This document shows positions 1-64,000 of a stretch of 64,000 bases of DNA, in pieces. The notes beneath the pieces were generated by a model. It ran no database searches and was not told the origin of the DNA. It worked only from the letters and a program-made list of their open reading frames with translations. Within the stretch, counting starts at the first letter, position 1. Each line of letters begins with the position of its first letter. Made by a program: the position numbers and the translations under genes. Source of the DNA: Jeongeupia wiesaeckerbachi (GTDB taxonomy: Bacteria > Pseudomonadota > Gammaproteobacteria > Burkholderiales > Chitinibacteraceae); the NCBI RefSeq assembly GCF_050916355.1, contig NZ_CP136946.1, positions 598,162 through 662,161 of the forward strand. The letters are read 5' to 3'.

Positions 1-305
1 TCTTCTGGACGATCCGGCTGCCGCTGATCCTGCCGACGCTGGGCCTCGTCACCATCCTGACCTTCGTCGGCAACTTCAACGCCTTCGACCTGATTTACGC
101 GGTCAAGGGCGCGATCGCCGGACCGAACTACAGCACCGATCTCTTGGGCACCTTCTTCTACCGCACCTTCTTCGGCTACCAGAGCCAGATCGGCAGCCCG
201 ACGATGGGCGCAGCGGTGGCGACGACGATGTTCCTGATCATCCTCTCCGGCGTCGGCGTCTACTTCTACTTCATCCAGCGCAAGCTGCAGCGCTTCGCTT
301 TCTGA
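1..305 (+). CDS. Carbohydrate ABC transporter permease (MalF/UgpA-like), 3' fragment; the 5' end lies outside the window
   Basis: In-frame ORF running to a TGA at 303-305. The hydrophobic C-terminus (...FIQRKLQRFAF) is typical of ABC permease subunits, and a second permease and an ATPase follow immediately downstream. Confidence 0.7.
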   Translation, partial: FWTIRLPLILPTLGLVTILTFVGNFNAFDLIYAVKGAIAGPNYSTDLLGTFFYRTFFGYQSQIGSPTMGAAVATTMFLIILSGVGVYFYFIQRKLQRFAF

Positions 306-315
306 GGATCGGGCC

Positions 316-1155
316 ATGAAACACAAAGTCACCCGCGCGGCCGGCACCGGCTTCACCCATCTGGTGCTCGGCGGCTACACGCTGCTGGCGCTGTTCCCCA
401 TCCTGCTCGTCATCATCAACTCGGTGAAAAGCAAGGAAGGCATTTTCGACTCGCCGCTGTCGCTGCCGACCGCCGAAACCTGGTCGCTGGTCGGCTTCGA
501 GAAGGTGCTCGCCAAGTCGCCGTTCATTCATTTCTTCGGCAACAGCCTCACCGTCACGCTGGTGTCGCTGGTGCTGATCCTGGTGCTTGGCGCGATGGCG
601 GCCTGGGCCTTGTCCGAGTACAAGTTCCGCGGCAGCAAGCTGCTGGCGATCTATATGGCTTTCGGCATCATGGTGCCGATCCGCCTCGGCACCGTGTCGA
701 TTCTTGAGCTGATCGTCAAACTCGAGCTGACCAACACGCTGACCGCGCTGATCCTCGTCTACGTGGCGCAAGGCCTGCCGCTGGCGATCATGATCCTCGG
801 CGAATTCATACAGCAGGTGCCGAAGGAATTGAAGGAAGCGGCGCGCTGCGACGGCGTCGGCGAGTTCAAGATCTTCTTCCAGATCATCCTGCCCTTGATC
901 CGGCCCGCGGTAGCCACCGTCGCCGTGTTCACCATGGTGCCGATCTGGAACGACCTATGGTTCCCGCTGATCCTCGCCCCGGGCGAAGAAACCCAGACCG
1001 TCACCCTTGGCGTGCAGCAGTTCATCGGCCAGTACGTCACCGACTGGAACGCCGTGCTCGCCTCGCTTTCGCTCGCCGTCCTGCCCGTCCTCGTGATGTA
1101 CGTGTTCGCCTCGCGTCAACTGATCCGCGGTATCACCGCGGGTGCAGTGAAGTAA
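316..1155 (+). CDS. Carbohydrate ABC transporter permease (MalG/UgpE-like)
   Basis: 279-aa polytopic membrane protein carrying an EAA-type loop (EAARCDGVGEFKIFFQIILPLIRPA). It sits 11 bp after the upstream permease and 17 bp before the ATPase. Confidence 0.85.
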   Translation: MKHKVTRAAGTGFTHLVLGGYTLLALFPILLVIINSVKSKEGIFDSPLSLPTAETWSLVGFEKVLAKSPFIHFFGNSLTVTLVSLVLILVLGAMAAWALSEYKFRGSKLLAIYMAFGIMVPIRLGTVSILELIVKLELTNTLTALILVYVAQGLPLAIMILGEFIQQVPKELKEAARCDGVGEFKIFFQIILPLIRPAVATVAVFTMVPIWNDLWFPLILAPGEETQTVTLGVQQFIGQYVTDWNAVLASLSLAVLPVLVMYVFASRQLIRGITAGAVK

Positions 1156-1171
1156 TCCGGAGTAAACAGCC

Positions 1172-2305
<1,134 letters not shown>

Positions 2306-2325
2306 TTCATCGTATCGACCTCAAT

Positions 2326-2358
2326 AAAAAAGCGCGGCCTCTCGGTCGCGCTTTTTTT
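2326..2358 (+). terminator. Rho-independent terminator of the ABC transporter operon
   Basis: Stem GCGCG...CGCGC flanked by an A-run and a T7 run (aaaaaagcgcggcctctcggtcgcgcttttttt). Confidence 0.7.
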
Positions 2359-2408
2359 GTATCTGTTAATGCACACATGCTCTTTCGTTGCCAGACACGA
2401 CAAAACCA

Positions 2409-2654
2409 CTAGTCGATTGGCGAACCTGCATTTTCTCGAATCAACTGCAGCACAAGCTGCTGGTCGCCAACGATGCCCTCGGATCCAAGGAACCTCGCGA
2501 CCTCCATACGACCATCTTCAAAGACATCGATTTCAACGCGTTCTCCAGCCAGCGTAAGCGTCACCAGCACGGTGTCATGGCGAAACCGCCCTAGTGTGAA
2601 GCTGACCCTCGCCTCTTCCAGCGTCGCGAGCAACTCAAAGAGAGAGTGACTCAC
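2409..2654 (-). CDS. Hypothetical small protein (81 aa, GTG start) in a low-GC patch
   Basis: ORF with a protein-like composition, but it has a non-ATG start, no clear RBS, and lies in a region whose GC content is visibly below that of the surrounding genes. Coding status is uncertain. Confidence 0.25.
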   Translation of the reverse strand: MSHSLFELLATLEEARVSFTLGRFRHDTVLVTLTLAGERVEIDVFEDGRMEVARFLGSEGIVGDQQLVLQLIRENAGSPID

Positions 2655-2660
2655 TGGCGG

Positions 2661-2966
2661 CTAGCTACGCTTGAACAAGCGCCGCGCCAGCAGCATCACC
2701 TTCCACGCGCCCAGCGCCACCGGCAGCATCTGTGCGATGCCGCGTACGCGGTATTTCTTGGTGAAGAGTTTGCTGGCCAGCATCAGCATGCCGCCGTTGC
2801 CCTGCAGTTTCTTCAGGATCGACAGCCACAGCAGTCCGCGCTTGCCCTGGGCCAGCGGGGCGCGGATTTCGGTCAGGCAGACGGCGATCTGCAGCCGGTG
2901 CGTTTCGGCTTCGAGCTGCAGCAATTGCTTGCGGGCCTCGCGGCCCTTGAGGCGCGGATCGCTCAT
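2661..2966 (-). CDS. YqjK-like small protein
   Basis: About 101 aa from the internal Met (MSDPRLKGREARKQLLQLEAE...). Its ATG overlaps the upstream gene's stop (ATGA). This is the third gene of a yqjD-yqjE-yqjK-like operon. Confidence 0.5.
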   Translation of the reverse strand: MSDPRLKGREARKQLLQLEAETHRLQIAVCLTEIRAPLAQGKRGLLWLSILKKLQGNGGMLMLASKLFTKKYRVRGIAQMLPVALGAWKVMLLARRLFKRS

Positions 2967-3352
2967 CGCAGGAAATGCTCCTTGTCGCGGCGCAGTTCTT
3001 CGATCGTCAGCGCGAACGGCGTTTTGGCATGGCGGATGCCGTTCCAGGCGAACCACAAGCTGCCCGCACCGAGCAGAAGGAAAGCCAGCACGAGCGCAAC
3101 CACGGTATAGACGCGCCAAGGCTCGGGCACGAGCAGGATCGCGCCAAGGGTGATCGCCAGCAGCGCCAGCAGCAGCAGGCCGGCACCGAGCACGCCGAGC
3201 ACCAGTGTTTTCAGCAGGCGCTCGCGCGCCTCCTCAAGTTCGATCGACAGGATGCCAAGATGGGCGTGCAGCAAACCCAGCGCGCTGCCGGCCAGCCGTT
3301 TGAGGACGTTGGGGTGGCCGGCATGTTGGCCGGCCGATTCGGTTTCGCTCAT
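2963..3352 (-). CDS. YqjE-like inner membrane protein (phage-holin-like family)
   Basis: About 129 aa from MSETES..., with two hydrophobic helices (LVLGVLGAGLLLLALLAITLGAILLV / VVALVLAFLLLGAGSLWFAW). It lies between the DUF883 gene and the YqjK-like gene. Confidence 0.55.
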   Translation of the reverse strand: MSETESAGQHAGHPNVLKRLAGSALGLLHAHLGILSIELEEARERLLKTLVLGVLGAGLLLLALLAITLGAILLVPEPWRVYTVVALVLAFLLLGAGSLWFAWNGIRHAKTPFALTIEELRRDKEHFLR

Positions 3353-3430
3353 GTATTGGACACGGGCTCGGAATAAGGGACGGGCACGATGCCCGAAACG
3401 CCGGCTTGCATGCAAGCCGGCGGAGGAGAT

Positions 3431-3778
3431 TTAGCGGCGCGACACCAGCAGGCCGAGCAGGAAACCCACACCTGCGGCGACGCCGACCGAGGTCCACGGG
3501 TTTTCATGCACGTATTCGTCGGTGACCTTGGCCGCGACCTTGGCCTTGCCGGCAACGAGGCGCTCGGTTTCAACCAGCTTCTGCTTGGCGACCGAAAGGT
3601 TGGCGGCGATTTTTTCACGCAGCGCCCGGCCCTGTTCGGAGCCATCGCTGGCGACTTCCTTGAGCATCGACTCGGTTTCCGCAAGTACATTGCGCAGATC
3701 GTCGATCAGTTCATCTTGGTTCAGATTCGCTTCACCATTGCTGGACATTCGCATTACCTCCTGAGAAATGACGGACAA
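3431..3778 (-). CDS. DUF883 family membrane-anchored protein (ElaB/YqjD/YgaM-like)
   Basis: 115 aa with a coiled-coil N-terminal region and the characteristic C-terminal anchor ...ENPWTSVGVAAGVGFLLGLLVSRR. Confidence 0.8.
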   Translation of the reverse strand: MSVISQEVMRMSSNGEANLNQDELIDDLRNVLAETESMLKEVASDGSEQGRALREKIAANLSVAKQKLVETERLVAGKAKVAAKVTDEYVHENPWTSVGVAAGVGFLLGLLVSRR

Positions 3779-3950
3779 GAACTGACAATAACCTAATTAC
3801 CTCATTCACCATTGTGGCTGACCGACAGCGAAACCCCAACCGTTACGATTACCTACAAAACGCCGGGAACCATGGCAAGCAAGCCGCGCCGACGCGCGTC
3901 GTCCGACCCTGTATAATTGCCTGTTTTTCACCGATTTTTCGCCGCCCGCC

Positions 3951-6785
3951 ATGAGCTCTGCTACCGAACCCACCGCCCTCGAACAGCTTGCCAAGAGCTT
4001 TGAACCGGCCGCCATCGAAGCCAGCTGGTATCCGCGCTGGGAAAGCGCGAATTACTTCAGCCCGAGCATGGACATGGCCGCGCCGTCGTTCTGCATCCAG
4101 CTGCCGCCACCGAACGTCACCGGCACGCTGCACATGGGCCATGCGTTCAACCAGACGATCATGGACGGGCTGACCCGCTACCACCGGATGCGCGGTGACA
4201 ACACGCTGTGGCTGCCGGGCACCGACCACGCCGGCATCGCGACGCAGATCGTCGTCGAACGCCAGCTCGACGCCCAGGGCGTATCGCGCCACGATCTCGG
4301 CCGTCCGGCATTCATCGAAAAAGTGTGGGACTGGAAAAAGCAATCGGGCGACACCATCACCGGCCAGATGCGCCGGATGGGCGCGTCGGTGGACTGGAGC
4401 CGCGAATACTTCACCATGGACGACAAGATGTCGACCTGCGTGTCTGAGGTCTTCGTCCGGCTGTACGAGCAAGGGCTGATCTACCGCGGCAAGCGACTGG
4501 TGAACTGGGACCCGGTGCTCGGCACCGCCGTCTCCGACCTCGAAGTGGTCAGCGAGGAAGAAGATGGCCATATGTGGCACATCAACTACCCGGTCGTGGG
4601 TTCGGACGAGTTCATTACCGTCGCGACGACGCGGCCGGAAACGCTACTCGGCGACGTCGCCGTGGCGATCAATCCGGACGACGAACGCTACCAGCACCTT
4701 TTGGGCAAGCAGCTCGCGCTGCCGCTGACCGGCCGGCAGATCCCGGTGATCGCCGACGAATACGTCGACAAGGATTTCGGTACAGGCTTCGTCAAGATCA
4801 CCCCGGCGCACGACTTCAACGACTATCAGGTCGGCAAGCGCCACGACACCAAGCTCATCAACGTGATGAGCCTGACCGCGACCATCCTGCCGCAGGCGCA
4901 GGTGTTCGGCTTCGATGGTTCGGCGTTTGATGCCATCGAACTGCCGGCGGCCTATGCAGGCCTGTCGACCCGCGACGCCCGCAAGGCGATGCTGGCCGAT
5001 CTGGAGGCCGGCGGCTTCCTGGTCGAAACCAAGAAGCACAAGCTGATGGTGCCGCGTGGCGATCGCACCGGCACGGTGATCGAGCCGATGCTGACCGACC
5101 AGTGGTTCGTCGCGATGAGCAAGGCCGACGAAACCGGCAAGAGCATCACCGACAAGGCCCTCGAAGTCGTCCAGAACGGCGAGGTGCAGTTCGTTCCCGG
5201 CGACTGGGTCAATACCTATTACGCGTGGCTCAACAACATCCAGGACTGGTGCATCTCGCGCCAACTGTGGTGGGGCCACCAGATTCCGGCGTGGTACGAC
5301 GCCGATGGCAAGGTCTACGTTGCCCGCACCGAGGCCGAGGCCGTCGCCCAGGCCGGCGGCAAGCCGGTCACGCGCGACAACGACGTACTCGACACCTGGT
5401 TCTCCTCGGCCCTGGTGCCGTTCTCGAGCCTCGGCTGGCCGAACGACACCAACGAACTCAAGGCCTTCATGCCGTCAAGCGTGCTGGTCACCGGCTACGA
5501 CATCATTTTCTTCTGGGTCGCCCGGATGATCATGATGACCAAGCACTTCACCGGCAAGGTGCCGTTCAGCCACGTCTACGTGCACGGGCTGGTGCGCGAC
5601 GGCGAGGGCAAGAAGATGTCCAAGTCCGAGGGCAATGTGCTCGATCCGGTCGACCTGATCGACGGCATCGCGCTCGAACCGCTGCTGGAAAAACGCACCA
5701 GCGGCCTGCGCCGGCCGGAAAAAGCCCCGCAAGTTGCCAAGAAAACCGAGAAGGAATTCCCGGACGGCATCCCCGCCTACGGCGTCGATGCGCTGCGCTT
5801 CACCTTCGCCTCGCTGGCGTCGCTCGGTCGCTCGATCAACTTCGACCAGAAGCGCTGCGAGGGTTACCGCAACTTCTGCAACAAGCTGTGGAACGCCACG
5901 CGCTTCGTGCTGATGAATGTCGAGGGCAAGGATTGCGGCCTCGAAGCGAATGCCGAGCTGGATTACTCGTTCGCCGACCGCTGGATCATCGGCAAGCTGC
6001 AGGAGGCCGAGAAATCGGTGACGCTGGCACTCGACACCTTCCGCTTCGACCTCGCCGCGCAAGCGATCTATGAATTCGTCTGGAACGAGTACTGCGACTG
6101 GTATATCGAACTGGCCAAGGTTTCGGCGCAGACCGGCTCCGAAGCGCAGCAGCGCGCGACGCGACGCACGCTGATCCGCGTGCTCGAAGTCATCCTGCGG
6201 CTCGTCCACCCGATCATGCCCTTCATTACCGAGGAGCTGTGGCAGGTTGTCGCACCGCTGGCCGGCAAGAAGGACACCGATTCGCTGATGATCGCCCAAT
6301 GGCCGGTCGCCGATGAAAGCAAGATCGACCTTGAGGCCTATGCGGCGGTCGACGAGCTCAAGGCCATCGCCTTCGCCGCACGCAATCTGCGCGCCGAAAT
6401 GGGCCTGCCGCCGTCAACCAAGGTGCCGATGTTCCTGGAAGGCGATGCATCGCTGGCGCGCTTTGGCGATTACCTGAAGTCGCTGGCCAAGCTGTCGGAA
6501 GTGAACGTCACGGCCCGCCTGCCCGACGACGATGCGCCGGTCGCCGTCGCCGGTACCACGCGGCTGATGCTCAAGGTCGAAGTCGACAAGGCCGCCGAAA
6601 CCGCGCGCCTCTCCAAGGACATCGCCAAGACCGAGGAAGGCCTGACCAAGATGACCGCCAAGCTCGAAAAACCGGGCTACATCGACAAGGCACCGGCGCA
6701 TCTGGTCGAGAAGGACCGCGCGCAGATCGCCGAGCTGAGCGACAAGCTGGCGAAACTGCAACAGCAACTCGCAAAGCTCAAGTAA
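3951..6785 (+). CDS. valS: Valine--tRNA ligase
   Basis: 944 aa with a class I HIGH motif ([14 protein letters not shown]), a KMSKS motif (KMSKSEGN), an editing domain and a C-terminal coiled coil. Confidence 0.97.
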
Positions 6786-6813
6786 GATTTTTGACGTTTT
6801 GTTAGTATGACAA

Positions 6814-6843
6814 CAGGCTGCTTCCGCAGCCTGTTTTCGTTTT
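6814..6843 (+). terminator. Rho-independent terminator after valS
   Basis: Hairpin caggctgcttccgcagcctg followed by ttttcgtttt. Confidence 0.7.
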
Positions 6844-6881
6844 CAGGCTGACGCCAGCCGCCTCTTGCTCCGGAGACCGAG

Positions 6882-7370
6882 ATGTTCCATCGCCCCCACC
6901 TCGCCCTGCTTACCGCCGCACTGCTGCTGGCCGCCTGCGCCAACCAGTCCGGCACCCAGACGTCGTCGGCACCGGCATCGAATGGCGGCAAGGCCGCGGC
7001 AAGCAACGGCGGCAAGACAGCGGCCCCGCAGGCCGACGCGTCGACACCCGGTGGCCGCAAGGTGATGTCGAAGGATGGCAGCTATGAGGGCGAGATCGTC
7101 GGCACGCCAGCGAAAAAGAGCAAGTTCGCCAAGCTGCAGATCGGCATGTCGCAACGGCAGGTCGAGGACACGATCGGCAACCCGAGCGACACCAAGACCT
7201 ATACCACCGGCAAGGCGTGGGTGCCGTTCTACTTCGGCAAGGATGCCTACCGCTTCGAGACCTACTACAAGAAGGAAGGCCGGCTGACCTTCGTCGGTGG
7301 CGGCATTTCCGGCACCAGCGGCAAGCTGCTGCGCATCACCGTCGACACCAAGGAAGACGGCTACCAGTAA
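6882..7370 (+). CDS. Lipoprotein of unknown function
   Basis: Signal peptide with a lipobox (LLLAACANQ), a low-complexity Ser/Gly/Ala linker, then a small globular domain. Confidence 0.6.
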   Translation: MFHRPHLALLTAALLLAACANQSGTQTSSAPASNGGKAAASNGGKTAAPQADASTPGGRKVMSKDGSYEGEIVGTPAKKSKFAKLQIGMSQRQVEDTIGNPSDTKTYTTGKAWVPFYFGKDAYRFETYYKKEGRLTFVGGGISGTSGKLLRITVDTKEDGYQ

Positions 7371-7583
7371 GACGTCGCCATTGGGCGACGGCGCCTTTTG
7401 CCCCCGCCCGTTGCGCCTCCCCCCACAAGGGGGCTCTCTCCAGGTCGCACCCTGTACTGCCGATGAGGCGTCCTCATGGACGCCCTGCCCGTTCCGATTT
7501 CTCGTCGGGCGGCGCCGAGCTGTCTTGGCTCGCCCGCCTTTTGGGATCGGCTCTAGGCCCGGCGTGCCCAGTTCGGCGCGAGG

Positions 7584-8126
7584 TCAGCGCAGTGACGCGG
7601 AAATATCGAGCCACAGCCCCGGCTGCTGCAGCGGATTCAGCCGGACATCGGCCTCGCTCAGCGGCCGGCGCGCCTCGTAGGCCCGGCCGTTGTACCAGAC
7701 CCAGTCGCCGCCGCCGTAGCGGTGACCGTCGCGCCAGCCGTCCGGACGGCGATGGCCGCTTTCCTCCCAGTGCCGGCGACGCCATGCGTCGTCACGGGCA
7801 TCCGGGCGCCACTGGCCGTCGTCGTAACGTGGATTCGGGTGGTACTGACCATCGTCATAGCGCGGATCCGGATGATACTGACCGTCGTCGTAGCGGCCGT
7901 GTTGCTGACGGCCGAGCGGCTGCCACAGCGACGCGGCATCGCGCGGATTCCAGTTGGCGCCACGATGCGCGTCGTGCCCCTGGATCGCCCGGTACTGCCG
8001 CCCCTGATAGCTGACGATGTCACCCGGCGAATAGTGGCGGCCTTCGCGCCATGTACCGGCCGCAGCCATGGCCGCCGTGCCGGCCAGCAAGACGGCAAGC
8101 AGACTGTTGATCAATCGCTGTTTCAC
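7584..8126 (-). CDS. Secreted tandem-repeat protein (PRYDDGQ(Y/W)xP repeats; possibly RcnB-like)
   Basis: A GTG start with a GGAG RBS gives MKQRLINSLLAVLLAGTAAMAAAG, a signal peptide. Near-identical repeats follow (GRYDDGQYHPDPRYDDGQYHPNPRYDDGQWRPD), and the C-terminus carries a W/G-rich motif (GGGDWVWYNGRAY). An alternative ATG start lies at 8156. Confidence 0.5.
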   Translation of the reverse strand: MKQRLINSLLAVLLAGTAAMAAAGTWREGRHYSPGDIVSYQGRQYRAIQGHDAHRGANWNPRDAASLWQPLGRQQHGRYDDGQYHPDPRYDDGQYHPNPRYDDGQWRPDARDDAWRRRHWEESGHRRPDGWRDGHRYGGGDWVWYNGRAYEARRPLSEADVRLNPLQQPGLWLDISASLR

Positions 8127-8191
8127 TCTGCGGCTCCGGTGGAAAGGGAGCGCCATTGTGCCTGCTCCTGCGCGGCAAGGCAGTGAGCTGC

Positions 8192-8485
8192 TTAACGCAC
8201 TACCACCTCGCGCCGGCCGAAAACCGCCCTTGTCCAGCGGCGAACACTGGCCGTGGCGCGGTGCAGGCGGCCGCAAGGGGCGCTGCTGCGCCAGTACAGG
8301 CTCGCCGGTTGCAAGGCCTCGATCAGCAGCGCGCCACCGCTCAGGCGATCGCCCGCGCTCAGTACGATATCGCGCCCCTCGTCATCGGTGGCCCAAAGCA
8401 CGCCCGAAGCAATCGTCAGCTCCAAAGCATGAATCCGGATCACGGATCCCGCATCCAGCCTGCGGTGTTGCCTTGTGTTCTGCAT
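8192..8485 (-). CDS. DUF2917-like small protein
   Basis: About 97 aa from MQNTRQ.... It is divergent from a LysR regulator, the usual context for DUF2917. The upstream in-frame extension lacks an RBS. Confidence 0.45.
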   Translation of the reverse strand: MQNTRQHRRLDAGSVIRIHALELTIASGVLWATDDEGRDIVLSAGDRLSGGALLIEALQPASLYWRSSAPCGRLHRATASVRRWTRAVFGRREVVVR

Positions 8486-8589
8486 GATGTGCTCCTTGGG
8501 CGCCGTTTGCGCCTTTTCTGTTCTCATGCCAAGATTTTCGGCAGCGGCAGGCCACGCCACAAACGAGCATTTCTCGCCGGAATCACGAA

Positions 8590-9513
8590 ATGGATTCACC
8601 ATTCAAAGCACCTGGGAAATTGCCATCGCTGCCGGCGTTGCGCGCCTTCGAAGCCGCCGCACGGCACGGTCATTTCGGCCGCGCCGCCGACGAGCTGTTC
8701 GTCACGCATGGCGCCGTCAGTCATCAGATTCGCGCGCTGGAAGACACGCTCGGCTTTGCGCTGTTCAGCCGCGACGGCCGCGGGGTCAAGCTCACCGCCG
8801 AAGGCCGGCAGCTGGCGGAGACGCTCAACACCAGCCTGTGCCGGATCGGCGCAACGATCGCCGAACTGCAGCACGAGCGCGAGCGGCCGCGCGTGGTGCT
8901 GACCTGCCTGCCGTCGTTCGCCGCCAAATGGCTGACGCCGCGGCTCGGCCGCTTCATCAATCGCCATCCCGAGATCGAGATCTGGATCCGCTCGACCAAG
9001 GCGCGCGAGGATCTGCTTGCCGAAGGCATCGACCTCGGCCTGCGTGTCGGCCCCGGCGGCTGGCCCGGGCTGTATTGCGAGCCGCTGATGCGCGACGCCT
9101 TCGCCGTCGTCGCCAGCCCGAATCTGCCCGGCGGCCTGCCGGCAGAGCCTGCCGATCTTGCGCGCTGGCCGCTGCTGCGCTCGTCGATCGAGCCGTGGCA
9201 CGACTGGTTTGTCGCGGCCGGGCTGGATTGGCCCGAACCGCAAAACGGGCTGGTCTTCACCGACTCCGGGCTGCTGGTGCAGGCTGCGCTCGACGCCCAG
9301 GGCATCGCGCTCGCACGCGAGGTGCTGGTGCACGACGATCTGGCTGCCGGCCGGCTGGTACGGCTGTTTCAGACCACGCTGCCGATGGTCGGCGCTTACT
9401 GGCTGATATCGCCATCGCCGCCGCCGTACCGGCCCGCAGTAGCGACCTTCGTCGACTGGCTGCGCGAGGAGGCCGCACAATCGGGCTACACCTACGGAGA
9501 CACCCCTGCCTGA
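8590..9513 (+). CDS. LysR-family transcriptional regulator (GcvA-like)
   Basis: N-terminal wHTH (LPSLPALRAFEAAARHGHFGRAADELFVTHGAVSHQIRALE) and a C-terminal LysR substrate-binding domain. Confidence 0.9.
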   Translation: MDSPFKAPGKLPSLPALRAFEAAARHGHFGRAADELFVTHGAVSHQIRALEDTLGFALFSRDGRGVKLTAEGRQLAETLNTSLCRIGATIAELQHERERPRVVLTCLPSFAAKWLTPRLGRFINRHPEIEIWIRSTKAREDLLAEGIDLGLRVGPGGWPGLYCEPLMRDAFAVVASPNLPGGLPAEPADLARWPLLRSSIEPWHDWFVAAGLDWPEPQNGLVFTDSGLLVQAALDAQGIALAREVLVHDDLAAGRLVRLFQTTLPMVGAYWLISPSPPPYRPAVATFVDWLREEAAQSGYTYGDTPA

Positions 9514-9871
9514 TCGTGACGCCCTACACCGCGGCGTTCGCCACGCTGCTGTGCGACAGCCACCGCCGACCGACCGGCCGCGATCTCGTCGACCCCACGC
9601 TGTCGTCCGGGCGACGCCAGCGGTTACCGTGGCCTGCGTATCGCCCAATCGGGGCGGTGCTTCTGGATCGAAAACCTCACCGTCTGGCGTCTGCTCGACA
9701 AGCCGGCGCAGCCACGTAGCGGCGCATCACGCCCGCCGGCGTCCGCGGGGCGACGCACCGGTAGTCGGTCGATCCGACATGCAGCTCGCCGCCAGCGGCA
9801 ATCGGCGCTAAGACGGTAGAACCGGCGCGTGTCGTCCTGCCTGCGCCGCCGAAGTATTCGAAGACCGCCGA

Positions 9872-10531
9872 ATGGCCAGCCTCCCTCCCTCCGCCCGCTC
9901 ATGGGCACGCCACCTTGAACTGCTGTTGGGACTGACAGCATGGTTTGCCGTGCTCGCACGCCTGGGCCTGACCGTATCGGCCGAGCTGGAACAGGGGCAC
10001 TCACTGGTTTTCGCGCTGTCGCGCTTCTTTGATTTTTTCACCAATCTGAGCGTGCTGCTGCTGGCGCTGGTGCTGTCGGCGGCGCTGCTGGGCCCGCACT
10101 GGCGGCTGGCCCGCTGGTTGTGGCGGCCGGCAGTCCGCGCGGCCAGCCTCGTCTATGTGCTGGTCGTCGCGATTGCCTACGAGCTGCTGTTGCGGCATCT
10201 GTGGGCACCACAGGGGCTGGAGTTCGTCGTCGACCTGTTGCTGCACGACATCCTGCCCGCCGCCTACCTGTGCTACTGGCTCGGCTATGCGCCGGTCGGC
10301 ACGCTGCGCTGGCGCGACGCGTTCCGCTGGCTGATCTACCCGGTGGCCTACTTCGGCTATGTGCTGATCAGCGGCTGGGCGCTGTCGCGCTATCCCTATC
10401 CCTTCGTCAACGTCGCCAGCCACGGCTACGGCCCGGTGCTGTGGAACGCCGCGGCCTTTGCACTTGCCTTCATCTGCACCGGCCTGCTGATCGTCGCGCT
10501 CGACCACCGGCTTGCCCACGCACGCCGGTAG
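9872..10531 (+). CDS. Polytopic membrane protein (Pr6Pr/FAR-17a-like)
   Basis: 219 aa with six predicted TM helices and a conserved YPYPF motif. Confidence 0.55.
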   Translation: MASLPPSARSWARHLELLLGLTAWFAVLARLGLTVSAELEQGHSLVFALSRFFDFFTNLSVLLLALVLSAALLGPHWRLARWLWRPAVRAASLVYVLVVAIAYELLLRHLWAPQGLEFVVDLLLHDILPAAYLCYWLGYAPVGTLRWRDAFRWLIYPVAYFGYVLISGWALSRYPYPFVNVASHGYGPVLWNAAAFALAFICTGLLIVALDHRLAHARR

Positions 10532-10543
10532 CCGCCGGATCTT

Positions 10544-11647
10544 TTATTGTGCCGGGTCGTTCGGCGCCTGATCGCCGGTCTCGGCGGCCCGATCCTCTTC
10601 CTCGATCTTGCGCGCCGCCCAGTTGTGCAGCAGCGCGTAGCTGACCGCCAGGAGGGTCGGCCCAAGGAAGACACCGAGCATGCCCCAGGCCAGCGCACCA
10701 CCGAGCACGCCGACGAGGATCAGCACGAAGGGCAGATTGCTCTCCTTGCCGATGAACAGCGGCTTGACGACGTTGTCGGCCATGCTGACGACCGCCAGCA
10801 TCCAGATCGCGAGAAACACCGCCCAGCCGGTATCGCCCTGCTGATACATCCACAGCGCCACCGGCAGGCCGAGCACGCTCGGGCCGCCCGGAATCAGCGA
10901 CAGGAAGCAGCTGACCAGCGCAAACGCAGCGGCGTTCTCGATGCCGACCAGCCAGTAGCCGAACCACGCCAGCGCGCCCTGAACCAGCGCGGTGCCGATG
11001 AAGCCGTAGACAACGCCGCGCACCGTACCGGCAGCGATCATCAGCAGCTCCTCGGCGCGCTTGCCGCCGATCTTGTTGAGCACGCGAATGAACCACCGGA
11101 CGATTTCATGGCCGCCGATGTAGAAGAAGAACGCGAACGCCAGGCTCATCAGCATCAGCAGCAACCCGCTGCCGATCGCCTTGCCGAACAGCAGCAACAC
11201 GCTGCCCAGCGGCTTCATCCACTCCTTGAGCCGGTTGATCACCTCGGGATCGCCCTGCGACAAGCCACTCCAGAACTCGGCCAGCTTCGGACCGACCCAC
11301 GGCATCGACGACAGCCAGTGCGGCAAAGGCGGCAGCCCGGCCTCGATATGCACCTGCAACCAGTGCGAGATGCCATCCATATTGCCGGCCAGCTCGACAC
11401 CGGCAATCACCAGCGGCAACACGATCACCAGCGCAAAGAGGCCCAGCAACAGCACCGCCGGCAGGAGCCGATTGCCACGCATCAATTTCGACAGCTTTTC
11501 GTAAGGTTTCCAGCTGGCATAGACCAGAATCCCGGCCCAGGCGAGCGCGGCGATAAACGGGGCGAGAATCTGGTACGACAAGGCCAGCAGCACCACCACC
11601 GCGCACGTCGCGATCGCCGGCTCGACCCAAGCATTTTTTGTTTCCAT
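10544..11647 (-). CDS. AI-2E family transporter (PerM/YhhT-like)
   Basis: About 367 aa from METKNAW... Multi-TM protein with AI-2E family features (GGHEIVRWFIRVLNKIGGKRAEELL...IPGGPSVLG). Confidence 0.8.
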   Translation of the reverse strand: METKNAWVEPAIATCAVVVLLALSYQILAPFIAALAWAGILVYASWKPYEKLSKLMRGNRLLPAVLLLGLFALVIVLPLVIAGVELAGNMDGISHWLQVHIEAGLPPLPHWLSSMPWVGPKLAEFWSGLSQGDPEVINRLKEWMKPLGSVLLLFGKAIGSGLLLMLMSLAFAFFFYIGGHEIVRWFIRVLNKIGGKRAEELLMIAAGTVRGVVYGFIGTALVQGALAWFGYWLVGIENAAAFALVSCFLSLIPGGPSVLGLPVALWMYQQGDTGWAVFLAIWMLAVVSMADNVVKPLFIGKESNLPFVLILVGVLGGALAWGMLGVFLGPTLLAVSYALLHNWAARKIEEEDRAAETGDQAPNDPAQ

Positions 11648-11854
11648 ACAACCCCTTGCGAAGTGGTTCAGGCCTTGCCGATCGACGTGAACGGCGACAG
11701 GCACCTTCTGGTTTTCACGCGATCGACATACGGCCATTGTTGCATTGCAGCCACGGCTGCATGACCAATGGTCTGCATTTGACCCAAATAAGCTTTCTCT
11801 GATTTATTTCACGGTATGCTTACAGCGTTTTTGTCGTTTTAAACGGAGTTCTCG

Positions 11855-13474
11855 ATGACTTTGCGTCTAAAAGCCTGGAGCTTGTCAGCCCTGGTCCTGG
11901 TCGCGCTGCTCGGCGTCATGCTTGCCGGCCTGTTCACCATGCGCCACGCCGCCAACCTCGACAACCGCGCCCGCATCGAACAGCTGATGAAGAGCACGTA
12001 CAACACGATCGCCCAGCTCGAAAGCGCTGCGGCGAGCGGCAGCATCAGCGACGACGAAGCCAAGAAGCTCGCCACGCAGATTCTGCGCGAGAACAAATAC
12101 CACAAATCCGAGTACGTCTATGTTACCGACGACAAGCTGACCTTTGTCGCGACGCCGCTCGATCCGCAACTGCATGGCACCAGTTTCAACGAATTCAAGG
12201 ATGCGCAGGGCAAGAGCGTCGGCGCCATCGCCGCAGCCGCGCTCGACAAATCCGGCGGCGCGCTGACCGAGTACCCGTGGGACAGCCTGCGCGAAGGCAA
12301 GATCGTCGACCTGACCTCGGTCGCCCAGCGCACACCGCGCTGGCACTGGATTGTCGGCACCGGCGTCAGCTCGGCCGAGGCCGATGCCCGCTTCTGGGCC
12401 AGCGCCCGCTGGCAGGTCATCGTCTGCCTGATCGTTGCTGGCGTTGTCGCTGCACTGATGCTCGCCGCGGTGGCCCGGCTGCTGCGCGATCTCGGCGGTG
12501 AACCCGGTGAAGTCCTCAAGCTGGTACAGCGCGTCGCCGACGGCGACCTCGCCGCCGGTCAGGCCAGCCGCAACGTTGCGCCGAACAGCATCTACGGCTC
12601 GGTGCTGAAAATGCGCGACGCGCTGCGCGGCGTGATGCAGGAACTGCAATCGGCCGTCGGCACCTTGCACCGGACCAGCGACGACATCGTCGGCAAGGCC
12701 GAAGGCAGCAACCGCCTCGTCGAAGCCCAGGGCGACGCCGCGCGCCGTATCGCCCAGACCGCCGAACGCTTCGCCGAACAGACGCAGAGCGCCGAAACCG
12801 AAGCCGACACCGCCCGCCGTCAGAGCGAAGCGGCCACCGGCATCTCGGCCAAGGGCCAGCAGGTGATTTCGGCGGCGGTTGCGCGGCTGACCGAGACCGA
12901 ACAATCGGTCGGCGACACCCAGACCAGCATCGATGACCTTGCCGCCCGTGTCGGCAGCATCTCGGCCGTGATCGCGGTGATCCGCGACGTCGCCGACCAG
13001 ACCAATCTGCTGGCGCTGAACGCCGCGATCGAGGCGGCGCGGGCCGGCGAACAGGGCCGCGGCTTTGCCGTGGTCGCCGACGAAGTCCGCAAGCTCGCCG
13101 AACGCACCAGCACGGCGACGCAGGAAATCGGCAATACCATCAATGCCGTGCAGACCAGCAGCCAGAACGCCAAGACGCGAATGGACGACATGGTCGAACA
13201 GCTCAAGGAAGGCATTCGCCAGGCCAAGGAAGGCGGCGAAGCGGTCAAGGCGATCCGTGCCGAAACCGAGGCGACCGCCAAGGTCGTCGACGGCATCGGC
13301 CGCACGCTGGCCGACCAGGTCGGCGCCAGCCGGGCGATCCGCAACGACGTCGACGAAGTCGCCCAGTCGTCGAACGGCACGCTGGCCGCCGCGCGCGGCA
13401 CCGTCGACGCGGCACAGTCGATCAAGTCGGTGTCCGATCAACTGGCCGGACAGATCCGCCGCTTCAAGCTCTGA
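11855..13474 (+). CDS. Methyl-accepting chemotaxis protein with a periplasmic Cache-like sensor
   Basis: TM1, periplasmic domain, TM2 and HAMP, followed by the MCP signalling domain with the highly conserved hairpin ([34 protein letters not shown]). Confidence 0.9.
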
Positions 13475-13501
13475 TAACAAGCAAGAACAACAATCCCGCT
13501 C

Positions 13502-13527
13502 AGCCCGGCGCAAGCCGGGCTTTTTTA
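13502..13527 (+). terminator. Rho-independent terminator after the chemoreceptor gene
   Basis: agcccggcgcaagccgggct followed by tttttt. Confidence 0.75.
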
Positions 13528-13588
13528 CGCTCGCCGTTGCCGCGGGCGGCGTTGCGCGCCATGCTTGGGACAGTACACGGAGCCATGC

Positions 13589-15250
13589 ATGCGTCTCATC
13601 CACCTGCAGGTCGACAATTTCCGCGGCATCAGCCGCATCGCGCTGTCGCTCGAAGCCGACCGCAGCGTACTGTTCGGCGAAAACAACTGGGGCAAGACCA
13701 GCCTGATCGACGCGCTGGCGCGCTGTCTCGGCCCGGGTGCCGCTGCCGGACCGCGTTTCGACCTGGATGACTTCCACCACGACGCCGACGGCATCGCTGC
13801 AAAGGCACTGGCGATCACGCTGACCTTTGGCGACGACGAACCCAAACCGCTGCCGCTGTCGCCACGACTGACCTCGCTGGCGTGGCGCGACCGCAAGGGG
13901 TGCTGGCGTGTCAGCCTGCGCATTGCCGCGTTCCGCCGTGGCGACGTCATCAGCGTACGGCGCGAACTGCTCGGCCCGAGCGGCAAGGTCCGCCACCATC
14001 CGGAGGCCGACGCGCTGGCGTGCGAACTCGTCATGCGCCACCCGGTACTGCGACTGCGCGAAATGCAGCTGGCGCAATGGATGACGCCAGCACGCAACGA
14101 CGGCAAGCCGATTCCGCTCGACACCGGCGAAGCGCCGGCCGACATCGTCCAGCGCACCTTCGAAGCCCTGCTGCAGCAACCGCACCGGGTCGGCCCCAAG
14201 GTATTGCAACAAGGCATCGCCGCGATGCGCGAACTGTTGTGCCGCCATGCCGACCAGCTGCCACAGCCGGTCACGCTACGGCTGGCCGAAGACATCGCTT
14301 CAGCGCCGGTGACGTTCCGCGATCACGCCAGTCTGCTCGAAATCGCCAACCGCGCCGGCAGCAGCACCCAGCAGCTGGCGCTGCTGTTCCTGCTCGGCTC
14401 GCTGCTCGAAGCGCGCGGCACCGACGCGCTGCGCGACAGCGAAATGCCCTTGCTGCTGGTCGAAGACCCCGAAACCCATCTGCACCCTACCCAGCTGGTG
14501 CAGTTGTGGGGGCTGGTCGAGCAACTGCCGGTGCAAAAGCTCGTCACCACCAATAGCGGCGAGCTGCTGGCCAGCTTCCCGCACCACAGCCTGCGGCGGC
14601 TGGTACGCGGCAACGACAAGGTCTTCGTCTACCAGATGGGGCGCAACGGGCTATCGAAACAGGACGCCCGCAAGGTCGGTTTTCATGTCCGCGTCAACCG
14701 GCCGAACAGCCTGTTCGCACGCACCTGGCTGCTGGTCGAAGGCGAAACCGAATTCTGGCTGCTGCCCGAGCTGGCGCGCCGCTACGGCGTCAACCTCGGT
14801 GCGCTCGGCATCCGCAGCGTCGAATTCGCCCAGGCCGGGCTCGCGCCGCTGATCAAGTTCGCCGATGCGTTCGGCATTCGCTGGCACCTCGTCACCGATG
14901 GCGACGACGCCGGCCGGATGTACGCGAACAAAACGCGCGCGCTGCTGCACGGCCGCGACGAGGACCGCCACCTGACCGTGCTGCCGTCACGCGACATCGA
15001 ACACTATCTGTTCGAGAACGGCTTCGCCGACGTCTACCGCAGCGCCGCACACTGGACCCGCGGCCCCGTTCCCGGCACCGCCGAGCTGATCCACCGCGCC
15101 ATCCGCCGCGAGGCCAAGCCGGGCATGGCGCTGGCGATTGCCGAGGCGGCCGAACAGCGCGGCAAGGCCAGTATTCCGCCGCTGCTGGCGCGCTTGTTCG
15201 ACACCCTGGCCGAGCTGGCTCAGGACGAAGACGCGCGCGAACTGCGGTAA
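13589..15250 (+). CDS. OLD-family ATP-dependent endonuclease (class 1, single-gene; YbjD-like; ABC-type ATPase plus Toprim)
   Basis: Start at MRLIHLQVDNFRGI with a GGAG RBS 6 nt upstream. Walker A is LFGENNWGKTSLIDAL, Walker B/H-loop is LLLVEDPETHLHP, and the C-terminal Toprim domain has a catalytic Glu (WLLVEGETEFWLL) and a DxD motif (HLVTDGDDAG). Confidence 0.8.
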   Translation: MRLIHLQVDNFRGISRIALSLEADRSVLFGENNWGKTSLIDALARCLGPGAAAGPRFDLDDFHHDADGIAAKALAITLTFGDDEPKPLPLSPRLTSLAWRDRKGCWRVSLRIAAFRRGDVISVRRELLGPSGKVRHHPEADALACELVMRHPVLRLREMQLAQWMTPARNDGKPIPLDTGEAPADIVQRTFEALLQQPHRVGPKVLQQGIAAMRELLCRHADQLPQPVTLRLAEDIASAPVTFRDHASLLEIANRAGSSTQQLALLFLLGSLLEARGTDALRDSEMPLLLVEDPETHLHPTQLVQLWGLVEQLPVQKLVTTNSGELLASFPHHSLRRLVRGNDKVFVYQMGRNGLSKQDARKVGFHVRVNRPNSLFARTWLLVEGETEFWLLPELARRYGVNLGALGIRSVEFAQAGLAPLIKFADAFGIRWHLVTDGDDAGRMYANKTRALLHGRDEDRHLTVLPSRDIEHYLFENGFADVYRSAAHWTRGPVPGTAELIHRAIRREAKPGMALAIAEAAEQRGKASIPPLLARLFDTLAELAQDEDARELR

Positions 15251-16098
15251 CGGCGGCGGAAATCCCGCGGCGTCTCGCCCTTGGCGGCGCGGAACTGCCG
15301 GTTGAAATGCGCCAGATTGGCGTAGCCGGCGGCGTCGGCGATCACGCAGATCGCCTTGTCGGTCTGGATCAGTTGCTGGCAGGCATAGCCGATGCGCAGG
15401 CGCGTCAGATAGGCCGTCACCGTCGTCTGGGTATGCCGCTTGAAAAAGCGGTGGAAGGCGCCGACCGACATCGCGGCCATTTCCGCCAGGGTTTCGACTT
15501 CGATCGGGCTCGCGAACTGCGCATGCAGGTGTTCGAGCACGCGGCCGAGCCGCTCTCGCTGCCGGTCCGCGGTCGGCGGCGGCGCCATGGCAGTCAGGGT
15601 TTCCACACCGGTATCGGCCGCCAGTTGCAGCAGCACATCGAGTAGCAGCGGCAGCCTTTGCGCCGGTGTCTTGTCGTGCAGCGACATCAGCAGCGGCCGG
15701 ACCGCCACGGCGGTCTCGCGGCCAAACACCAGTCCCCGGCAGGCGGCGGCGGCCAGTTCAACGACCGCGGCGTACTCGGGAAACTGCCGCGCCAGCCCCT
15801 CAACCCACTCGCTGCGGAACCAGACGACCACGGCGAGCATCGGTTGCGCCGGATCGAGTTTCTCGACCGCCGACCAGCTATGCGGCAGCTCGGGGCCGAG
15901 CAGCACCAGATCGCCATCGTCGAAATCGTCGATCCGGTCGGCAATGAAGCGCTGGCCCCGCGCGTTGACCGTCAGCGTCAGTTCGAATTCCGGGTGGTAG
16001 TGCCAGGCGAACGGCAGCGTCGGCACTTCGCGCCACAGCAAGGCCCACGACTGTCCGGCCGGTACAACGATGTGCTCGAATTGCGGACGCATGCCCAC
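15220..16098 (-). CDS. AraC-family transcriptional regulator (cupin N-terminal domain plus HTH)
   Basis: C-terminal AraC HTH (AYLTRLRIGYACQQLIQTDKAICVIADAAGYANLAHFNRQFRAAKGETPRDFRR). Its 3' end overlaps the OLD gene convergently by about 31 bp. Confidence 0.85.
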   Translation of the reverse strand: MGMRPQFEHIVVPAGQSWALLWREVPTLPFAWHYHPEFELTLTVNARGQRFIADRIDDFDDGDLVLLGPELPHSWSAVEKLDPAQPMLAVVVWFRSEWVEGLARQFPEYAAVVELAAAACRGLVFGRETAVAVRPLLMSLHDKTPAQRLPLLLDVLLQLAADTGVETLTAMAPPPTADRQRERLGRVLEHLHAQFASPIEVETLAEMAAMSVGAFHRFFKRHTQTTVTAYLTRLRIGYACQQLIQTDKAICVIADAAGYANLAHFNRQFRAAKGETPRDFRRRYRSSRASSS

Positions 16099-16230
16099 TA
16101 TCCCATTCGCATCGATCAGTCAGAATCATATTAATAATCGCCATTCAACGCGCATTCCGCACGACGGGCGTGACGACAATCGTCGAACGGCCAGCCGCAT
16201 TGCGGCGCCAGCCACGCTTCGGAGATCACC

Positions 16231-17235
16231 ATGAACGACCGTTATGGCTATGGCAACGCCCGCCCGGGCAACCCGTCCGTGTCCTACCGCGCCGAGGACC
16301 GCCAGCTGCACACCTTGCGAAAACAGTTGCCGCTACGCGTGCTGTCCGATGACGATTTCGTCCACTGGCAGCGCTACGGCTACGTCATCGTCAAGCAGGC
16401 CGTCCCGGCCGAGGCCGTGCAGCGCACCGCCGATTTCCTCTGGGAGTTCCAGCAGCTCGACCCGAGCGACCCGGCCAGCTGGAACGCGCCGCAACTGCGC
16501 GAGAACGAGATGCGCGAGCTCAACGGCTCGGGCATGGTCGAGGCCTACCAGAACCAGACGCTGTGGGACAACCGCCAGACGCCGCGCGTCTACGACGCCT
16601 TCGTCGACATCTGGGACCGCGAGGATCTGTGGGTCACGATCGACCGCGCCAACCTCAACACGCCGAATGCCGGCGTGCGCAGCTTCGGCGGTTTCATCCA
16701 CTGGGATGCCGATACCTCGCTCGACCCGCGGCCGGTCAACGTCCAGGGCGTGCTGGCCCTGTCGGACACGACCGAGACAGGCGGCGGCTTCCAGTGCATT
16801 CCCGAATTGTTCGAGCACTTCGACCGCTGGCGTGCCGCCGCACCGGCCGACCGCAACCCGTGGCGCCCCGACCTCGACGCGGTACCGTGGCCGGTGCGTT
16901 TCATCCCGATGCAGGCCGGCGACCTGTTGATCTTCAACAGCCTGCTGGCACACGGCATCCGCCCGAACACCTCGACCGACCAGGTCAGGCTGGCGCAATA
17001 CATTTCATTCACGCCGGCCGACGAAGGCAGTACCGAGCTGCGCGACTGGCGCATCCAGAGCTGGCACCGGCGCGAGCCGGCACGCGGCTACGCCTTTCCC
17101 GGCGATCCGCGCCACTGGGAACAGACACGCTATCCGCGCGCCACGCTGTCGGCGCTGGGCGAACATATCCTCGGCCTGCGCAGTTGGCATCACAGCCTGC
17201 CGGTGGCCGAACCGGCGGCGGTTGACATCGGGTGA
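16231..17235 (+). CDS. Phytanoyl-CoA dioxygenase (PhyH) family Fe(II)/2-oxoglutarate oxygenase
   Basis: 334 aa with an HxD...H facial triad (FIHWDAD...LLAHGIRPN). Divergent from the AraC regulator. Confidence 0.75.
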   Translation: MNDRYGYGNARPGNPSVSYRAEDRQLHTLRKQLPLRVLSDDDFVHWQRYGYVIVKQAVPAEAVQRTADFLWEFQQLDPSDPASWNAPQLRENEMRELNGSGMVEAYQNQTLWDNRQTPRVYDAFVDIWDREDLWVTIDRANLNTPNAGVRSFGGFIHWDADTSLDPRPVNVQGVLALSDTTETGGGFQCIPELFEHFDRWRAAAPADRNPWRPDLDAVPWPVRFIPMQAGDLLIFNSLLAHGIRPNTSTDQVRLAQYISFTPADEGSTELRDWRIQSWHRREPARGYAFPGDPRHWEQTRYPRATLSALGEHILGLRSWHHSLPVAEPAAVDIG

Positions 17236-17325
17236 AAAGTGCCGGGCCGGCCTGTGGGCGGGATCACTGACGCTAGACTGGGCGTTATTGCATGATTGCC
17301 GCATAGACCACAGGAGACTGTCCGC

Positions 17326-17991
17326 ATGTCGAACGCCCCCAAAACCCACCCGATGTTTCTTGCCGCCGCGGGCGCCGTGATCATCGCGGCCGGCATCGTG
17401 ACGGCCAAGATGCTGGGCTGGATCGGCGCTGCGCCAGCCCCCATCGCCAGCGAACCGGCCATTGTCGCCGTCGCCAGCGCTCCCGCGATTGCGTCGGCGC
17501 CCGAGGTGCTCGCCCCGGTCGTGACGCCGACGCCGGCCGCTACCCCGGCGCCCACGCCGCGACCTACACCCAAGCCAACGCCGCGGCCGAAACCGAAGCC
17601 GACCCCGGCGCCGCACCATGAACAGACCGAAACCCGCCCGGCGCCGGTGCAGCAGGTCTGCGCCAGCTGCGGCCGCGTCGTCGCCGTGCAGGCCCGTGAA
17701 GAAGCCGGTCAGGCCAGTGGCGGCGGTGCCGTTGCCGGCGGCGTCGTCGGCGGCGTACTCGGCCACCAGGTCGGCAGCGGCCGCGGCAATACCGTTGCCA
17801 CCGTGGTCGGCGCGCTCGGCGGTGCGCTCGCCGGCAACGAAATCGAAAAACACGTCCGCAAGACGGTTTACTACGATGTGGTCGTGTCGTTCGACGACGG
17901 CAGTCAGCGCAACTTCAGCTATCCGCAGCAGCCACCGTTCGCCGTCGGTGACCGGGTTCGCGATGCCGGTGGACAACTGGTCGCCAACTAA
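17326..17991 (+). CDS. Glycine-zipper 2TM domain protein (SlyB/Rick_17kDa-like) with a Pro/Thr/Ala-rich linker
   Basis: Start at MSNAPK with an AGGAG RBS. TM anchor, then a P/T/A-rich low-complexity region, then the Gly-zipper (GGGAVAGGVVGGVLGHQVGSGRGNTVATVVGALGGALAG) and a C-terminal beta domain. Confidence 0.65.
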   Translation: MSNAPKTHPMFLAAAGAVIIAAGIVTAKMLGWIGAAPAPIASEPAIVAVASAPAIASAPEVLAPVVTPTPAATPAPTPRPTPKPTPRPKPKPTPAPHHEQTETRPAPVQQVCASCGRVVAVQAREEAGQASGGGAVAGGVVGGVLGHQVGSGRGNTVATVVGALGGALAGNEIEKHVRKTVYYDVVVSFDDGSQRNFSYPQQPPFAVGDRVRDAGGQLVAN

Positions 17992-17998
17992 CCCCGCC

Positions 17999-18025
17999 AG
18001 CCCCCGACATGCCGGGGGCTTTTTG
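17999..18025 (+). terminator. Rho-independent terminator
   Basis: agcccccgacatgccgggggct followed by ttttt. Confidence 0.75.
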
Positions 18026-18107
18026 TTGCTCGTAACAACTTACATCACAGTAGAGAAGACGGGTTCTCCGGTGTTAGCCTAAAAAGAACGACACACGGGA
18101 GAATTAC

Positions 18108-19643
18108 ATGGTCTTTGCTGTTTCGCTCGCGATCGCGCTCGGTTTTGTCGCCTGGGGGGTCATCGCCCCGGCCAATATGAGTGCCACGACCCAGACCTTG
18201 CTGTCAGGCACCATCGGCGGATTCGGCTGGTTTTATCTGCTGTCCGTGTTCGGTTTCCTGATTTTTGCCCTCTACCTTGCCTTCGGTCGTTTCGGTCAGA
18301 TTCGCCTCGGCGGCGACGACGCCGAACCCGAGTTTTCCCGCGTCAGCTGGTTTGCAATGCTGTTCTCGGCCGGCATGGGCATCGGCCTCGTGTTCTGGGG
18401 TGCCGCCGAGCCGCTGGCGCATCTGGCCACCCCGCCGGTGGGCGACGGCCTGACGCCCGAAGCCGCGCGCACCGCGCTGCGCTACACCTTCTTCCACTGG
18501 GGCCTGCACCCATGGGCGATCTACAGCGTCATGGGCCTGGCCATCGCCTACTTCAGCTTCAACCGCGGCCTGCCGGTGCTGGTGTCCGAAGCGTTCCGGC
18601 CGCTGTTCGGCGATCGAGTCAACGGCGGACTCGGCAAGCTCGTCGACATCCTCGCCGTCATTGCCACCGCCTGCGGCGTCGTCACTTCGCTCGGCCTTGG
18701 CACGCTGCAGATCGGTGGCGGCCTGACCCATGCGCTCGGCGTGCCCGACAGCGACTCGCTGCACATCATCATCATCGTCGTGGCCATGGGGCTGGCGATC
18801 ATCTCGTCGCTGTCCGGCGTCGGCCGTGGCATCCAGTGGCTGTCGAACCTGAACATCGCCATCGCCGTCCTGCTGCTTGCCGCGGTGCTCATCCTCGGGC
18901 CGACGCTGTTCATCGTCGAATCGTTCACCACCACGCTCGGCGGCTATATCAACAACCTGTCGTTCATGAGCCTGCGGCTGACGCCGTTCAGCAAGGGCTC
19001 GTGGGTTGCCGACTGGACGCTGTTCTACTGGGCATGGTGGATCACCTGGGCGCCGTTCGTGGGCCTGTTCATTGCCCGCGTCTCCAAGGGCCGGACGATC
19101 CGCGAGTTCGTCGTCGGCGTGCTGCTGGCGCCGAGCATCGTCAGCTTCCTGTGGTTCTCGGTCTTTGGCGGTACGGCGATTCACCAGCAACTGTTCGACG
19201 GCATCAATCTGCTTGCGGTGCAGCAGCAGGACTACGCCAAGACGCTGTTCGCCATGTTCGGCGCGCTGCCGTTCTCCGGCGTGCTGTCGGTGCTGGCGCT
19301 GGCACTGATCGTCAGCTTCTTCGTCACCTCGGCCGACTCGGCCAATCTGGTGCTCGGCATGCTGTCGACCCGCGGCCGCCAGGATCCGCCGGCCTGGATC
19401 AAGCTGGTCTGGGGCGTAGTGATTGCGGCGATGGCGATCGTGCTGCTGTTCTCGGGCGGGCTGAAGGCCTTGCAGACGCTGGCCATCGTTTCGGCGCTGC
19501 CGTTCGCGCTGATCATGGTCGGGCTCTGCGTCTCGCTGTACAAGGCGCTGGCCGCCGACGACCGCGCGCACAAGCAGCGCGAAAAAGCCCGCCGGCATGC
19601 GGTCGACTCGATGCTGGCACGCGATCCGCACCTCGGCGACTGA
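18108..19643 (+). CDS. BCCT-family (betaine/carnitine/choline) transporter
   Basis: 511 aa with 12 TM helices and the BCCT signature region (WTLFYWAWWITWAPFVGLFIARVSKGRTIREF). Confidence 0.9.
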   Translation: MVFAVSLAIALGFVAWGVIAPANMSATTQTLLSGTIGGFGWFYLLSVFGFLIFALYLAFGRFGQIRLGGDDAEPEFSRVSWFAMLFSAGMGIGLVFWGAAEPLAHLATPPVGDGLTPEAARTALRYTFFHWGLHPWAIYSVMGLAIAYFSFNRGLPVLVSEAFRPLFGDRVNGGLGKLVDILAVIATACGVVTSLGLGTLQIGGGLTHALGVPDSDSLHIIIIVVAMGLAIISSLSGVGRGIQWLSNLNIAIAVLLLAAVLILGPTLFIVESFTTTLGGYINNLSFMSLRLTPFSKGSWVADWTLFYWAWWITWAPFVGLFIARVSKGRTIREFVVGVLLAPSIVSFLWFSVFGGTAIHQQLFDGINLLAVQQQDYAKTLFAMFGALPFSGVLSVLALALIVSFFVTSADSANLVLGMLSTRGRQDPPAWIKLVWGVVIAAMAIVLLFSGGLKALQTLAIVSALPFALIMVGLCVSLYKALAADDRAHKQREKARRHAVDSMLARDPHLGD

Positions 19644-19661
19644 TTGGCCCGCAGGCCGGAC

Positions 19662-19970
19662 TCAGCGTTCGGTCTGCCGGTCCCGCGTCTGGTCGCGCGC
19701 CTGATTGAGCAGGGCGTCGACCAGACCGATCGCCCGCTGTCGCGCCGCCAGCCCGTCGACACGGGAGAAGGCCTCGTCCAGCGCTTCGGGTAAATCGCAG
19801 GCCAGCTGAAACAGCATGCGTTGTTCGCGACCATGCGTGCACGGCAGGTAGTAGTTGATCTCGTCGACCAGATCGTCGGCCAGTTCATGCGGATAGATTG
19901 CGGGCGCCGTGAGGATGCGATCCAGCAGACGCACACCGAACACCCCGAGCGACAGCAGCTGCGTAGCCAT
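19662..19970 (-). CDS. Hypothetical protein (102 aa)
   Basis: ATG with an AGGAG RBS 5 nt upstream. Acidic, helical protein with no recognisable motif. Confidence 0.5.
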   Translation of the reverse strand: MATQLLSLGVFGVRLLDRILTAPAIYPHELADDLVDEINYYLPCTHGREQRMLFQLACDLPEALDEAFSRVDGLAARQRAIGLVDALLNQARDQTRDRQTER

Positions 19971-20166
19971 GCGTGCTCCTGCCCCGAGCACAGCGGTCGG
20001 GGCGCCTGGGTGAGTCGGCCCCACCCTTCTCCCACTCTAGTTGCCGCGTCGCGGCCACCGGTCGGCTTGCCGCACTGGCCGACAACCGGCTCAAGGGTTT
20101 TTCTGTAAAGACAATGTCGTGCCAATCGCATAAATTTTGTGCAAACGCAAAATTCAGGAGAAACCC

Positions 20167-21993
20167 ATGTGCGGTATTGTCGGCGCCATTTCGTCACGTA
20201 ACATCGTCCCCGCCCTGATCGCCGGTCTGGCGAGACTCGAATACCGCGGCTACGATTCGGCCGGCATCGCCGTCCTCGACGAAGAGATCCACCGTGTACG
20301 CCGCGTCGGCCGGGTCGCCGAGCTGGAAGCGGCAACGCGCGAAGTCTCGCTGACCGGCAGGCTCGGCATCGGCCACACCCGCTGGGCCACGCACGGCGGC
20401 GTCACCGAACCGAACGCCCACCCGCACGTTTCGGGCGGCCTGATCGCCGTGGTCCACAACGGCATCATCGAAAATCACGAGCAGAAACGCGACGAACTCA
20501 AGGCGCGCGGCTACGTGTTCGAATCGCAGACCGACACCGAAGTCATCGCCCATCTCGTCCACGCCTACTACCTCGAATCGCACGACCTGCTCGGCGCGGT
20601 GCGGCAGGCCGCGAAAGAACTGACCGGCGCCTACGCGATCGCCGTGATCGCCCGCGACGCGCCCGACGAAATGGTCGTCGCCCGCATGGGCTGCCCGTTG
20701 TTGATCGGTCTCGGCGACGGCGAGAACCTGATCGCCTCGGACGTCTCGGCCGTGCTGTCGGCGACGCGCCGGGTGATCTTCCTCGAAGAAGGCGACATCG
20801 CGCGCATCCGCCGCGACGGCATCGAACTGTTCGACCGCCACGGCGCCGCAATCGAGCGCGAGGTGCACCTGTCCGATGTCTCGCTCGCCTCGCTCGAACT
20901 GGGGCCGTACAGCCACTACATGCAGAAGGAAATCCACGAGCAGCCGAAGGCGATCGCCGACACGATCGAGCCGCTGCTCGAGGCCGGCTTCGTGCCGTCG
21001 CTGTTCGGCCCAAAAGCGGCCGAGCTGCTGCCGCAAGTACAAGGCGTGCAGATCATCGCCTGCGGCACGAGCTTCTACGCCGCCTCGGTTGCGCGCTACT
21101 GGATCGAGGCGATCGCCGGCCTGCCGTGCAATGTCGAGGTCGCCAGCGAATACCGCTATCGCGCCGTCGTCGCCAACCCGGCGTATCTGGTCGTCACCAT
21201 CAGCCAGTCCGGCGAAACACTGGACACGATGGAGGCGTTGAAATACGCCAGATCGCTCGGCCACGACAAGACGCTGTCGATCTGCAATGTGCGCGAAAGC
21301 GCCATCCCGCGCGCGTCGGACATGGTGTTCTACACCCGCGCCGGCGCCGAGATCGGCGTCGCGTCGACCAAGGCCTTCACCACCCAGCTGATCGCGCTGT
21401 TCGCGCTGGCCGGCACGCTGGCCAAGCTGAACGGCCGGCTCGACGCCGCCGCCGAACAGGGCTATCTCGACGCGCTGCGCCATCTGCCGGGCTCGATCCA
21501 GCACGCGCTCAACCTTGAACCGCAGATCACCGCCTGGGCGCATCAGTTCGCAGCCAAGGACCACGCACTGTTCCTCGGCCGCGGTCTGCACTACCCGATC
21601 GCGCTCGAGGGCGCGCTCAAGCTCAAGGAAATCAGCTACATCCACGCCGAGGCCTACCCGGCCGGCGAACTCAAGCACGGCCCGCTGGCGCTGGTCGACG
21701 CGAACATGCCGGTGGTGGTGATCGCGCCGAACGACAGCCTGCTCGAGAAAGTGAAGTCGAATATGCAGGAAGTCCGCGCCCGCGGCGGCGAACTGTTCGT
21801 ATTCGCCGACCTCGACAGCCACTTCAGCGAATCGGACGGCGTCCACGTCATCCGTACGCCACGGCACATCGGCGTGCTCAGCCCCATCCTCCACGCGGTG
21901 CCGGTGCAACTGCTTGCCTACCACGCGGCGCTGCAACGTGGCACCGACGTCGACAAGCCGCGCAACCTGGCCAAGTCGGTGACGGTCGAGTAA
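20167..21993 (+). CDS. glmS: Glutamine--fructose-6-phosphate aminotransferase (isomerizing)
   Basis: An N-terminal MCGIVGA (catalytic Cys2) glutaminase domain and two SIS domains. It ends ...KSVTVE, as in GlmS. Confidence 0.97.
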
Positions 21994-22146
21994 ACCATGT
22001 GAACCCGCGCGCCTGCCGCCCCGAACAACCGAGTCCGTGCATGCACAGCGGCAATGAAAAAGGATCGATGCGCTGCTGCCATTGATCCTTTTCATCAGGC
22101 TGAAGTCGGCGACAAATGCGGTCGACCTGGGTCGGCGGACGGCGCG

Positions 22147-23460
22147 CTACCGAGCCGGATCAACGATCGGCAGTGTCAACATGGCTTGCAAGCCGCCGCC
22201 GGGATGGGCATCCAGGCGCAGTTCGCCACCAAAACGTCGCGCAATCGCCGCCACAATGGCCAGCCCCAGGCCGCTACCGTCGTGATTTGCAGTGTTGCCA
22301 CGCCAGAAGCGTTGCGTTGCCTGCAGCAGCTCGTCGGCGGATAGGCCCGGCCCGTGGTCGATCACGCAGAAATGCACCGCGCCATGATCCAGGCGCGCGT
22401 CCACCTTCACCGTTGAATCGGCGGGCGAGTAGCGCAAGGCGTTGTCCAGCAGGTTGCGTAAGGCGGTGACGGCCAGCGCTTGCGGCAGCGCGACGTCGAT
22501 GGTCGCAAGCTCGCCCATGGCGAAGCGTTGCGGCTGCCCGGGCGCGGCGTCACGCACCGCCAGCCGCACCACCTGATCGGCGCGAGCCTGCTGCCCGTCG
22601 TCCCAGTCGAACGGCCCTTCGACTCTGGCCAGCGTCAGCAACTGGGTCAGGGTATGTTGCAGCCGGTCTGCGCCTTCCTCGGCATGATCCAGCGCGGTGG
22701 CGGCGTCCTGCCCTTGGGTGATGCGGGCGACCTGCAAGTGGGTCTTGATCGCGGTCAGCGGCGTGCGCAGTTCATGCGCCGCATCGCTGGTGAGCCGCCG
22801 CTCTCGCGCCAGCATTTGCACCATCCGTGACAGCAGCAGGTTGAGACTGTTCGTCAACGGCAGCAGCTCGCCCGGCAAGAGCCGGGCATCCACCGGCTCC
22901 AGCGCGTCCGGCGCGCGGCGCGCCAGCGCCTGGCGCAAGCGCTCCAGCGGCAACAGCCCCCTCCGCACCCCGAACCACACTGCCACCAGACTGCCGGCCA
23001 GCGCCACGATGAAGGGAATGCCGGCGGCCCAGCGCACCTTGGCCAGCAGCACCGAGCGTTCGGTCAGCCGGTCGGCGGTGGTCACTCGCAGGCCGGCGGA
23101 TTCCACCGTGTAGCTGCGCCAATGCACGCCATCGATGAGCTGGTCGGCGTAGCCGATTGGCGGTCTGGACTGCGCCACGACGGGCGCGCCGGGGGTTTGC
23201 GCCAGGATCTCGCCGCGCACGGACACAATCTGGCAGGCGATGCCGGCATTGATGGCTGGCAGCGTGGACATGGCCCCGGGGCTCGGCGGCGGCAGCTGCG
23301 CCATCAGCCCGGCGACCATTTGCGCCGACATGGCCAGACGCTGATCCAGCGTGTGCCGCAGCTGCCGATCCAGATCGCGCAGCGTCCACGCCGCGACGCC
23401 GCCCCACAGCACGCTGAGCGACACGCCGATCAGCAGCAGCAGCCGCAGTCGCAGGCTCAT
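22147..23460 (-). CDS. Two-component sensor histidine kinase (QseC/PmrB-like)
   Basis: Starts at MSLRLRLLLLIG.... Two TM helices flank a periplasmic domain, followed by HAMP, an H-box (AAHELRTPLTAI) and an HATPase_c domain (N, G1, G2 boxes). It overlaps the response-regulator gene (ATGA). Confidence 0.85.
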   Translation of the reverse strand: MSLRLRLLLLIGVSLSVLWGGVAAWTLRDLDRQLRHTLDQRLAMSAQMVAGLMAQLPPPSPGAMSTLPAINAGIACQIVSVRGEILAQTPGAPVVAQSRPPIGYADQLIDGVHWRSYTVESAGLRVTTADRLTERSVLLAKVRWAAGIPFIVALAGSLVAVWFGVRRGLLPLERLRQALARRAPDALEPVDARLLPGELLPLTNSLNLLLSRMVQMLARERRLTSDAAHELRTPLTAIKTHLQVARITQGQDAATALDHAEEGADRLQHTLTQLLTLARVEGPFDWDDGQQARADQVVRLAVRDAAPGQPQRFAMGELATIDVALPQALAVTALRNLLDNALRYSPADSTVKVDARLDHGAVHFCVIDHGPGLSADELLQATQRFWRGNTANHDGSGLGLAIVAAIARRFGGELRLDAHPGGGLQAMLTLPIVDPAR

Positions 23461-24122
23461 GTGCCGGCCCTGCCATAGCGATAGCCGAGCCCGCGCACCG
23501 TTTCCACCACATCCGGGCCCAGCTTGCGGCGCAGATGATGGATATGGACATTGAGGGCGTTGCTGCCGATTTCCTCGCTGTAGTCGTAGAGCCGGTCTTT
23601 CAGCTGATCGGCGCTGAGGATGCGGTCGCGCGCCTGGATCAGCGCCACCAGCAAGGCCAGTTCGCGCCGGGCCAGCGGCACCGGCTGCTGGTGCAGCCAT
23701 ACTTCGCCGCGCGCAGGATCCAGGCGCAACGGGCCATCTTCGATCAGATCGACGCTGCGTCCGGCGACGCGGCGCTGCAGTACATGCAAGCGCGCCACCA
23801 GTTCGTCCAGATCGAAGGGCTTGAGCACATAATCGTCGGCGCCGGCACGCAAGCCGGCCACCCTGTCTTCGATCGCATCGCGTGCGGTCAGCACCAGGAT
23901 GGGTAGCGCGACGCCACCGGCACGCAACCTCGCCAGCAGGCGCATGCCGTCTTCGTCGGGCAGGCCCAGATCGAGCACCATCAGGTCGGCGTCCAGCGTC
24001 GCCAAGGCGGCCTCCGCCTGCGCGGCCGTGCCCACGCCGTCGACGGTGAAGCCGTGGGCGCGCAAGCCCGCCATGATGCCGAGCGCGATCAACTCGTTGT
24101 CTTCGACCAGCAGCACTCGCAT
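23457..24122 (-). CDS. OmpR-family response regulator
   Basis: REC domain (MRVLLVEDN...DLMVLDLGLPDEDG) plus a winged-helix trans_reg_C domain (...RGLGYRY). Confidence 0.9.
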   Translation of the reverse strand: MRVLLVEDNELIALGIMAGLRAHGFTVDGVGTAAQAEAALATLDADLMVLDLGLPDEDGMRLLARLRAGGVALPILVLTARDAIEDRVAGLRAGADDYVLKPFDLDELVARLHVLQRRVAGRSVDLIEDGPLRLDPARGEVWLHQQPVPLARRELALLVALIQARDRILSADQLKDRLYDYSEEIGSNALNVHIHHLRRKLGPDVVETVRGLGYRYGRAGT

Positions 24123-24170
24123 GTTTTCTTCCTCTCGTTGCCAGTGTGCTTGCGGCGGATTATCCCACAG

Positions 24171-24185
24171 TTAACGCGGCGTTAA
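24171..24185. promoter_or_regulatory. Perfect 7-1-7 palindrome TTAACGC-G-GCGTTAA in the TCS/dsbD divergent intergenic region
   Basis: Seen directly in the sequence. Candidate regulator binding site upstream of dsbD. Confidence 0.3.
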
Positions 24186-24227
24186 TCCTGGCTGGCGACC
24201 CTCTCCGAGCATTCAAATTACAAGGCC

Positions 24228-25979
24228 ATGCCCATGTTGCGTTTCATCTGGAGCCTGCTCCTGTTGGCCATGCTGTGGGGCCAAGCCGCTCGCGCGCAGG
24301 CCGACTTTCTCCCGCCGGAGCAGGCTTTCCGGCTCAACGTTGTCGAGCTTGGCGACGGTCAGGTCAGGCTGAGCTGGGACATCAGCGACGGTTATTACCT
24401 GTATCGCAAGCACATCAAGATCGAGGGATTACCGGCGGGCAGCGTGCCGGCACCGGTCATGCCGGCTGGCAAGACCATCCACGATGAGTACTTCGGCGAA
24501 TCCGAGGTCTACGTCGACCATCTGACGCTGCAGGTACAGGCGGGGCAGGCGCGGCAATTGCGCATCGGCTGGCAGGGTTGCGCCGAGGCCGGCCTCTGTT
24601 ATCCGCCGCAAACCCGTACCGTGACGCTGCAGGGCGCTGCCGCCACCTCGTCCGGCGCGACGGCGGCGAGTGCGCCAGCAACGCCGGCGCAGGGCGAAGA
24701 TCAGGCCATTTCTGCGCAGCTCGCGCAGGCGGGCACCGTCTGGGTGTTGCTGGTGTTCTTCGGCCTGGGCTTGCTGATGACCTTCACCCCCTGCGTGCTG
24801 CCGATGGTGCCGATTCTCAGCAGCCTGATCGTCGGCAGCGGCGCCACCGCCCGGCGCGGCTTTGTGCTGGCGCTGGCCTTTGTGCTGCCGATGGCGCTGA
24901 GCTACGCGGCAATGGGCGCCGCCGCCGCGATGATGGGCGCGAATCTGCAGGCCATGCTGCAAACACCGTGGGTACTCGGCCTGTTCGCCGCGCTCTTCGT
25001 CCTGCTCGCACTGGCCATGTTTGGCGCGTACGAGCTGCAACTGCCCGCCTTCGTACGCGATCGACTCAATCACGCCCGCCAAGGTCGGCAAGGCGGCACG
25101 CTGGGCGGTGCCGCGGTGATGGGCGTGCTCTCTGCGGTATTGGTAGGCCCCTGCATGACCGCGCCGCTGGCTGGTGCCTTGCTGTACATCGGCGACAGCG
25201 GCGACGTGCTCAAGGGCAGCCTGGCGCTATTGGCCATGGGGCTGGGCATGGGCGTACCACTGCTGCTGGTCGGCACCCTGGGCGCCAGACTGCTGCCGCG
25301 CCCCGGCCCATGGATGACGCGGGTCAAGGCGGTGTTCGGCTTTGTGCTGCTGGCGATGGCGATCTGGTTTGTCGCGCGCATGTTGCCGCCGGTCGCCACG
25401 CTGGCGCTGTGGGGCGTATGGCTGTTTGCCGTCGCCACCGGCGTGCTGGCCATGGGGGAAAGCTGGACAACCGGGAAATGGCCGCTGCGCGGCACCGCAA
25501 TGCTGCTGGCGCTGTGGGCCGTGGCGATGCTGATCGGCGCCGCGGCCGGACAAAGCAACCCATTGCAACCGCTTGCGTTTGTCTCAAGCAGCGCGGCGCC
25601 GGGCCCGTCGATGATGGATGGCTTCACGACCGTCCGCAGCGCCGCCGCCCTGCAACAGGAAATCGACACCGCAGCCGGCCGGGGGCAGTGGACGCTGGTG
25701 GATTACTACGCAGACTGGTGCGTCGCCTGCAAGGACATCGAGCACGCGGTCTTTGGCGACGCCCGGGTGCAGCAGGCGCTGAACGGCATGCGTCTGCTCC
25801 GTCCCGACGTTTCCGCCACCGGCGATGACAGCCAGCAATTGCTCGCCGCTTACCAAGTGCTCGGCCCCCCCACGCTGTTGCTGATCGGCCCGGACGGCAA
25901 GGAGCGCCGCGACTTGCGCGTGGTCGGTGAATTGAGCGCCGACGAATTTCTTGCCCGCCTCAAACAAGCACGGGAGTAA
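24228..25979 (+). CDS. dsbD: Thiol:disulfide interchange protein DsbD (ScsB-like)
   Basis: 583 aa with a signal peptide, an N-terminal periplasmic domain, a central TM domain with conserved Cys residues, and a C-terminal thioredoxin domain (WCVACK). Confidence 0.9.
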   Translation: MPMLRFIWSLLLLAMLWGQAARAQADFLPPEQAFRLNVVELGDGQVRLSWDISDGYYLYRKHIKIEGLPAGSVPAPVMPAGKTIHDEYFGESEVYVDHLTLQVQAGQARQLRIGWQGCAEAGLCYPPQTRTVTLQGAAATSSGATAASAPATPAQGEDQAISAQLAQAGTVWVLLVFFGLGLLMTFTPCVLPMVPILSSLIVGSGATARRGFVLALAFVLPMALSYAAMGAAAAMMGANLQAMLQTPWVLGLFAALFVLLALAMFGAYELQLPAFVRDRLNHARQGRQGGTLGGAAVMGVLSAVLVGPCMTAPLAGALLYIGDSGDVLKGSLALLAMGLGMGVPLLLVGTLGARLLPRPGPWMTRVKAVFGFVLLAMAIWFVARMLPPVATLALWGVWLFAVATGVLAMGESWTTGKWPLRGTAMLLALWAVAMLIGAAAGQSNPLQPLAFVSSSAAPGPSMMDGFTTVRSAAALQQEIDTAAGRGQWTLVDYYADWCVACKDIEHAVFGDARVQQALNGMRLLRPDVSATGDDSQQLLAAYQVLGPPTLLLIGPDGKERRDLRVVGELSADEFLARLKQARE

Positions 25980-25981
25980 GG

Positions 25982-26809
25982 ATGCTGAGTTTCAATCTGG
26001 GCCCCGTGGCAGTTCCCACCGATATCGCGCTACTGGGCGCCGCCTTGCTGGTCGCCCACGCGGCGGGCTTCCTCGCCGGCCGCCGCCAGCGCGTCAGCAT
26101 TGCCAACCATTTGCACGACATGCTGCTGTGGGGCTTGGTGGCCGCGCGGCTGGGGTTTGTCGTGATCTGGTTTGAACAGTACCGGTCACAGCCCTGGAGC
26201 ATGCTGGATCTGCGCGATGGCGGCTTTAGCCTGTGGTCCGGTCTCGGCGGGGCGCTGCTGCTGGCGGCATGGCGCGGCTGGCAACACCCGGCGCTGCGCC
26301 GGCCGCTGGCCTTTGCGCTGCTGGCAGGCGCACTGAGCCTCGGCGCCGGCCAGGCATGGCAGGCCGGCCATGAAGCGCCGGCGCTGTCGACGCAAGCCTT
26401 GAGCACCCTGCCCGGCACCCCCACCACGCTGGCGGCGCTGGCCGAAGGCCGGCCGATGGTCGTCAACCTGTGGGCCAGCTGGTGCCCGCCTTGCCGTCGC
26501 GAGATGCCGCTGCTGCACGCCGCACAGCAGCGAGGCGACGTGCGCTTCGTGTTTGTGAACCAGGGCGAGGCCGCCGCCGCCGTGCAGCAGTATCTGCAAG
26601 CCGAAGGGCTGCAACTGGACAATGTGCTGCTCGACCCGGCCAGCGCGCTCGGACGTGAGTACAAGTCGGTTGCGCTGCCCACCACGCTCTTTTTCGACGC
26701 CCGGGGCCGGCTTGCCGCCACGCATCTGGGCGAGCTGTCCGCCGCCTCGCTCGCCAGCAAGTTGCAAATGCTGCGGACTACGCCACTTTCCAAAGGAAAC
26801 CCACCATGA
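25982..26809 (+). CDS. Membrane-anchored TlpA/ResA-like thiol:disulfide oxidoreductase (ScsD-like)
   Basis: N-terminal TM helices plus a thioredoxin fold with a WCPPC active site. It starts 3 bp after dsbD and overlaps dsbG (ATGA). Confidence 0.75.
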   Translation: MLSFNLGPVAVPTDIALLGAALLVAHAAGFLAGRRQRVSIANHLHDMLLWGLVAARLGFVVIWFEQYRSQPWSMLDLRDGGFSLWSGLGGALLLAAWRGWQHPALRRPLAFALLAGALSLGAGQAWQAGHEAPALSTQALSTLPGTPTTLAALAEGRPMVVNLWASWCPPCRREMPLLHAAQQRGDVRFVFVNQGEAAAAVQQYLQAEGLQLDNVLLDPASALGREYKSVALPTTLFFDARGRLAATHLGELSAASLASKLQMLRTTPLSKGNPP

Positions 26810-27579
26810 ACCTGACGCAAACGTCGAAAAGAATCTTGTTGTCTTCGCTGCTCGCCCTGCCCCTGAGCCTGCACGCATTCGCCGAACCGGCCAAATCATG
26901 GCCAGCGCCGATCAAGGCACTGGAGAAGCAGGGTTACGAGATTCTTGGCAGCTTCAAGGCACCGGATGGCATGACCGGCTATACCGCGATGCTGCTGACC
27001 CGGCCGCAAACCATCTATCTGACACCGGGTGGCGACAAGGCGATCGTCGGCACCATGATCGACGCCAACGGCGACAACTGGAACCAGCAGCTGCTGGACA
27101 AGCAATTCAGCACCGCGCTGTGGCAGCAACTGGAGCACAGCGCCTGGGTAGCGGATGGCGACAGCAAGGCCCCCCGGGTGATCTATGCCTTTACCGATCC
27201 GAACTGCCCGTACTGCAGCAAGTTCTGGAATGATGCCCGCCCCTGGGTCAAGGCCGGCAAGGTACAGATTCGCCATATCCTGGTCGGCATCATCAAGGCC
27301 GACAGCACGGGCAAGGCCGCCGCCATCCTGGCGGACGCCAACCCGTCGGCAGCGCTGAACCGCCATGAACTTCAGCACGCCAGCGGCGGCGTCAAACCGC
27401 TCTCGAAGATTCCGCAACCGATCCAGGACAAGCTGAGCATCAACCAAAAGTTGATGGAGCGCTTTGGCGCGTTTGCTACCCCGACCATCCTGTATCGCGA
27501 TGCCAGCGGGACCATGCAAAGAATGCAAGGCGCCCCCTCGTCGGCCGCCAAGCTCAAAGAGGTCATGGAGGGCAAGTGA
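26806..27579 (+). CDS. dsbG: Thiol:disulfide interchange protein DsbG/DsbC family (ScsC-like)
   Basis: Signal peptide, an N-terminal dimerization domain and a thioredoxin domain with a CPYC active site (FTDPNCPYCSKFW). Confidence 0.8.
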   Translation: MNLTQTSKRILLSSLLALPLSLHAFAEPAKSWPAPIKALEKQGYEILGSFKAPDGMTGYTAMLLTRPQTIYLTPGGDKAIVGTMIDANGDNWNQQLLDKQFSTALWQQLEHSAWVADGDSKAPRVIYAFTDPNCPYCSKFWNDARPWVKAGKVQIRHILVGIIKADSTGKAAAILADANPSAALNRHELQHASGGVKPLSKIPQPIQDKLSINQKLMERFGAFATPTILYRDASGTMQRMQGAPSSAAKLKEVMEGK

Positions 27580-27835
27580 ACAGGAATGCCTTTCGGCATC
27601 GCCAGTCATCCAAACGCCAAGCCTGACAGTCGTGCACACAGGGCCAAACTAGCGGGGGGGTCGGGCCCCAAGGGCCACTGAACACCTGCCGCAAGGACGT
27701 CACGACTGTCGTGGCCGTCAATCGCCGGCCTTTGATGAGTTCAGGCTTGACCTTCCCCAGCGGTGCGCACGCGTTTCGCGGTAGATCTAAGTGGACTGAC
27801 CCGGCTCCTGTGGCGTTCGGCTTCGCAGCTCTGGG

Positions 27836-28882
27836 CTAGGAAGTGGAGCGCACGCGTACTTGCGCCATCGTCGCAGTCAGTTGCTCAGTCTCGATGTCCA
27901 CCGGCAAGAACTTTTCGATCACCGCAACATTGGTGTGCAGGTGAGATGAAGCATGGCTTGTCGTGAAAGCGCCTCCGCCGGCGAGGACCAGCGGCAAGAG
28001 CAACTGATCTGCAAGGTGTTCGCCGACTGCCGCGTCGCTTTTCAAATAGCTTCTGGCTTGACGTACGACGTCGTCGGCAACCGATTCGGCTGAAACACCC
28101 TTTTCACCAAAACCAGTAAACACCTCGGTAATCTCGCCTCGCACAACCTCAATGAGCAGCACGTTGCCCGGCCCTTCCGAGCTCGGCAATACGCGAAGCT
28201 GCCCATCCACATCAGCCATCTGGGTGTTGATCCGCTCCAGCTCGCGCTTGGCGACGCTGGCCGGCACGCCTGCGACCAAGGCTTCGGCACGCAGGCGCGC
28301 CTCGCCCCCGCGTGTGGTCAGGTCGATCGGCTGCAACACCGCACACGGCTCGACCTTAGCCAAAACCTGACCGCCTCCAGCCGGGTAAAAGCCGTGGCGC
28401 AGCAGTTCAATCGATTGCTTGACCCCCATGCGGTGCAGCAGCGGCTGCCACGCCCGGATCAGAAAATCGGCCGGCGGCGCCGCGTGGTTATGCGTGCCAC
28501 CGGTCACCAGGACCGAACTCGGCACATCGGCAGACCACAACGCCGGCAGCACCGTCTGCAGCACCAGTGTGCAGCTGCCGGCGCTACCAATGGCGAACTG
28601 GTAGTCGCCACCGCGAATCGGCCCCGGCGCGAAGCTCAGGGTTTGCGAACCGAGCCCGGCGCCCTGAACCTTGGCGCCCGAGATCGCCGTGGCAGCCTGC
28701 ACGGCGGTCAGGTGCTGACGCAGCAGCCCGGGCTTGCTGCGTTTGGCGCGGATACTTTCGATCCGGAACGGCAAGCCGGTGATCATCGACAGCGTCAGCG
28801 CGGTGCGCAGCACCTGGCCGCCCCCCTCGCCTTCCGCACCATCCAATTCGATCCACGCTTGTTTGAAATCCTGACTTTTCAT
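27836..28882 (-). CDS. rtcA: RNA 3'-terminal phosphate cyclase
   Basis: Starts at MKSQDFKQAWIELDGAEGEGGGQVLRTALTLS.... Conserved RtcA motifs include the His-containing region (...TSHASSHLHTN). Confidence 0.9.
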   Translation of the reverse strand: MKSQDFKQAWIELDGAEGEGGGQVLRTALTLSMITGLPFRIESIRAKRSKPGLLRQHLTAVQAATAISGAKVQGAGLGSQTLSFAPGPIRGGDYQFAIGSAGSCTLVLQTVLPALWSADVPSSVLVTGGTHNHAAPPADFLIRAWQPLLHRMGVKQSIELLRHGFYPAGGGQVLAKVEPCAVLQPIDLTTRGGEARLRAEALVAGVPASVAKRELERINTQMADVDGQLRVLPSSEGPGNVLLIEVVRGEITEVFTGFGEKGVSAESVADDVVRQARSYLKSDAAVGEHLADQLLLPLVLAGGGAFTTSHASSHLHTNVAVIEKFLPVDIETEQLTATMAQVRVRSTS

Positions 28883-28924
28883 TTTTTGCTCTTTACAAGA
28901 CAAGCGGCCGACATGGCCGGAGGT

Positions 28925-29746
28925 CTAAGTGGAATGCTTAGGCAAGAACGCCCCAACCTGGCCAATGGCATCGAGCAGAAGACGATCGAGTGCAGTGGCG
29001 TCCCCTGTCGGTTTCTTGAAATCGCTCGGAGGCTTTTCAGCCGCCAGCGTCCGCTCGATAAATGCATGGATCAGTGGGAAGCGCGCACCGTGCTCCGCCT
29101 CACCGGCGGCCATCTTGACGGCCAGCAGCGCATTGATCTCCTCGCGCAGTGCCGGCTCAAGCACCATCGCATCGGCAAGATCGGCGAAACGCATCGGCGG
29201 CATGCCGTTGCCGGCATCGATCCATTGCGCGGCCAGTAGCGGACGCAGCACATACAAATACTTTTTCAGCCGCACCGTCTCGCCTTGCAGGTATCCACGG
29301 AAATTCTTCTTCGCCATCGCCAGGTAGTGCCACCGCCCCTTTCGTTCGGATAAGAAGGCCGACTTCAAGGTGCGCAGTTGCTCGCCAACGCCAGCATCCT
29401 CGCGATAGATCACCGGCGAATCGAGCCATTCGAACAGCGTCGGGTTGGAACGCCGCATCAACTGCAGTGCCTTGCGCAACTCCCAGCCGCATACGTCGAG
29501 TTCGTCGCTGATCGGCACTTCGATCACATCACGCTGCGGTTCGACCCGCAGATACCAGTCGAGCTTGTGCACATAGAGAAAGCGCACGTCATAGTCGCTG
29601 TCGGGCGAGGCAAAGCCCCAGCCCCGACTGCCGGACTCACAGGCAAACAGCACGCGCACATCGTGACGCGCTTCGATGGCCGTCAACTCATCCATCACAC
29701 GTTCCCGCATCAGCGGCTCGATCGGGTGGGCACTCAGAATCTTCAT
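28925..29746 (-). CDS. Pol-beta superfamily nucleotidyltransferase associated with RNA ligase (RlaP-like)
   Basis: 274 aa from MKILSAHPIEP (GGAG RBS). Nucleotidyltransferase motif FACESGSRGWGFASPDSDYDVRFLY (GS...D.D). Located between rtcB and rtcA. Confidence 0.65.
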   Translation of the reverse strand: MKILSAHPIEPLMRERVMDELTAIEARHDVRVLFACESGSRGWGFASPDSDYDVRFLYVHKLDWYLRVEPQRDVIEVPISDELDVCGWELRKALQLMRRSNPTLFEWLDSPVIYREDAGVGEQLRTLKSAFLSERKGRWHYLAMAKKNFRGYLQGETVRLKKYLYVLRPLLAAQWIDAGNGMPPMRFADLADAMVLEPALREEINALLAVKMAAGEAEHGARFPLIHAFIERTLAAEKPPSDFKKPTGDATALDRLLLDAIGQVGAFLPKHST

Positions 29747-29814
29747 TTCCGTTCTCCGCCGGTATCCAGACCGGTCTTGTCTCACTCCGGGCGGGGCCCT
29801 TGCCCCTCCCCGGA

Positions 29815-31025
<1,211 letters not shown>

Positions 31026-31029
<4 letters not shown>

Positions 31030-31391
31030 TGCTTGATGTCCTTGATGGTTCCCGCCAGTGCCCGGCGCCGCTGCTGGCGGCAGCCGAGGCAACGCACGGC
31101 GGTTGAATACACATAGCCCTTGGCGGTTTCGTACCACCATTGCTGTTGTTCTGCTGTCCAGATCTGCTTCGCACCGCAATCGCGGCAGGCGAAGGCCAGA
31201 TCCTCGTAGTAGCCGCGTTCGACGAATGCCGGTGCGCCGTAGCTGTTGTTCGGCGCCAGCCGCGCCACATTGACCTGCCGTGCGCCCTTGGGCCGGACTA
31301 CTGCGGCCGGTACAAGCTGTGTCACGGCTTCCCGTCGTGCCTTGCGCCGCGCCATGAGGGCGGCCCGTTTCTGTTTACCGCTTTGCATCAT
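31026..31391 (-). CDS. Cys-rich zinc-ribbon protein (121 aa), translationally coupled to rtcB
   Basis: Start MMQSGKQKR with an AGGAG RBS. Basic N-terminus and two CxxC pairs (CRDCGAKQ...CLGCRQQ). Its stop overlaps the rtcB start. Confidence 0.5.
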
Positions 31392-31432
31392 GCCTCTCCT
31401 GGCACCCGGCGGGATCATCCCGCCGGGCGATG

Positions 31433-32569
31433 CTAGGTTTTCAAGCTCACCAGCCCGTTCAGCAACTGGTCGAAGCCGCCGATTACCGAAATCTTGTCGA
31501 TCCGCTCGGCCAGCCGCTCCAGCGTTTCCAGCTCCTTGAGCCGCAGCGCCGTCGGGTTGTCTTCCATCACCTTGGCCGTGTTGAGCAGCGAGCGGGTGGC
31601 CCCGGTTTCCTCGCGTCGGCGGATCACATTGGCTTGCGCCGCTTTTTCCGCCTCGACCACTTGCGCCAGCAGTGCCTTCATTTCGCCCGGCAACACGATG
31701 TCTTTCACGCCGAGGCTCGCCACACGCACGCCGAAGCCGTTTAGCCGCGCGGTCATGTGCAGGCTCACGACGTCATCAATCACCTGCTTGTTCTCCAGCA
31801 GCTCGTCGAGCGTGCGGGTGCCGACGGCGGCGCGCAGGCCGAACTGCAACTCGCGGTAGATATGCTCCATCGGCTTGGCTAGGCGCGAGAACGCCAGTGC
31901 CACGTCGTCGAACAGCCAGTTGGCGGCGAGGTTGACGCGCAGGCTCACCTTGTCGCGTGTGAGGATCTCCTGCCCGGTGATCTCGACCGTTTGCAAGCGG
32001 GTATCAACCAGATCGACCGCGATATCGCGGTTGAACCGCCAGTAGGCGTAGCGCCCCGGTTGCAGCAGCGCAACGCGCTGACCGTCGATCCGCAATAGGC
32101 CGACCAGGCCGTCCTGCACTTGTACGTTCAATATCGCGTTGAGTCCGATGATGGCTTTGCCGCGCAAGGCCGGCTGGGCAATTCGCGCCAGCAGTGCCTC
32201 AGGCACGGCCCAGCCCGCAGCAAGGTCGATCCGCTCGAAACGCTGCGCTACCGCGTCCCGCCAATACATGCGGCGCGAGCCCGGCGCGACGATCTCGACC
32301 AGAACCTCGTTCTCGAAGCGCAGTCCGGCCTCGTTGTCGCCAAGGTCGAACAGCGCAAAGTGCGACGCCACGACCTCCGGTTCGTACTGGCGCAGGTATT
32401 CGGCCAGCGGGTGTTCGAACAGCGCTTCGTCCAGCGGATAGGCCACGACGGCGTAGTCGCGCTTCAGGCTGGTTTTCAGGTAGCGGCCCGGCTGCAATAC
32501 GGCGGTGAAATCGCCGTTGCACAGCAGCAGGGCGCGTTCATTCTTGCGTACCAGAAATCGTTGCCACAT
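31433..32569 (-). CDS. Cytoplasmic SPFH/band-7 (slipin-like) protein with a degenerate N-terminal SPFH-like duplication; first gene of the rtc operon
   Basis: 378 aa from MWQRFLV... with no TM helix. The C-terminal half is a canonical SPFH domain (...TRDKVSLRVNLAANW...VASLGVKDIVLPGEMKALLAQVVEAEKAAQANVIRRREETGA). The N-terminal half repeats an LQPGRY motif. Confidence 0.65.
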   Translation of the reverse strand: MWQRFLVRKNERALLLCNGDFTAVLQPGRYLKTSLKRDYAVVAYPLDEALFEHPLAEYLRQYEPEVVASHFALFDLGDNEAGLRFENEVLVEIVAPGSRRMYWRDAVAQRFERIDLAAGWAVPEALLARIAQPALRGKAIIGLNAILNVQVQDGLVGLLRIDGQRVALLQPGRYAYWRFNRDIAVDLVDTRLQTVEITGQEILTRDKVSLRVNLAANWLFDDVALAFSRLAKPMEHIYRELQFGLRAAVGTRTLDELLENKQVIDDVVSLHMTARLNGFGVRVASLGVKDIVLPGEMKALLAQVVEAEKAAQANVIRRREETGATRSLLNTAKVMEDNPTALRLKELETLERLAERIDKISVIGGFDQLLNGLVSLKT

Positions 32570-32793
32570 CTCTCTTTTCCTTTTTATTGGCCGGTTGTCG
32601 TCGATCCGGACAGGGGGCCGCATGGCCATCCAGGGGGCCGTCGCACCAGGGCGCTGTCGTGCGCAACCTTGATGGCCGGTTGCTCATTCAGCGCGCCTCG
32701 CACTCGGGCTGCCTGGGGGCGATACCACCCCCGGGCCGGATCGACGGCGGCATTGCCGCGCCGGGTACTGCGTTTTGCAAAGTCCCTTTCGGG

Positions 32794-32860
32794 GTTTCGA
32801 GCGGGAGTCGAACCCGCGACACACGGTGTTGAACCGTTGCTCTACCCATTGAGCTATCGA
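32794..32860 (-). ncRNA. tRNA-like element B in the rtc leader: canonical D-arm and T-arm with a non-canonical anticodon arm
   Basis: Minus-strand read: UCGAUA-GCUC-AAUGGGUA-GAGC-A-ACGGU-UCAAC-ACCGU-GUGU-GCGGG-UUCGACU-CCCGC-UCGAAAC. The D-stem/loop contains GG and the T-arm is a perfect 5 bp plus UUCGACU loop. The anticodon loop is only 5 nt and the acceptor pairing is weak, so this is not a true tRNA. Confidence 0.5.
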
Positions 32861-32906
32861 TGGCGGCGATCCGGGAATCGAACCCGGCGGGCACCAAGCA
32901 TCGCCA
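32861..32906 (-). ncRNA. tRNA-like element A in the rtc leader: acceptor-stem/T-arm minihelix ending in an encoded CCA
   Basis: Minus-strand read: UGGCGAU-gcuuggugcccg-CCGGG-UUCGAUU-CCCGG-AUCGCCG-CCA. A perfect T-arm with 7-bp acceptor pairing (one U-G) and a 3' CCA. Confidence 0.5.
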
Positions 32907-33017
32907 ATGACTGCGCTTCCACACGGCGGTACATGCACTGCCCAACGGGCGACATGCCGGCGCGGCTTGAGAACCGCTCACCCCAGGGCCGTGCTTTCCT
33001 GCAGTCCAGGGTTACAC

Positions 33018-33033
33018 AGCGAAAGTCGTGCCA
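33018..33033 (-). promoter_or_regulatory. Putative sigma-54 (-24/-12) promoter of the rtc operon
   Basis: Minus-strand TGGCAC-gactt-TCGCT, with GG and GC 12 nt apart. It lies divergent from rtcR, which encodes the sigma-54 activator of this locus. Confidence 0.5.
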
Positions 33034-33172
33034 GACAAATCGAAGCACCCAATATGTTCGATAACTTGTTGTTTTTACATGAATATTGTTTTTATCACCT
33101 GCAGTTCGTTCTCACGGCTATTCATAAAAATACGATATAGTTGGATCGTCATTTATCTATTGCTATCGCATC

Positions 33173-34789
33173 ATGAAGCGTGTCGTCGTTTTCGGTTTCG
33201 TCGGTACGGTGCTCGACTATGTCGGCAAGGGTGGGCAGCGCTGGGAGAAGTGGCGGCCTACCGTCGGGCTGTGTCAGCAGGAAGACCTGATCGTCGACCG
33301 GATCGAGCTGCTGCATGACAGTCGCAGCCGGGGGCTGTTCGAGCGCTTGAAGCGGGACATCGAGACTGTCTCTCCCGGGACCGAGGTGGTCAGCGTCGAG
33401 GTCAACCTGCGCGACCCGTGGGATTTCGAGGAGGTTTACGCCGCGCTGCACGACTTCGCCCGCGGCTATGCCTTCGACACCGAGGCCGAGGATTACCTGA
33501 TCCACATCACCACCGGCACCCACGTCGCCCAGATCTGCTGGTTCCTGCTCGCCGAGGCCCGCTACCTGCCGGCCAGGCTGGTGCAGACGTCGCCACCACG
33601 CAGGCGCGAGGGCGAAGGCGTCGCCGGCAGTTACGCGCTGATCGATCTCGACCTGTCGCGCTACAACAAGATCGCCACGCGTTTCGCGCGCGAGCAGGCC
33701 GAGACGGTGTCCTTCCTCAAGTCCGGCATTGCCACGCGCAACGCGCGCTTCAACCGGATGATCGAGCAGATCGAGCGGGTCGCCATGCGCTCAAAGGCGC
33801 CGATGCTGCTGTGCGGCCCGACCGGCGCCGGCAAGTCCTTTCTGGCGAGACGGATCTACGAACTGAAAAAAGCCCGCCACCAGCTGGCCGGCCGCTTTGT
33901 CGAGGTGAACTGCGCGACCTTGCGCGGCGATAGCGCGATGTCGGCATTGTTCGGCCATGTGAAGGGGGCGTTTACCGGAGCCCAGACCGAGCGGGCCGGT
34001 TTGCTGCGCAGCGCCGACGGCGGCTTGTTGTTCCTCGATGAAATCGGCGAACTGGGCCTGGACGAGCAGGCGATGCTGCTCAAGGCGATCGAAGAAAAGC
34101 GTTTCTTCCCGTTCGGCAGCGATCGCGAAACCGACAGCAATTTTCAATTGATTGCCGGTACGGTGCGCGACCTGAAGCAATGGGTGGCCGAAGGCAGGTT
34201 CCGCGAAGACTTGTACGCCCGGATCAACTTGTGGACCTACGAGCTACCGGGCCTGGCGGAGCGCGCCGAAGATCTCGAACCGAACCTTGAATTCGAACTG
34301 GCCCGCTTCGCCAGCGAGCACGGTGAACAGGTCCGCTTCAATGCCGAAGCCAGGCGGGCCTATCTCAAGTTTGCCACCTCAAGCGAAGCCAGGTGGGCCG
34401 GCAATTTCCGCGAACTCTCGGCGTCGGTCACGCGGCTGGCAACGCTGGCAGACGCGGGCCGAATTACCAACGACAACGTCGACGAAGAGATCGGTCGCCT
34501 GCGTCAGGCGTGGCGCAACGGCGATACCAGCGAGCTGACCGACCTGCTGGGGGAAAAGAGCGGACTGCTCGACCTGTTTGACCGCCTGCAGCTGGAAAAC
34601 GTGATCGAGGTCTGCAAACAATCCAGCTCCCTATCCGATGCCGGCCGACGCTTGTTCGGGATGTCGCGGCAAGAAAAAGCCAAGGCCAACGACGCAGACC
34701 GGTTGAGGAAATATCTGGCCAGATATGAATTGAGCTGGCAGCAGATTCAGGACATCCCCGAGCCATCCCGCGGCACGGGAAAACCTTGA
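33173..34789 (+). CDS. rtcR: Sigma-54-dependent transcriptional regulator RtcR (CARF-like N-terminal domain, AAA+ domain, HTH)
   Basis: 538 aa with an AAA+ sigma-54 activator core ([33 protein letters not shown]) and a long N-terminal RtcR-type sensor domain. Divergent from rtcB/rtcA. Confidence 0.9.
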
Positions 34790-34824
34790 TCCCCCGCCCA
34801 CCGGCACCCCAACTGAAATGAATC

Positions 34825-34860
34825 GGGGCCGGCGCTTCACAGCGTCGGCCCCTTTGCTTC
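34825..34860 (+). terminator. Putative terminator after rtcR
   Basis: ggggccggcgcttcacagcgtcggcccc followed by tttgcttc. Confidence 0.45.
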
Positions 34861-34925
34861 CAGTTCGCAACCACCAACGGCATCGCCGCCGGGCGGAACA
34901 AGCGCAGGAGCTGTAGCGAAACGGC

Positions 34926-36014
34926 TTAGCCGTTGCGCAGCAGATCGCCCATCACCGTCTGTTCGCCGCGCTTGCGCGCGGCCGACGGCGCGTCGTACAG
35001 CAGCAGCCAGCGACGCGGCCCGGCCCAGCCGGCCGGCAGTGCGCACAGCGCCTCGGCGCGGTCCTCGCCGACGCCATAGGGCAGCGCCAGCTGCTCGACC
35101 GCGGCGTCCCACCACATCGCGGCGGCCTCGTCGTCGGGTACCGCAGCGAGCGCCTGCGCGGCACCGGTCCAGCGGAACACGCGGACCGCACCATCGAGCA
35201 CCATGGTCGGGCCGGCGAGGATCAGCAGATCGTCGCCATCCATGTGCAGGTCGCGAACGCCCAGACCGGCCAATCGCAGGAAATGCTTGCGGTAGTGCGC
35301 GCCGCCCTTGCCCAGTGGCCGCAGCCGCAGCTTGCCCTTGCGGGTTTCGACCGCGATTTCGAGCACGCACGACCAGCCACGCAGCACCGGCCCGCGCAGG
35401 CCGAGCAACAACCGGTCGCCGTGCAGCGCCAGCCCTTCGATATCGAGACCGTTGTCCTTGCCCGGAATCGCCAGGAACGGCGCCAGTTGTGCGTCGTCGG
35501 CCAGCAGTTCGGTCAGTTCGTTGCGGCGCGGGCCGCCCTTGAGCACCGCGGCGCTACGGCCGTCCGGCGCTTCGCGCACCAGCATCGGCAGGCCGTCGGC
35601 GCCGTCCACCAGCGGAATGCGCGCCAGCAGGCAGCGGTTGCCGTCATGGCTCAAGGTCGCCAGCCGCGCGAGATTGTCGTCGCGGCCGGGCTTGGGGTTC
35701 TTGCGTTTGAGCCCGTGCGAGCCGACCAGCCACAGATAGCCGTCGGCGCAGGCCAGCCCTTCGATATCGGCCTCGATGTCGGCGGCGGCCGGCAGGTCGA
35801 GGTAGTCGGCCAGCGGGAAATGCTGCGCCTCGCCAAACCGCAGCACTTCGCCGTCGACCGGATCGAGCCGGCGCAGCCGGTCGAGCCCGCAGGCCTCGTC
35901 GCCGGCGACCCACAGCGCATCACCGCTGACGCAGGCGCCCGACAGGTTGTCATGGACCAGTTGCTCGCCGTCGAGCTCGAGCCGCACGGCGTGTTGCTGC
36001 AGATGACGGGGCAT
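34926..36014 (-). CDS. Hypothetical protein (362 aa; possibly DUF3616-like), downstream of the Spo0M-like gene
   Basis: Long ORF with good coding character, 9 bp after the Spo0M-like gene. No catalytic motif recognised. Confidence 0.45.
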   Translation of the reverse strand: MPRHLQQHAVRLELDGEQLVHDNLSGACVSGDALWVAGDEACGLDRLRRLDPVDGEVLRFGEAQHFPLADYLDLPAAADIEADIEGLACADGYLWLVGSHGLKRKNPKPGRDDNLARLATLSHDGNRCLLARIPLVDGADGLPMLVREAPDGRSAAVLKGGPRRNELTELLADDAQLAPFLAIPGKDNGLDIEGLALHGDRLLLGLRGPVLRGWSCVLEIAVETRKGKLRLRPLGKGGAHYRKHFLRLAGLGVRDLHMDGDDLLILAGPTMVLDGAVRVFRWTGAAQALAAVPDDEAAAMWWDAAVEQLALPYGVGEDRAEALCALPAGWAGPRRWLLLYDAPSAARKRGEQTVMGDLLRNG

Positions 36015-36023
36015 GGCGTCTCC

Positions 36024-36761
36024 TCAGTAGAACAGCGGCGCGAACTGGCGCTGCACGGCGTCGACCGACAGCCCGGCGTGCGGCACGCTGACGACGCGGT
36101 AGCTGTCGCCACGGAAGCGCCGGTCGACTTCGACCAGCACATGCGTCACCGTCGGGCCTGGCAGGAAGGACAGCTCGACTTCGGCAATGCCGCCGCGCCC
36201 GGACGGGCGGAATTCGAGTTCCTGATAGCAGCCGCTCTGGCTGTTGCCGACCTGGGTGCGCAGGTAGCCGGCTTCGACGTCGGCGCGCGCCAGCACGAAG
36301 CCGAGCCGCTCCATCGCGGTGATCACTGCCTGCATCGGCTCGGTCGGCTCGACCACCAGCGGATCGCGATCGGACGCGTCGACGGCGCTGGCGATCGACA
36401 AGCGCGTCTCGAGCCAGACGCGGCAGCGGTTGTCGCGGCAACGCAGCGCGTTGATCGGCGTCTCGGCGGGCAGTTGCGTATTCAGCGGAATCGACATCGT
36501 CTCGCCGGCGCGCAGCACGAAGCGCTCGTTCAACGGCCAGTGCGCCAGCACGTGGCTGGTGGTGTACTCGCCATTGTCGCTCTCGACTTCCATTTCGGTG
36601 CACAGCGCCAGTTGCAGCCCGTCGATCGTCTGATCGGCCGCGCCGCCTTTGAGCACCACCTCGCCATCCAAGGGCCCGCCCGGGATCAGCCGCGACGTCG
36701 TAATACGGGTATCAACCTGGGCGCCACCGAAACCGGCAGCCGCGAGCAAGGAACGGAACAT
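36024..36761 (-). CDS. Spo0M-like protein (sporulation-control protein family homologue)
   Basis: 245 aa from MFRSLLAAAGFGGAQVDTRITTSRLIPGGPLDGEVVLKGG (AGGAG RBS). The N-terminal pattern matches the Spo0M family. Confidence 0.6.
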   Translation of the reverse strand: MFRSLLAAAGFGGAQVDTRITTSRLIPGGPLDGEVVLKGGAADQTIDGLQLALCTEMEVESDNGEYTTSHVLAHWPLNERFVLRAGETMSIPLNTQLPAETPINALRCRDNRCRVWLETRLSIASAVDASDRDPLVVEPTEPMQAVITAMERLGFVLARADVEAGYLRTQVGNSQSGCYQELEFRPSGRGGIAEVELSFLPGPTVTHVLVEVDRRFRGDSYRVVSVPHAGLSVDAVQRQFAPLFY

Positions 36762-37150
36762 GAGTACTCCTGAAAAGGGATGAACGACGCGGGACATCGG
36801 CGCTGCGGTAAGCCGCTGGCAGCCTTCACGTGACCGCGTGCGAAACCAACCGGATGCTTTCCTCGGCTTGAAGCGAGGCGCATGCAAAACCGTCATTGCC
36901 GCCCGACTGCAGCTATCGACCACGCCGGATAGCGTCGGTTCCTTGAATGAATCGCAGCCTTCCCAAGCTGCAAGCATCCGGCAGAATCCGCGGGCAACCC
37001 ACGCGAGCGCCGCACGGCCTGTCGCCCTTTCCGGCACCGGCCTACGCCGGTCTTTTCCATGCTGCCGATCCCCGGCATCATCGACCCCGTCGCAGCCGGC
37101 ACGCCATCGTCCGCTACGATACCGTCGAACCGATCGAGAGAACGAACCGC

Positions 37151-38167
37151 ATGGACACGATGCTGCTGGCGCTATCGGATACCGTCACCGAAGCGCACGA
37201 TCTGGAAAGCCTGACCCGGCCACTGCTGGAAATGCTCGAAACCCTCACCGGGCTCGAATCGACGTATCTGACCGTGATCGATCTGCCACGCGGCCAGCAG
37301 GAGATCCTGTTTGCCCGCAATGCCGATGCGCTGACGATTCCCGAAGGGCTGTCGGTCGACTGGAACGATACGCTGTGCAAACGGGCGCTGGACGAAGGCC
37401 GGATGTACACCGGCAACGTCGCCGACTGCTGGGGTGATTCGGACGCCGCCCGCGCGCTGGGCATTCGCACCTATCTGAGCACGCCGGTGCGCATGCGCTC
37501 GGGCGAGCTGTACGGCACGCTGTGCGCAGCCAGCGCTGCGCCGAAAACGCTGAATGCCGGTACCGACCGCGTGCTGACGCTGTTCGCCCGGCTGATCGCC
37601 GAGCATGTCGAGCGCGAACAGCTGCTGCAGCAGCTGCAGCGCGCCAATCGCGAACTGTCCTTGCAGGCGCTGACCGACCCGCTGACCGGCCTACCCAACC
37701 GCCGTGCGCTGATGCAGGAACTCGGCCGGCTGTTTTCGCTGTCCAGCCGCGCGGCACATCGGGTGCTGATCGCCTACATCGATCTGGACGGCTTCAAGCA
37801 CATCAACGACACCCTCGGCCACGACGCCGGCGACCTGCTGCTGCAGACGATCGCCCGGCGCGTTTCAAGCGTGCTGCGTGCCGGCGATTTTCTGGCCCGG
37901 GTCGGCGGCGACGAATTCGTCGCCATCGGCATGGGGCCGACCGACGACACACTGCCAGCGCATGCCGCCGAGATGTTCCAACAGCGCCTGTTCGCACAGA
38001 CGGTGACGTACTTCGATACCGACGGCAGCGAACAGCGCTACCCCGGTGCCAGCGTCGGCGCCGTCGCGGTCGACCCGGCCGGCATCGATGTCCATCAGGC
38101 GCTGCAGCAGGCCGACGCCGTCATGTATGCGGTCAAGGCACAGCGCCGGGCGGCGCGTCGTGCTTAG
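37151..38167 (+). CDS. GAF-GGDEF diguanylate cyclase
   Basis: Starts at MDTMLLAL.... An N-terminal GAF-like domain is followed by a GGDEF domain with an intact GGDEF motif (RVGGDEFVAI) and an I-site-like RxxD. Confidence 0.85.
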   Translation: MDTMLLALSDTVTEAHDLESLTRPLLEMLETLTGLESTYLTVIDLPRGQQEILFARNADALTIPEGLSVDWNDTLCKRALDEGRMYTGNVADCWGDSDAARALGIRTYLSTPVRMRSGELYGTLCAASAAPKTLNAGTDRVLTLFARLIAEHVEREQLLQQLQRANRELSLQALTDPLTGLPNRRALMQELGRLFSLSSRAAHRVLIAYIDLDGFKHINDTLGHDAGDLLLQTIARRVSSVLRAGDFLARVGGDEFVAIGMGPTDDTLPAHAAEMFQQRLFAQTVTYFDTDGSEQRYPGASVGAVAVDPAGIDVHQALQQADAVMYAVKAQRRAARRA

Positions 38168-38526
38168 AATGACGCGCCAAACCCGCTGACAAGGTGTCGG
38201 CAAGGCGTGCGGAACGCGGCCAGTCCGAACGCTGCGGCCCCTGCAGCCAGCTGGCTTTTTGTTCGCCAAGGCCGGCCGGATCCGCCGTCCGCCATGGCGG
38301 TGTCCACCGCCTTCGGCCGCGACGCAACACCGCCGACTGCACCTGTCGCTTGCCCCATCGCGGTGCGTCACACCCAGGCCTCTCGCGGCCCCGGCGCAGC
38401 GCCCACGGTGCGACCGGCGCAACAGCGGCAAAAAAACAGATGCAATCGGCATGGATCACGCCAGAATCCAGCCTGCGCGGCCCTCGCCAGCGCCACGCCA
38501 ACGCTTAAAACCAACGATCCCTGCCC

Positions 38527-39879
38527 ATGCATCCAACCGCACCGCCCGCAAACACCGAACGCCCTGCTGACGTCGGCTTCTGGCCGGCCTTCCTGTTCTG
38601 GCTCAAGCTCGGCTTCATCAGCTTCGGCGGGCCGGCCGGGCAGATCGCGATCATGCATCAGGAGCTGGTCGAGCGCCGGCGGTGGATTTCCGAGCGGCGT
38701 TTCCTGCACGCGCTGAACTACTGCATGGTGCTGCCGGGCCCGGAGGCGCAGCAGCTGGCGACCTATATCGGCTGGCTGATGCACCGGCGCGTGGGCGGCA
38801 TCGTCGCCGGCGTGCTGTTCGTGCTGCCGTCGCTGCTGATCCTGATCACGCTGTCGTGGGTCTATATCGCCTATGGCAACGTGCCGCTGGTCGCCGGGCT
38901 GTTCTACGGCATCAAGCCGGCGGTCACCGCGATCGTGCTGCACGCCGCGCACCGGATCGGCGGTCGGGCGCTGAAGAACCGCACGCTGTGGGCAATCGCG
39001 GCGCTGTCCTTCGTGGCGATTTTTGCGCTCAAGCTGCCTTTCCCCGTCATCGTCGCGGCCGCGGCGCTGATCGGCTACGTCGGCGGACGGATCTCGCCGG
39101 CGACCTTCCGCACCGGCGGCGGCCATGGCCAGGCCCACGCCGGATACGGACCGGCGCTGATCGACGACGACACCCCGCTACCCGAACACGCGCGGTTCCG
39201 CTGGGCCGGGCTGGCCGGCATCGTGCTGGTCGGTGCGCTGCTGTGGCTGCTGCCGATGGGCTTGCTGATCGCGACCTTCGGCTGGTCGCACGCGTTCACG
39301 CAGATGGGCTGGTTCTTCACCAAGGCGGCACTGCTGACGTTCGGCGGCGCCTACGCGGTGCTGCCCTATGTGTATCAGGGCGCGGTCACCCACTTCGGCT
39401 GGCTGACGCCGACACAGATGATCGACGGCCTGGCGCTCGGCGAAACCACGCCGGGGCCGCTGATCATGGTCGTTGCCTTCGTCGGTTTCGTCGGCGGCTA
39501 TGTGCAGGCCAGCTTCGGCCCGGACCTCGCCTTCGTCGCCGGCGCATTCGCGGCGACGCTGGTGACATGGTTCACCTTCCTGCCGTCCTTCGTGTTCATC
39601 CTCGCCGGCGGGCCGCTGATCGAATCGACGCACGATGACCTGAAATTCACCGCGCCGCTGACGGCGATCACCGCCGCCGTCGTCGGCGTCATCGTCAATC
39701 TGGCGCTGTTCTTCGGCTACCACGTGCTGTGGCCGGCCGGTTTCGACGGCGCGTTCGACTGGCCCTCGGCGCTGATCGCGCTGGCCGCGGCGATCGCGCT
39801 GTTCCGCTTCAAGCAGAACGTCATCCACGTGATCGCCGCGTGCGCCGTCGTCGGTCTGCTGGTCAGGACCTTCGGCTAG
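38527..39879 (+). CDS. chrA: Chromate transporter ChrA (long, two-domain form)
   Basis: 450 aa with a duplicated CHR domain (FISFGGPAGQIAIMHQELVERRRWISERRFLHALNYCMVLPGPEA...). Confidence 0.9.
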   Translation: MHPTAPPANTERPADVGFWPAFLFWLKLGFISFGGPAGQIAIMHQELVERRRWISERRFLHALNYCMVLPGPEAQQLATYIGWLMHRRVGGIVAGVLFVLPSLLILITLSWVYIAYGNVPLVAGLFYGIKPAVTAIVLHAAHRIGGRALKNRTLWAIAALSFVAIFALKLPFPVIVAAAALIGYVGGRISPATFRTGGGHGQAHAGYGPALIDDDTPLPEHARFRWAGLAGIVLVGALLWLLPMGLLIATFGWSHAFTQMGWFFTKAALLTFGGAYAVLPYVYQGAVTHFGWLTPTQMIDGLALGETTPGPLIMVVAFVGFVGGYVQASFGPDLAFVAGAFAATLVTWFTFLPSFVFILAGGPLIESTHDDLKFTAPLTAITAAVVGVIVNLALFFGYHVLWPAGFDGAFDWPSALIALAAAIALFRFKQNVIHVIAACAVVGLLVRTFG

Positions 39880-39901
39880 CGCGGCGAGTCAGCCCCCCGG
39901 C

Positions 39902-41122
39902 TCAGTCGCGCCGCGGTTCGCGGGCGATGCACGCCGCGGCGGTGAACAGCACGTCGGTCGAGCTGTTGAGCGCGGTCTCGGACGAATCCTGGATCACGCT
40001 GATGATGAAGCCGATCGCGACGATCTGCATCGCCACGTCGTTGCTGATGCCGAACAGGCTGCACGCCATCGGAATCAGCAGCAGCGAGCCGCCGGCAACG
40101 CCCGACGCGCCGCACGCGGCCAGGCTGGCGACGACGCTGAGCAGCAAGGCGGTCGGCAGATCGACGGCAATGCCGAGCGTGTTGGCCGCGGCCAGCGTCA
40201 GCACGGTGATGGTGATCGCCGCGCCGGCCATATTGATCGTCGCGCCGAGCGGGATCGACACCGAATAGGTGTCTTCGTTCAGCCCCAGCTTCTCGCACAG
40301 CTGCATGTTCACCGGGATGTTCGCCGCCGAGCTGCGGGTGAAGAACGCGGTCAGGCCGCTTTCGCGCAGGCAGGTGAACACCAGCGGATAGGGGTTGCGC
40401 CGGGTGACGATGGCAACGATCAGCGGATTGACGACCAGCGCAACGACCAGCATCGCGCCGACCAGGACCAGCAACAGCCGCGAATAACCGAGCAAGGCCG
40501 AAAAGCCGGTCGTCGCCACCGATTCGGCGACGAGGCCGAACACACCGAACGGCGCAAAACGGATGATGATCTGCACGATGCGCGACACCGCGTGCGCGAC
40601 GTCGGCGAGAATCTGCCGCGTCGGCTCGCTGCCATGATGCAGCGCAAAGCCAAGCGCCGCGCCCCAGGCGAGCACGCCGATGTAGTTGGCGTTGGCGAGC
40701 GCGTGAATCGGGTTGTCGAATACCTGGAACAGCAGGCTGCGCAGGACTTCGGTGATGCCGCCGGGCGGCGTGCTCGAGTTTGCGGCGGTGACCAGCGTCA
40801 GCGTCGACGGGAACGCAAAGCTGATGCAGACGGCTACCAGCGCGGCCGAAAACGTGCCGAGCAGGTAGAGGCCGAGGATGGCCTGCATCCCGGTCGCGCT
40901 GCCGCGGCGCTTGTTGGCGATCGACGACGCGACCAGCAGCAGCACCAGGAGCGGCGCGATCGCCTTCAGCGCACTGACGAACATCGCGCCGAGCAGCGCC
41001 GCCGACTGGCCGGCCGCCGGCCAGATGAACCCGAGCGCCGCACCGGCGACCATGCCGGCCAGAATGAGCAGGACGAGGTTGCCCGTCAGGAACAGGGACA
41101 GCCATTTGGAGGCAAATCGCAT
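39902..41122 (-). CDS. sstT: Serine/threonine:Na+ symporter SstT (DAACS family)
   Basis: 406 aa, [21 protein letters not shown].... Conserved DAACS features are present. Confidence 0.88.
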
Positions 41123-41300
41123 GGGCTTCTCGATATGGAATGAGTAGAGCGGAATCGAACGGCCGCAGCCGACGTACCGTGGAGGCTTGCGCTTTTACAG
41201 TGTGGCCGCGTACCGGCGCAATCGCCGATTTCCCGCCCGCCCTCCGGTCAAACCGCTAAAGGGGCGAACGCCGAAGCGCGGCAAACGGTCCGGCGGCCAA

Positions 41301-41330
41301 GAAAAAAGGCCCGCAATCGCGGGCCTTTGT
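41301..41330 (-). terminator. Rho-independent terminator after pyk (bidirectional hairpin)
   Basis: aaaaaaggcccgcaatcgcgggccttt; on the minus strand the stem is followed by a T-run. Confidence 0.7.
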
Positions 41331-41345
41331 CGACGGACGCTGCAA

Positions 41346-42764
41346 TCAGCGCGAGGGGATTTCCAGAATCCGCAGCGTGTTGGCACCTTGCCCGGCCGGC
41401 GCGCCGAAGGTCAGCGCGATCCGGTCGTTCGGCGCGGCGACGCCGGCTTTCAGCAATGCGGTCTGCACATGGGTGATCTGCGCGTCGCGATCGACCAGGT
41501 CGGCATCCATCATCCGCGGCTGCACGTGGCGGAACAGCGCCATCTTGCGGTAGGTGGTCTGGTCACGGGTGAACGCGTAGATCGGCGTGCCGCTGATATA
41601 ACGCGACAGCCACAGCGGCGAGACGCCCGAGTTGGTCAGCGCGGCGATTGCTTTCAGATCGAGGTGGCCGGCGGCGTACAGCGTCGCCATCGCCACGGTC
41701 TGGTCGATCCGGTCGAACGGCAGCGTATCCAGCGGCACGTCGCCGCCGCGCTCGACCGATCGCTCGGCCTCGATGCAGGTCCGCGCCAGCGCCTCGACCG
41801 CCTCGACCGGGTATTTGCCCGCCGCCGACTCGGCCGACAGCATCACCGCGTCGGTGCCGTCGAGCACGGCGTTGGCACAGTCGGAGACTTCGGCACGCGT
41901 CGGCACCGGGCTGGAGATCATCGATTCCATCATCTGCGTCGCGGTGATGGTCAGTTTGCGCTTGGCGCGGGCGCGCTTGATCATCATCTTCTGCAGCGCC
42001 GGTACGCTGGCGTCGCCGACTTCAACCGCCAGATCGCCACGGGCGACCATGATGCCGTCGGAAGCGTCGAGGATTTCGTCGAGGTTGGCGACCGCTTCGG
42101 TGCGTTCGATCTTGGCGATCAGCCCGCCGGTACCGCCGGCGGCGCGCAACAGCGTGCGCGCCATATACATGTCGGCGGCGCTCTTTGGGAACGACACCGC
42201 GATGTAGTCGGCCTGCAAGGCGGCGGCGGTCTTGATGTCTTCCATGTCCTTGGCGGTCAGCGCCGGCGCGGTCAGGCCGCCACCCTTGCGGTTGATGCCC
42301 TTGTTGTTCGACAGCACGCCGCCGAACAGCACCGTGGTGTAGACCTCGGTGCCGCGCACCTCGAGCACTTCGAGCTGCAGCTCGCCGTCGCCGAGCAAGA
42401 GGATCGCGCCCGGTTCGACGTCGTTCGGCAACTCCTTGTAGTCGAGGCCGACGCGTTCGGCGTTGCCGAGCTCGCAGGCGGCGTCGAGGATGAAGGTGGA
42501 GCCCTTCTTGAGTTCGATCTTGTTCTTTTCGAACTTGCCGATGCGGATCTTCGGCCCCTGCAGGTCGGCGAGCACGGCGACCGGCACGCCGAGCTTGTCG
42601 GCGATGGCGCGCACGGTGTTGGCGCGGTCGGTGTGATCCTGGGCGGTGCCGTGGGAGAAATTGAGGCGGACGGTGTTGACGCCGGCCTTGATCAGCTGTT
42701 CGAGGACGGCCGGGTCGGTCGAAGCAGGGCCGAGGGTGGCGACGATCTTGGTACCGCGGGGCAT
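41346..42764 (-). CDS. pyk: Pyruvate kinase
   Basis: 472 aa from MPRGTKIVATLGPAS.... Conserved PK motifs are present (MVARGDLAVE, K/Mg-binding residues). Confidence 0.95.
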   Translation of the reverse strand: MPRGTKIVATLGPASTDPAVLEQLIKAGVNTVRLNFSHGTAQDHTDRANTVRAIADKLGVPVAVLADLQGPKIRIGKFEKNKIELKKGSTFILDAACELGNAERVGLDYKELPNDVEPGAILLLGDGELQLEVLEVRGTEVYTTVLFGGVLSNNKGINRKGGGLTAPALTAKDMEDIKTAAALQADYIAVSFPKSAADMYMARTLLRAAGGTGGLIAKIERTEAVANLDEILDASDGIMVARGDLAVEVGDASVPALQKMMIKRARAKRKLTITATQMMESMISSPVPTRAEVSDCANAVLDGTDAVMLSAESAAGKYPVEAVEALARTCIEAERSVERGGDVPLDTLPFDRIDQTVAMATLYAAGHLDLKAIAALTNSGVSPLWLSRYISGTPIYAFTRDQTTYRKMALFRHVQPRMMDADLVDRDAQITHVQTALLKAGVAAPNDRIALTFGAPAGQGANTLRILEIPSR

Positions 42765-42890
42765 GGCTTTACTCCTGTGTCGGAATCGCTGCCGACCACC
42801 AGGGGCCGGCCAGACCGACATTGTGGTCAGCCTGCACCGACAAGTAAATCACCAGCCCCCCGCCAGACGGCCAGATCCGAACGCCGGCCC

Positions 42891-43478
42891 TCAGGTTTCG
42901 AGCAGCGTCTGCAGCGTACTGCGCAGCACGGCGATGGTGGCTGCGTCCACATCCTTCGGGTGACGAACCTGCCGCAGCATCAGCCCTTCGAACAGGGCGA
43001 TGATGATTTCGGTCCGGGCCTCCAGATCGCCCAGCGGTGGCAGGCCCCGTCGTTCCCGGCCCGAAGCAATGGTTTCGGCCAGCCGCGTCCTGGCCTTCCG
43101 GTCTCCCTCTTGCACCGTCGCGGCGACCTTGGGATTGCGCGTGGCCTCGGCCAGGATCTCGATCTGCAGCGCATCGTCGGAACAGGGCGATTCGCCAATG
43201 TCGTTGCCAGCCTCGCGGATCAGCGCCTGCAGGATGTCCTCGTCGTCGTACAGCGCGTCGAGCAGCGCAAGGATTTCGGCAACGTCGCGCTCGACGATCG
43301 CCGCGATGATCGCTTCCTTGTTCTCGAAATAGTGATAGATGTGGCCCACGCTCATGCCGGCTGCCTTGGCCAGTTCGGCCATGCTCGCACCGTGGAACCC
43401 CCGCTGGCGAAAGCAATCGGCTGCGGCGTCAAGCACCTGATTGCAGCGTGCCTCGCCCCGGTCTTGTTCGGTTTTCAT
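42891..43478 (-). CDS. TetR/AcrR-family repressor of the divergent RND efflux operon
   Basis: Starts at MKTEQDRGEAR.... N-terminal TetR HTH (FRQRGFHGASMAELAKAAGMSVGHIYHYFENKEAI). Confidence 0.85.
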   Translation of the reverse strand: MKTEQDRGEARCNQVLDAAADCFRQRGFHGASMAELAKAAGMSVGHIYHYFENKEAIIAAIVERDVAEILALLDALYDDEDILQALIREAGNDIGESPCSDDALQIEILAEATRNPKVAATVQEGDRKARTRLAETIASGRERRGLPPLGDLEARTEIIIALFEGLMLRQVRHPKDVDAATIAVLRSTLQTLLET

Positions 43479-43570
43479 GCTGTCCCTCGTGTCGCTCACG
43501 CTGCGCAGACTGACGATTCCATTTGTCATAGCCCGGCGTACTATGCGCTTGCCAAGTGATTTTGATTTTA

Positions 43571-43607
43571 ATTAGAATGGTCATTCTAGAATGATCATTC
43601 ATTCTAT
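43571..43607. promoter_or_regulatory. Tandem palindromic TetR-type operator in the TetR/efflux intergenic region
   Basis: TAGAATGgtCATTCTA (43573-43588) immediately followed by GAATGATCATTC (43589-43600), in an AT-rich stretch between divergent genes. Confidence 0.55.
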
Positions 43608-43714
43608 TTCGAACCATTGTGTCTGAACAGTGTCCAGTTTCCCCAGCCGCCCGGTAAGAACGCCCGGCGGCCGTTTCCGTTGAATGTTAAATCGACTCCG
43701 AAGAAGAGGCCCCC

Positions 43715-44890
43715 ATGCACCTGATCCCGAGACGCGCGCTGGTCGCCGCCAGCCTGATTGCCGGCAGCCTGGCGCTGATCGGCTGCGGCGAACCTAACGC
43801 AGCCAATAACGCCGCGCACCCCGAGCCGGTCGTCGGCGTGGTGACGGTCTCCGGCCAGTCGCTGCCGATGACAACCGAACTGGCCGGCCGCACCTCGCCG
43901 TACCAGGTTTCCGATGTCCGCCCGCAGGTCGGCGGCATCATCCAGAAGCGGCTGTTCACCGAAGGCAGCGAAATCAAGGCCGGTCAGGTGCTGTACCAGA
44001 TCGACCCGGCGACCTACCAGGCGGCGTACGACAGCGCCAAGGCCTCGCTGGCCAAGGCCGAAGCCAATGTGCTGTCGGCCAAGAACCGCGCCGAACGCTA
44101 CGCCGATCTGGTCAAGATCAACGCCGTCAGCAAGCAGGAATACGACGACGCCTACGCGACGCTGAAGCAGTCCGAGGCCGACGTCGCCGCCGGCCGCGCC
44201 GCGGTCGAAACCGCGCGCATCAACCTCGCCTACACCAAGGTTACTTCGCCGGTCGACGGCCGTATCGGCCGTTCGGCGGTCACGCCGGGTGCGCTGGTCA
44301 CCGCCAACCAGGCCGAATCGCTGGCGACGGTGCAGACGCTCGATCCCATCTATGTCGACGTCACCCAGTCGAGCAACGAGCTGCTGCGCCTGCAGCGCGA
44401 ACTGGCCAGCGGCAGCCTCAAGCGCGCGGGCACCGACGCCGCCAAGGTCAAGCTGGTATTCGACGATGGCAGCACCTACCCGCTCGAAGGCAAGCTCGAG
44501 TTCTCCGAAGTCACCGTCGAGCAGAGCACCGGTACGGTGACGCTGCGCGCGGTGTTCCCGAATCCGAAGCACCAGTTGCTGCCGGGCATGTATGTGCGCG
44601 CGGTGATCGAGGAAGGCGTCAATGACAACGCCATCCTCGCGCCGCAGCAGGCGGTGACCCGTGACGCCCGCGGCAACGCCACGGCCATGGTCGTCGGCAA
44701 GGATGACAAGGTCGAACCGCGCCAGCTCAAGACCGCCCGCACCGTCGGCGACAACTGGCTCGTCACCGACGGCCTGAAGAGCGGCGACAAGCTGATCGTC
44801 GACGGCCTGCAGAAAATCCACCCGGGCGCCAAGGTCAAGACCGTGGCCGCCAGCGGCGCTGCCAGCGCGCCGACCGTCGCAGCCAAGTAA
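43715..44890 (+). CDS. RND efflux periplasmic adaptor (MexA/AcrA family)
   Basis: 391 aa with a lipoprotein signal (LALIGCG) and a biotinyl/lipoyl-like hairpin. HlyD family. Confidence 0.9.
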   Translation: MHLIPRRALVAASLIAGSLALIGCGEPNAANNAAHPEPVVGVVTVSGQSLPMTTELAGRTSPYQVSDVRPQVGGIIQKRLFTEGSEIKAGQVLYQIDPATYQAAYDSAKASLAKAEANVLSAKNRAERYADLVKINAVSKQEYDDAYATLKQSEADVAAGRAAVETARINLAYTKVTSPVDGRIGRSAVTPGALVTANQAESLATVQTLDPIYVDVTQSSNELLRLQRELASGSLKRAGTDAAKVKLVFDDGSTYPLEGKLEFSEVTVEQSTGTVTLRAVFPNPKHQLLPGMYVRAVIEEGVNDNAILAPQQAVTRDARGNATAMVVGKDDKVEPRQLKTARTVGDNWLVTDGLKSGDKLIVDGLQKIHPGAKVKTVAASGAASAPTVAAK

Positions 44891-44903
44891 GGGGAGAACC
44901 TAA

Positions 44904-47900
44904 ATGGCTCGTTTCTTCATCGACCGCCCGATTTTCGCGTGGGTGGTCGCCATCATCATCATGCTCGCGGGGCTGCTGGCGATCCGCACCTTGCCGGTCG
45001 CCCAGTACCCGAGCATCGCGCCGCCGACGATTTCGATCGCCGCCACCTATCCGGGTGCTTCGGCCAAGACGCTGGAAGACACCGTCACCCAGGTCATCGA
45101 GCAGAACATGAAGGGGCTCGACGGCTTGCTGTACATGTCGTCGACCAGTGAGTCGACCGGCATGGTCGCCATCACGCTGACCTTCGCCGCCGGCACCGAT
45201 CCGGACATCGCCCAGGTGCAGGTGCAGAACAAGCTGCAACTGGCGACGCCGCTCTTGCCCGAAGCCGTACAGCGTCAGGGCATTTCGGTGTCGAAGTCGT
45301 CGGCGAGCTTCCTGATGGTGCTCGGCTTCGTCTCGACCGACGGCAGCATGAGCGACATCGACCTCTCGGACTACGTCGCCGCCAACGTGCAGGATCCGCT
45401 CTCCCGGACCAACGGCGTCGGCAACATCCAGCTGTTCGGCTCGCAGTACGCGATGCGGATCTGGCTCGACCCGAGCAAGCTCAACAACTACAAGATGACG
45501 CCGGTCGACGTCGCCAACGCGATCCGTTCGCAGAACGTCCAGGTGTCGGCCGGCCAGCTTGGCGGTACGCCGTCGGTATCGGGCCAGCGCCTGAACGCGA
45601 CCGTGTCGGCGCAGACGATGCTGCAGACGCCGGAGCAGTTCGGCGCGATCCAGCTGCGCATCAACAGCGACGGTTCGACCGTCTATCTGCGTGACGTCGC
45701 CCGCGTCGAGCTCGGCGCCCAGAGCTACGACAGCGTTGCGCGCTTCAACGGCAAGCCAGCCGCCGGTATCGGTATCCAGCTCGCCACCGGTGCCAACGCG
45801 CTCGAAACCCGCACCGCGGTCGAGCAGCGCGTCGACGAAATGGCCAAGTTCTTCCCGCCCGGCATCAAGGTCGTCTACCCGTACGACACCACGCCGTTCG
45901 TGAAGATCTCGATCCATGAAGTGGTGAAGACGCTGCTTGAGGCCATCGTGCTCGTCTTCCTGGTGATGTATCTGTTCCTGCAGAACTTCCGCGCGACGCT
46001 GATCCCGACGATTGCGGTGCCGGTCGTGCTGCTCGGCACCTTCGGCATCCTCGCGGCGTTCGGATTCTCGATCAACACGCTGACGATGTTCGCGATGGTG
46101 CTGGCGATCGGCCTCTTGGTCGACGATGCGATCGTCGTGGTCGAGAACGTCGAACGGGTGATGAGCGAGGAAGGCCTGTCGCCGAAGGAAGCAACCAAGA
46201 AATCGATGGGCCAGATCACCGGCGCGCTGGTCGGCATCGCCATGGTGCTGTCGGCGGTATTCATCCCGATGGCGTTCTTCGGCGGCTCGACCGGCGTCAT
46301 CTACCGGCAGTTCTCGATCACCATCGTCTCGGCGATGGCGCTGTCGGTGGTCGTTGCACTGGTGCTGACCCCGGCGCTGTGCGCGACCATGCTCAAGCAG
46401 ATCGAGAAGGGTCACCACGCGTCGGATAAAGGTTTCTTCGGCTGGTTCAACAACAAGTTCGACGCGACCAACGCCCGCTATCAGGGCATGGTCGGCGGCA
46501 TCCTGCGCCGCAGCGGCCGCTTCATGGTCATCTACCTGCTGATCGCCGCCGGCATGGCCGTGCTGTTCATGCGCCTGCCGACGTCCTTCCTGCCCGATGA
46601 AGACCAGGGCATCCTGTTCTCGCAGATCATGCTGCCGGCCGGCGCGACGCAGGAGCAGACGCTCGAGGTGATCAAGAAGGTCGAGCATCACTTCCTCGTC
46701 GACGAGAAGAAGAACGTCAACTCGGTGTTCTCGGTGGCCGGCTTCAGCTTCGGCGGTAGCGGTCAGAACAACGGTATCGCCTTCGTCAGCCTGAAGGACT
46801 GGGACCAGCGCAAGAGCGCCGACGATCACGTCAACGCGATCGCCGGTCGTGCAATGGGCGCGTTCTCGCAGATCCGCGAAGCCTTCGCGTTCGCGTTCGC
46901 ACCGCCGGCGGTGATCGAGCTCGGCAACGCGACCGGTTTCGACTTCTTCCTGCAGGACCGCGCCGGCGTCGGCCACGAAAAGCTGATCGAAGCGCGCAAT
47001 ATGCTGCTCGGCATGGCCGCCAAGGATCCGACCCTCGTCGGCGTCCGCCCGAACGGCCAGGAAGACACGCCGCAGTTCCAGCTCGACATCGACCAGGAAA
47101 AGGCCGGTGCGCTCGGCGTCTCGATCGCCAGCATCAACGACACGATCTCGACCGCCTGGGGTTCGTCCTACGTCAACGACTTCATCGACCGTGGCCGGAT
47201 CAAGAAGGTCTACATGCAAGCCGAAGCTTCGGCACGGATGCAGCCGGAAGACCTGAACAAGTGGTATGTGCGCAATGCGCAGGGCGAGATGGTGCCGTTC
47301 TCGGCCTTCGCCAGCGCGCACTGGGACTACGGCTCGCCGCGTCTCGAACGCTACAACGGTCTGTCGGCGGTCGAAATCCTCGGCCAGGCCGCACCGGGCA
47401 AGAGCTCCGGTGAGGCGATGAAGGCGATCGAGGACATCGTCGCCAAGCTGCCGCCGGGCGTCGGCATCGAATGGACCGGCCAGTCGTACCAGGAGCGGAT
47501 GTCGGGCTCGCAAGCGCCGGCGCTGTACGCGATCTCGCTGCTGATCGTGTTCCTGTGCCTTGCCGCACTGTACGAAAGCTGGTCGATCCCGTTCTCGGTG
47601 ATGCTGGTGGTACCGCTGGGCGTGCTCGGCGCGGTACTGGCGACGACGGTGCGCGGTCTGTCCAACGACGTGTACTTCCAGGTCGGCCTGCTGACGACGA
47701 TCGGCCTGTCGGCGAAAAACGCGATCCTGATCGTCGAATTCGCCAAGGAGCACATGGAAGCCGGTGCCAGCATGATCGACGCGACGCTGACCGCGGTGCG
47801 CGAACGCTTGCGGCCGATCCTGATGACGTCGCTGGCCTTCGCGCTCGGCGTGCTGCCGATGGCGATGAACACCGGCGCCGGTTCGGGCGCGCAGAACGCG

Positions 47901-48074
47901 ATCGGTACCGGCGTGCTCGGCGGCATGCTGTCGGCGACGCTGCTGGCGATCTTCTTCGTGCCGCTGTTCTTTGTCGTCGTGCACAAGCTCTTCGACCGCT
48001 TCACCAAGCCCAAGGCACACGCCGCCCCGGCCACCGAACACGCAGCACTCAAGGAGAGCCAACACGATGCGTAA
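44904..48074 (+). CDS. RND multidrug efflux pump (AcrB/MexB family)
   Basis: 1056 aa, starting [14 protein letters not shown].... 12 TM helices with two large periplasmic loops. Confidence 0.95.
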
Positions 48075-49521
48075 CACCCTCCTGAGCCTGGCCGTGTCCA
48101 GCGCCCTGTTGGCCGGCTGCACGCTGGCGCCCACCTACCAGCGCCCGGTCACGCCGCCCGAGGCGGCCTCATGGCCGCAGGGCGCGGCCTACCCGGCCAC
48201 GAGCGCCGACGGTCGTCAATTCGCCGACACCGCCTGGCGCGACTATTTCAACGACGCCAGGCTGCAACAGGTGATCGCGCTGGCGCTGGCCAACAACCGC
48301 GACCTGCGCGTCGCGGCGCTGAACATCGAGAAGGCCCGCGCGCAGTATCAGATATCGCGTGCCGATCTCTTCCCGTCGATCCGCGCCAGCGGCAGCGGCA
48401 CCGGCCAGCGCACGCCGGGTAGCCTGTCGATGACCGGCCAGCCCGAAATCAGCCACCAGTACAGCGCCGGTCTCGGCTTTGCCTCGTACGAAATCGACCT
48501 GTTCGGCCGCGTCCAGAGCCTGAAGGACGCCGCGCTCGAGCAATACTTCGCCACCGAGGAAGCGCGTCGCAGCGCCCAGATCAGCCTGATCGCCGAAGTC
48601 GCCAACGCCTATCTGACGCTGGCGGCCGACAACGACAGGCTGCGGTTGGCGCAGGAGACGCTGAAGAGCCAGCGCGAATCGTTCGAGCTGACCAAGAAGC
48701 GCTTCGACCTCGGCGTCGCCTCCGAACTCGACGTACGCCAGGCGCAGACCAGCGTCGAATCGGCGCGCGTCGACGTCGCCAAGTTCACCGGCCTGATCGC
48801 CCAGGACGCCAATGCGCTGACGCTGCTGCTCGGCGCACGCCTGCCGGCCGAGCTGCAACCGTCGACGTCGGTCGAATCGGTTACCGCCGTGCGCGACGTG
48901 CCGGGCGGCCTGCCGTCCGATGTGCTGCTGGCGCGGCCGGACATCGTCCGGGCCGAGCACCAGCTCAAGTCGGCCAATGCCAATATCGGCGCGGCACGCG
49001 CGGCGTTCTTCCCGAGCATCACGCTGACCGCCAGCGCCGGCAGCGCCAGCGCCAGCCTCGGCGATCTGTTCAAGGCCGGCTCGGGCGCGTGGAGCTTCAT
49101 GCCGCAGGTGAGCATTCCGATCTTCGAGGGCGGTCGCAATATCGCCAACCTCGACGCGGCCAAGGCCGACGAGAAGATCGCCGTCGCGCAGTACGAGAAG
49201 TCGATCCAGAGCGCCTTCCGCGAAGTGTCGGACGCGCTGGCCGACCGCGGCACGCTCGACGAGCAGGTCTCGGCGCAACAGGCGCTGGTCGATGCCTCGG
49301 CCAAGAGCTACACCTTGTCGCAGGCGCGCTACGGCAAGGGCGTCGACAGCTACCTGAACGTGCTCGACTCGCAGCGCTCGCTCTACAGCGCCCAACAGGG
49401 GCTGATCTCGATCCGGCTGTCGCGTCAGGCCAATCTGGTCACGCTGTACAAGGTGTTCGGCGGTGGCGGCCAGGACGAGGCCGCGATGGCCAACGCCTCG
49501 GCGCCCGCCAAGGCCTCGTGA
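48064..49521 (+). CDS. Outer membrane efflux factor (OprM/NodT family lipoprotein)
   Basis: Starts at [18 protein letters not shown] (lipobox). It overlaps the RND gene by 11 bp and has tandem TolC-like repeats. Confidence 0.9.
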
Positions 49522-49533
49522 TCGCACCGGAAT

Positions 49534-49567
49534 GAAAAACGCCCCTCGACGAGGGGCGTTTTTTTTA
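49534..49567. terminator. Bidirectional rho-independent terminator (efflux operon / chaN)
   Basis: aaaaacgcccctcgacgaggggcgttttttttt. Confidence 0.75.
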
Positions 49568-49575
49568 TGCCGCGC

Positions 49576-50406
49576 TCAACCCAACGCCGCGCACGGATCC
49601 GGTCGATTCGCCGCCGGAATCGTCACCACCTCGTCAAACGCCTTCGCATCCTTGCCGCTCTCGAGATAACCGACGCTGAGCACCTGCGCCGCCGGCACGC
49701 CGGCCAGCCAGCGCGGCACGCCGATATCGCTGCGCACGTGGCCGTTGCCGGCGATCAGCACCACGCCGCGCTGCGCGTTGTCGCGCAGCACCTGCGCCAT
49801 GAAGGCGTCGCGGGCGATCTGCGCCTGCGCCATGCCCGGCACCATCGCCTGCGGCAGCTTGCCGCAATGGCCGACTTCGACTTCATGCTGCTGGCCGGCG
49901 ACGATGTCGGCGGCCGGCGCCACATCCAGTCGCGCCGCCTTCAGTGCGGCCGGGTCGAACGCCGCAGCGTAACCACCACGGACGACCTTGCCGGCGTCGG
50001 CGCGCGACACATTGGCGGCGATCAGCGGCAGATCGTACTGCAGCGCCAGCGCGACCACCGGCTTGTAGAACGCCCAGTTCCAGCTCGATTTGACCGGCGC
50101 CGCCGCCTTGATCACCGCATCGGCGTCGCCGCCCTTCCGGGCAGCATCCAGCTCGGGCTGGCGTTCTCGGTCGAACTGCTCCATTGCGATCGCCGGCCGC
50201 CAGCCTGCCTCGACCGCGGCTTTCAGCGCCGCAAAGCGGGCCTCGTGCCCCGCGGCGTTGTCGTGGACTTCGCCCAGCAGCACGACGCGCTTGTCGGCCA
50301 TTGCCACCGGCAACGACGGCGCCGATGCGCACGCCCCCAGCAGCGCGGCAGACATCAGGGCGAGAATCAGGGTGCGGGGGGAGCGGGACATGATGCTTCC
50401 AGACAA
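49576..50406 (-). CDS. ChaN-family lipoprotein (haem/iron-associated, DUF399)
   Basis: Lipoprotein signal (LILALMSAALLGACAS) and a ChaN-like domain (VVLLGEVHDNAAGH...). Confidence 0.6.
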   Translation of the reverse strand: MSGSIMSRSPRTLILALMSAALLGACASAPSLPVAMADKRVVLLGEVHDNAAGHEARFAALKAAVEAGWRPAIAMEQFDRERQPELDAARKGGDADAVIKAAAPVKSSWNWAFYKPVVALALQYDLPLIAANVSRADAGKVVRGGYAAAFDPAALKAARLDVAPAADIVAGQQHEVEVGHCGKLPQAMVPGMAQAQIARDAFMAQVLRDNAQRGVVLIAGNGHVRSDIGVPRWLAGVPAAQVLSVGYLESGKDAKAFDEVVTIPAANRPDPCAALG

Positions 50407-50625
50407 AAAAGAGAATAATTCTCATCCAATCTCTTTCAAGCTGACAAGCACAATCGCCGCAGCAACAAGCGCGGCGCTGCTCCCGGCGCTCGTTCCGGCG
50501 CGGCGCACATCCTGCCCGCGGCGTTGTATCCGCTTGCCGTTCGTTGTGACGGGGTCTCCCGGCGATGCTTCGCACGTCTTGCCAGCACCGTTACACTGGA
50601 TTCTGGTCGCCACGCTAATCCCCCG

Positions 50626-51216
50626 ATGTTCACGCTCTCCAGTTCCGTCGAGTACACGCTCGAGATCAAGAAAAGCCGCTTCCTCGGCCGGGTCGAGCCC
50701 GTAGCCAGCCGCGCCGAGGCGCTGGCCGTCATCGACACACTGCGCGCCGCTCATCCGGATGCCGCGCATGTCTGCTGGGCGCTGCTCGCCGGCGGTAACT
50801 CGGGCATGAGCGATGATGGCGAGCCATCGGGTACCGCAGGACGACCGATGCTCGAAGTGCTGCGTCATCACGATCTCGACGGCGTACTGGCGAGCGTGGT
50901 GCGCTACTACGGCGGCGTCAAACTCGGCGCCGGCGGGCTGGTCCGTGCCTATACCGATGCGGTCGCCGGCGCCCTCGTCGGTGCGGTCAAGACCGAGCGG
51001 ATCGCGATGACCCTGCTTTCGCTGACACTGCCTTACGCCGATGAAAACCGTGTTCGCCACTGGGCCCAGCAGCAGGGCTTCGAGGTGGTCGCCGCCAGCC
51101 ATGCGGCCGCAGTCACCCTGACGATATCCCTGCCGCAAGCCGCCGAAGCAGCCAGCTTGCGCGCGCTGACCGACCTGACATCAGGCCGTTTGCGCCACAT
51201 TGGCACGCCCGACTGA
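50626..51216 (+). CDS. IMPACT/YigZ family protein (UPF0029)
   Basis: 196 aa from MFTLSSSVEYTLEIKKSRF. Conserved RWDM-less IMPACT core (CWALLAGG...GEPSGTAGRPMLEVL). Confidence 0.75.
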   Translation: MFTLSSSVEYTLEIKKSRFLGRVEPVASRAEALAVIDTLRAAHPDAAHVCWALLAGGNSGMSDDGEPSGTAGRPMLEVLRHHDLDGVLASVVRYYGGVKLGAGGLVRAYTDAVAGALVGAVKTERIAMTLLSLTLPYADENRVRHWAQQQGFEVVAASHAAAVTLTISLPQAAEAASLRALTDLTSGRLRHIGTPD

Positions 51217-51379
51217 ACACGTTTCAGTTCAGCGCGCGTCCTTGGTTTTTCAGCTGTTTTCAGAGTTAACAGTCAAATTTGTGTAATTTGTGCTTACCAA
51301 CTATCGGTTCAGGCTTGAAAGCCGAAAAACATGCGTTTAGTCTAGCCGCCATCCCATAGCCAAGCCGTCCCCCCGATCC

Positions 51380-52387
51380 ATGCACCCCGGCGAGCTCAAC
51401 GCGCTTGCGCACCTGATCAGCGAAAGCGAGCGGCTCACATATCTCGATCCGCACGCAGCGCTCAGCCTCGCCGAATCGGCCAGCCGGCTCGCGCCGGCCT
51501 GTAAAGACACGCTGCTGGCCATCTCGGCGTGGCGTTGCTACGGCACGATGCTGTTCGCCTTCGGCCGCATTCCGGATGGCCAGCATGCGATGTTCAAGGC
51601 GCTGACGCTGGCCGACGCCGAGGACCTCGTCGCCGAACGCGGCGAGCTGATCCAGGAACTCGCCTGTGCCTACTACACGCAAGGCGATTACGACGAAGCG
51701 ATCGCCTATTGGGCCGACTGCATCGATACCGACGGCTTCACGCTCAGCACCCGCATCCACGCCTACATCGGCCTCGGCCAGGTTTATTACGCGCACGAGC
51801 GCTACGAGATGGCCTTGCAGAACCACCTCGACGCCAAGGCGCTGATCCTGCCGCCGTTCGATACCGACCTGCATAGCCGGGTGCTGATCAATCTGGCGGC
51901 CGACTACGCCAAGCTTGGGCGTTTCGACGACGTCGCGCTCGAGCTCGACGAAGCGATGCCGCTGGCCGAAGCCGCCGGCAACCCCGAGTACATCGGCGAA
52001 ATCCTCGTCTATCGCAGCGCCGTCGCGCTGGCCCGCGGCCAGATCGCCGACGCGCACACCTTCCTGGACCAGGCCGTCGCCATGCGTCGGGTCTGGGCCT
52101 GGGGTGAAATCTCGCAGAACCTCGCCCGCGGCCGCGTCTACCTGTTCGAAGGCCGGCTCGACGAGGCGCTGACCGCCGTGCACACGGCCTTGCTGCGCGC
52201 CGACGAAATGGGCACCTGCCACAAGACCTTCCAGGCCCATCACCTGCTGGCGCAGATCTACCAGCGCAAGGGCAACACCAACCAGGCCGAGTACTTCCAC
52301 CGCCGCTATCAGGAAGCGTTCAGCCGTATCGTCCGTTCCGGCACCTACGCTAAACTTCAGGCGCTCGAAGCCAGGCTGAACCACTGA
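51380..52387 (+). CDS. TPR-repeat protein (paralog 1)
   Basis: 335 aa with helical-repeat periodicity and TPR-like A/Y/L positions. Paralogous to 53774..54778 (AYWADCIDTDGF / GYWLDCLDLPTT; HAYIGLGQVYYAHERYEMAL / HIGLGQLLYAQEQFEAAL). Confidence 0.6.
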   Translation: MHPGELNALAHLISESERLTYLDPHAALSLAESASRLAPACKDTLLAISAWRCYGTMLFAFGRIPDGQHAMFKALTLADAEDLVAERGELIQELACAYYTQGDYDEAIAYWADCIDTDGFTLSTRIHAYIGLGQVYYAHERYEMALQNHLDAKALILPPFDTDLHSRVLINLAADYAKLGRFDDVALELDEAMPLAEAAGNPEYIGEILVYRSAVALARGQIADAHTFLDQAVAMRRVWAWGEISQNLARGRVYLFEGRLDEALTAVHTALLRADEMGTCHKTFQAHHLLAQIYQRKGNTNQAEYFHRRYQEAFSRIVRSGTYAKLQALEARLNH

Positions 52388-52426
52388 TCCCCGCCTGGCG
52401 CGATCGCGCCAGGAGTCCTTCTTCCC

Positions 52427-53656
52427 ATGCTCAACCGTATCTGGGCCGGCTTCATTCTGCTGGCATTCGCCGTCGCCTGCGTGCAGGGCTTCGCGCTCGG
52501 CCAGCACGACGTGTTCCCGGCAATGACGCGGGCGATGTTCGATGCCGCCAAGCTCGGTTTCGAAGTCGCACTGGGGCTGACCGGCGTGATGACGCTGTGG
52601 CTCGGCATCATGAAGATCGGCGAGGCTGCCGGCCTGATCGCGCTGCTCGCCCGCCTGCTCGGGCCGCTGTTTGCCCGGCTGTTCCCCGGCGTGCCCGCCG
52701 GTCACCCGGCGCTTGGCGCGATGACGATGAATATCGCCGCCAATATGCTCGGCCTCGACAACGCCGCGACACCGCTCGGTCTGAAGGCGATGAAAGAGCT
52801 GCAAACGCTCAATCCGACACCCGACACGGCCACCGACGCGCAGGTGCTGTTTCTGGTCATCAACACCGCCGCGGTGACGCTGTTTCCGGTGACGATCTTC
52901 GCCTACCGCGCCCAACTCGGCGCAGCCGACCCGACCGACATTTTCATGCCGCTGCTGATCGCCAGCTTTAGCGCGACCATCGCCGGCATCGTGCTCGTCG
53001 GCCTGCGCCAGCGACTGCGGCTGCACGATCCGGTCGTGCTCGCCTATCTCGGCGGCCTGGCCGCGCTGATCGCCGGCGTCGCCGCCTGGTTCCTGCATCT
53101 GGCTCCGGACGAGCGCGCTGCGCAGTCGGCACTGGTCAGCAATTTCCTGTTGCTCGCCATCGTCGTCGTCTTTATCGCTACCGCCGTGTGGCGCCGCATC
53201 GACGTCTACGAGACCTTCATCGACGGCGCCAAGGAAGGCTTCAAGGTCGCGATCGGCATCGTGCCCTACCTGGTCGCCATGCTGATGGCGATCTCCCTGC
53301 TGCGCGCCAGCGGCGCGCTCGAACTGCTGCTGTCCGGCCTGCGCCACCTTGTGGGCATGCTTGGTTACGACAGCCGCTGGGTCGACGGGCTGCCGGTCGG
53401 CATCATGAAATCGCTGTCGGGCAGCGGCGCGCGGGCGCTGATGATCGACACGATGAAAACCGCCGGCGCCGACTCCTTCGCCGGCCGGCTGGTGTCGATC
53501 CTGCAGGGCAGCAGTGAGACCACTTTCTACGTGCTGGCCGTGTACTTCGGCTCGGTGGGCATCACCCGGACCCGCTACGCGGTCGGCTGTGGCCTGTTTG
53601 CCGATGCCGTCGGCTTCATCGCCTCGGTCTGGGTTGCCTATCTGTTTTTTGCTTAA
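52427..53656 (+). CDS. Membrane protein with duplicated nucleoside-recognition (Gate) domains (SpmA/SpmB-like)
   Basis: 409 aa, polytopic, with two Gate-like halves (GLDNAATPLGLKAMKEL...; ...SLSGSGARALMIDTMKTAG). Confidence 0.6.
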   Translation: MLNRIWAGFILLAFAVACVQGFALGQHDVFPAMTRAMFDAAKLGFEVALGLTGVMTLWLGIMKIGEAAGLIALLARLLGPLFARLFPGVPAGHPALGAMTMNIAANMLGLDNAATPLGLKAMKELQTLNPTPDTATDAQVLFLVINTAAVTLFPVTIFAYRAQLGAADPTDIFMPLLIASFSATIAGIVLVGLRQRLRLHDPVVLAYLGGLAALIAGVAAWFLHLAPDERAAQSALVSNFLLLAIVVVFIATAVWRRIDVYETFIDGAKEGFKVAIGIVPYLVAMLMAISLLRASGALELLLSGLRHLVGMLGYDSRWVDGLPVGIMKSLSGSGARALMIDTMKTAGADSFAGRLVSILQGSSETTFYVLAVYFGSVGITRTRYAVGCGLFADAVGFIASVWVAYLFFA

Positions 53657-53702
53657 CGCAAAAAAAGCTTTCATACCAGCGCAGAAATTTTGTAACAAAT
53701 CA

Positions 53703-53754
53703 CAGTAAATAATTATTTACTGGTAAGAATTTGAGCTAGGGTTATCCCTAGCTC
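53703..53754. promoter_or_regulatory. AT-rich promoter region with a perfect 20-bp palindrome and an adjacent 9-4-9 hairpin
   Basis: CAGTAAATAATTATTTACTG (53703-53722) and GAGCTAGGGttatCCCTAGCTC (53733-53754), directly upstream of TPR paralog 2. Confidence 0.35.
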
Positions 53755-53773
53755 ACCCATTACAAAAACAAAC

Positions 53774-54778
53774 ATGATCGATCTTCGCCCGCTGCTCAAC
53801 CGCGTTCGCCGCATCATCGCGTCGCAGACCGTCGAGGCCATTGCCCAGGCCGCACAGGTCCGCGAACTGGCCCGCCAGCAGGCGCAGCCGCTGGTCGAAG
53901 CCGAAGCGCTGATCCTGCACGGTCAGGCGATGCTGATCCTCGGCCGCTACGAAACAGGCCGCTCGGCCTTGCTGGCCGCGTTCGACATCGGCCGCAAGGT
54001 CGAACTCGGCCTCCTGCACGGCGAAGCAATGCACCAGCTCGCCCGCTCCTACTACGCGCTGGGCGACTATGACCGCACGGCCGGCTACTGGCTTGACTGT
54101 CTTGACTTGCCCACTACGCAAGCCGATGAAGACATACGTTGCCAAGTTCATATCGGCCTCGGTCAACTGCTGTACGCGCAAGAACAGTTCGAAGCCGCGC
54201 TGGCGCATCACCGGCACGCGGTCACGCTGACGAACGCCCCGCAACTGGCGCAATACCGCGCCACGGCCTTGATCAACGTCGCTGCCGACCAGTTGCAACT
54301 CAAGCGCTTCGACGAAGCCGATGCGGCGCTGAACGAAGCCCTGCCGCTGGTCCGGCAAAGCCAGCATGTCGAACACGAGGCCGAGGTTTTCGGCCTGCGC
54401 GCGCAGATCATCCTTGCCCGCGGCGACATCGAACGCGCCCGGCATCACCTGCGCGTCGCGCTCAAGCTCAGCCGCCTGCACAGCAATGGCTGGGGTGAAG
54501 CCTTCAACCTGATCACGCTGGGCCGTTGCAGCATTGCCGCCGGCCATTTCGACCATGCCCGCGACGAACTCGTCCAGGCCTTGCGCCTAGCCGAAGCGAT
54601 GGGCACGGCCAGCCTGGCCGCACGCGCCCATGAAGTGCTCGCCGATCTGTTCCAGCGCCTGGGTCAGCTCGCCGATGCGCAATCGCACCTGGACCGCTTC
54701 GCCAAGCTGCGCGAACAGCTGCTCGGCCAGCTATCAGCCTCCCGTTTTGCCACAATGGAACTGCGTCTCGCCGACTGA
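53774..54778 (+). CDS. TPR-repeat protein (paralog 2)
   Basis: 334 aa, see paralog 1. Confidence 0.6.
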   Translation: MIDLRPLLNRVRRIIASQTVEAIAQAAQVRELARQQAQPLVEAEALILHGQAMLILGRYETGRSALLAAFDIGRKVELGLLHGEAMHQLARSYYALGDYDRTAGYWLDCLDLPTTQADEDIRCQVHIGLGQLLYAQEQFEAALAHHRHAVTLTNAPQLAQYRATALINVAADQLQLKRFDEADAALNEALPLVRQSQHVEHEAEVFGLRAQIILARGDIERARHHLRVALKLSRLHSNGWGEAFNLITLGRCSIAAGHFDHARDELVQALRLAEAMGTASLAARAHEVLADLFQRLGQLADAQSHLDRFAKLREQLLGQLSASRFATMELRLAD

Positions 54779-54982
54779 CGCGCCGCAGCACGATGGCTTA
54801 CAAAGCCGCTTCAGCCAGCTTGGCTCTGGCCAAGATAGTGCCGATCGAGCGCAGGATGTAGTCAGGCACAGAGAAATACAGGCACGAGAATTGCATAACC
54901 CCAAGAAAATTGGGGGCTTCAAGGGGAATTTTTCCGATAAAATTCCACCTTTGAATCACAGCCTTAGCGAGATCGTCCTGTC

Positions 54983-57900
54983 ATGGCCGAGCTGACCGCC
55001 GCTTCCCCGCACCTCGCAACCGAACGCCTGCGCGAGATTCCGTACAACTACACCTCGTTCTCCGATCGCGAAATCGTGATCCGGCTGCTCGGTGAGGATG
55101 CATGGCAGACGCTCGAAGCACTGCGTGCCGAGCGCGTCACCGGCCGCTCCGCGCGGATGCTGTTCGAAGTGCTCGGCGATATCTGGGCGGTCAAGCGCAA
55201 CCCCTATCTCGAAGACGACCTGCTCGAGAACCCGAAGCGGCTGCGCCTGCTGGTCGATGCGATGCACCACCGGCTGTCGGAGATCGACAAGCGCCGCGAA
55301 GGCAATGACCGCGTCGGCATGCTGGCCGAGCGCGCCCGCCACGCGGTCGATGCGTTCGAGCACGATTTCCGCGACGTCGCCGGCCTGCGCAAGAAAGTGC
55401 TGCGCCGCATGGGCGGGCTGACCCGTCGCGACAACATCTGCTTCGACGGTCTCGCCCGCGTCTCGCACGTCACTGACGCGACCGACTGGCGCGTCGAGTA
55501 CCCGTTCGTCGTACTTTCCCCCGATACCGAAGCCGAAATGGCGCCGCTGGTCGCCGCCTGTATCGAGCTGGGGCTGACCGTCATCCCGCGCGGCGGCGGC
55601 ACCGGCTACACCGGCGGCGCCGTGCCGCTGACGCCGATGAGCGCGGTCATCAACACCGAGAAGCTCGACCGCCACAACGGCGTCGAGCGGATGATGATTG
55701 CCGGCGTCGATCACGAGATCGCCACGATCCAGTGCGGTGCCGGCGTCGTCACCCGCCGGGTGATGGAAGCCGCCGAAGCGGCCGGCCTCGCCTTCGCCGT
55801 CGATCCGACCTCGGCCGACGCCTCGTGCATCGGCGGCAATGTCGCGATGAACGCCGGCGGCAAGAAAGCCGTGCTCTGGGGCACCGCGCTCGATAACCTC
55901 ATCAGCTGGAAGATGGTCGATCCGGACGGCAACTGGAAATTCATCGAGCGGCTCGATCACAACCTCGGCAAGATCCACGATGCGCCGCAGGCGACGTTCC
56001 GCATCACGACGTACAAGCCCGACGGCAAGACCCGGCTGCACGAAGAGACCCTGGTCATCCCAGGCCGCGCCTTCCGCAAGGAAGGCCTCGGCAAGGACGT
56101 CACCGACAAGTTCCTCGCCGGCCTGCCCGGCGTGCAGAAGGAAGGCACCGACGGACTGATCACCAGCGCCCGTTTCGTGCTGCACCGGATGCCGGCGCAT
56201 GTGCGCACCGTCTGCCTCGAATTCTTCGGCGAAGTCAGCCGCGCCGTACCGTCGATCGTCGAAATCAAGGACTACCTCGACGCGCACGCCAAGGTCCAGC
56301 TCGCCGGTCTCGAACACCTCGACTGGCGCTATGTGCGCGCCGTCGGCTACGCCAGCAAGGCCAAGAGCCGCGGCCGGCCGAAGATGGTGCTGATCGCCGA
56401 CCTGGTGTCCGACGACGAAACCGCCGTCGGCGAGGCCGCGTCCCACGTCGTCAAGCTCGCCAACGCGCGCAGTGGCGAAGGTTTCATCGCCGTCACCGCC
56501 GAAACGCGCAAGAAGTTCTGGCTCGACCGCGCCCGCACCGCGGCGATCTCGAAGCACACCAATGCGTTCAAGATCAACGAGGACGTGGTGATTCCGCTGC
56601 CGCGCCTTGGCGAATACTCGGACGCGATCGAACGGATCAATATCGAGCTGTCGATCGACAACAAGCTCGAACTGCTCGAACGGCTGAGCGATTTTTTCGA
56701 GCAGGGCATCCTGCCGGTCGACTTTGCCGATTCGCCGCTGAGCCGCGATGCGCTGATCGGCGATCGCCGCAGCGCCGCGCTCGAGCTGATCGGCCGCGCC
56801 CGCACGCACTGGCGCTGGATTCGCGACCACCTCGACGACGCGTTCGAGGCCTATCTCGCCAACTTCCCGGAACAGCCGCTCGAACGCGAGCTCGCCGCCG
56901 GCGAAACGCCGCAGAGCGTCTTCCTGGCGCTGCGCGATTTCGTCCTGCGCGTCTCGTACAAGCGCGAGTTGCTGACCGACTTCGAGTCGATGTTCTCGAG
57001 CCGCAACGACAAGCCGCTGCTCGACGCGGTGATCGCGATCCAGCAGCAGGTGCTCAAGGGACGCACCTGGGTGGCGCTGCACATGCACGCCGGCGACGGC
57101 AACGTCCACACCAATATCCCGGTGAACTCGGACGACTACGCCATGCTGCAGCGCGCGCACCATGCGGTGGCGCGCATCATGGACGTCGCACGCGAGTTGA
57201 ACGGCGTGATTTCGGGCGAGCACGGCATCGGCATCACCAAGTACGAATTCCTGACCCGCGACGAACTGGCACCGTTTGAAGCCTACAAGCAAAAGGTCGA
57301 CCCGCAGGGCCACTTCAACAAGGGCAAGCTGCTGCCGGGCGCTGACCTGACCAATGCCTATACGCCGTCGTTCAGCCTGCTCGGCGCCGAATCGCTGATC
57401 CTCGAGCAATCGGACATCGGCAATATCGCCGAATCGATCAAGGATTGCCTGCGCTGCGGCAAGTGCAAGCCGGTCTGTACCACGCACGTCCCGCGTGCCA
57501 ACCTGCTGTACAGCCCGCGCAACAAGATCCTCGCCACCGGCCTCTTGACCGAAGCCTTCCTGTACGAGGAACAGACGCGCCGCGGCGTGTCGCTGAAGCA
57601 CTTCGAAGAGCTCGGCGACGTCGCCGACCATTGCACCGTCTGCCACCGCTGCGTCAATCCGTGTCCGGTGAAGATCGACTTCGGCGACGTGTCGGTCGCG
57701 ATGCGCAATTTCCTGCGCAAGGAAGGCCAGAAGAAATTCAATCCGGGCACCGCGCTCGGCATGACCTTCCTGACCGTCAAGGATCCGGCGACGATCAAGG
57801 CGATGCGCGTCGGCATGATCGGCATCGGCTACAAGGCGCAGCGCCTTGGCCACAAGCTGGCCAAGCGCTTCGGCCTGATCAAGAGCGTCACCAAGCAGCC

Positions 57901-58864
57901 GCCGGCGACGCTGGGCAAGCCGCCGCTCAAGACGCAGATCATCCACTTCGTCAACAAGCCGCTGCCGGCCAAGGTACCGTTGCGCACCGCGCGCGGCATG
58001 CTCGACGTCGAAGACGCCAGCGTCATCCCGGTGATCCGCGATCCGGAGATCCGTCAGGAAGAACGCGAATCGGTGTTCTACTTCCCGGGCTGCGGCTCCG
58101 AGCGGCTGTTCTCGCAGGTTGGTCTGGCGACACAGGCGATGCTCTGGCACGTCGGCACCACCACGGTGCTACCGCCGGGCTATCTGTGCTGCGGCTATCC
58201 GCAGGCGTCCAGCGGCTATGGCGACAAGGGCGAGAAGATCACCACCGAGAACCGGGTGCTGTTCCACCGGGTCGCCAACACGCTGAACTATCTCGACATC
58301 AAGACCGTGATCGTCTCGTGCGGTACCTGCATGGATCAGCTGATGAAGTACCAGTTCGAGCAGATCTTCCCGGGTTGCCGCCTCTTGGACATCCACGAGT
58401 ACCTGCTTGAGAAGGGCGTGAAGCTCGATGGCGTCGGCGGTGAGCGCTACATGTACCACGAGCCCTGCCACACGCCGATGAAGCAATACAAGGGCATCGA
58501 CGTCGCCAACGAGCTGATGGGCACACGTGTCGACCTGAATGACCGCTGCTGCGGCGAATCGGGCACCTTCGCCGTGACCCGGCCGGACATCGCCACCCAG
58601 GTGCGCTTCCGCAAGCAGGAAGAGATGCAGAAGGGTGCCGACACGCTGCGTGCCGAAGTCGCCGTCGCCGACGCCAAGCAGCCGGTCAAGGTGCTGACAA
58701 GCTGCCCGTCGTGCCTGCAGGGGCTGCAGCGCTACGACGATGACGCCGGTACCACCGCCGATTACATCGTTGTTGAAATGGCGAAAAAGATCCTCGGCGA
58801 CGATTGGTTGAGCGAGTACGTCGACAAGGCGCGCAACGGCGGGATCGAGCGCGTTCTGCTCTGA
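54983..58864 (+). CDS. Large FAD-binding and Fe-S-binding oxidoreductase (DUF3683 N-terminus, GlcD-like FAD domain, 4Fe-4S, GlcF-like CCG domains; YdiJ-like)
   Basis: 1293 aa with a PCMH-type FAD-binding region ([14 protein letters not shown]), a ferredoxin-type Cys cluster ([14 protein letters not shown]...[12 protein letters not shown]) and C-terminal CCG cysteine motifs. Confidence 0.88.
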
Positions 58865-58880
58865 TCCGTCACCGTACAGC

Positions 58881-58918
58881 AACGGGGCATCCCTTCCAGG
58901 GCATGCCCCGTTGTTTAT
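58881..58918 (+). terminator. Putative terminator
   Basis: aacggggcat...atgccccgtt stem followed by gtttat. Confidence 0.45.
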
Positions 58919-58963
58919 GGGACGCCCTTGCGGTAATAATCGCATCTACATAAGGAAAGGGTA

Positions 58964-59401
58964 ATGGAACGCGATTGCGTCTTGTGCAGTGAAAACGGCG
59001 GCGAACTGGTGTGGCACAACGATTTGTGCCGGGTCATCCTCGCCGACGAGGCCGGCTACCCAGGCTTTTGCCGGGTCGTTCTGTCGCGCCACGTTGCAGA
59101 AATGACCGATCTGCCCCCCGCCGATCGTCAGCGACTAATGGCCGTCGTGTTCGCGGTCGAAACGGCGCTGCGTACGGTACTCTCGCCCGACAAAATCAAT
59201 CTCGCCAGCCTGGGCAATGTCGTGCCGCACCTGCATTGGCATGTCATTCCGCGCTGGCAAGACGACGCGACATTCCCGGCTCCGATCTGGGCCAGCCCGG
59301 TTCGCCCCGGTGCCCAGCACGGAATGGCCGCCGACACATTGGCGCGTCTGCGCCAAACCCTGCAACACCTTGAACCCGAGGCTATCCAGAGCCTGCCATG
59401 A
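58964..59401 (+). CDS. HIT-family (histidine triad) protein
   Basis: HxHxHxx motif (VPHLHWHVIPR) and an N-terminal CxxC. Confidence 0.85.
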   Translation: MERDCVLCSENGGELVWHNDLCRVILADEAGYPGFCRVVLSRHVAEMTDLPPADRQRLMAVVFAVETALRTVLSPDKINLASLGNVVPHLHWHVIPRWQDDATFPAPIWASPVRPGAQHGMAADTLARLRQTLQHLEPEAIQSLP

Positions 59402-61020
59402 CCGACCTGTCGATACACCAGACCCTCAGCGGTACCCTGCCCTTCAGCGATGCGCGTACGGCCAAGTCCTGGCTGCAACTGCTGCCGCTGATCAATACAC
59501 CGGTCGCGCATGCCGAGCTGTCCGACGCGATCACCCAGCTTGCCAGCAGCGGCATCGCGCCGTATGAAACGCTGAAAATCCTCGAGCTGCTGCGCGAGCC
59601 CCTGCACGTCGTCCAGGGCGCGCTCGCCGAACGCTTCCTCGGCCGCGCTTTGCCGCTGGGCTCCGACGAAGCCCACGCCCGCGATGCCACCGTCGCCCTC
59701 TGGACCCGGCTCGCCGACCTGTACGGCACCGGCCTCGATGCCGCGCTGGCAGGCGACGCCGAAATCGCCCCGCATAGCGCGTTGCTGGCGCAGCGCCGGA
59801 TGCGCTATCTGGCACTGGCTGCGCGCGAATCGCTGCTCAGCTACCGCCCCATTCCGGCCGAACTCTGGCAGCAGCTGTTCGACAGCTATCAGTTGATCGA
59901 AGCCAACGGACTGGCGGAAAAATCCGCCAAGGACAGCCTGCTCAAGGTCGCCGGCGTCGCCACGCCGCAACATGCCTTCGTCCATTTGCTGCTGCTCGCC
60001 GCGTCGTCGCCGTTTCACTTTACCGGGCGGCAAATCCGCTGGCTGGACGAGCACCTGCCATCGCTGGCGCAACGCACGCCGCTGGAACGCGAAGCCGCGG
60101 CGCTGCCAGGACGCGGCAGCCTGCAGATCGACTTCGCCCAGCCCGGTGCGCCGCGCCGGATCGAGCCCCGCCTGTTCGGCGAGACCGTTCGCGAGCTCGA
60201 TACCTTGCAGCTGGCACAGGCGCTATCACGGCGCATCAAGCTGTTGCGCCAGGGCGAGAACCCGGAAAAGCTCGGCCTCGGCAACCAGTTCGCCGCCGCA
60301 CAGGTCGAAACGCTGCTGGTCGAGCTCTACCGCACCTGGTGCGAACAACCGAGCGAACGCGCGCTACCGCGCCACGACAGCCGCCGAGAGCTTGAAGCCG
60401 TATTCGGCCTGCCGCGCCAGCACGCGCTGATCGGCCATGAACGTTTCGCGCTGCCCGACGATGGCCCTGCCCCACTCGGCAGCCAGGATCTGGTCCGGTT
60501 GCAACTGTTCGGTCAGGCGACCGTTGCCGGCGCCACCGGCCCGAACACCGTGACGCCACAGCCGGGTGAGTGCTGGCAGGTCCGCAACGAGTCGGCACAG
60601 GGCTTGCGCCTGTCCCGCAGCAGCGATGCCGGCGGACGCATCGCCCTGCAGCAGCTGCTGTCGGTCCAGCTTGAGGGCAACCACTATCTTGGCGTCGTAC
60701 GCTGGCTGCAGGAAAACGACGGCTGCGTCGAAGTCGGCGTCCGGCTGATGCCGGGCTTGCCCGCCGCGGCGGCGATCCGCCCGGTCGAGCTGGCCTACTC
60801 GGACCGGCGCGGCTGGATCGAATGCCTGTCGCTGCCGGCGGTCGCGGCCTTGCGCGCACCGCTGTCGCTGATCCTGCCGGTGGGCTGGTACCGTCGCGGC
60901 CGGCTGATCGAGTGGTGGGATGGCAACACGCTGAAAAAGATGCGCGTCGAAACGCTGATCGAACGCGGCGTCGACTTCGAACGGATGCATGTCGTCCCGG
61001 CCGGCCAACAGCGCCGCTGA
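59398..61020 (+). CDS. Hypothetical protein (540 aa), translationally coupled to the HIT gene; C-terminal region possibly PilZ-like
   Basis: Its start overlaps the HIT stop (ATGA). No catalytic motif. The C-terminal third has an R...(N)xSxxG-like arrangement that is weakly reminiscent of PilZ. Confidence 0.55.
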   Translation: MTDLSIHQTLSGTLPFSDARTAKSWLQLLPLINTPVAHAELSDAITQLASSGIAPYETLKILELLREPLHVVQGALAERFLGRALPLGSDEAHARDATVALWTRLADLYGTGLDAALAGDAEIAPHSALLAQRRMRYLALAARESLLSYRPIPAELWQQLFDSYQLIEANGLAEKSAKDSLLKVAGVATPQHAFVHLLLLAASSPFHFTGRQIRWLDEHLPSLAQRTPLEREAAALPGRGSLQIDFAQPGAPRRIEPRLFGETVRELDTLQLAQALSRRIKLLRQGENPEKLGLGNQFAAAQVETLLVELYRTWCEQPSERALPRHDSRRELEAVFGLPRQHALIGHERFALPDDGPAPLGSQDLVRLQLFGQATVAGATGPNTVTPQPGECWQVRNESAQGLRLSRSSDAGGRIALQQLLSVQLEGNHYLGVVRWLQENDGCVEVGVRLMPGLPAAAAIRPVELAYSDRRGWIECLSLPAVAALRAPLSLILPVGWYRRGRLIEWWDGNTLKKMRVETLIERGVDFERMHVVPAGQQRR

Positions 61021-61037
61021 GTACTGCGCAACGATGC

Positions 61038-61072
61038 GACAACGCCGCGTGTAACGCGGCGTTGTCGTTTCA
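61038..61072. terminator. Bidirectional hairpin terminator
   Basis: cgacaacgccgcgtgtaacgcggcgttgtcg followed by ttt. Confidence 0.6.
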
Positions 61073-61828
61073 GAACGCCAGCGTCTGCCCGCCGGCGAGC
61101 GCGGCAATCCGGTGCACGCCGTTGCGTGCCTCCGCAACGATGCGCGCAGCGTCGAGCGGTTTCAGATGGGTCAGCCAGATATCGACGGCGGGATCGATCC
61201 GCGCCAGGGCCGGCAACAGCGTCACCGGCGCATAGTGCTGCGACACGCGCGCCAGCCCGGCTTCGCGATTGCTGAATGCGGTCTCGATGATCAGCGCCCG
61301 CAAGCGCTCGACCGTCGTCAGCGCATTCCAGAACGCCGGACAATCGGCACTATCCCCCGAGAACGCGATCGCGCCGGTGTCGGTCTCGAACAGATAGCCC
61401 AGCGCCGGCACCGTGTGCTGTGCCGGCAACGCGGTAATGCGCAGCCCATCGATGTCGCACGACTCGCCGACGCCGATCGGCGCCCAGCGCAGCAGACCGT
61501 TGTCCGCATCGGGAATCACGCTGAAGTCGGGCCAGAGCTGCCAGTTGAACACATGCGCCTGCAAGGTCGCGATGGTCTGCGGCAGGGCATGCACGGTAAC
61601 CGGCTGGCGCCGCGCACTGATGACGGTGTCAAGCAGCATCGGCAGGCAGGCGATGTGATCGAAATGCGAGTGCGTCAGGAAAACATGGTCGATGTCGCAC
61701 AGCGCTTCGAGCGACAGCTCGCCGACACCGGTGCCGGCATCGATCAGCACCCGCTCGCCGAGCAAAAGCGACGTCGTCCTTGCCGTTCCGCCGATGCCGC
61801 CGCTGCAGCCGAGCACCCGCAACTGCAT
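61070..61828 (-). CDS. Class II 3',5'-cyclic-nucleotide phosphodiesterase (MBL-fold)
   Basis: 252 aa from MQLRVLGCSGGIGG. Class II PDE signature HxHxDH (LTHSHFDHIACLPMLLDTV). Confidence 0.7.
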   Translation of the reverse strand: MQLRVLGCSGGIGGTARTTSLLLGERVLIDAGTGVGELSLEALCDIDHVFLTHSHFDHIACLPMLLDTVISARRQPVTVHALPQTIATLQAHVFNWQLWPDFSVIPDADNGLLRWAPIGVGESCDIDGLRITALPAQHTVPALGYLFETDTGAIAFSGDSADCPAFWNALTTVERLRALIIETAFSNREAGLARVSQHYAPVTLLPALARIDPAVDIWLTHLKPLDAARIVAEARNGVHRIAALAGGQTLAF

Positions 61829-61830
61829 GA

Positions 61831-62436
61831 TCAGCCGCGGAAGAAAAACGCCAGGCGAACACCGACCAGTTCGATCAGGTCTTCCTCGGCCAGCAGCAGC
61901 GGCTCGTCGCCGACCGACTTGCCATTGACATGAGGTCGGGTCGCGCCTTCGACGTGCGAAAGGTAGTAGCCCAGGGGCCGCCGCACTACCGTGGCGACCT
62001 GCACGCCCGGTTTCCCCAGCGAGGTGACCGTCTTGCTCAGGACGATCTCGCGGCCGCTGTTGCCGCCGGTCAGCACCTTGATCACGCCCAGCCTGGCCGC
62101 GGTGGGTTCGCGCAACACCATTGTTTCGGCGTAAGCGCCCGGCGCCTGCGGCTCGCACCAGTAGCGCAGCATGTAGCGACCGACACCGATTTCGTCGCCG
62201 TTGCGCAGCACGGTCCGCGCGGCCGGCGTGCCGTTGACGGTGGTGCCATTGGTACTGCCGAGGTCTTCGACCACGTGATCGTCGCCATCGCGAACGATGC
62301 GCGCGTGCTCACCGGAGACCGCAAGGTTCTCGATCTGCAGATCGTTCTGCGGTCGACGGCCTATCGCGAACACGTCCCGGTGAATGCGGTATTCCTTGAT
62401 GACGTTACCGTCGAGGCAAAGCAGCAGTTTCGCCAT
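61831..62436 (-). CDS. FHA-domain protein (two FHA-like modules)
   Basis: FHA core (GRRPQNDLQIENLAVSGEHARIV...GSTNGTTVNG) and a second degenerate FHA-like half. It ends 3 bp before the PDE gene. Confidence 0.8.
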   Translation of the reverse strand: MAKLLLCLDGNVIKEYRIHRDVFAIGRRPQNDLQIENLAVSGEHARIVRDGDDHVVEDLGSTNGTTVNGTPAARTVLRNGDEIGVGRYMLRYWCEPQAPGAYAETMVLREPTAARLGVIKVLTGGNSGREIVLSKTVTSLGKPGVQVATVVRRPLGYYLSHVEGATRPHVNGKSVGDEPLLLAEEDLIELVGVRLAFFFRG

Positions 62437-62473
62437 GGTGTTCAGGATGTAATGGCGCGCAGCGCGCGCGGGG

Positions 62474-63289
62474 TCAGCTCAACCAGGCTGTCAGCCTGGA
62501 CCAGAAGCCGGCATTGGCCGGATACGGGCGGCGAACCGCCGCCAGAATGACCGATATATTGTCATGACCGCCGCGATGATTGGCGGCCTGAACCAGCTGC
62601 ATTGCAGCCAAGGACGCATTGTCCTTCAAAGTCAGAAGAATGTCAGTGATCTGCGCATCGGCCACCATGTCGGTGAGACCGTCCGAACACAGCAGGTAGA
62701 GGTCATCCGGCTCGGCATCAAACTCGCTCAGATCGGCGTCAACCTCAGTATCGATGCCCATGGCACGGGTCAGCAGGTTGCGCTGCGCAGCCTGACGGGT
62801 GTCGGTTTCCTCGACCAGGCCCAGGTCGATCTGCTCCTGCAGCAACGAGTGGTCGTGGGTGAGCCTTGTAAGCTCCCCGTTGCGTAAACGGTACATCCGC
62901 GAATCGCCGACATGCGCGACCAAAATGCGATTGTCATAAAATACCGCCACAACCAGCGTCGTTCCCATCCCTGAGTACTGCGGCTGCGAGATTGCATTGT
63001 CGTAGATCGTTCGATTGGCTTCGTCGATCGCCTGCATCAGCCAACCGGTCAGCGACAGCTGCGTGCTGCGTGCCAGCGGTGGCGAAGGCAGCGGCTGCGA
63101 CAGGCGTCGCGACAGCACGTCGACGGCCATGGCGCTGGCCACCTCACCAGCGTTGTAGCCCCCCATGCCGTCGGCGAGTACGACAAACCCGGCATCGGCA
63201 TCCCAGGCAATCGCGTCCTCGTTCTGCGCACGCACCAGTCCCGGATCGGTCTGTCCGACCATTTCCAGCGCCTGCGATAGCCTTGCCAT
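62474..63289 (-). CDS. PP2C-family Ser/Thr protein phosphatase (Stp1/PrpC-like)
   Basis: Conserved PP2C motifs (VLADGMGG, TLVVAVFYDNRILVAHVGDSRMY, LLCSDGLTD, GGHDNISV). Confidence 0.9.
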   Translation of the reverse strand: MARLSQALEMVGQTDPGLVRAQNEDAIAWDADAGFVVLADGMGGYNAGEVASAMAVDVLSRRLSQPLPSPPLARSTQLSLTGWLMQAIDEANRTIYDNAISQPQYSGMGTTLVVAVFYDNRILVAHVGDSRMYRLRNGELTRLTHDHSLLQEQIDLGLVEETDTRQAAQRNLLTRAMGIDTEVDADLSEFDAEPDDLYLLCSDGLTDMVADAQITDILLTLKDNASLAAMQLVQAANHRGGHDNISVILAAVRRPYPANAGFWSRLTAWLS

Positions 63290-63405
63290 GCTCGTTTTCC
63301 TTGTTTACGTCTGATTCCATCGTAAACCGACCTGCTGCACCGGGCGGAAAGACAATAGTAAAAAAACGTAATAAGGCGCTGTGGCGGTGCCAATCGCCCC
63401 CAGGC

Positions 63406-64000
63406 TTACGGAATATCGGCGTACGGCATCCGGCGGACGATGATCGCGGCCTTGCGCGCCAGACGCCGGTCGTTGCGGCGCACATCGTAGTACCGCGGAT
63501 TGGTCACCATCGCGGCCAGTTTGGCCGACTGCGCTGCGCTGAGGCGTGCGGCGCCGGTACGATAGTAGTGCCGCGCGGCGGCCTCGGCGCCGTAGACGCC
63601 GTTCCCCCATTCGATCACGTTCAGATAGATTTCGAAGATGCGCCGTTTGTCGAGCAGCGCTTCGAGCATCACCGTGATCACCGCCTCCTCGGCCTTGCGC
63701 CAGGGCGTGCGGCCCGACGACAGGAACAGGTTCTTGGCCAACTGCTGACTGATGGTCGAGCCGCCGGCGACAATGCGGCCTTTCTTGAGGTTCTTTTCCC
63801 ACGCGGTCTGGATGCCTTCCCAGTCGAAGCCGTCGTGATCGAGGAATTTGGCGTCCTCGGAGGCCACCAGCGCGCGCTTTAGATGGGTCGAAATCTGCGA
63901 ATAATCGACCCACTGCTGCCGCAGCTCGGCGTCCGGATTGCTTGCCTCCAGCCGCGCCAGTCCCTCGGCCATGAAGGCGGTATGCGATGGGTTGATCCAC
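63406..64000 (-). CDS. mtgA: Monofunctional biosynthetic peptidoglycan transglycosylase (GT51); the 5' end lies outside the window
   Basis: GT51 motifs (EDAKFLDHDGFDWEGI, GGSTISQQLAKNLFL, IFEIYLNVIEWGNGVYGAEAAA). The N-terminal TM region is beyond the window edge. Confidence 0.8.
   Translation of the reverse strand, partial: WINPSHTAFMAEGLARLEASNPDAELRQQWVDYSQISTHLKRALVASEDAKFLDHDGFDWEGIQTAWEKNLKKGRIVAGGSTISQQLAKNLFLSSGRTPWRKAEEAVITVMLEALLDKRRIFEIYLNVIEWGNGVYGAEAAARHYYRTGAARLSAAQSAKLAAMVTNPRYYDVRRNDRRLARKAAIIVRRMPYADIP

Follow-up and report, generated by a model that had tools for sequence, protein, structure and literature searches.

An RNA-repair operon controlled by RtcR

A 64,000-nucleotide stretch of DNA from the beta-proteobacterium Jeongeupia wiesaeckerbachi (the window) contains an RNA-repair operon, probably stress-inducible, that is controlled by RtcR and sigma-54 and belongs to the 'Band-7 (SPFH) plus tRNA-like RNA' class. 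The regulator gene rtcR lies on the plus strand (33173-34789). The other features lie on the minus strand in the order sigma-54 promoter, SPFH gene, zinc-protein gene, rtcB, rlaP, and rtcA. Gene identities come from Pfam and NCBIfam profile searches. RtcR is a CARF-domain sigma-54-dependent activator that matches PF06956 (290.7 bits), PF00158 (Sigma54_activat, 168 bits), the NF038308 equivalog (854 bits, cut-off 650), and the PADLOC RtcR model (893 bits). The first gene of the operon encodes a soluble stomatin-like SPFH/Band-7 protein of 378 aa (31433-32569; PF01145, 89.5 bits). It is followed by genes for a basic treble-clef zinc protein of 121 aa (31026-31391; PF13451 zf_Tbcl, 48.6 bits against a cut-off of 24), the 3'-phosphate/5'-OH RNA ligase RtcB of 404 aa (29815-31029; PF01139, 433 bits), the Pol-beta-type RNA 3'-nucleotidyltransferase RlaP of 273 aa (28925-29746; PF10127, 325.8 bits over the full model), and the RNA 3'-terminal phosphate cyclase RtcA of 348 aa (27836-28882; PF01137 at 261 bits plus PF05189; NF003246 equivalog, 469 bits). 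The RNA-repair 'syntax' is complete: a ligase (RtcB), a nucleotidyltransferase (RlaP), and an end-modifying enzyme (RtcA) all score far above the Pfam cut-offs. No Rsr/TROVE or DinB-like protein was found by Pfam among the five operon ORFs, as the original prediction had stated, and no NfeD, FtsH, or protease partner gene was found in the operon by the same means.

A sigma-54 (-24/-12) promoter, TGGCACGACTTTCGCT, was read directly from the sequence at 33033-33018 on the minus strand. Both the -24 GG and the -12 GC elements are present in this predicted promoter ahead of the operon. The same motif (TGGCACG-N4-TCGCW) occurs 450-580 nt 5' of the SPFH ATG in ~50 orthologous loci with RtcR, and it is not present at orthologous loci without RtcR. 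RtcR is divergent and upstream of SPFH in 58 of 73 related loci. The intergenic gaps along the operon are 41, -4, 68, and 42 nt, and promoter-like and terminator-like sites between the operon genes are no more frequent than in shuffles. These sequence features support an operon read from a single sigma-54 promoter, with no internal terminators above chance. All genes and the promoter were placed correctly in the original prediction, and the SPFH gene shows no sign, above chance, of the separate promoter and terminator that would have set it apart.

Does the SPFH gene belong with rtcB? When only loci with enough flank were counted, RtcB was found at most 1.5 kb downstream of SPFH in 60 of 66 related loci; a neighbourhood analysis was among the checks proposed in the original prediction. 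The SPFH-then-RtcB order spans beta- and gamma-proteobacteria despite only 57-83% protein identity. Of 61 loci, 35 carry RlaP and 30 carry RtcA. Comparative genomics thus speaks for a functional link between the SPFH gene and rtcB and against chance adjacency. Because of this synteny, together with one promoter and no internal terminators, an RNA-repair complex larger than RtcBA is a reasonable proposal, and the interpretation of the original prediction is to that extent partly supported.

The SPFH protein

The SPFH protein has no detectable membrane segment, the best 19-residue Kyte-Doolittle mean being 1.28, in line with the predicted lack of a transmembrane anchor. In the predicted fold, residues 1-145 form two five-stranded beta units (pLDDT 87), and these are followed by a stomatin-like SPFH domain and then by long (coiled-coil) helices. 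The two soluble beta units occupy the position of the membrane hairpin in stomatin. An N-terminal SPFH-like duplication had been claimed, and this is weakly borne out by the two N-terminal units. The PF01145 match is confined to the C-terminal half. The copy number of the N-terminal beta unit varies among homologues, whose lengths range from 378 to 591 aa, and a stretch of ~80 residues at the C-terminus is near-invariant among them. The nearest relatives in sequence and fold are the membrane proteins stomatin, HflK/C, QmcA, prohibitin, and erlin. SPFH proteins assemble into rings or cages of 16 to >24 subunits. To our knowledge, all characterised SPFH proteins act at membranes, and judged by its sequence the Jeongeupia protein might still associate peripherally with a membrane.

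The subfamily is encoded in at least 594 species genomes, so that the term 'non-canonical' in the original prediction was an overstatement. The Jeongeupia protein is 65% identical to its P. aeruginosa orthologue (PA4582/PaFlo8), whose gene opens the rtcB operon of that species. Expression of PA4582 increases 3.2-fold with H2O2. Deletion of paFlo8 in P. aeruginosa produced no phenotype in growth, motility, biofilm, peroxide tolerance, and virulence assays (PMC13086221).

The zinc protein

The PF13451 domain of the zinc protein covers ~48 residues. The cysteines of its CxxC...CxxC pattern (C69, C72, C101, and C104) are retained in every one of 15 homologues, and comparison of the homologues also reveals a WTAEQQQWWYE motif. 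The protein is basic (pI 10.4) and its gene has the Shine-Dalgarno sequence GGAGAGG. The overlap of its stop codon with the rtcB start, which had been predicted along with its basic character, takes the form ATGA. Judged by the arrangement of the two genes, the zinc protein is predicted to be translationally coupled to rtcB, both here and in Ralstonia. A fixed partnership with the SPFH protein, as first proposed, does not hold: the zinc protein occurs in 22 of 80 SPFH loci and is missing from the other 58, and the operon of Ralstonia solanacearum (RtcR<>Zn-RtcB-RlaP-RtcA) has the zinc protein without SPFH. Since the zinc protein sits beside RtcB in Ralstonia where there is no SPFH, it appears to associate with RtcB. 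As an optional accessory linked to RtcB, it probably serves the ligase as an RNA-binding cofactor and stands outside the SPFH module.

A structured leader RNA precedes the SPFH gene

The original prediction had read 32570-33017 as intergenic DNA with no feature of its own. A tRNA-like element lies there, embedded in a structured leader that is conserved; the RNA component, the putative defining partner of the SPFH protein, had thus been overlooked. The 464 nt from the promoter to the SPFH start correspond to a conserved, covarying RNA whose folded part is ~440 nt, and all of its elements are on the minus strand. Domain I (32931-32982) consists of two conserved hairpins, 32982-32959 and 32957-32931 (RNAalifold helices 2 and 3). 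It is followed by a first tRNA mimic, a mini-tRNA (32861-32906) with a covarying acceptor stem and T-arm. Its parts are a 7-bp acceptor-like stem (32906-32900 with 32870-32864), a short linker hairpin, and a T-arm (32887-32871), and it ends in an encoded CCA (32863-32861) that abuts the 5' end of the second mimic. This second mimic is a cloverleaf of the b7a-tRNA type (32797-32860) that matches the Rfam tRNA model at positions 4-67 (42.8 bits, cut-off 29). It has a 4-bp acceptor, a canonical D-arm and T-arm, an anticodon stem with a 5-nt loop, and no 3' CCA. Next comes hairpin 3, CCC-GAAA-GGG (32784-32794), whose position is conserved and whose stem covaries in three alignments; in most relatives it has 5-6 bp and its loop is either a 7-nt anticodon-like loop or a GNRA loop. 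Domain III (32590-32762) is an interrupted stem of ~170 nt (RNAalifold helices 10-14) with a core stem of 32746-32726 paired with 32619-32599 and a side hairpin at 32759-32747. It matched no Rfam family.

Evidence that this structure is conserved comes from covariation. In 21 full leaders, all beta-proteobacterial, the whole structure comprises 83 pairs, of which 51 show compensatory change, and in domain I 13 of the 17 RNAalifold pairs are changed on both sides. Likewise, 14 of the 22 RNAalifold pairs in mimic 2 show compensatory change. For mimic 1, a perfect 7/7 acceptor stem is present in 16 of 39 loci (2.9 expected) despite 35 distinct sequences, the T-arm covaries among loci, and a CCA lies 3' of the stem in 27 of 39 loci, compared with ~4% by chance. 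Across helices 10-14, 94.7% of cells were paired compared with 84.0% in shuffles, none of 500 of which reached the observed value, and slid partners gave 36-49%. The architecture of domain III was recovered independently in 20 Pseudomonas loci (93.4% paired versus 79.7%), where its covariation score was 0.426 compared with 0.03-0.09. The conserved motifs of domain I, GCCGGUGC...AUGCCGCC, are also found in Pseudomonas.

Could mimic 2 be a genuine tRNA gene? ARAGORN found no tRNA in the window, and the 4-bp acceptor, the 5-nt loop, and the missing CCA speak against it. Its anticodon loop is replaced by GNRA or UUCG tetraloops in many lineages while the D-loop and T-loop are invariant; therefore, selection acts on tRNA shape and not on decoding. 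Even the shape is not always required, because three Pseudomonas species retain SPFH-RtcB together with leader domains I and III and have lost both cloverleaves. Nor is the leader a YrlA RNA: the YrlA model RF02553 gave 23.3 bits, short of its gathering score of 69, and the closed acceptor hairpin that marks YrlA is not maintained here.

Which gene does the RNA accompany? Of 80 loci, 73 have a homologue of mimic 2 upstream of SPFH, RtcR-less loci among them. In the SPFH-less Ralstonia operon the leader is only ~90 nt and the tRNA match is absent. From these occurrences, the leader RNA appears to travel with SPFH, and not with RtcR or RtcB.

Comparison with known systems

The operon type was already predicted by comparative genomics in 2016. 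[quoted passage not shown] The roles of the SPFH and zinc-ribbon components had been called undescribed. This is incorrect: the year 2016 already saw publication, as quoted there, of the association of Band-7/SPFH with RtcB and of the tRNA-like partner, and PA4582/PaFlo8 is documented in the P. aeruginosa rtc operon. The Pseudomonas Band-7/b7a-tRNA system shares with the Jeongeupia locus the gene order, the regulator, a tRNA-like element 5' of the SPFH gene, and the position of RlaP between rtcB and rtcA. RlaP orthologues of Pseudomonas add 1-2 NMP to RNA 3'-OH ends in vitro (PMC12776372). The Jeongeupia locus differs by its additional treble-clef zinc protein and by having one cloverleaf plus a mini-tRNA, whereas many Pseudomonas loci have two full cloverleaves, one of them at the position of mimic 1. 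The Band-7/b7a-tRNA accounts consulted describe the tRNA-like RNA only; neither domain I, domain III, nor the CCA encoded after mimic 1 appears in them. In its full extent, the leader RNA may be new.

The Salmonella rsr-yrlB-yrlA-rtcB-rtcA operon, with its Ro60 orthologue and Y RNAs, shares the regulator type and the promoter class. In both operons, rtcB is preceded by genes for a scaffold-like protein and for a non-coding RNA that mimics tRNA, and both YrlA and the Jeongeupia mimic keep the D/T elbow while decoding is impossible. However, Salmonella has Rsr, which is missing from the Jeongeupia operon, and YrlA has a circularly permuted tRNA order and a closed acceptor stem, whereas the Jeongeupia RNA has the normal tRNA order and a CCA-bearing mini-tRNA. 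The E. coli rtcBA operon has RtcR, the sigma-54 promoter, RtcB, and RtcA in common with Jeongeupia, but not the SPFH protein, the zinc protein, RlaP, or the long structured leader.

A more distant likeness is to the vault, which consists of MVP with an SPFH-like shoulder, vault RNA, and the TROVE-domain protein TEP1. In its succession of beta units, SPFH domain, and long helix, the Jeongeupia protein looks like a shortened MVP, and in both systems a cage protein of the SPFH type is accompanied by a small structured RNA, here judging from the genes. This likeness may reflect only the common SPFH core, as there is no match to MVP at the sequence level and no Vault-repeat Pfam match. The stomatin, HflK-HflC, and QmcA-NfeD complexes are membrane-anchored, in contrast to the Jeongeupia protein, which lacks an N-terminal transmembrane or hairpin anchor. 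An SPFH domain with coiled-coil helices after it is common to the Jeongeupia protein and these complexes. In the genome the Jeongeupia protein is accompanied by RNA-repair enzymes and an RNA, unlike membrane SPFH complexes with their NfeD and FtsH partners.

A possible scaffold for RtcB

How might the SPFH protein and the leader RNA contribute to repair? The best reading, and one that we consider rather probable, is a Ro/Y-RNA-like ribonucleoprotein scaffold for RtcB. RtcR of Salmonella is activated by tRNA fragments ending in 2',3'-cyclic phosphate (PMC7790460). By analogy, Jeongeupia RtcR would sense damaged RNA and fire the sigma-54 promoter. The transcript would open with ~440 nt of folded non-coding RNA, comprising the hairpin domain, the mini-tRNA, the cloverleaf, the small hairpin, and the long stem. 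The SPFH protein would oligomerise in the cytoplasm and bind this leader, forming a scaffold comparable to Ro-YrlA of enterobacterial rsr-yrlBA-rtcBA operons or to MVP/vault RNA/TEP1. Such a scaffold could concentrate broken tRNA-shaped substrates and present them to RtcB for ligation, to RlaP for nucleotide addition at 3' ends, and to RtcA for end cyclisation. Points that weigh against it are the paFlo8 deletion without a phenotype, the three Pseudomonas species that lack both cloverleaves, and the membrane location of the characterised SPFH proteins.

Because no terminator or processing signal was found between the leader RNA and the SPFH coding region, the leader could instead be purely cis-acting. 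In this alternative, which is rather unlikely, an mRNA element lies between promoter and start codon and the SPFH protein acts separately. The tRNA-like modules would be sites for processing by RNase P, Z, or E that mature or stabilise the message, or decoys or competitive inhibitors of tRNA nucleases, and domains I and III would tune translation or stability. The encoded CCA abutting mimic 2 recalls tandem tRNA precursors cut by RNase P, and in Comamonadaceae-type loci the mimic sits after arrays of real tRNA genes. YrlA of M. smegmatis is a substrate of RNase P (10.1101/312249), and YrlA has been suggested as a competitive inhibitor of an anticodon nuclease (PMC7790460). However, a decoy for an anticodon nuclease fits poorly with anticodon loops swapped for tetraloops, and ~250 nt of additional covarying structure exceeds what a processing site needs. 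The consensus fold of the leader leaves the Shine-Dalgarno sequence free, and the RNA keeps company with SPFH, not with RtcR or RtcB, being missing from the SPFH-less Ralstonia operon.

Another model, which we regard as improbable, dispenses with RNA binding. The SPFH protein would be a peripheral membrane scaffold that brings RtcB together with its partners to the inner membrane, the entry site of imported tRNase toxins (colicins, CDI toxins), or it would regulate a protease by analogy to HflK/C and QmcA-NfeD. Its closest relatives are indeed membrane proteins, and several Comamonadaceae-type loci carry a gene for a ClpP-like SDH serine protease directly after SPFH, recalling SPFH-NfeD pairs. 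The replacement of the stomatin hairpin by soluble beta units, the lack of a hydrophobic segment, and an operon in the window without a protease gene all argue against this model, which also leaves the strict coupling to a tRNA-like RNA unexplained.

It is very improbable that an ordinary rtcBA operon acquired the SPFH and zinc-protein genes by chance and that these have no role in RNA repair: the patchy distribution of the SPFH subfamily, suggestive of horizontal transfer, the paFlo8 deletion that is silent in standard assays, and the many loci without the zinc protein would fit, but the conserved gene order, the shared sigma-54 promoter, and the apparent coupling of the zinc protein to rtcB in both Jeongeupia and Ralstonia would not.

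Operon organization and promoter

The operon lies on the minus strand and contains genes for an SPFH/Band-7 protein of 378 aa (31433-32569), a treble-clef zinc protein of 121 aa (31026-31391, PF13451), RtcB (29815-31029), RlaP (28925-29746), and RtcA (27836-28882). The regulatory gene rtcR (33173-34789) diverges from it on the plus strand. Every gene named in the original prediction was recovered in the ORF list and the Pfam and NCBIfam scans. Both scans support rtcR and rtcA, and Pfam supports the others; none of the NCBIfam models covers the SPFH, zinc, or RlaP protein. As predicted, a Pfam scan of the five operon ORFs found no gene for Rsr, the Ro60 orthologue of enterobacterial rtc operons. 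Within the defense-system libraries, PADLOC matched RtcR only.

The predicted sigma-54 promoter was located by sequence inspection at 33033-33018 (minus strand, TGGCACGACTTTCGCT), and it is conserved upstream of the leader RNA in about 50 related loci. A search within the operon for promoter-like and terminator-like sites gave no excess over shuffled sequence. The stop codon of the zinc protein overlaps the rtcB start codon (ATGA); this small protein has a pI of 10.4 and its gene a good Shine-Dalgarno sequence. A 100% identical database entry for the SPFH protein carries the name "slipin family protein" and belongs to Jeongeupia wiesaeckerbachi, the beta-proteobacterium that is the source of the window. 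The protein lacks a membrane anchor, as had been proposed, since it has no hydrophobic segment and its highest 19-residue hydropathy is 1.28.

The original prediction held the roles of the SPFH and zinc-ribbon components to be undescribed. [quoted passage not shown] The same paper describes the b7a-tRNA as lacking experimental validation. The Pseudomonas aeruginosa SPFH orthologue PA4582 is a member of an rtcB operon and is induced 3.2-fold by H2O2; under the name PaFlo8 it was described as "embedded within the rtc locus", and a deletion mutant showed no phenotype in standard assays (PMC13086221). The RlaP enzymes of two pseudomonads extend RNA 3'-OH ends by one or two nucleotides (PMC12776372), and Salmonella RtcR is activated by damaged tRNAs (PMC7790460). 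The operon type is therefore known. The original prediction was right in what it observed, and its reading of the operon gains partial support. In the sources consulted, where Burroughs and Aravind (2016) is represented by citing accounts, we found no description of a link between the zinc protein and RtcB, of a tandem mini-tRNA with an encoded CCA, or of the two structured leader domains described below.

Two further gene groups flank the locus. The first, which begins immediately past the end of rtcR and converges on it, encodes a DUF3616 protein (PF12275, 395 bits) together with a Spo0M-like protein (PF07070, 219 bits) at 34926-37037 on the minus strand. Downstream of rtcA, and likewise convergent, a plus-strand cluster at 24228-27579 appears from its translations to encode disulfide-bond proteins, namely a DsbD-like membrane protein, a thioredoxin-like protein, and a DsbG/DsbC-like protein.

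A structured leader RNA with two tRNA mimics

The interval between the promoter and the SPFH start is 464 nt long and holds a tRNA-like element together with other conserved structure. The region 32570-33017 had been passed over as plain intergenic DNA, which does not hold given the tRNA match and conserved fold inside it. The Rfam tRNA model matches 32860-32797 on the operon strand at 42.8 bits, covering model positions 4-67. The anatomy of the leader was worked out by sequence inspection and comparison with 80 related loci, and its elements all lie on the minus strand. Mimic 1 (32906-32861) is a mini-tRNA consisting of a 7-bp acceptor-like stem, a short hairpin that stands in for the D-arm and anticodon arm, a T-arm of canonical form, and CCA. 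Mimic 2 (32860-32797) directly abuts it and is a cloverleaf whose D-arm and T-arm are invariant; its acceptor stem has 4 bp, its "anticodon" loop has 5 nt, and it lacks CCA. A small hairpin (hairpin 3, 32794-32784) follows.

Both mimics are conserved as structures. The acceptor stem of mimic 1 is paired at all seven positions in 16 of 39 loci, against 2.9 expected, and it exists in 35 sequence versions; in 27 of the 39 loci a CCA comes next, against about 4% by chance. The anticodon stem of mimic 2 covaries, whereas its loop differs by lineage, being either 7 nt with assorted "anticodons" or a GNRA or UUCG tetraloop. For this reason, the comparative sequences indicate that selection acts on the tRNA shape of mimic 2 and not on decoding. 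A genuine tRNA gene was considered and rejected: ARAGORN reports none in the window and assigns inconsistent or impossible anticodons in the relatives. Membership in the YrlA/Ro family was also rejected, as the score of 23.3 bits with the YrlA model falls short of the cut-off of 69 and no Rsr gene is present. Many Pseudomonas loci have two full cloverleaves. In three Pseudomonas species (L005, L009, and L061), unrelated hairpins about 300-400 nt upstream of the SPFH ATG take the place of both cloverleaves; these loci still have the sigma-54 promoter, domains I and III, hairpin 3, and SPFH-RtcB-RlaP.

The mimics are flanked by two structured domains. Domain I (32982-32931) forms two hairpins in the consensus fold. 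Domain III (32762-32590) forms an interrupted stem of ~35 bp, whose core pairs 32746-32726 with 32619-32599, and a side hairpin. Evidence for this fold comes from RNAalifold analysis of the aligned full leaders of 21 beta-proteobacterial loci, which gave 83 pairs, 51 of them with compensatory changes. In this fold, 94.7% of cells were paired, compared with 84.0% in column shuffles (none of 500 equaled it) and 36-49% with slid partners, and the covariation score was 0.394 versus 0.06-0.11 in slid controls. An independent alignment of 20 Pseudomonas loci recovered the architecture of domain III (93.4% paired versus 79.7%; covariation 0.426 versus 0.03-0.09), and the motifs of domain I are present in Pseudomonas as well. 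Alignment-based covariation was adopted because an ungapped-duplex statistic applied to domain III over all loci did not discriminate: shuffles often equaled its score in GC-rich sequence. The minimum-free-energy fold of the window leader alone (z = -3.45) breaks the cloverleaf and was left out of the model. No Rfam family matches domain I or III, even at E values up to 10.

Genomic linkage of the leader RNA with SPFH and of the zinc protein with RtcB

A pattern scan with one genome per species found the SPFH subfamily in at least 594 genomes. The best 80 loci were analyzed; all are from beta- or gamma-proteobacteria and share 57-83% identity. SPFH and rtcB are syntenic: RtcB lies within 1.5 kb downstream of SPFH in 60 of the 66 loci with enough flank. 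A tRNA mimic is found upstream of SPFH in 73 of 80 loci, a divergent RtcR in 58 of 73, RlaP in 35 of 61, and RtcA in 30 of 61. The zinc protein is present in 22 of 80; in 21 of these it immediately follows SPFH, and in the remaining one it follows RtcB. Most loci without it have just 50-130 nt separating SPFH from rtcB. More distant PF13451 proteins occur in unrelated gene contexts. Ralstonia solanacearum has a divergent RtcR and a Zn-RtcB-RlaP-RtcA operon with the same stop/start overlap but no SPFH, and its leader of only ~90 nt contains no tRNA-like match. Thus, the RNA travels with SPFH and the zinc protein travels with RtcB.

The SPFH protein

In an AlphaFold model of the SPFH protein (pLDDT 81.5), residues 1-145 form two five-stranded beta units, which are followed by an SPFH domain and two long C-terminal helices. 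Across beta- and gamma-proteobacteria, the C-terminal helical segment (residues ~295-372, window ~31450-31685, minus strand) hardly varies, with the consensus NVIRRREET..ATRSLLNTAKVME.NPTALRLKELETLE..AERID.ISV.GG.DQ, while the N-terminal units are only about 45% identical. This unusually strong constraint suggests a conserved binding partner. Any resemblance of the N-terminus to the repeats of the major vault protein (MVP) is tentative. A Foldseek search with the full-length model gave matches suggestive of such repeats, but the matches to a separate high-confidence model of residues 1-145 were confined to the beta part of SPFH proteins, with low Z, and did not include MVP. Homologues of 511-591 aa, considered as possible fusions of SPFH and zinc protein, have extra N-terminal beta units instead.

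Possible functions of the leader RNA and SPFH

Bacterial RNA repair still poses the question of what Ro/Y-RNA-type and SPFH-type cofactors contribute to the work of RtcB, and we know of no experimental study of the SPFH branch. Burroughs and Aravind reportedly proposed in 2016 that SPFH/Band-7 modules and "a novel tRNA-like molecule" are putative scaffolding cofactors. It is very probable that the locus belongs to the Band-7/b7a-tRNA class of RtcB systems. A scaffold mechanism, in which leader RNA and an SPFH assembly help RtcB, RlaP, and RtcA, has a chance somewhat short of even; the overall explanation, which weighs the two together, is judged somewhat more likely than not. RNA damage would activate RtcR, and the structured leader, possibly excised from the transcript, would bind an oligomeric soluble SPFH assembly. 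By analogy with Ro/YrlA, this ribonucleoprotein might help the three enzymes find or hold broken tRNA-shaped substrates.

A more ambitious reading, which we consider unlikely, is that the whole ~440-nt leader is one new non-coding RNA, freed from the transcript and serving as the RNA subunit of a soluble SPFH cage in a vault-like RNA-repair ribonucleoprotein. The b7a-tRNA would then be merely the most recognizable piece of an RNA made up of domains I and III, the mini-tRNA, the cloverleaf, and hairpin 3, and the encoded CCA of mimic 1 could be a handle for RlaP, the CCA-adding enzyme, or aminoacylation-type recognition. The main rival to the scaffold explanation, also judged unlikely, is a leader with a purely cis-acting role, be it in processing, in stability, or as a nuclease decoy. 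A role of the anchorless SPFH protein in membrane localization or protease regulation is improbable. An incidental association of the SPFH and zinc genes with rtc is contradicted by the synteny and has next to no likelihood.

The locus is ordinary within its class, and the extended leader RNA is a concrete, possibly new handle on that class. From this locus and its ~600 orthologues the RNA partner can be mapped precisely, as two tRNA mimics with a further covarying domain on each side. All parts are transcribed from the RtcR-controlled promoter, and a vague "scaffold" idea becomes a set of testable constructs. Should the SPFH protein build a cytoplasmic cage that contains RNA, this would be the first such soluble assembly known from bacteria, and kinship with the eukaryotic vault would be plausible; otherwise the locus is one more copy of a known accessory module.

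Variation among related loci

A phage origin of the SPFH subfamily was rejected, there being one match in 2.9 million viral contigs (L087, IMG/VR contig IMGVR_UViG_2667528155_000005, SPFH 56% identity). Nine loci of Comamonadaceae/Sphaerotilaceae type (L037, L052, L069, L072, L074, L077, L060, L055, and L043) lack RtcR and the sigma-54 promoter and carry canonical tRNA arrays, up to 14 tRNAs in one, upstream of SPFH before position ~7000 of the locus. In most of them the array lies just upstream of the tRNA mimic, and such loci could represent islands of "spare tRNA plus repair". In L069 (8124-9236), L074 (7998-9218), and L043 (8129-9202), SPFH is directly followed by a ClpP-like SDH-type serine protease (PF01972, 37.7 bits), an arrangement reminiscent of classical SPFH-NfeD protease pairs; in L069 and L074 its gene lies between SPFH and rtcB. 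In Undibacterium flavidum (L026, 8188-8700), the SPFH-rtcB slot holds a PNKP-type HAD phosphatase (PF25109, 97 bits), a further RNA-end-healing module. Two loci have a second RtcB paralogue past rtcR and on its strand (L042, 2425-3639; L054, 3209-4375).

Follow-up and report, generated by a model that had tools for sequence, protein, structure and literature searches.

Tandem tRNA-like modules in the leader of a Band-7-rtcB RNA repair operon of Jeongeupia wiesaeckerbachi: a copy of the predicted b7a-tRNA family

The substrates and cofactors of bacterial RtcB/RtcA repair have so far been poorly defined. The region between rtcR and the divergent rtc genes of Jeongeupia wiesaeckerbachi raises the question of what kind of tRNA-like RNA such an operon carries in its leader, and what the RNA may do there. 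The initial annotation of the 64-kb stretch of DNA analysed here (the window) placed on the minus strand of this region a near-consensus sigma-54 promoter and, downstream of it, two back-to-back tRNA-like modules, which were labelled Y-RNA/YrlA-like. The promoter and each of the described elements are present at the positions given for them, and the features of the locus are as follows.

33173-34789, plus strand: rtcR, sigma-54 activator with an RtcR/CARF-type sensor domain (Pfam RtcR, 4.5e-87; Sigma54_activat, 1.7e-49)
33018-33033, minus strand: sigma-54 (-24/-12) promoter TGGCACGACTTTCGCT, divergent from rtcR; the same motif is equivalently placed in most RtcR-containing loci
32925-32990, minus strand: 5' leader domain, three-way junction (RNAalifold on 41 loci)
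32861-32906, minus strand: module A, tRNA-like minihelix with a 7-bp acceptor (UGGCGAU/AUCGCCG), a T-arm and a 3' CCA
32797-32860, minus strand: module B, tRNA-like cloverleaf with a 4-bp acceptor (UCGA/UCGA) and without a 3' CCA tail
32784-32794, minus strand: hairpin C (CCC-GAAA-GGG), directly 3' of module B; a hairpin is found there in nearly all loci
32590-32771, minus strand: 3' leader domain, long irregular hairpin (RNAalifold on 31 loci)
31433-32569, minus strand: Band-7/SPFH ('slipin') gene, first gene of the operon (Pfam Band_7)
29815-31029, minus strand: rtcB, RNA 3'-P/5'-OH ligase (Pfam RtcB, 1.7e-129)
28925-29752, minus strand: rlaP, RNA-repair-associated Pol-beta-type nucleotidyltransferase (Pfam RlaP, 2.7e-97)
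27836-28882, minus strand: rtcA, RNA 3'-phosphate cyclase (Pfam RTC, 7.6e-78, and RTC_insert)

The rtcR gene is transcribed divergently from the band-7-rtcB operon, in which the leader is followed by Band_7, RtcB, RlaP and RTC according to Pfam searches with the operon genes. A divergent RtcR activator, a -24/-12 promoter and the RtcB and RtcA genes downstream mark the locus as an RtcR/sigma-54-controlled rtc operon. The sequence TGGCACGACTTTCGCT is the single match to TGGCAC-N5-TYGCW in 64 kb (0.15 expected by chance); since at least one match was also obtained in 15 of 100 shuffles of the sequence, the promoter assignment leans on the position beside rtcR as well. Neither a terminator nor a sigma-70-like promoter was detected between the modules and band-7, and modules A and B are therefore presumably transcribed from the RtcR-dependent sigma-54 promoter, within a leader of approximately 440 nt. 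The proposed location of the modules, downstream of an RtcR-type promoter and upstream of the rtc genes, was thus borne out. The description of the operon as an rtc operon without Rsr was correct in that rsr is absent from the window, whereas the Band-7/SPFH gene in first position had been overlooked. A Band-7/SPFH gene is a known replacement for Rsr in rtc operons.

The acceptor of module A opens with a U-G pair. Its T-arm (32871-32887, CCGGG-UUCGAUU-CCCGG) is perfect, CCA is encoded at 32861-32863, and a small GG-containing hairpin stands where the D and anticodon arms would be. Module B has a canonical D-arm (32839-32854, GCUC-AAUGGGUA-GAGC), an anticodon-like arm with the stem ACGGU/ACCGU and a 5-nt loop (32823-32837), a variable region of 5 nt and a canonical T-arm (32801-32817, GCGGG-UUCGACU-CCCGC). 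The two modules abut exactly (...CCA/UCGA). With its 4-bp acceptor, its 5-nt loop and no CCA, module B is tRNA-like rather than a tRNA, as had been suggested. The Rfam tRNA model nevertheless gave module B 42.8 bits (gathering score 29; E = 9.6e-6 over the whole window), the match covering only model positions 4-67; module A gave no score.

Covariation of the stems, on which the early proposal had been made to depend, was found in related loci for the acceptor of module A and for the acceptor, anticodon stem and T stem of module B. The 5' half of module A was misaligned by MAFFT because of variable inserts; its acceptor was examined by a search-and-shuffle procedure and left out of the covariance model. 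Among 66 loci, all seven acceptor pairs form in 31 and six of seven in 35, with 49 distinct 3' strands, and only 6% of shuffled 3' strands reach 7/7 pairing. In 30 of 50 minihelix-type loci the acceptor runs on into CCA (background 4.8%), whereas the Pseudomonas-type and Burkholderia-type modules A lack it. In an alignment of 76 sequences, pairing in module B amounts to 97% for the acceptor, 98.4% for the anticodon stem, 99.7% for the T stem and 93.8% for the whole cloverleaf. All five pairs of the anticodon stem covary, and the covariation score of 0.42 vs 0.15 was reached by none of 500 shuffles. Folded as a single sequence, 32775-32910 reached a minimum free energy (MFE) no better than that of shuffles (z = -0.37), and its MFE structure differs from the cloverleaf; in GC-rich, tRNA-like sequence such an energy carries no information.

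The 'anticodon' loop of module B is not conserved. Across the 76 loci the D stem is invariant and the variable region measures 5 nt in all but one, yet the 'anticodon' loops comprise 50 distinct sequences of 4 to 15 nt, many of them UUCG or GNRA tetraloops, and in 35 of the 76 loci the loop is not 7 nt long. ARAGORN found zero tRNA genes in the 64-kb window, and assigned the orthologs either none or one of more than 12 different identities, the 'anticodons' differing even among close orthologs. Covarying stems, an invariant D stem and a constant variable region, combined with changing loops and identities, indicate selection on the tRNA shape (elbow and acceptor/T stack) and not on decoding. 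It is extremely unlikely that the modules are ordinary tRNA genes or decaying tRNA pseudogenes located by chance between rtcR and the operon. Such an origin could explain why module B exceeds the Rfam threshold, which a functional decoder should do, why orthologs are called by ARAGORN and one is annotated as tRNA-Arg4 in P. aeruginosa, and why some relatives have true tRNA arrays upstream. A decoder should, however, also carry a 7-bp acceptor with discriminator and CCA on one molecule with D, anticodon and T arms, which neither module does, module A having no true D or anticodon arm; nor does the window's 5-nt loop correspond to a 7-nt loop with a conserved anticodon. Moreover, from beta- to gamma-proteobacteria the modules keep their position, stems and D/T sequences while showing compensatory changes, which is purifying selection and not decay.

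The Y-RNA/YrlA label was not upheld. The search with the Rfam YrlA model (RF02553) gave 23.3 bits against a gathering score of 69 (32810-32907, E = 0.018), with many non-canonical pairs in the alignment. This match joins the T-arm of module A to the D-arm of module B, and tandem tRNAs are a class of false positives that the authors of the YrlA survey excluded (PMC4201824). A YrlA-type Y RNA in which T-arm (A), linker and D-arm (B) form a permuted domain binding an Rsr/Ro60 encoded elsewhere in the genome would account for the weak match and for the order T-arm then D-arm, which is that of YrlA. It would also be in line with the occasional partner swaps mentioned in a secondary source, namely b7a-tRNA beside Rsr and YrlA beside Band-7 (bioRxiv 10.1101/312249). 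We nevertheless regard this reading as very unlikely and rejected the assignment: the permuted fold is incompatible with the covarying anticodon stem, T stem and acceptor of module B and with the acceptor of module A, which favour two separate tRNA-like folds. The A/B linker does not form a closed hairpin that is conserved among loci, and the permuted T-arm/hairpin/D-arm arrangement on a long Ro-binding stem is absent. No rsr (Ro60, TROVE) lies within about 4 kb; tblastn with a Ro60/Rsr protein, which itself matches Pfam vWA_Ro60 and TROVE, found nothing in the 64-kb window or in 80 related loci, and Pfam detected no TROVE domain in 16 ORFs, including ten of 419-619 aa, the size range around a Ro60 ortholog. 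The statement that the window contains no rsr was therefore confirmed by tblastn, together with Pfam on the operon genes.

The related loci were gathered via the Band-7 protein (80 loci, upstream sequence retrieved for 78), a selection that alone cannot show specificity for Band-7. A covariance model, R1, was built from 38 other loci with the window left out. It recovered 32795-32910 at 96.8 bits (E = 8e-25), the next best match in the window scoring 6 bits, and found the tandem element in 75 of the 78 Band-7 loci with upstream sequence (44-119 bits). In the R1 comparison, family members scored 70-119 bits, Rsr-linked YrlA loci, which carry the true Rsr-linked RNAs, just 22-34 and true tRNAs up to 68, so that the model separates the class from YrlA, with a narrower margin against tightly packed true tRNAs. 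The element also occurs in metagenomes beside distant Band-7 genes (30-46% identity; 70-92 bits). An RNA-first metagenome sample contained 9 loci with Band-7, 10 with Rsr and none with both beside such an RNA; the DNA pattern used there is unspecific, most matches being tightly packed true tRNAs, and served only for the comparison of Band-7-linked with Rsr-linked loci. A scan of viral contigs with Band-7 gave one locus, without upstream sequence. In three Pseudomonas species the operon and the 5' and 3' leader domains are kept and both tRNA-like modules are replaced by plain hairpins, a variant seen in P. donghuensis and P. entomophila, and three other loci have one module only; the tRNA shape is thus dispensable in those lineages. 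A clade without an adjacent rtcR or sigma-54 promoter has kept the leader with both modules. Relatives without rtcR have, directly upstream, 2-14 true tRNA genes in an array together with an HNH gene, in the order tRNA array, HNH, leader, band-7, rtcB.

The identification of modules A and B as the Jeongeupia copy of the b7a-tRNA family, non-decoding tRNA mimics in the leaders of band-7/SPFH-rtcB(-rlaP-rtcA) operons without Ro60/Rsr, is well supported, the match to b7a-tRNA being made by secondary description. According to that description, b7a-tRNA was predicted by Burroughs and Aravind in 2016 beside RtcB and Band-7, 'strongly resembles an authentic tRNA' and was unvalidated (bioRxiv 10.1101/312249). 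The RNA analysed here is located directly beside a Band-7/SPFH gene in an RtcB RNA-repair cluster, has in module B a tRNA-like secondary structure with canonical D and T arms, and is homologous to the RNA of other Band-7-RtcB loci (96.8 bits with R1). Rfam contains no b7a-tRNA family. The view that an Rsr-independent Y-like RNA would be unusual has to be withdrawn, since such a tRNA mimic had already been predicted in 2016 as b7a-tRNA (bioRxiv 10.1101/312249). A tRNA-like RNA in a Band-7-RtcB operon is expected, not surprising, to a specialist.

A probable counterpart is known from P. aeruginosa, where PA4581.1, annotated as 'tRNA-Arg4' and lacking CCA, lies between rtcR and the rtc genes and has been detected by qRT-PCR (PMC13637947). 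It is a tRNA-like gene between rtcR (PA4581) and the PA4582 (Band-7)-rtcB cluster and would represent a Pseudomonas-type module A, an assignment made by position, PAO1 lying outside the loci examined. Pseudomonas-type modules A are full cloverleaves with a 7-bp acceptor and discriminator G, whereas module A of the window is a minihelix with CCA that ARAGORN does not call. The level of tRNA-Arg4 (qRT-PCR) was unchanged while the Rtc proteins were strongly induced (PMC13637947), which fits poorly with simple co-transcription from an inducible promoter.

Conservation of the leader extends beyond the two modules; from 5' to 3' it consists of the three-way junction, module A, module B, hairpin C, the long 3' hairpin and the ribosome-binding site. 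Whole-leader MFE folds and RNAduplex of the flanks proved too permissive, and RNAalifold with pair counting on anchored sub-alignments was used. In the 5' domain, P0 is formed by GGC with GCC of the conserved AUGCCGCC box, P1 is a hairpin and P2 pairs GUGCGC... with ...GCGCAU. In the 41 loci 94.1% of cells are paired vs 77.7% in shuffles, and the covariation score of 0.497 vs 0.207 was reached by none of 500 shuffles (slid controls up to 0.133). The stems of hairpin C vary among loci (CUGCC/GGCAG, CUGUC/GACAG, ACC/GGU) and 5/5 pairs covary, with 75% of cells paired in the unrefined MAFFT alignment. The 3' domain begins with the conserved GCAGUACCCG-YCGG block and is closed by CCGGC immediately upstream of the ribosome-binding site. 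RNAalifold on the 31 loci gave 34 pairs, 29 of them with compensatory changes; 94.1% of cells are paired vs 76.1% in shuffles, and the covariation score was 0.586 vs 0.250 (0/500 shuffles; slid controls up to 0.113). No Rfam family was matched by the 5' or the 3' domain.

In the window's own row of the alignment, the closing helix of the 3' domain is shifted by one or two bases. A long-range helix between CCNACGGG in the 5' block and the 3' CCCGYCGG block was also considered and was not supported by RNAalifold: the CCNACGGG block is part of the 5' three-way junction, and the partner of the 3' CCCGYCGG block is CCGGC, close to the ribosome-binding site. Only the window and one other locus (L001) show a further 10 nt of complementarity between the 5' and 3' regions.

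From the conservation of the 5' and 3' domains, a cis-acting role of the leader suggests itself, in addition to or in place of one in trans. In a purely cis-acting leader, the modules would serve the band-7-rtcB mRNA in its processing, in its stability or in sensing: cleavage by RNase P/Z could set a protected 5' end capped by module B, or stress- or toxin-induced tRNases could cut the mimic, the 2',3'-cyclic phosphate fragments feeding back on the CARF domain of RtcR. The modules are always found in the 5' leader, on the coding strand and with no terminator detected before band-7; approximately 440 nt are conserved, with covarying flanking domains, the 3' one of which is closed right beside the ribosome-binding site. 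The scaffold persists where the modules have been lost, module B without a 3' tail would remain attached to the mRNA, and tRNA fragments carrying cyclic-phosphate ends are a known signal for RtcR (PMC7790460). However, the clade without an adjacent rtcR or sigma-54 promoter retains the leader and both its modules, which rules out feedback on RtcR as the general function of the leader. tRNases usually target the anticodon loop, which here lacks conservation and is often a tetraloop. Since a sigma-54 promoter is essentially silent until activated, the mimic cannot serve as the primary sensor; the D and T arms are also more invariant than a simple processing signal would require. Taken as the whole explanation, a purely cis-acting role appears rather unlikely to us.

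We give somewhat less than an even chance to the reading that the whole leader of approximately 440 nt is one conserved multi-domain RNA specific to Band-7-RtcB repair operons, i.e. a new large riboregulator or RNP scaffold. It would consist of the 5' three-way junction with its invariant AUGCCGC box, the tandem modules, hairpin C and the 3' hairpin of approximately 180 nt, and the tRNA mimics would be interchangeable modules present in 0, 1 or 2 copies depending on the lineage. The covarying 5' and 3' domains and the link with HNH genes and tRNA arrays suggest that the RNA side of the system is richer than 'one tRNA mimic'.

On balance we favour, with a little better than even confidence, the explanation that the modules are b7a-tRNA mimics which are processed and then act in trans with the Band-7/RtcB system; the most likely role of the RNA is that of a tRNA-shaped cofactor or processing module for this repair system. 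The leader would be handled like a tandem tRNA precursor. The 7-bp acceptor and 5-bp T stem of module A make up a 12-bp stack ending in (N)CCA, the form recognised by bacterial RNase P and tRNA 3'-trimming enzymes. Cuts between 32906 and 32907, at the 5' end of module A, and between 32861 and 32860, at the A/B junction, would release a minihelix of approximately 46 nt ending in CCA, after which either the band-7-rtcB mRNA or a separate stable RNA would start with module B. Judged from sequence, such processing would fit the 7-bp acceptor of module A being kept through 49 sequences and the frequency of CCA (30/50 vs 4.8%). With an acceptor and T stack of only 9 bp in module B, however, RNase P may not cut at the A/B junction. 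The tRNA-shaped products might then act as RNA cofactors or scaffolds of an oligomeric Band-7 assembly working with RtcB, RlaP and RtcA on damaged tRNA-like substrates, by the same logic as YrlA with Rsr. Burroughs and Aravind reportedly proposed such a role for b7a-tRNA.

A different function in trans would be that of a decoy or sponge: the mimics would compete with tRNAs for ribonuclease toxins or tRNA-binding defence/offence proteins and so spare the tRNA pool during RtcB repair. [quoted passage not shown] We consider the decoy improbable, because the variable or closed anticodon loops would not lure anticodon nucleases, one or two copies made from an inducible leader would hardly suffice to titrate an enzyme in competition with all cellular tRNAs, and the modules have been lost in some lineages.

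The locus and its 75 relatives provide a defined experimental target, with module boundaries, a likely RNase P/CCA scheme and variants with 0, 1 or 2 modules. The presumed protein partner, the Band-7 product, has a soluble SPFH fold with a long C-terminal helix and zero predicted membrane helices; in its SPFH fold and long C-terminal helix it resembles stomatin and HflK/C, which form rings or cages, a likeness that speaks for the scaffold idea. It also resembles the major vault protein, and the vault combines MVP, which has an SPFH-like shoulder, with the TROVE protein TEP1 and vault RNA, a parallel that is an analogy only.

Among RNAs, module A can be compared with mascRNA and menRNA (from MALAT1 and MEN-beta), which are likewise acceptor/T-arm mimics within a longer transcript. 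These are excised by RNase P/Z to give a small CCA-bearing RNA, whereas such processing is only proposed for module A; the mascRNA family is eukaryotic, and the match of module A to it is insignificant (17.7 bits, E = 0.91) and does not imply homology. YrlA, too, is a tRNA-mimicking RNA in rtcR-controlled rtcBA operons, with a near-identical consensus of D-arm and T-arm and a proposed role as cofactor or decoy in RNA repair or decay. It has one permuted domain (T-arm, closed acceptor-like hairpin, D-arm) on a long Rsr-binding stem, in contrast to the two consecutive unpermuted modules described here, which have neither a Ro-binding stem nor an rsr gene. In evolutionary terms, the tandem 'T-arm then D-arm' junction could stand between tRNA arrays and permuted YrlA RNAs. 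The b7a-tRNA shares with the modules its place beside Band-7/SPFH and RtcB, instead of that of YrlA beside Rsr; the comparison, made by secondary description, covers the gene context and the resemblance to an authentic tRNA. The long tRNA arrays (L-arrays) of cyanobacteria, which have an HNH gene upstream and a co-regulated rtcB (Santamaria-Gomez et al., NAR 2021), likewise link an HNH endonuclease gene and tRNA-shaped RNAs with RtcB in a single stress-response neighbourhood. Their tRNAs, encoded by up to 43 genes per array, are functional in decoding, whereas the window, without an array or HNH gene, encodes two non-decoding mimics.

The rtc leader of the window, read on the minus strand between 32500 and 33300, contains two back-to-back tRNA-like modules, A and B, downstream of a σ54 motif, just as the initial annotation had described them. 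The motif is the single match across the 64 kb, for a chance expectation of 0.15. Neither an intrinsic terminator nor a σ70-like promoter was found between this motif and the next gene, so that no termination or independent promoter signal separates the RNA from band-7.

Features of the rtc region (the four genes on the minus strand lie downstream of the leader)
27836-28882, minus strand: rtcA
28925-29752, minus strand: rlaP
29815-31029, minus strand: rtcB
31433-32569, minus strand: Band-7/SPFH gene
32797-32860, minus strand: module B, abutting module A; UCGA UA GCUC-AAUGGGUA-GAGC A ACGGU-UCAAC-ACCGU GUGUC GCGGG-UUCGACU-CCCGC UCGA
32861-32906, minus strand: module A, ~110 nt downstream of the −24/−12 motif; UGGCGAU ... 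CCGGG-UUCGAUU-CCCGG AUCGCCG CCA
33018-33033, minus strand: −24/−12 motif, TGGCACGACTTTCGCT
33173-34789, plus strand: rtcR, divergent from the band-7 operon

A DUF3616 gene (34926-36014, minus strand) adjoins the 3' side of rtcR and is convergent with it; none of the 80 related loci was found to have it, so a connection with the rtc system is unlikely. Elsewhere in the window, an OLD-family nuclease-type gene (13478-15247, plus strand) combines DUF2813, an OLD-like TOPRIM and AAA; genes of this type are frequent in anti-phage defence systems.

Module B scored 42.8 bits against the Rfam tRNA model (gathering score 29), covering model positions 4-67 without the first three acceptor pairs, and was the only one of the two modules to pass. 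ARAGORN called no tRNA in the window and the folding energy of the module region was no better than that of shuffled sequence (z = −0.37), so the case rests on covariance models and comparative data and not on thermodynamics. The Band-7 protein has more than 7,000 homologs and is 100% identical to one from Jeongeupia wiesaeckerbachi, which assigns the window to the Betaproteobacteria. Through a Band-7 alignment, 80 genomic loci from beta- and gamma-proteobacteria were collected. Their commonest layout is rtcR, leader, band-7 and rtcB, optionally followed by rlaP and rtcA, and in nearly all of them a pair of T-loops, spaced 70-75 nt apart, lies ~250-400 nt 5' of band-7. The covariance model R1, trained on 38 of these loci with the window and its closest relative left out, gave its best match in the window at 96.8 bits (32795-32910; E = 8e-25), with the runner-up at 6 bits. 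Of the 78 loci with upstream sequence, 75 have the element in their leader, and 71 of these 75 scored 77-119 bits.

The stems covary. Among 76 sequences of module B, pairing reaches 97% in the 4-bp acceptor (where UCGA/UCGA swaps with UGGA/UCCA), 98.4% in the anticodon-like stem, with covariation at all five pairs, and 99.7% in the T stem; the D stem does not vary. The covariation score of 0.42 (0.15 for shuffled alignments) was reached by none of 500 shuffles, and slid controls did not exceed 0.10. The 7-bp acceptor of module A is fully paired in 31 of 66 loci and has six pairs in the other 35. Its 3' strand occurs as 49 different sequences, and the same search found 7/7 pairing in just 6% of shuffled 3' strands. 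The Pseudomonas form of module A is a complete cloverleaf that has a 7-bp acceptor and a discriminator, and CCA follows in 0 of 16 loci. In Betaproteobacteria, the window included, the D and anticodon arms of module A are shrunk to a short hairpin, usually with GG in the loop (YUGGUGR), and CCA comes after the acceptor in 30 of the 50 loci with this reduced form (background, 4.8%).

No decoding feature is conserved. The variable region of module B is 5 nt long in 75 of 76 loci and tRNA class-I geometry is always kept, whereas the "anticodon" loop has 4, 5, 6, 7, 8 or 15 nt (9, 6, 18, 41, 1 and 1 loci, respectively) and many of its 50 distinct sequences are UUCG or GNRA tetraloops. ARAGORN assigned the orthologs more than a dozen differing identities, or none. 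Since the geometry and stems are kept while the anticodon loop and the ARAGORN identity vary, selection acts on the tRNA shape, i.e. on the acceptor/T stack and probably on the elbow too, and not on decoding. A function of the tRNA mimics as a decoy is a weaker explanation because the anticodon loop is not conserved.

The modules had also been proposed to lie in an rtc leader without Rsr, and this holds for the sequences at hand. A Pfam scan detected no TROVE domain in the 16 ORFs submitted to it, and tblastn gave no match to Rsr in the window or in the 80 related loci; the query was a genuine Ro60 ortholog from a metagenomic rtcR-rsr-rtcB-rtcA locus, Pfam-confirmed as vWA_Ro60 plus TROVE. The label of Y RNA, in contrast, had to be abandoned: the match to YrlA, the Y RNA of Rsr-linked rtc operons, reached 23.3 bits against a threshold of 69 and joins the T-arm of module A to the D-arm of module B with many non-canonical pairs. 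An RNA-first metagenome scan (a T-loop, then a D-arm within 24 nt), in which packed true tRNAs made up most matches, yielded 9 loci with Band-7, 10 with Rsr and none with both. Band-7 co-occurs with the RNA in place of Rsr. In the Rsr-linked RNAs, the T- and D-arm are separated by a closed acceptor-like hairpin; these RNAs scored 22-34 bits on R1, whereas the Band-7-linked ones scored 70-113 bits, even with Band-7 proteins 30-46% identical to that of the window. Four metagenome loci (L177 at 1878-3774, L138, L147 and L190) are canonical rtcR-rsr-YrlA-like-rtcB-rtcA loci with the same DNA pattern. Another, L103 (JACCDW010534783.1), has a dense one-strand array of more than 20 tRNA-like matches and a distant Ro60-like gene (27% identity); it could represent a phage or an Rsr-carrying mobile tRNA array.

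Conservation spans the entire ~440-nt leader. Its 5' domain (32925-32990, minus strand) folds into a three-way junction in which an invariant AUGCCGC box pairs with the first GGC; over 41 loci, 94.1% of cells are paired (77.7% shuffled) and the covariation score of 0.497 (0.207 shuffled) was reached by 0 of 500 shuffles. Hairpin C, a small hairpin, lies directly 3' of module B. The 3' domain (~32590-32771, minus strand) is a ~180-nt hairpin of 34 pairs with compensatory changes at 29 (94.1% of cells paired against 76.1% shuffled; score 0.586 against 0.250), which closes right before the ribosome-binding site. No Rfam match to the 5' domain, hairpin C or the 3' domain was found even at E up to 10. 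As both flanking domains are conserved and covarying and match no Rfam family, the whole leader looks like one structured RNA. In the window, GCCGCGCCGG (32957-32966, minus strand), within the 3' strand of the 5'-domain hairpin, is the perfect complement of CCGGCGCGGC (32755-32764, minus strand) at the start of the 3' domain, which could form an alternative long-range pairing; the complementarity is 9/10 in L001 and absent from most other loci, which have CCGCCGG at either position.

Lineages differ in how many tRNA-like modules they have. Three loci (L010, L020 and L032) have a single module, apparently by A/B fusion or loss of A. P. aegrilactucae, P. donghuensis and P. entomophila (L005, L009 and L061; leaders at ~5500-6000) retain the operon, both flanking domains and hairpin C, with plain hairpins where A and B would be. 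This loss of the tRNA shape in some lineages, together with the conserved flanking domains, supports the main rival explanation, a purely cis-acting leader serving processing, stability or sensing.

We favour a role of the tRNA-shaped RNAs as a cofactor or scaffold of a Band-7 assembly that would work with RtcB, RlaP and RtcA. RNase P and tRNA 3' trimming would find an ideal substrate in module A, with its 12-bp acceptor/T stack and (N)CCA. The CCA of A abuts the first paired base of module B in the window, and if B were cut at its 5' end, A would end in a mature CCA; B, which has no 3' tail, would therefore stay on the downstream RNA as its 5'-terminal part. In its model, the Band-7 protein has a soluble SPFH fold with a long helix at the C-terminus, similar to the ring- or cage-forming stomatin and HflK/C, and it resembles the major vault protein; no transmembrane helix is predicted. 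Its residues 1-150 form a beta-rich region without Pfam match. Since this region repeats LQPGRY, the motif at the SPFH domain start, it may be a duplicate, now degenerate, of the SPFH N-terminal module.

A 2016 abstract by Burroughs and Aravind reportedly describes "SPFH/Band-7 modules" with "a novel tRNA-like molecule". The window element is a new member of this predicted, uncharacterised class and not an unprecedented Rsr-independent Y RNA. In P. aeruginosa, PA4581.1, annotated as tRNA-Arg4, lies between rtcR and PA4582-PA4585 and lacks CCA; it is detectable by qRT-PCR at a level unchanged on Rtc protein induction (PMC13637947). To this class our analysis adds a clean family definition and a larger structured leader linked to tRNA arrays. 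A clade of 13 loci, all Burkholderiales (including Aquabacterium, Ideonella and Ramlibacter), has neither an adjacent rtcR nor a σ54 motif (L037, L043, L052, L053, L055, L056, L060, L069, L070, L074, L075, L077 and L078). In all 13, the gene just upstream of the leader encodes an HNH endonuclease; most have, farther upstream and on the same strand, an array of 1-14 tRNA genes that look canonical, and such an array is also present in L059, L072 and L140. This arrangement (4145-5483 in L037) resembles that of cyanobacteria, where an HNH gene, long tRNA arrays (L-arrays) and rtcB are associated under translational stress (PMC8421152). The proposed partnership of a tRNA-shaped RNA with a Band-7 assembly would, in turn, be analogous to that of YrlA with Rsr.
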